A DNA stretch of 10,950 nt from a virus. Taxonomy: Duplodnaviria > Heunggongvirae > Uroviricota > Caudoviricetes. Made by a program: the position numbers and the translations under genes. The stretch is from the IMG/VR virus record IMGVR_UViG_3300037455_000402, positions 1-10,950 of that record, one strand, 5' to 3'. The notes below the pieces were generated by a model that was not told where the DNA came from, did no database searches, and was given only the letters and a program-made list of their open reading frames with translations. Below are positions 1 to 10,950 of the stretch, piece by piece (the first letter of the stretch is position 1; every line of letters begins with the position of its first letter).

Positions 1-5
1 GATTA

Positions 6-14
6 TGATATAAT
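6..14 (+). promoter_or_regulatory. Extended -10 promoter element (TG-A-TATAAT); -35 lies outside the window
   Basis: TGATATAAT followed by ATATATAG, the same downstream motif seen at other promoters in the window. Confidence 0.65.
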
Positions 15-39
15 ATATATAGTAAAGGAGTTGAGGAAA

Positions 40-234
40 ATGAGTATATACACCGTAAACAAGCGTTTCGCCGAGCAGTTCCCCGATTACACCGTCACAG
101 TAATGCCGCCTTGCATTTCCCCTAATCATGAGAGTGAATATATTACAACAGCAAAGGCGGTTGCTCTTGGTGATATTAAATCGTCAAGTGTTGTAATCTT
201 CCACGACCGCAAAGAAATAGTTTATTGTAGATAA
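40..234 (+). CDS. Hypothetical phage protein, 64 aa
   Basis: ATG at 40 after AAGGAG/GAGG RBS; promoter upstream, terminator downstream; TAA stop. Confidence 0.7.
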   Translation: MSIYTVNKRFAEQFPDYTVTVMPPCISPNHESEYITTAKAVALGDIKSSSVVIFHDRKEIVYCR

Positions 235-239
235 GGAAT

Positions 240-262
240 GCCGCCCTTCGGGGCGGTTCTCT
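240..262 (+). terminator. Intrinsic terminator
   Basis: CCGCCC-TTCG-GGGCGG hairpin (cUUCGg loop) followed by a pyrimidine tail, just after the stop codon. Confidence 0.65.
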
Positions 263-327
263 CTCCAATCAAGTTAGTGTCTGCTAACTGGCCCGGGCCG
301 CCGTTAGGTTATACTAACAAAAGACTA

Positions 328-356
328 TTGACAAGGCGGCGAAAGTATGTTATAAT
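328..356 (+). promoter_or_regulatory. Consensus sigma-A/sigma70 promoter
   Basis: TTGACA-17 nt-TATAAT with extended -10 TG. Confidence 0.85.
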
Positions 357-388
357 ATAAATACAGTAAAGGAAAGGTGGTCATACAT

Positions 389-667
389 ATGGCTAAATAT
401 TTTTTAGGTTATTTCTCTAATGGTTACTGCGGTTGCGATGAGGCTCACGGCTTTATTGCAGAAGATGAAGAACAGGTTCGCAAGTACTGCGAAGATATGC
501 TTCCTGAGTATGCAGATGATTCAATCGTGGGTTGTCTCGATGAAGATGAACAGCAGGACGAGGACGCAATGGAAGCGTACTATGCAGAGTGCTTCGTTGA
601 AGTCGAAGAGGTTTCAGAAGAGAAAATGAGAGAGGAAATGGACGACGAAGAACCATTCATTTTGTAA
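389..667 (+). CDS. Small, very acidic hypothetical protein, 92 aa
   Basis: ATG at 389 after GGAAAGGTGG RBS; own promoter; 31 D/E versus 5 K/R. Confidence 0.85.
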   Translation: MAKYFLGYFSNGYCGCDEAHGFIAEDEEQVRKYCEDMLPEYADDSIVGCLDEDEQQDEDAMEAYYAECFVEVEEVSEEKMREEMDDEEPFIL

Positions 668-692
668 AAAGAAAAAATTATATCCGTAGGGG

Positions 693-721
693 TTGACATT
701 CTTGCCCCTATGTGATATAAT
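693..721 (+). promoter_or_regulatory. Consensus sigma-A/sigma70 promoter
   Basis: TTGACA-17 nt-TATAAT with TG. Confidence 0.85.
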
Positions 722-746
722 AAGTATAGTAAAGGAGTTGATACAA

Positions 747-980
747 ATGGAATGGAACAAAGCCATTCGCAAACTGTTTTCTAAAGATTATATCGTTACT
801 CTCACTTTCTATCTCTCAGAGGGCGGCGCTCCCTACAATGGCAAGTATGAGATAACAAATGCAAAGGACGATATTTCCGCTATTATGGCGGCAAAGGAAG
901 AGTTTTACTCTCAGATAACAGACGGCTATTCTAAGCCACTCCCAGACGGTAAACTTGAAATCAATTGCGTAAGAAAGTGA
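747..980 (+). CDS. Hypothetical phage protein, 77 aa
   Basis: ATG at 747 after AAGGAG RBS (the track's TTG start at 693 is the -35 box); TGA stop. Confidence 0.8.
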   Translation: MEWNKAIRKLFSKDYIVTLTFYLSEGGAPYNGKYEITNAKDDISAIMAAKEEFYSQITDGYSKPLPDGKLEINCVRK

Positions 981-990
981 GGTTAGTTAA

Positions 991-1398
991 ATGAGTTACA
1001 ATAGAAGAATAACAGTTCTCTACGGTGTAAGACTTCCACAGCTTTCAAGAGAAAATTGGGAAGAAAAGTTAAATGATTTTCTTTCTACTGACTTCGGTCT
1101 TAACAGTGGAATAGTCGGCGACTGTGCAGAGTACAACAGCATTGACCGAAAAGAGGTTGACAGCGAACTCCTCTATGAGTACATAGGCGAATCAGGTTAT
1201 TTAATCAGTGATGAATTTCTCGACAGTGATTTCCTCGGAGAAAATATTTTAACAATCGAGGACGATGAGGGTAGCAACTGGCGAGACTTACGAGAGATAA
1301 GCGAACAGACGTTCGATATGGGTATTATCGGTCAGTTGGTCTATGCTCTTTTCCCTCTCTCCACTCCGGCGCCATACTTAATTGATTGGGTAATTTAA
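991..1398 (+). CDS. Acidic hypothetical phage protein, 135 aa
   Basis: GAGG RBS; operonic with the upstream gene; TAA stop inside a terminator. Confidence 0.85.
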   Translation: MSYNRRITVLYGVRLPQLSRENWEEKLNDFLSTDFGLNSGIVGDCAEYNSIDRKEVDSELLYEYIGESGYLISDEFLDSDFLGENILTIEDDEGSNWRDLREISEQTFDMGIIGQLVYALFPLSTPAPYLIDWVI

Positions 1399-1412
1399 TT
1401 ACCCAATTTTTT
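1385..1412 (+). terminator. Intrinsic terminator
   Basis: ATTGGGTAATT/AATTACCCAAT inverted repeat followed by a T run. Confidence 0.7.
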
Positions 1413-1506
1413 ATGCCCATTTAGTTAAAACATTTTACTTTAAAGCATTAAAGTGGCCCGGGCCGGATCCAGGGTCCACATGTTAGTCTCTACTAACAAA
1501 AAGGTA

Positions 1507-1535
1507 TTGACAACGCCGCGAAAGTATGGTATAAT
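1507..1535 (+). promoter_or_regulatory. Consensus promoter with no downstream ORF
   Basis: TTGACA-17-TATAAT; near-duplicate of the 290-365 module, including the upstream GGCCCGGGCC and GTTAG-N6-CTAAC. Confidence 0.75.
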
Positions 1536-2155
1536 ATATATAGAATCCGGAAGGCAGAGGGTAAGAGGAAAGTGCAACCACGTGTTAGTCTATACTAACA
1601 TGGCCCGGGTCACTTTACCAGTTTAAAGCGCAACCATGGCCCGGGCTTTTGTTAAAATTTTTAACTAATTCACAAAATGTTTACACCCCGTTCATACGGA
1701 GTCAATATTTGTATGGTATAATATACAGGGGGAGCGCTTTGCTTTAGCGCTTTAAAGCGTTAAAGTTAAAAGATTTAACAATACCCGTCAACATATTTAA
1801 CTAAGTCGTTTCGGAGGGGCAACCCGGGGGAGGGACGCCGTGCGGGGCGTACTGTTCCCAGGAGCTGCGTCAAGGAGCTGCAAAGGAGCTGCAACTCGAA
1901 TGAGCTGCGCCCGGAAGGGTGGTGGGGTGGGAGCTCGGACCAAAGGAGCTGCGACGTAGGAGCTGCGACCCGGGCCGTTTTGTTAAATTTTTTAACAAAT
2001 TCTGTCAAGTTCTTGACAATTATTGCGCGCCGCGGCGCAATTTTGTTAAAATTTTTAATTAAAAATGCAAAGGAGCTGCAACTTGACCTCTTTTTGTCAA
2101 GGTTTTCGCAGCTTTATTATAATATTTTTATTTTTTTATATATATTTCCCCTTTA

Positions 2156-2184
2156 ATTATACCAAAAATTTAGAGAAAAGTCAA
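2156..2184 (-). promoter_or_regulatory. Orphan sigma-A promoter
   Basis: TTGACT-17-TATAAT with TG on the minus strand. Confidence 0.6.
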
Positions 2185-2355
2185 TATTTTACTACCTTAG
2201 AAAAAAAACCTCATGAAAATCTTGACTTTCGTGCGGGGCGCGCCACCATTTTTGTTAAAAATTTTAACTACCTCAGGAGCTGCATCAGAGCTGGAAAATT
2301 GCGATTCTGAGCGATTTTTCCATAGCGTTCGGACCATAAAATTTCAACCCATTCT

Positions 2356-2384
2356 ATTATAACACAAATTTCATAGAAAATCAA
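2356..2384 (-). promoter_or_regulatory. Orphan sigma-A promoter
   Basis: TTGATT-17-TATAAT with TG on the minus strand. Confidence 0.5.
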
Positions 2385-2823
2385 TAGAAAAATGGCTAAA
2401 AAATTATTGAGTGAAACTATTGACTTTTGCTTGCGACGGTGCGCAGCAATTAAAATTCATAGGGTCGTTTTTGAAGGAGAGAGCGGAGATTTGTGTCGGT
2501 TAAGGTCTTTGGCTAAGAGAGACGAACTTTGGGGCGTCTTGGGTTACCGTTACACTCGGAGCTTTTAAACTTTTGTTTCCCTTCCCCTTTTTATTCTTGC
2601 GCCCCTTCCCCCTTCTATTATAATTGTTCTTCCCCTTCCCCTTCTACCTAAGCCCCTTCGCCTTCATTCTCTTGCTGGTTCTTCCCCTTCGGGGTTCTCC
2701 TTGCCTTCGAGTTGCCGCCGTTCGACTTTTCAATTGGTCCTTCCCCTTTCCCCTTTCCCCTTCACCTTCCAACCCCCTTCCCCCTTTCCCCTTCTTTAAT
2801 TAAATTTTTTAACTAACTAACCT

Positions 2824-2859
2824 AAAAAGCTCCTGCCAGTTCTTCAACCAGCAGGAGCC
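2824..2859 (-). terminator. Intrinsic terminator
   Basis: GGCTCCTGCTGGTT-GAAG-AACTGGCAGGAGCT 14-bp stem (G-U pairs form only on the minus strand) followed by TTTT. Confidence 0.75.
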
Positions 2860-3394
2860 TTCTCGGTTAACCTTTTAACTTTTCTCTTGGGTTCTTCGCT
2901 GCATCAAGCCCGCTTCGCCCATTTCATTTTTCACACTACGGCTTGTTTCAGCCGCTTTAATCGCCGCTATTCAATACACAATAATCAATTAACTTACTTA
3001 CTGCATTGGACTTACCTCTTTCTTTTTAAACTGGGCGCTGCTACCGCAACCTCTTCCCAGCTCTTATATTCCGCATTTTTCATCGGTCTATTTCAACGCC
3101 AGACGCTTGACGCTAAAACCTTTATTATATATATTAAAACTTTTATTGAAAAACTTTCTCTGTTCTGCCGCCATTCGGCAAATCTTTTTCTCTATTCTAC
3201 CCCATTCAACTGAACCCCACTTAAATCTTTTGCTCATTTCTTACCCCGACTTTAAAGGTTTTCCGCAATCGGCTCACTCACCTCTCGCCCCTTTAATTAT
3301 TATTATATTATATATTATATAATATATATTATTTAATATATGTATTATTTCTGGATTAAATTTTAATCCACAAGAGTTCAATTTCTGATTTTTC

Positions 3395-3745
3395 TTAGGA
3401 TTTCTCTTCGCCGCCATACCCGCTCTCAATGAACAAGTACCCCGTCAAGTTTTCATAGAGTTCAACCTCTACGAGATACCCTTTCTCAATGAGTTCTTTA
3501 ACGGCGGCAAGGTAAGTATTCTTTGCTATGCCGCAAGCCTAACAGGCATCGACTGCACTCAATCCAAATTCGTAATTTGTTTGATGACGATTTAGGTAAC
3601 ACCATAGCTTAAAAGCATTTGGCTTCAGGCGTTTCATAGCCCCCTCTAAAGCCGCCATATTGAAGATTGAATACGGGTTATCTTTATTAGACTCGGCTTT
3701 TATCGTGCGGATTGCTTTCTATCCGCTATAAAGTTTCGGTAACAT
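3395..3745 (-). CDS. Winged helix-turn-helix DNA-binding protein, 116 aa, with two in-frame TAG codons (read-through)
   Basis: GAGGTGG RBS + ATG; MLPKLYSG*KAIRTIK...AFKLWCYL...LSAVDAC*ACGIAKNTYLAAVKELIEKGYL...KS-TAA; the wHTH pattern continues across TAG at 3719-3721 and 3539-3541. Confidence 0.8.
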
Positions 3746-3759
3746 ATCCCACCTCTTTA

Positions 3760-3786
3760 AATTGAAGAGGGGGAGTGAACCCCCTC
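3760..3786 (-). terminator. Intrinsic terminator or attenuating hairpin
   Basis: GAGGGGG-TTCACT-CCCCCTC followed by TTCAATTT, 5 nt after the TGA. Confidence 0.6.
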
Positions 3787-3791
3787 ATTAC

Positions 3792-4199
3792 TCAGGCAAG
3801 AGTCCAGACGTTAACCTCTCTGCCCTTTGCTCTGTCCTTAGCCATAAGAACCACAGGGTTCTCAGCCTTTGCAGCCTTGCCAAGGAGAGAAGCAACCTTG
3901 TTAGGAGTTACCTCAACGCCCTTAGCCTTAAGAAGCTCAACTACCTCAGCAGAAGTCTTCTTCTTGCCCTTCTCGAGGACAGAAACCATTGCGTTAGTAA
4001 GAGTTGCATCAGCAGATGCCTTAGCGAGTGCCTTCTCGGAAGTCTTTCTCTTCTCGTTCTTCTCGTCGAGCTTTGCGAGTCTTGCCTCAGCGAAAGCCTT
4101 AAGGTCAGCGGAAACGGGAGTCTCAGTACCCTCAAGTGCCTCGAAGAGTGCGAGTACCTCTGCCATTGCCATTCTCTCAGTAAACTTAGTAGCAGCCAT
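3792..4199 (-). CDS. Lys/Ala-rich hypothetical protein, 135 aa, probable coiled-coil plus C-terminal winged-helix DNA-binding domain
   Basis: ATG at 4199 with GAGAGG RBS; strongly biased codon usage (AAG, GCA/GCT, CTC/CTT); own promoter. Confidence 0.85.
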   Translation of the reverse strand: MAATKFTERMAMAEVLALFEALEGTETPVSADLKAFAEARLAKLDEKNEKRKTSEKALAKASADATLTNAMVSVLEKGKKKTSAEVVELLKAKGVEVTPNKVASLLGKAAKAENPVVLMAKDRAKGREVNVWTLA

Positions 4200-4285
4200 A
4201 ATAGCCTCTCTTTCTCCCACTGTAAGGCGGTGGGCGCCATTTGAATTAGGTTTTTTAAAGGTCTCTCTCAACCTTTTCTATATAT

Positions 4286-4314
4286 ATTATAGCATAGATT
4301 TTAGATTTTGTAAA
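4286..4314 (-). promoter_or_regulatory. Repeated phage promoter
   Basis: TTTACA-17-TATAAT with TG, followed by ATATATAGAAAAGGTTGAGAG. Confidence 0.8.
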
Positions 4315-4342
4315 GATTTCTGTTATCTAAAATCTTTTTAAA

Positions 4343-4462
4343 TCCTTGCGGCATCTTCAGCTAAGAGTTTGACTAACAGGGACTAATGCCTTACTCCCCT
4401 GCCGCCCCGCATTAAGCGACTCGGTCTTGCTATGAGTTTGCTCTCTGTTTTGATTACAAGGA
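4343..4462 (-). ncRNA. Putative structured RNA (motif B, copy 1) in the tRNA-Asp trailer
   Basis: Closed by TCCTTGT/GCAAGGA; internal hairpins; shares GGGAGTAAGG..TTAGT with 5341-5443. Confidence 0.4.
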
Positions 4463-4465
4463 CAG

Positions 4466-4542
4466 TGGCGAGCACGAAGGGACTCGAACCCTCAACCTCT
4501 CGGGAGACAACCGAGCGTTCTACTCATTTGAACTACGCACCC
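4466..4542 (-). tRNA. tRNA-Asp(GTC), encoded CCA
   Basis: Cloverleaf; anticodon arm CTCGG-TTGTCTC-CCGAG; TTCGAGT T-loop; G73-CCA. Confidence 0.92.
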
Positions 4543-4551
4543 ATTTAATTG

Positions 4552-4780
4552 AGCTGGAAACATTTTATACTCGCCTTTACTGGTCTCACGCTTATCAGAC
4601 ATATCTGCTTCGCCGCCGCCAGCTTTCTAACACTTTTCCTTACGGCTACTCAGAGCCGACAGGTTCGTTATGCGGAAGGACCTGTAACAACCGCGGGCAG
4701 CATTTACCTCGTGCCCTCGCAAGGTAGTCACCTATAGGGGCAACTCCCTGCTCGGTTTTCTTACAAGGAGAACCGAACTA
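4552..4780 (-). ncRNA. Putative structured RNA (motif A, copy 1) between tRNA-Glu and tRNA-Asp
   Basis: No ORF; several hairpins; shares three ordered sequence blocks with 4868-5150; boundaries approximate. Confidence 0.45.
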
Positions 4781-4788
4781 AACCTTTG

Positions 4789-4863
4789 TGGTAGCGGGTA
4801 CGGGACTCGAACCCGTGTCTCTCGGCTGAGAACCGAGCGTCTTAACCACTTGACTAACCCGCC
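4789..4863 (-). tRNA. tRNA-Glu(CTC), encoded CCA
   Basis: Cloverleaf; anticodon arm CTCGG-TTCTCAG-CCGAG; acceptor GGCGGGT/ACCCGCT. Confidence 0.95.
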
Positions 4864-4867
4864 ATTA

Positions 4868-5150
4868 ATACTGTTTGGTGACTAACCTTTCCACTAACAG
4901 TTTAGCGACTTACCACAGTTTAACGTCTACCAAGGTAAGATATCATCGGGTCGTTTCGTAAACCAACGATAGCACTTTCGAGAGTCACTCAGGGCGCAAC
5001 ACTATTCCCTACGGACAACTATACCGCGAAGGCAGATAACAACTGCGTGTCCCCTTTTACTTCTAACGCCAGCGGAGTTTGCGTTTCTTCGTATTTTAAG
5101 ACACCCCGAAAGAAGAGCCGCCGACCAGATTTTTACTTCCTGTCGCTCCA
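4868..5150 (-). ncRNA. Putative structured RNA (motif A, copy 2) between tRNA-Lys and tRNA-Glu
   Basis: No credible ORF; hairpins; shares blocks with 4552-4780; boundaries approximate. Confidence 0.45.
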
Positions 5151-5156
5151 GAAGAT

Positions 5157-5232
5157 TGGTCGGTGTGATGGGACTCGAACCCACACCCTACTGATTAAGA
5201 GTCAGCTGCTCAACCAATTGAGCTTCACACCG
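5157..5232 (-). tRNA. tRNA-Lys(CTT), encoded CCA
   Basis: Cloverleaf; anticodon arm GCTGA-CTCTTAA-TCAGT; acceptor CGGTGTG/CACACCG. Confidence 0.95.
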
Positions 5233-5269
5233 ATTTATTTATTTGTCTTTCTCAACCTTTTCTATAATA

Positions 5270-5298
5270 ATTATATTATAATTTTTATAGAAAGTCAA
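5270..5298 (-). promoter_or_regulatory. Repeated phage promoter driving the Lys-Glu-Asp tRNA/ncRNA unit
   Basis: TTGACT-17-TATAAT followed by TATTATAGAAAAGGTTGAG. Confidence 0.8.
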
Positions 5299-5340
5299 GT
5301 TTTTCTTAATCTTATTTTTTTATTGAAAAGAGAAATAAAT

Positions 5341-5443
5341 TGGTATCGCCCGTCGTGAGAACTAACCCTTACTCCCTACTGGCTTGCCGCCAGACTTACG
5401 ACTAACAACGCATTGACTTTAGGCTTCACTACATATGGCGATT
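5341..5443 (-). ncRNA. Putative CCA-ended structured RNA (motif B, copy 2)
   Basis: ATCGCC/GGCGAT terminal stem + ACCA; GTCGT/ACGAC stem; CTGGC-GGCAA-GCCAG hairpin. Confidence 0.45.
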
Positions 5444-5521
5444 ATATCAGCCTGAGTTCTTCACCGCAACAACCGTGCTTTGTAGGTTTCATTTATTTCT
5501 CTCTCAACCTTTTCTATATAT

Positions 5522-5550
5522 ATTATAATATAATTTTTAAGAAAAGTAAA
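5522..5550 (-). promoter_or_regulatory. Repeated phage promoter
   Basis: TTTACT-17-TATAAT followed by ATATATAGAAAAGGTTGAGAG. Confidence 0.8.
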
Positions 5551-5572
5551 GATTTAAAAACCTTAGAATTTT

Positions 5573-5965
5573 TTACAGTTCTGTGAGAGTATTACCAGTT
5601 ATGACTGACTCATAACCGTCATACTCATCAATACGAATAAGAGTACCCTTCTTATACCAGTCGATGTAAAGACCATCTGCACCGCCGCAGTAAACATCGT
5701 TATAACCGATAGAAGCACAATACTCTTTGAGAGCTGCTTCATCAATGTCTTCGATATTCCACGGACCTTCAGGAGCTTCAGAAGTTGTAACTGTTGCATT
5801 AACAATCAGCCACTCAATTATTCTGTGGTCAAGTGCAAGGTCAAGTTCACCTTCACCTTTATAAGAGTTCCAAGTGGACCAGCCTGCACCATATCCTGCG
5901 GAAACAAGAACGCCTACCCAAGGCTATCCCTCTTTATCATACTTTACATATTCCTTAATTGCCAT
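5573..5965 (-). CDS. Conserved phage hypothetical protein, 130 aa, with one in-frame TAG (codon 14)
   Basis: AAAGGAAG RBS + ATG; MAIKEYVKYDKEG*PWVGVLVSAGYGAGWSTWN...YCGGADGLYIDWYKKGTLIRIDEYDGYESV...EL-TAA; the GYGAGWSTWN/IDEYDG motifs resemble a recurring phage family (from recall). Confidence 0.82.
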
Positions 5966-5996
5966 TTAATATCTTCCTTTCTTTGACTGAAATTTT

Positions 5997-6116
5997 TGGT
6001 GGAGCCTGCGGGCATTGCACCCGCACCTCGGGGCTCCCCAGCCCCGCGTGCTGCCTAAAACTGACTTTCCTAAAGCGTCCTCTAAGTAGTATCGGTCCGC
6101 TTGACACCCAAGCCCC
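5997..6116 (-). ncRNA. tRNA-like RNA, 120 nt, Ala-type acceptor, greatly expanded D-loop, 8-nt anticodon loop
   Basis: GGGGCTT/AGGCTCC-A-CCA (G3:U70); GTGT/GCAC D-stem; CGGGG-CTGGGGAG-CCCCG; GCGGG-TGCAATG-CCCGC. Confidence 0.7.
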
Positions 6117-6117
6117 A

Positions 6118-6327
6118 TATTAAACACTAAATAGCTGACATAGCTTCCATTATGTGGTGGAATCGAACCACCTATTCTACGATTGGCAGCTGACATAGTG
6201 GATTTCTCACTCTCTTTCTTGCGGCGTGAGCTGTACAATCTCACTAAAGAGCGTCCGAATATTTTCCAAGCCGTTCCTCTCTCTTATCGTTTCCAGACTC
6301 GCTATGCCAGCTATTTAGTATTTAATA
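6118..6327 (-). ncRNA. Structured RNA with a 27-bp terminal helix and a tRNA T-arm (Y-RNA/YrlA-like candidate)
   Basis: 6118-6144 and 6301-6327 are fully complementary on the minus strand (2 G-U pairs); GGTGG-TTCGATT-CCACC at 6156-6172. Confidence 0.65.
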
Positions 6328-6334
6328 ATTTTAC

Positions 6335-6411
6335 TGGTGCGGTTAGAGAGACTCGAACTCTCAAGACTTCGGTTCTTAGCCGAAGATGTCTGCCAGTTGC
6401 ATCATAACCAC
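6335..6411 (-). tRNA. tRNA-Leu(AAG) with a short variable loop, encoded CCA
   Basis: GTGGTTA/TAACCGC-A-CCA; TTCGG-CTAAGAA-CCGAA; GAGAG-TTCGAGT-CTCTC. Confidence 0.88.
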
Positions 6412-6418
6412 ATTTAAT

Positions 6419-6525
6419 TGGTGGAGACTACGGGAGTTGGAACCCGCTTCGACCGTTTCTTTCAACGGCGGCTCAGGAGACTTCCATCGAAGCACTCCCC
6501 GAGATACTGACCTCTGCCAGTCCCC
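6419..6525 (-). ncRNA. tRNA-like RNA, 107 nt, Ala-type acceptor, D-arm replaced by a long hairpin
   Basis: GGGGACT/AGTCTCC-A-CCA (G3:U70); GCCGT-TGAAGAA-ACGGT; GCGGG-TTCCAACT-CCCGT. Confidence 0.7.
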
Positions 6526-6529
6526 ATTT

Positions 6530-6998
6530 AAAAGTGAGGTAGTAGTTCCACTATCCAGTCACTACCAACCAAGGTAGAAAGGTTGTTTTCCACTAAACGC
6601 AGGAAAATTCTCCTAAAAGCTGCTGCCCCGTCAATTTGTTAATCGCCTTTCAGTTCTGCCGCCGTACCTCTTGCGGTCGGAGAACTTTAGTGGTCAGCGG
6701 ATTTCGACTCTTCCCGACCACACACGCTCATCTGCGATGCCCTACACCCACTTACGTGACCTAAGGCTGGTCTATGTCAATCTTGATGGCTTTAGTCAGG
6801 ACTTGGTGTTGAGCTTCTCTGTTTCTGTCGTGATTGGTGAGTTCCCGACTTCAGGCGGCATTGCGTCACCCCAGCTAAGTGTCACCAACAGTTCTTTGGA
6901 CTTACTTCATCATTGCCCCCTTGGGTTAATGAATGCCAACCCTCGCACAAGCCCAGATTAAAACCATCAAGACTATCGGTTACAATTGCTTCACATTT
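6530..6998 (-). ncRNA. Large structured ncRNA, ~470 nt (ROOL/GOLLD-like candidate)
   Basis: No credible ORF; 25/27-bp long-range helix 6779-6805/6948-6974; several nested stems; lies in a phage tRNA cluster; family assignment unverified. Confidence 0.55.
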
Positions 6999-7047
6999 AT
7001 ATAGCGGAGAACTCAGAAACCGTACCGAACCGTGTACCGCTTATTTA

Positions 7048-7320
7048 TTACTCAGACTGAGTTTCATTGATTATCTTCCAGAAAGCGTAGACAGGAACAT
7101 CATCAAGCTCGCCGCTGTAATCGTAGTCGATATTCTCAGCATTTACTGTAAGAAAAAGCTCTTCAACAGTAGCATCTTCAGCAAGTGTAGCGAATACCCA
7201 CTCAACTTCGTGAACAGCAGGTTTGCCGTTCTCGTCAACGTCTTCTTCATCAACAAGCCAGTAAGTTCCATCATCTTCACGATGAACTGTGAATTCAATG
7301 TAAGAGCATATTGTTTTCAT
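7048..7320 (-). CDS. Small acidic hypothetical protein, 90 aa
   Basis: AAAGGAAG RBS; own promoter; 24 D/E residues; TAA stop. Confidence 0.85.
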   Translation of the reverse strand: MKTICSYIEFTVHREDDGTYWLVDEEDVDENGKPAVHEVEWVFATLAEDATVEELFLTVNAENIDYDYSGELDDVPVYAFWKIINETQSE

Positions 7321-7355
7321 TAACTTTACTTCCTTTCTTTACCTTTTCTATATAT

Positions 7356-7384
7356 ATTATAGCATAATTTTTGAAATTTGTAAA
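7356..7384 (-). promoter_or_regulatory. Repeated phage promoter
   Basis: TTTACA-17-TATAAT with TG, followed by ATATATAGAAAAGG. Confidence 0.8.
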
Positions 7385-7404
7385 GATTTTTGAGCTCTTA
7401 ATTT

Positions 7405-7656
7405 TTAATAAAGAACTCGCTGCTTTTCACACCAGACGACATCTTCGACGGAATACTCAGCACCGAACTGCTCAGTTTCTTCGGTCCATTCGGTAAGGAT
7501 TTTATCAGCTGCATCGAGCCAACCTTTCTTTTTGTAGTATTCAATCATAGCATCTACTTCTCGCTTACCTGCTGTAATCGCCGCCTCAGGAGTACCAAAA
7601 ATGTCGACTTCAGCTACGTCGAAATAGTGGACAACCCATACGTATTTGTCTTCCAT
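7405..7656 (-). CDS. Hypothetical phage protein, 83 aa
   Basis: AAGGAG RBS; TGATG stop/start overlap with the upstream gene. Confidence 0.85.
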   Translation of the reverse strand: MEDKYVWVVHYFDVAEVDIFGTPEAAITAGKREVDAMIEYYKKKGWLDAADKILTEWTEETEQFGAEYSVEDVVWCEKQRVLY

Positions 7657-7853
7657 CAGTCGAACTCCTTTCCAGTGAGCTGCTTGTAGATTCCGCTGAG
7701 AACGTCTTTTGCATCATCACTGTCTATCTCATTCCAGCTGTTTACACCGCCGTTTTTGAAGAGGACAGATACTTTACTGCCGTTACGAACCACGCTCACG
7801 ATTTCGTCCTTATCAGCAAAGCAAGAATCATTTAACTTAATGTATTTCGCCAT
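7656..7853 (-). CDS. Hypothetical phage protein, 65 aa
   Basis: AAAGGAAG RBS; own promoter; translationally coupled to the next gene. Confidence 0.8.
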   Translation of the reverse strand: MAKYIKLNDSCFADKDEIVSVVRNGSKVSVLFKNGGVNSWNEIDSDDAKDVLSGIYKQLTGKEFD

Positions 7854-7887
7854 TTTTTAACTTCCTTTCTTAACCTTTTCTATATAT

Positions 7888-7916
7888 ATTATAATATAAT
7901 TTTCAAGAAAAGTAAA
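7888..7916 (-). promoter_or_regulatory. Repeated phage promoter
   Basis: TTTACT-17-TATAAT followed by ATATATAGAAAAGG. Confidence 0.8.
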
Positions 7917-7918
7917 GA

Positions 7919-8098
7919 TTAAAAAGTATTTGAATTTTTATTTTGTGGCTCAACTCTCAGATACCACTGAAAGCCCGCATTGTCTGTATATACGCCGCCG
8001 TGCCTATCATAGAAGTCCTTTGCATCTTTATGAGACACACCTTCCATAATAACCTTGTCGAACTTATCATATGAACTCTAACCGACTACTTTAAACAT
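7919..8098 (-). CDS. Hypothetical protein, 59 aa, with an in-frame TAG (codon 7)
   Basis: GGAGGA RBS + ATG overlapping the phosphoesterase stop; MFKVVG*SSYDKFDKVIMEGVSHKDAKDFYDRHGGVYTDNAGFQWYLRVEPQNKNSNTF-TAA. Confidence 0.65.
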
Positions 8099-8663
8099 TT
8101 GTATCCTCCCCAAGGAATGAGATACATTCCTCTACTTTTTCATTGAAGTCTGTAATGACCTGCTCGATTGATACAGGTCTATTGTCGTGAGCATCTGCCG
8201 CCACATTGTACATATAAGGACGGTCCTCATAGAACTTATCCTTACTGTGAGTATGACCGAACAGATTGATTACTGCACGGTTCGGGTCTTGTTCAAGACC
8301 TGCGGTCAGTGTCGGATAATGTGAGAGATAAAACTCACGCTTTTTGTACTTAATCTTAGTTGCATAACCCTCACAAAAAACGAGCGGGTCTTCATAATAC
8401 ATCTGAATCTTTTTAGGAGTATCGTGGTTGCCGAAGATAAGATGAATGTTTCCCTTGAGTTTCATAATTGTATCACGAATGAAGCGTTCATCAGTACCGA
8501 GGAAGAAATCTCCCAGTACATAAATGTCATCAGCATCGGTAACTGTTTCGTTCCAGTTCTTGATGAGAGTTTCATTCATTTCTTCGATTGATTTGAACCC
8601 TCTCGGTCCATACACGAACTCTCTGTCGTGATTAAAATGTGTATCACTGATAAAATAAATCAT
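8091..8663 (-). CDS. Calcineurin-like metallophosphoesterase, 190 aa
   Basis: Motifs SDTHFNH, LGDF, GNHD, SHYP, GHTH; the ATG at 8663 has better AAGGAG spacing than 8669. Confidence 0.93.
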   Translation of the reverse strand: MIYFISDTHFNHDREFVYGPRGFKSIEEMNETLIKNWNETVTDADDIYVLGDFFLGTDERFIRDTIMKLKGNIHLIFGNHDTPKKIQMYYEDPLVFCEGYATKIKYKKREFYLSHYPTLTAGLEQDPNRAVINLFGHTHSKDKFYEDRPYMYNVAADAHDNRPVSIEQVITDFNEKVEECISFLGEDTNV

Positions 8664-8674
8664 TCTCATTCTCC

Positions 8675-9160
8675 TTACTTTTTCATAATGAATGGCATTA
8701 TCACGCCGACGATTCTACGAGGATTAGGACGGAAGATGAAAACTGGGGAGAACTCGTCCTTAACCCAGATTTCATCGGTGGCTGAGAAGTATTCAAGATA
8801 TTTCCCCTGTACATAAACGCTACCCTCGTCCTTTGCAATCTTTGCAATCATTTTCTTACGAGAGGGAGAACCGATATTTGTCTCACCAACTACGATACCT
8901 CTTTCATACCCCTTGAAGTCGAATAACATTCTACCTGTATTTGTGTAGTAGCTATACGGATTGTCAAGGTCAACAGGAGAGATAACTTCTTTATCAATGT
9001 GGCGGAGAACATCTTCCCAACCAACTAACAGCGAACTGAAGTTGCCGAAAGGCACATTCTCAACCACTATTTGAGTAGCAAGAACTTCGTCCTTGCCTGC
9101 ATAAAGCTTTTTAGCCAGTTCAAGCTGGAACTTTAAGTCTTTTGACATCTTCTCTGCCAT
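8675..9160 (-). CDS. Hypothetical protein, 161 aa; C-terminus resembles a beta-clamp-like domain end
   Basis: GAGAGGA RBS before the ATG at 9160; own promoter; ends ...SPVFIF...VGVIMPF. Confidence 0.8.
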   Translation of the reverse strand: MAEKMSKDLKFQLELAKKLYAGKDEVLATQIVVENVPFGNFSSLLVGWEDVLRHIDKEVISPVDLDNPYSYYTNTGRMLFDFKGYERGIVVGETNIGSPSRKKMIAKIAKDEGSVYVQGKYLEYFSATDEIWVKDEFSPVFIFRPNPRRIVGVIMPFIMKK

Positions 9161-9194
9161 TTCTTTTTTCCTCTCTTTCATCTTTTCTATATAT

Positions 9195-9223
9195 ATTATA
9201 TCATAATTTTTTATTTTTGTAAA
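9195..9223 (-). promoter_or_regulatory. Repeated phage promoter (overlaps the 3' end of the brxL-like gene)
   Basis: TTTACA-17-TATAAT with TG, followed by ATATATAGAAAAG. Confidence 0.8.
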
Positions 9224-10635
9224 GACTTTATCTTTATAGAGGGCATCTTAACATCTTCATATTCCTCATCGAGATGACGTAACTGACAAAGGACCGCCCA
9301 TCTCATTCTGATAGCAGGCTGGAGGCAGTAGGTATTGAAATCTTCTATGTTAACATCTGCAACAGACTTAACCTGCGGGAAAAGTAATTTCAAATAAGCT
9401 GTGCAAGTCTTCTTGATAGCTTCAAAGTTTCTTGTATCGCAGTTACCCTCTATTTCAAGAATCTCGTCAACGATTGCTCTGTAGTAAAACTCATTACGAA
9501 GTTCGTGGAACATACCTGTAAGATAGTTTGCGCTTAAGCCCCAGCCCTCATACTTCTTATTCTCAGTGAAACGTCCTATCTTCCAACCTTCGATGATACC
9601 AGAGAAGCGGTCAAGGAACGCTGACTCCTTAAACATCTTAGGAAGAGTGGAGAACATATTGTGCTTCTCGAAGTCCATTTGACCAATCGGAATATTACCA
9701 ACAAGGGTAAGACCTGCATCGGCTGAACCGCAGTAGTTACCAATACGAATTTCACCATTTTCAAGATAAGGCTTGAGCACACCGTTCATTTCCTCAGCAT
9801 TTGCACACTTGATAGTCTGGCACTCGTCCCATATTACGTTGTCGTAACGAGAGAAGTAACCAACTTTCTTAGTGGCATTGTTGTAAAAAGCTGTAGCGCG
9901 GCTGACTGTACCAGAAGTAAGCCAGTTATGAATTGAAAGCTGTGAATAGCAGTATGACTTACCACTACCCTTGATAGCTAACTCTATCTGATTAAGTCTC
10001 TTCTCTACGAAAGGAAGAAAACGCTGAAGGAGAGTTAACTTGCCCTCCTTATCAAATCCTTTGGGATTGAAGTTAAGACCTGCAAGAAGAACATCTATCC
10101 ACTCATCTGTGGTGTACTGCTCTCTACCCTTCTGGTACTTCTTTAACTCAAAAGTGTATGGACAAAGTGGCTTAAACTCGACGAGCTTAACCATACCACA
10201 ATCATAACATAGAGTTGCTTCACCCCAAGCACCATCAGGATTGAGAAGGTGATTTTTAGAATGAGCAATTGTGGACCAGTCGAGCTGTGCTTCATTCTTC
10301 TTCTTAGGGAAGCCATATTCGGGAAGACTAAAGCAAATTAACTCATTTGCATAGTCAAACTCGACTACGACCTTTGTAAGAAGTTTAATTTCTCCTTTTG
10401 CAGTATGAGCTGCTTCAAGGAGTTTTAAGTTCCATTCGTTTGTCTTTAAACGAAACTCCTTAACGTATTCGCTTAATTCAAATGCCTGAAGAACACCTTC
10501 ACGATTTGTGAATTTCTGGAGTAACCAAGACTTTACGTCAGCAGGTAAATCAAGAAAATTTGCGAGAGTATTACCTGATGTAGTCTTGTTGATTGTCGCT
10601 TCGGGAAATGCCCCGATTAACTTTGTGTAATCCAT
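9211..10635 (-). CDS. brxL: BrxL-like MCM-related AAA+ ATPase lacking the C-terminal Lon protease domain, 474 aa
   Basis: R..YTTDEWIDVLL, LLQRFLPFVE, Walker A ELAIKGSGKS, Walker B VIWDE, LVGN, SAFLDRFSG.I.GW arginine-finger region; ends soon after the ATPase domain. Confidence 0.85.
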   Translation of the reverse strand: MDYTKLIGAFPEATINKTTSGNTLANFLDLPADVKSWLLQKFTNREGVLQAFELSEYVKEFRLKTNEWNLKLLEAAHTAKGEIKLLTKVVVEFDYANELICFSLPEYGFPKKKNEAQLDWSTIAHSKNHLLNPDGAWGEATLCYDCGMVKLVEFKPLCPYTFELKKYQKGREQYTTDEWIDVLLAGLNFNPKGFDKEGKLTLLQRFLPFVEKRLNQIELAIKGSGKSYCYSQLSIHNWLTSGTVSRATAFYNNATKKVGYFSRYDNVIWDECQTIKCANAEEMNGVLKPYLENGEIRIGNYCGSADAGLTLVGNIPIGQMDFEKHNMFSTLPKMFKESAFLDRFSGIIEGWKIGRFTENKKYEGWGLSANYLTGMFHELRNEFYYRAIVDEILEIEGNCDTRNFEAIKKTCTAYLKLLFPQVKSVADVNIEDFNTYCLQPAIRMRWAVLCQLRHLDEEYEDVKMPSIKIKSLQK

Positions 10636-10669
10636 TTAACTTAATTTCCTTTCCTAACTTTCTATATAT

Positions 10670-10698
10670 ATTATAGCATAAATTTTAACAAAAGTAAA
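10670..10698 (-). promoter_or_regulatory. Repeated phage promoter
   Basis: TTTACT-17-TATAAT with TG, followed by ATATATAGAAAG. Confidence 0.8.
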
Positions 10699-10713
10699 GA
10701 AAGTTATTTAATT

Positions 10714-10750
10714 AAAAATTTCGCCGCCATACCTAAATAGCACGGCGGCA
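10714..10750 (-). terminator. Intrinsic terminator
   Basis: GCCGCCGTGC/GTATGGCGGC stem followed by AAATTTTT, after a TAA stop. Confidence 0.65.
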
Positions 10751-10755
10751 CTTTG

Positions 10756-10950
10756 TTAGTCATCAATTTTTTTCAATATGTAAGTGTCATTTACCTCAGT
10801 AAGATGTTTCTCAGTAAGACCGTCGTCGAACTCTTCATCAAGATGTTGGCTCCAGTCCTGAGCAACTCTTTCAAGAAGGTGGTCGTAGCACTTCATTTCA
10901 AAATTGCATCGGTCGCCATAAAGTGCAATTGCAACTGCAACATCTCCCTG
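10756..10950 (-). CDS. 3' end of a hypothetical protein (truncated by the window edge)
   Basis: Open frame QGDVAVAIALYGDRCNFEMKCYDHLL...LKKIDD-TAA followed by a terminator. Confidence 0.7.
   Translation of the reverse strand, partial: QGDVAVAIALYGDRCNFEMKCYDHLLERVAQDWSQHLDEEFDDGLTEKHLTEVNDTYILKKIDD

Follow-up and report, generated by a model that had tools for sequence, protein, structure and literature searches.

Structured RNAs of unclear role are a known kind of element in phage tRNA clusters. Phage T4 makes RNAC and RNAD, small non-tRNA RNAs from its tRNA region, whose function is given as unknown (PMC3014915; PMC9697503). ROOL (RF03087) and GOLLD are pseudoknot-rich phage RNAs that lie near tRNA islands (PMC12286853). 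Theta ribozymes, which are minimal HDV-like ribozymes, are tRNA-adjacent structured RNAs of gut phages, often recoded ones, and they cut no more than 5 nt from the 3′ end of a tRNA (PMC10879173). From outside phages comes the flaviviral xrRNA, an RNA that can stop the bacterial enzyme RNase J1 in vitro (PMC5760640). Why phages retain structured non-tRNA RNAs such as RNAC/RNAD, ROOL and GOLLD among their tRNA genes has long been an open question.

The window analysed here, 10,950 nt, is the stretch 1-10950 of a phage record that is 186,457 bases long and carries 48 tRNA genes, one tmRNA and, at 14358-14953 of the genome, a ROOL RNA (RF03087). Bovine gut metagenomes make up most of the best-matching public runs for this large rumen-type phage. 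It has two CTA tRNAs and TAG-containing frames, from which it looks TAG-recoded. On the minus strand of the window a predicted sigma70-type promoter (5270-5298, 11/12 to consensus), whose site belongs to a repeated promoter family, is followed by tRNA-Lys(CTT) (5157-5232), a 293-nt spacer, tRNA-Glu(CTC) (4789-4863), a 246-nt spacer and tRNA-Asp(GTC) (4466-4542). All features of this unit are on the minus strand, and the spacers are named here after the tRNA that precedes them.

The two spacers can be divided into modules, designated X, Y, W and Z, with a linker M between X and Y. Whereas T4 produces RNAC and RNAD, the present locus contains several shuffled modules with predicted pseudoknots; the likeness to the T4 RNAs is one of setting and concerns a putative discrete RNA. 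The modules resemble ROOL and GOLLD in their richness in pseudoknots near tRNAs, but they are 80-145 nt long and match no Rfam model. They differ from theta ribozymes in that no HDV L3 or fold was found in them, and Y lies on the 5′ side of its tRNA. None of the four is in Rfam 15, and no description was found in the literature searched, although the alignment archives of PMC10690425 may contain these RNAs. The sequences of X, Y, W and Z are uncatalogued, whereas their general kind is known.

Sequence blocks shared by the two spacers

According to the original prediction, the two spacers carry copies of one RNA, motif A, in which three conserved cores flank a hairpin of variable length. The three blocks are present in both spacers, on the minus strand, at the positions claimed, and the flanking tRNAs were correctly named as Lys, Glu and Asp. 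Block 1 (GARGTAAA) is found at 4710-4703 in the Glu spacer and at 5063-5056 in the Lys spacer. Block 2 (4695-4685 and 5047-5037) is identical at 10/11 positions and block 3 (4645-4629 and 5014-4998) at 15/17. When the spacers were compared with dinucleotide shuffles, block 3 alone was scored as well by 15/1000, blocks 2 and 3 in collinear order were matched by 3/1000, and all three blocks by 17/1000, so that block 1 contributes no further signal. With gaps allowed, local alignment of the two spacers gave a score reached by 145/2000 shuffles. The Glu/Lys pair is the top-scoring among 21 spacer pairs in the window, and the chance of the two-block match is therefore ~0.06 after correction. In the related phage G001 blocks 2 and 3 were matched in 4/500 shuffles, a value that is not independent of the window result. 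The two-block similarity between the spacers is borderline: suggestive, not decisive. No further collinear copy of motif A was found elsewhere in this phage genome.

Relatives came from pattern scans and a capsid-based search, by which the phage group numbers 1866 capsid relatives. They include five distinct Lys-spacer orthologues with both blocks (G001, G049, L136, L162 and L194) and two rearranged Lys-spacer relatives (G025 and G010); the comparison set for the Glu spacer consists of one orthologue (G001) and variant tables from two read contigs. The picture of three conserved cores around a hairpin does not survive this comparison. The Lys copy has block 1 only by virtue of an insertion of 4 bases that is missing from 5/5 orthologues, AGTGTT of the Lys copy is retained in 1/5, and the unit is lost or split in the rearranged relatives. 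In G025 the first part stops directly past block 2, next to tRNA-Ala, and the block 3 region lies 506 nt upstream, behind a promoter; in G010 block 3 is present, block 2 is missing, and X is followed by Y. In 5/5 Lys orthologues with linker M block 2 is kept, and so are the initial 10 nt of block 3, but this says little because the orthologues are ~93% identical overall. In the Glu copy block 1 has two changes in G001, and one Glu-type read contig differs at 3 positions of block 2 and at 2 of block 3.

The search for further homologues on which the proposed family depended gave only its own starting material: a joint-core sequence profile run over 50 phage records matched 3, all training sequences, with no third copy. 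A structure descriptor of the two-helix unit found no third member in 0.47 Mb, and missed the Lys copies as well. Among the matches listed, the pattern scans returned orthologues and RNase P alone and no independent members of motif A. The pattern for blocks 1 and 2 gave 1 orthologue among at least 117 viral loci, among the matches listed, and that for block 3 gave 1 among 4; with the two-block pattern, 2/5 viral loci were orthologues and 5/68 metagenome loci lay in tRNA arrays, two of these being duplicates. BLAST of the Glu spacer against 49 records had G001 as its sole homologue, none of the 11 weak matches that were inspected being homologous, and against cultured phages BLAST matched little of the region besides the tRNA among the matches listed (20/57 records).

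Of the two stems first suggested, GGACA/TGTCC in the Lys copy is mismatched in 4/5 aligned rows and out of register with the stem of the Glu copy, and is given up. The variants are compatible with GCTGC/GTAGC in the Glu copy, but equally with a local hairpin that competes for the same 3′ strand. A different fold can be formed in both copies: a 4-bp stem with UUGUUA continuing from its 5′ strand, then a hairpin ending CCGU, then ARGGAA. This two-helix version has one compensatory pair per copy, in few sequences. Two short helices common to both copies favor common ancestry, but as motif A has no third member, old duplication and chance are not separable. Motif A is likely no family but a match that spans module junctions and is in part due to chance, and as first proposed it should not enter catalogues as a family. 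What stands of the earlier proposal of a structured RNA is that these are conserved non-coding spacers with compensatory changes; a single self-contained family is not supported. The Rfam scan that had been suggested found no family in either spacer, and one 12-bit match (E 6.6).

Modules of the Lys and Glu spacers

The Lys spacer, which no reading frame spans, consists of X (5149-5071), linker M (5070-5011) and Y (5011-4870). Module X is a conserved RNA of ~80 nt from no known family, with 7 copies in 0.59 Mb; a divergent copy in G010 has a compensated 3-bp helix, and in G025 X occurs without Y beside it. Linker M holds the strain-specific block 1 (5063-5056) and block 2 (5047-5037), the latter within a hairpin (5046-5043/5035-5032) that is followed by another at 5027-5024/5014-5011. 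One compensatory pair is seen in 5 rows of M, which is shortened after block 2 in G025 and missing from G010.

Module Y, an RNA of ~145 nt, begins with helix H0 (5010-5007/4994-4991), which takes in block 3: AGGG of the block is one strand of H0 and AGTGTT is its variable loop, and the H0 partner of block 3 is absent from the Glu copy. A long-range helix P1 (4988-4983/4883-4878), a helix H1 (4906-4902/4897-4893) and, at the 3′ end of Y, a predicted pseudoknot (4901-4898/4873-4870) complete the proposed fold; tRNA-Glu begins 6 nt past the pseudoknot. In 11 aligned copies from ~8 related phages, fitted to a model that holds H0 and H1 and leaves the pseudoknot outside, 16 named pairs are formed in 93.6% of cells. 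Double changes are seen at 7/16 pairs, a count reached in 10/500 shuffles, and in 19 cells, for which 0/500 shuffles were that high. The covariation score was reached by 0/500 shuffles, and slid controls were far lower. The four central pairs of P1 are kept in 7 copies parsed (of 10), and G001 violates some H1 and pseudoknot pairs. Few unpaired bases of Y are invariant.

All of the copies (11/11) end 1-2 nt, by the model end, before a tRNA, which may be Glu, Lys or Leu. A second copy in this genome, at 17492-17644 on the minus strand, lies between tRNA-Glu(TTC) and tRNA-Lys(CTT); it recurs in G001, and its upstream neighbour differs from that of Y in the Lys spacer. One copy in L194 consists of the 3′ domain alone, and in G025 Y sits apart from X, straight behind a promoter. 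The distribution is narrow (4/49 related records). The covariance model found no Y in the Glu spacer, and a pattern for the Y 3′ end gave 2 real copies among 116 viral loci, both already known. A GTDB scan covering 3/64 parts, with 100 of 120 loci scored by the Y model, gave 4 weak matches (≤16.7 bits) that were dropped as pattern-selected.

On these comparisons Y is a credible candidate for an uncatalogued RNA, and the best supported of the spacer modules. Its covariation, its natural minimal version and its fixed place relative to the tRNA make it a small object for study. It might further represent a novel class of tRNA-leader RNA. Such a device, with two pseudoknots and reducible to ~55 nt, would be put before different tRNAs and would control their 5′ maturation, either through self-cleavage or through host nucleases that it steers or blocks; we consider this unlikely. 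We liken Y to xrRNA: in Y the loop of the last hairpin of a multi-helix junction is predicted to pair with bases immediately 3′ of the closing helix, presumably as in xrRNA. Y has no sequence relation to the flaviviral xrRNA, and the likeness is in predicted topology alone. Two other resemblances were followed and rejected. Block 3 presumably recalls the 3′ end of the TPP riboswitch, but neither the CUGAGA sensor nor the model score gave a match in these spacers. The letters of P1 in Y recall, as we take it, P7 of group I introns, but P1 is unbulged, there is no P3 partner upstream, and Rfam gives no match to a group I core.

Module W of the Glu spacer (4642-4775) has two hairpins and two predicted pseudoknots, and takes in the first two blocks as well as the beginning of block 3. 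The first predicted pseudoknot combines 4725-4720/4711-4706 with 4716-4712/4699-4695, the second 4694-4691/4675-4672 with 4685-4678/4666-4659, and a hairpin follows at 4658-4654/4647-4643. Its hairpins and predicted pseudoknots show compensatory or pair-keeping changes in 3-4 sequences, from G001 and the two read contigs. An alternative pairing of block 2 with 4671-4667 is disrupted in one variant and was dropped. Segment Z (4552-4641) holds the rest of block 3 and a domain closed by a putative helix, 4624-4619/4557-4552, that is invariant in 4 sequences. Neither the X profile nor the Y model matches Z; as a possible paralogue of X it was rejected, since the post hoc comparison gave 4-9/400 shuffles against the G010 copy and nothing against the window copy, with no profile match. 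A coding role for the Glu spacer was also discarded, its one fully open frame having no start context. Single-sequence folding z-scores (Y -0.46, X with M +1.29, W -1.53, Z +0.06) are not better than those of shuffles. The start of the Glu spacer (4768-4777, minus strand) repeats 9 bases from the anticodon arm of tRNA-Glu, and in the Glu spacer of G001 part of the D-loop is repeated too, besides the anticodon arm.

Origin and possible roles of the spacer modules

The reading we prefer, with a probability of about one half, is that each spacer is a string of RNA modules of predicted fold which were shuffled separately, likely co-transcribed with the tRNAs and likely freed as stable small RNAs, and that motif A is likely in part a chance match. 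As judged from their order in related arrays, the modules do move independently: this is established by the rearrangements in G025 and G010, by the second Y copy and by the 3′-domain copy in L194. RNase P cleaves at the 5′ end of tRNA. A single transcript would start from the promoter at 5298-5270, and a cut by RNase P at the 5′ end of tRNA-Glu would free the Lys-spacer RNA, whose 3′ end would then be the Y pseudoknot plus ~6 nt. If the pseudoknot resists 3′-to-5′ trimming the spacer RNA would persist, and it might accumulate as T4 RNAC and RNAD do. The likeliest job of such a putative freed RNA is keeping the tRNA precursor folded and stable; by analogy with xrRNA, blocking of RNase J1 by the Y pseudoknot RNA is possible.

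Contigs from 4/4 rumen RNA runs, of 4 studies, cover the Lys spacer. These data are assembled contigs, which carry no strand, true ends or level, and DNA may be present in them. Among the matches listed, three RNA-run contigs end at 4877, 4882 and 4887, whereas those from runs that are probably DNA or carry no label extend into tRNA-Glu. The ends near tRNA-Glu are a weak hint of a processed spacer RNA, as reverse transcription or assembly may simply stop close to a tRNA. The Glu spacer is covered by one 151-nt contig at depth 2, and its lack of RNA contigs speaks neither for nor against a transcript.

A different origin, which we hold to be possible but doubtful, would make blocks 2 and 3 a true paralogous subdomain, left by an old duplication of a tRNA plus its spacer, with a stem inserted in the Glu copy, and likely a shared protein-binding or tertiary-contact site. 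The collinearity of the blocks (3/1000 shuffles) is in its favor, as are a compensatory change of the first stem in the Lys copies, pair-keeping changes in the Glu copies, CGG/CCG pairs in register in both copies, and the intact block 2 and first 10 nt of block 3 in the Lys orthologues with linker M, although the identity of ~93% makes this last point a weak one. A third member is absent from the 50 records and, by descriptor, from 0.47 Mb; in addition, the Glu-type contig carries the changes in blocks 2 and 3 given above, and the unit is lost or split in G010 and G025. That the spacers are instead decayed, non-functional duplicates, as the weak folding z-scores and the occurrence of Y in 4/49 related records might imply, is highly improbable: the compensatory changes in Y and W largely refute decay, and the high identity across phages and the RNA-library contigs over the spacer also speak against it.

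Nested pseudoknots are typical of small ribozymes, and Y or W might be a new self-cleaving, theta-like ribozyme that frees tRNA ends. Besides the nested pseudoknots, the fixed distance of Y from its tRNA fits this view, as does the phage's apparent TAG recoding, a setting reported for theta ribozymes (PMC10879173). We nevertheless regard it as very unlikely, and the ribozyme originally suggested was not borne out. By the core words and the HDV descriptor used, the spacers contain neither an HDV L3 nor a core of the hammerhead, twister, hairpin or glmS ribozymes or of group I and group II RNAs, and no Rfam ribozyme is matched at E ≤10, the hammerhead, twister, hairpin and glmS families included. 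The HDV nested double pseudoknot, with L3 and the catalytic C in J4/2, was not found by the descriptor or Rfam; one isolated GGCGAA alone turned up. Few unpaired bases of Y are invariant, as noted, and Y abuts the tRNA 5′ end, whereas theta sites lie at the 3′ end. It is also very improbable that the blocks were captured from the RNase P specificity domain (P8-P9-P10), or came to resemble part of it by convergence, and act as a tRNA-elbow decoy or chaperone. Of the metagenome two-block matches, 9/68 are class A RNase P RNAs (RF00010) at P8-P9, and the Lys copy shares with them ~20 bases, the same spacing and the same P9-like stem. Those nine are near-identical relatives selected by the pattern, however, and the P8 pairing of block 2 with the following strand is impossible in the phage, where block 2 forms a different, covarying stem. 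The rest of RNase P RNA is absent: neither J11/12, J12/13 nor a catalytic domain lies nearby, CR-I/CR-V were not found, and the genome has no RF00010 match at E ≤10.

Other elements on the DNA

Module B (4345-4450, minus strand) follows tRNA-Asp and occurs in 7 arrays, behind different tRNAs. Its first word presumably recalls the T-loops of RNase P J11/12 or of the T-box, and a variant of it is covered by an RNA-library contig. Upstream of the Lys-Glu-Asp unit, also on the minus strand, 5345-5480 is a structured non-coding unit with its own promoter-like site, conserved in G001. A probable small gene with one in-frame TAG lies at 5572-5964 (minus strand) and is not a whole ORF under table 11.

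Several further non-coding elements occupy the minus strand. At 5995-6117 there is an RNA of ~120 nt with tmRNA-like ends closing a 9-bp stem, a CCA tail and no tag region; it is conserved in G049 and G001, and Rfam gives a 15-bit tRNA match alone. A 200-nt RNA at 6123-6322, found also in G001, has a terminal helix of ~24 bp with a T-arm-like hairpin inside. The tRNA/tmRNA-like element at 6419-6525, ending CTCCACCA, was missed by ARAGORN; it has a weak RF00023 match (E 0.0075) and is near-identical in G001 and L194. The ~500 nt at 6520-7040 are ORF-poor, GC-richer, and partly conserved but rearranged in G001, G049 and L194, with no significant Rfam match.

Elsewhere in the phage record (G000), a paralogous spacer family (TAAGA...CAGCAAT) has 5 copies on the minus strand, at 13901, 19765, 25217, 26142 and 27604, each with a long terminal helix around tRNA-like sequence; its pair scores are well above those of motif A. 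A spacer of G049 (L317 3960-4200, minus strand) falls below the Rfam gathering score for ROOL, the words of which it presumably recalls. At 9211-10635 on the minus strand of the window the phage encodes a BREX BrxL-like ATPase (Pfam PF13337, PF20442).

Follow-up and report, generated by a model that had tools for sequence, protein, structure and literature searches.

Two conserved families of tRNA-like RNAs with an alanine-type top half and no anticodon loop in a phage tRNA locus

The stretch of DNA analysed here (the window, 10,950 nucleotides) is the start of a complete record of 186,457 bp from an uncultured virus. Open reading frames cover 0.53 of the sequence, and 0.81 once TAG is taken as a Gln codon. 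ARAGORN reports 55 genes in this phage genome at a relaxed threshold and 49 at the default one, including two CUA tRNAs, two tRNA-Ala(UGC) and one full tmRNA (24252-24602; 107.8 bits on RF00023); neither an SmpB gene nor an AlaRS gene was found in the genome. The major capsid protein is 34% identical to its counterpart in phAss-1, a code-15 gut phage whose host is predicted within Clostridia in the accessible part of its description (PMC10607447); from this likeness and from sigma-70-type promoters, and from these only, we infer the host of the present phage. A Pfam scan of 85 phage proteins revealed two RNA ligases, Thg1 and a kinase-HD protein, which fit a pressure on the phage tRNAs and hold no pointer to the RNAs described below. 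Elsewhere in the window we noted a BrxL-like ATPase with an N-terminal BrxL domain (9211-10635, minus strand) in the early region of the phage; a stretch (1400-2830) with few ORFs, repeated GGAGCTGC and GGCCCGGG motifs and a purine/pyrimidine-skewed tract, seen by eye, which is possibly an origin or terminus region; and gaps between tRNA-Asp, tRNA-Glu and tRNA-Lys (4345-5460, minus strand), which are 78-98% conserved in relatives and may contain more RNAs.

The locus of interest lies on the minus strand and reads, in order, a promoter-like site, a 90-aa ORF, RNA D, element B, tRNA-Leu, RNA C, element A and a 130-aa ORF. The first of these (7356..7384) is a sigma-70-like promoter match (11/12, with TG), and the same scan found no terminator-like site between it and position 5690. 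Judged by sequence, it would drive the ORF at 7048-7320, D, B, tRNA-Leu, C, A and the ORF at 5573-5965 as one transcript. RNA D (6533..7030) is a conserved, structured RNA of about 500 nt directly upstream of B, with no Rfam match; it is 91% identical over 499 nt in the relative L021, lacks about 190 nt in L049, has changes on both sides in 9 of the 69 predicted pairs of its 3′ half, and is present in parts in contigs of all four RNA-library runs, from four studies. tRNA-Leu(AAG) (6335..6411), called by ARAGORN and scoring 41.7 bits in Rfam, sits between B and A. RNA C (6117..6330, about 214 nt, fold z-score -6.2) consists of a long terminal stem around a domain of a D-arm-like element and a T arm (6146-6202); it lacks an anticodon arm as well as a free CCA end, and is 96% identical in L022, L046 and L047. 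It is reminiscent of Y RNA; no YrlA match was found at RNA C, and its arm order differs from what we take to be that of YrlA. A DUF2828 + DUF7788 protein, encoded at 49753-51231 of the phage genome (minus strand) between the tRNA array and two more tRNAs, is a possible candidate for an RNA-binding partner of RNA C. The 130-aa ORF (5573..5965), downstream of A, is open only with TAG as Gln, matches no Pfam family and is absent beside A or B in the relatives examined; among its own distant relatives (15 loci), the six scanned had no A/B-type RNA.

An earlier note on this DNA had placed two tRNA-like RNAs at A and B, and its account of their location, 7-bp acceptors, G3:U70, A73, CCA and T stems is borne out, on the minus strand. 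Element B (6419..6525, minus strand, 107 nt) has an acceptor, a T arm and an encoded CCA: the acceptor, GGGGACU/AGUCUCC, forms 7 bp with G3:U70 and is followed by A73 and CCA, and the 5-bp T stem, GCGGG/CCCGU, carries an 8-nt T loop, UUCCAACU. Its interior comprises a 5-bp D-like hairpin with a 4-nt loop, a long variable helix with a tetraloop, and a 5-bp hairpin with an 8-nt loop, and B folds in the 7/5 register. The note had described both RNAs as having a hairpin in the anticodon position and an enlarged D region; the D region of B folds as two hairpins, and therefore the hairpin beside the T arm may be a variable arm rather than an anticodon arm. On this modelled fold, B reads better as an acceptor, a D-like hairpin, a long anticodon-less arm, a variable-arm-like hairpin and a T arm, and a weak alignment to tRNA-Sec assigns the arms the same way. 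The last loop of B contains UUGAAA, which resembles a Phe anticodon loop but is out of register with the stem.

Element A (5997..6116, minus strand, 120 nt) is built on the same top half, with an acceptor (GGGGCUU/AGGCUCC, 7 bp, G3:U70), A73, encoded CCA and a T arm formed by GCGGG/CCCGC (5 bp) and the loop UGCAAUG; the connector is GGU in A and GAA in B. Its interior is an irregular arm of about 60 nt, followed by a 7-bp hairpin with a 4-nt loop and then the T arm. The best fold of the 60-nt arm is a single long irregular rod. A five-arm fold was rejected, since in all four rows of the alignment of A with its homologs it is less stable, by 1.7 to 8.4 kcal/mol, than the long-arm fold; RNAalifold favoured it, but on an alignment one column off for A2 (the A-type RNA of L022 and L046). 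A long D stem with a tetraloop plus an extra arm, as in allo-tRNAs, fits B and not the preferred fold of A. When folded freely, A is 8/4-like, 3.6 kcal/mol below the forced 7/5 fold, and position 8 is able to pair with 65 in all rows, making an 8/4 register possible. In the window and in L048, the last hairpin of A can also be drawn as 5 bp that close the 8-nt loop CUGGGGAG; the same hairpin is capped by GAAA in L043, and A2 retains the 7-bp stem through a U-A to A-U change, so that the loop is not conserved. Folding z-scores are modest for both RNAs (-2.4 for A, -2.2 for B).

As the earlier note had proposed, A and B were compared with known families, and no clean match emerged: ARAGORN made no call for either at thresholds of 100 or 90, and no Rfam family reached its gathering score at either. 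A has no listed Rfam match. Below threshold, B gave tRNA-Sec (19 bits, cut-off 47) and Clostridiales-2 (RF02937; 16.8 bits, cut-off 58.6). The latter is a weak sequence likeness to the 5′ 70 nt of B and was rejected, as 14/14 control genomes reach that level and the B homologs in L032 and L049 have no match. A search for acceptor, T arm and CCA within 4300-7050 returned five matches, namely three tRNAs, A and B, and 300 dinucleotide shuffles of the same region returned one, with none carrying G3:U70 and A73; five block shuffles of the phage genome gave none. Scanning the whole genome for a 7-bp acceptor with a 5-bp T stem, with GC and folding filters and requiring neither G3:U70 nor CCA, found only A and B outside the ARAGORN genes. 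A and B paired with C, D and the tmRNA no better than shuffles did in 30/30 tests (lowest fraction 0.067). None of the contigs from the RNA runs (4/4) lies over A or B; as small RNAs escape the contigs of such standard libraries, this absence is uninformative. For habitat, runs whose word shares were small were set aside.

BLAST against GenBank phages matched only tRNA-Leu, and exact-type A and B patterns had no match in viral contigs. Three of the five matches to the A pattern (L173, L174 and L176) were set aside as chance. A loose pattern gave 24 viral matches, eight of which are clean five-arm or A/B RNAs; the others were rejected, being ends of tRNAs or tmRNAs, short tmRNA-like RNAs or unclear cases. 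In bacterial genomes (20 of 64 parts searched), 120 loci were found, mostly tmRNA or tRNA-Ala ends; the 99 scored with both covariance models reached at most 30.2 and 38.9 bits, versus 91-106 for training members, and no relative of A or B was found among them. The B model had no match in 151 genomes of one class, in a search without a positive control. The best background of the A model is bacterial tRNA-Ala genes (32-39 bits), which makes an origin from tRNA-Ala plausible.

The earlier note had also argued that pairing kept despite differing sequence speaks against decay, and had suggested looking for covarying homologs; these do exist in related phages, and their alignments contain compensatory changes in both A and B. 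Homologs of B in L022, L046 and L047 are identical to one another and differ from B at one position, and others occur in L049 (three changes) and L032 (74% identical). A-type homologs are those of L048, L017/L043 and A2. In the B alignment, 5/32 pairs are changed on both sides and 97.6% of cells are paired (2/500 shuffles as high). All four rows pair fully in its acceptor and T stem, where pairs 6, 7 and 50:64 are changed on both sides; no change occurs in the first hairpin or in the stem of the last one, and the middle helix is rewritten yet paired. In the A alignment, 6/35 pairs are changed on both sides, five of them in the acceptor, T stem and last hairpin, and 92.1% of cells are paired; 2 to 11 of 500 shuffles do as well on four measures, and 344/500 on the measure of further pair types, which is thus not above shuffles. 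Each alignment holds four related rows, most two-sided changes come from one divergent row, and shuffle counts on four-row alignments are not probabilities. One sequencing run (X2) contains a further B variant, the 11 inner changes listed for which all fall in the middle helix and, read by hand, re-form the hairpin in a shifted register. Between A and B the lower part is wholly different and the top half is kept; the B model gives A 18.5 bits and ordinary tRNAs up to 26.5. These compensatory changes support the view that A and B are maintained RNA genes rather than products of decay.

The possibility that they are decayed tRNA-Ala or tmRNA pseudogenes is already largely refuted and now has next to no probability: the tRNA-Ala background of the A model and the loss of G3:U70 and the final A in A2 would suit it, but every variable helix has two-sided changes, and the RNAs persist across phages at 30-55% protein identity and can have their own promoter-like sites.

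The arrangement of the locus varies among relatives. A occupies the slot of B directly after D in L017 and L048; L049 has B and neither C nor A (5.1-kb locus); in L022 and L046, B, C and A2 are all present. In run X2, a DNA contig joins 6112 to 6522, and DNA contigs of two runs contain a diverged stretch of the same length between the kept ends of B. Two loose contig ends in run X21, at 6427 and 6521, suggest that the slot of B may contain one more element, marked by G3:U70 and a TΨC loop; they lie on different contigs, which makes their link a guess. The B homolog of L032 and the related RNA of L024 each stand alone, 13 and 19 nt behind TTGACA-17-TATAAT/TATTAT sites. These slot swaps, joints and lone promoter-like sites suggest that A and B are exchangeable stand-alone genes with a fixed top half. 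No partner gene travelling with them was seen in the relatives.

The L024 RNA belongs to a third form of 95-97 nt, found with the loose pattern (L024 1501-1597, L027 1501-1596, L036 1501-1595 with L039 and L045, and L194 43239-43333). It has G3:U70, A73, CCA, a 6-bp D stem with GG in the loop, a TΨC loop, an extended anticodon-less arm and a short variable arm; 9/26 pairs are changed on both sides, and its contigs have neighbour or capsid genes in common with this phage. A near copy of the L036 form lies unannotated in GenBank phAss-1 (129238-129332) and keeps G3:U70; the main text of the phAss-1 paper does not mention tRNA-like, tmRNA or non-coding (PMC10607447). With the B model, the third form reaches 27-29.5 bits, as do tRNA and tmRNA ends, so that its descent from B would be conjectural. 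Other viral contigs have short tmRNA-like RNAs without a tag frame (L033 1532-1611, L034 1501-1597, L025 and L085 1501-1605), that of L025 within a 14-tRNA array. An unrelated-looking contig has a 114-nt RNA (L037 314-427) with G3:U70, a single mismatch in the acceptor and an 8-nt loop that contains GUA. L103 and L113, from Patescibacteria bins, carry a G3:U70 RNA of 120 nt that includes a long rod; it scores 32.7 bits on the tmRNA model and adjoins an rRNA and a group I intron match.

All rows have G3:U70, A73 and CCA except A2, which has G2:U71 and G3-C70 and ends in CCG, with every helix kept. Any match to the search patterns had to have GGGG, G3:U70, CCA and the T stem, so that conservation of these marks among pattern matches is built in; of the four members free of this bias (A, B, A2 and the phAss-1 copy), three have G3:U70, the exception again being A2. 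The alanine identity of this RNA group is thus not invariant. According to the accessible part of a review (PMC9976931), G3-C70 blocks alanylation in the systems covered there. Charging of A and B with alanine, which the earlier note had regarded as plausible, remains so from their G3:U70 and A73, with A2 as the exception. A tRNA-Ala(UGC) elsewhere in the phage genome (14267-14342, minus strand) has two acceptor-stem mismatches and a T arm resembling that of A2. In an additive model of EF-Tu binding (PMC3239215, values of Table 2), the T-stem pairs of A/B-type RNAs amount to -10.5 to -11.2 kcal/mol (A -10.7, B -11.2), as compared with means of -10.0 to -10.3 for bacterial tRNA-Ala, and those of A and B are predicted to be of the tight type. 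The T loops vary (UGCAAUG, UUCCAACU, UGCGACU and UGAAAGG); the TΨC motif is missing from those of A, A2 and L032, and that of B has an extra base.

The lower part of these RNAs is not that of a decoding tRNA. A 7-nt loop on a 5-bp stem, the anticodon type, occurs in 0/8 A/B rows, in a test that detected control tRNAs, and GG of the D loop is absent from the best-supported A/B folds. Because no anticodon loop is conserved, decoding and reading by RqcH, which recognizes the anticodon loop of tRNA-Ala in the part of PMC8373112 consulted, are removed. The marks for loading alanine are kept and a codon-reading loop is lacking, and A and B are therefore very probably non-decoding tRNA mimics with an alanine-type top half. 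Conservation falls on the part recognized by AlaRS, EF-Tu, end-processing enzymes and acceptor-end toxins, and variation on the part that the ribosome decoding site and SmpB would read.

We tentatively favour, at less than even confidence, the view that A and B are decoys against host proteins that attack tRNA ends. They would be transcribed in the early, promoter-rich region and probably excised from a precursor in the manner of tRNAs; they would be charged by host AlaRS, which recognizes G3:U70 independently of the anticodon, and the charged RNAs would bind EF-Tu through the tight-type T stem. More speculatively, the abundant top half might absorb or inhibit acceptor-end toxins of anti-phage defence, such as toxSAS pyrophosphokinases and aminoacyl-tRNA acetyltransferases, and so spare the roughly 50 working tRNAs of the phage, with the rigid lower part perhaps keeping the RNAs stable and away from the decoding site. 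The accessible portions of PMC11559606 and PMC7595197 describe the known toxins as reading the acceptor stem and CCA only, and tRNA-end toxins as occurring in Firmicutes and being tied to phage defence. The decoy role would also be compatible with a variant that is not charged, such as A2. Against this role, a plain substrate would hardly titrate a toxin that is catalytic; the phage answer to tRNA toxins found in the available text of PMC11559606 is resistant isoacceptors rather than decoys; and the repeated alanine identity fits a role that requires the amino acid at least as well.

Such a role underlies the main rival to the decoy, which we consider unlikely: a codon-independent alanine acceptor for stalled ribosomes, delivered by EF-Tu or by an unknown phage protein in the role of SmpB, which takes over the nascent chain and frees the ribosome or the 50S subunit. 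G3:U70, A73, CCA and a tight EF-Tu stem are as in the phage tmRNA, alanine is an identity without an anticodon requirement, and in L024 and L027 the acceptor of the 95-97-nt form is identical to that of the phage tmRNA. This would, however, have to accommodate T loops deviating from TΨC, lower arms that exceed an anticodon arm in length, an A2 without G3:U70, the lack of a co-travelling partner gene and the tmRNA that the phage already has. Nor would RqcH serve, since it needs the tRNA-Ala anticodon loop (PMC8373112, as above); the earlier suggestion of an RqcH ligand falls with the lack of a UGC/GGC anticodon loop.

Quite unlikely, too, is that the top halves are processing punctuation, that is, signals for RNase P and 3′-trimming that cut D and C from a polycistronic transcript. 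B or A lies directly after D in all seven loci that have D and the next slot (the window, L017/L021, L022, L046, L047, L048 and L049), and A lies within 1 nt of C in the window and L022/L046. Yet an ordinary tRNA would be equally able to do this, long conserved lower arms are unneeded for cutting, and the L032 and L024 RNAs stand alone behind their own promoter-like sites.

We give little probability to a mini-tmRNA of the CDS-less DS6A type that titrates SmpB and so inhibits host trans-translation. An alanine acceptor and T arm without a tag frame has precedent (PMC4131195, PMC11915505, as far as accessible), and neither a tag-like frame nor the pseudoknot ring of tmRNA was found in the 107-120 nt of A and B. 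Nevertheless, on the tmRNA model (RF00023, cut-off 47 bits) B scores 12.9 and A 9.4 (a fragment), below the phage tRNA-Leu (27.6), and the true short tmRNA-like RNAs of L033 and L034 reach 71.2 and 51.3; neither A nor B matched mt-tmRNA (RF02544), with E values up to 10 allowed. A tmRNA-type D loop was not found in either, and the connector GAC, present in 40/40 tmRNAs matched by regular expression, is replaced by GGU and GAA. SmpB contacts the D and variable loops of tmRNA according to the available part of PMC8363625. The phage tmRNA itself needs host SmpB, as there is no SmpB gene in the phage. An SmpB ligand, as the earlier note had offered, is accordingly disfavoured.

Just as improbable is a role in which the RNAs supply alanine to a transferase that works outside translation, whether on a cell-wall bridge or an alanyl-lipid or as an enzyme of the phage. 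The UGC in the T loops of A and L032 is, in the sections of PMC7826273 at hand, a hallmark of staphylococcal non-proteogenic tRNA-Gly; those tRNAs, however, bind EF-Tu weakly, the A/B T stems are predicted to be tight, and no Fem/MurM/MprF-like family was found by Pfam among the 85 phage proteins, which are part of the proteome. The chance that A and B are mistranslating or frameshifting adaptors, placing alanine at a non-alanine or four-base codon as the earlier note had also considered, is slight indeed. The 8-nt loop CUGGGGAG of A in the window and L048, the UUGAAA of B and the alanine insertion by G3:U70 allo-tRNAs (in the accessible text of PMC5389517) could be cited for it, but no anticodon loop is kept across homologs: the loop of A gives way to GAAA in L043 and to a 7-bp stem in A2, and the UUGAAA of B is out of register.

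These genes are missed by the tools that annotate phage tRNA arrays, as with the phAss-1 copy. Should they be charged mimics, tRNA-shaped RNAs would serve phages in a role beyond decoding; variants with and without G3:U70 form a natural test of the importance of the amino acid, and A/B-type RNAs let one ask if RNA decoys blunt tRNA-targeting defences. It is possible, though rather doubtful as a whole, that a clade of large code-15 gut/rumen phages carries an exchangeable cassette of aminoacylated anticodon-less mimics of at least three structural types, clustered with the undescribed structured RNAs C and D and serving a new RNA-based counter-defence or an SmpB-free control of ribosomes.

Among known RNAs, bacterial and phage tRNA-Ala have the same acceptor identity set and T-stem type and, by sequence, are the likely ancestor of the A/B top half; unlike tRNA-Ala, A and B lack the D-loop GG and the anticodon loop and measure 107-120 nt. 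Staphylococcal non-proteogenic tRNA-Gly (PMC7826273, in the part consulted) similarly has UGC for UUC in the T loop and acts as a charged tRNA outside decoding, but is a cloverleaf with an anticodon and weak EF-Tu binding, in contrast to the tight T stems predicted here. Allo-tRNAs and irregular polycistronic tRNAs, as described in the available part of PMC5389517, have a tRNA-Sec-like scaffold that fits B; some have G3:U70 and accept alanine, and some are charged yet unused in translation. They are, however, 8/4 or 9/3 with an anticodon and mostly G73/U73, whereas B folds 7/5 and A can be folded 7/5 or 8/4, both with A73 and no anticodon loop. CDS-less (TLD-only) tmRNA is known from mycobacteriophage DS6A, from Mallomonadaceae plastids and as mt-tmRNA RF02544 (accessible parts of PMC4131195 and PMC11915505). 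The DS6A RNA resembles A and B as a phage-borne alanine acceptor with a T arm, no tag frame and no anticodon; A and B differ from it in lacking the tmRNA D loop and GAC connector, in having two or three extra helices, and in coexisting with a full tmRNA. A and B fail the tests for membership of tmRNA, CDS-less tmRNA and tRNA-Ala and, for want of an anticodon loop, of allo-tRNA. The literature searched, which held few subscription papers, contained no description of either family. The earlier proposal of an undescribed class therefore holds for the families, which match no Rfam family, and less so for the broad class, which is partly known from the DS6A CDS-less tmRNA and the allo-tRNAs in the sources as available. 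A and B each represent a real and conserved family, as yet undescribed, of a kind with few published examples, the nearest of which, in the accessible literature, is the CDS-less tmRNA of phage DS6A.
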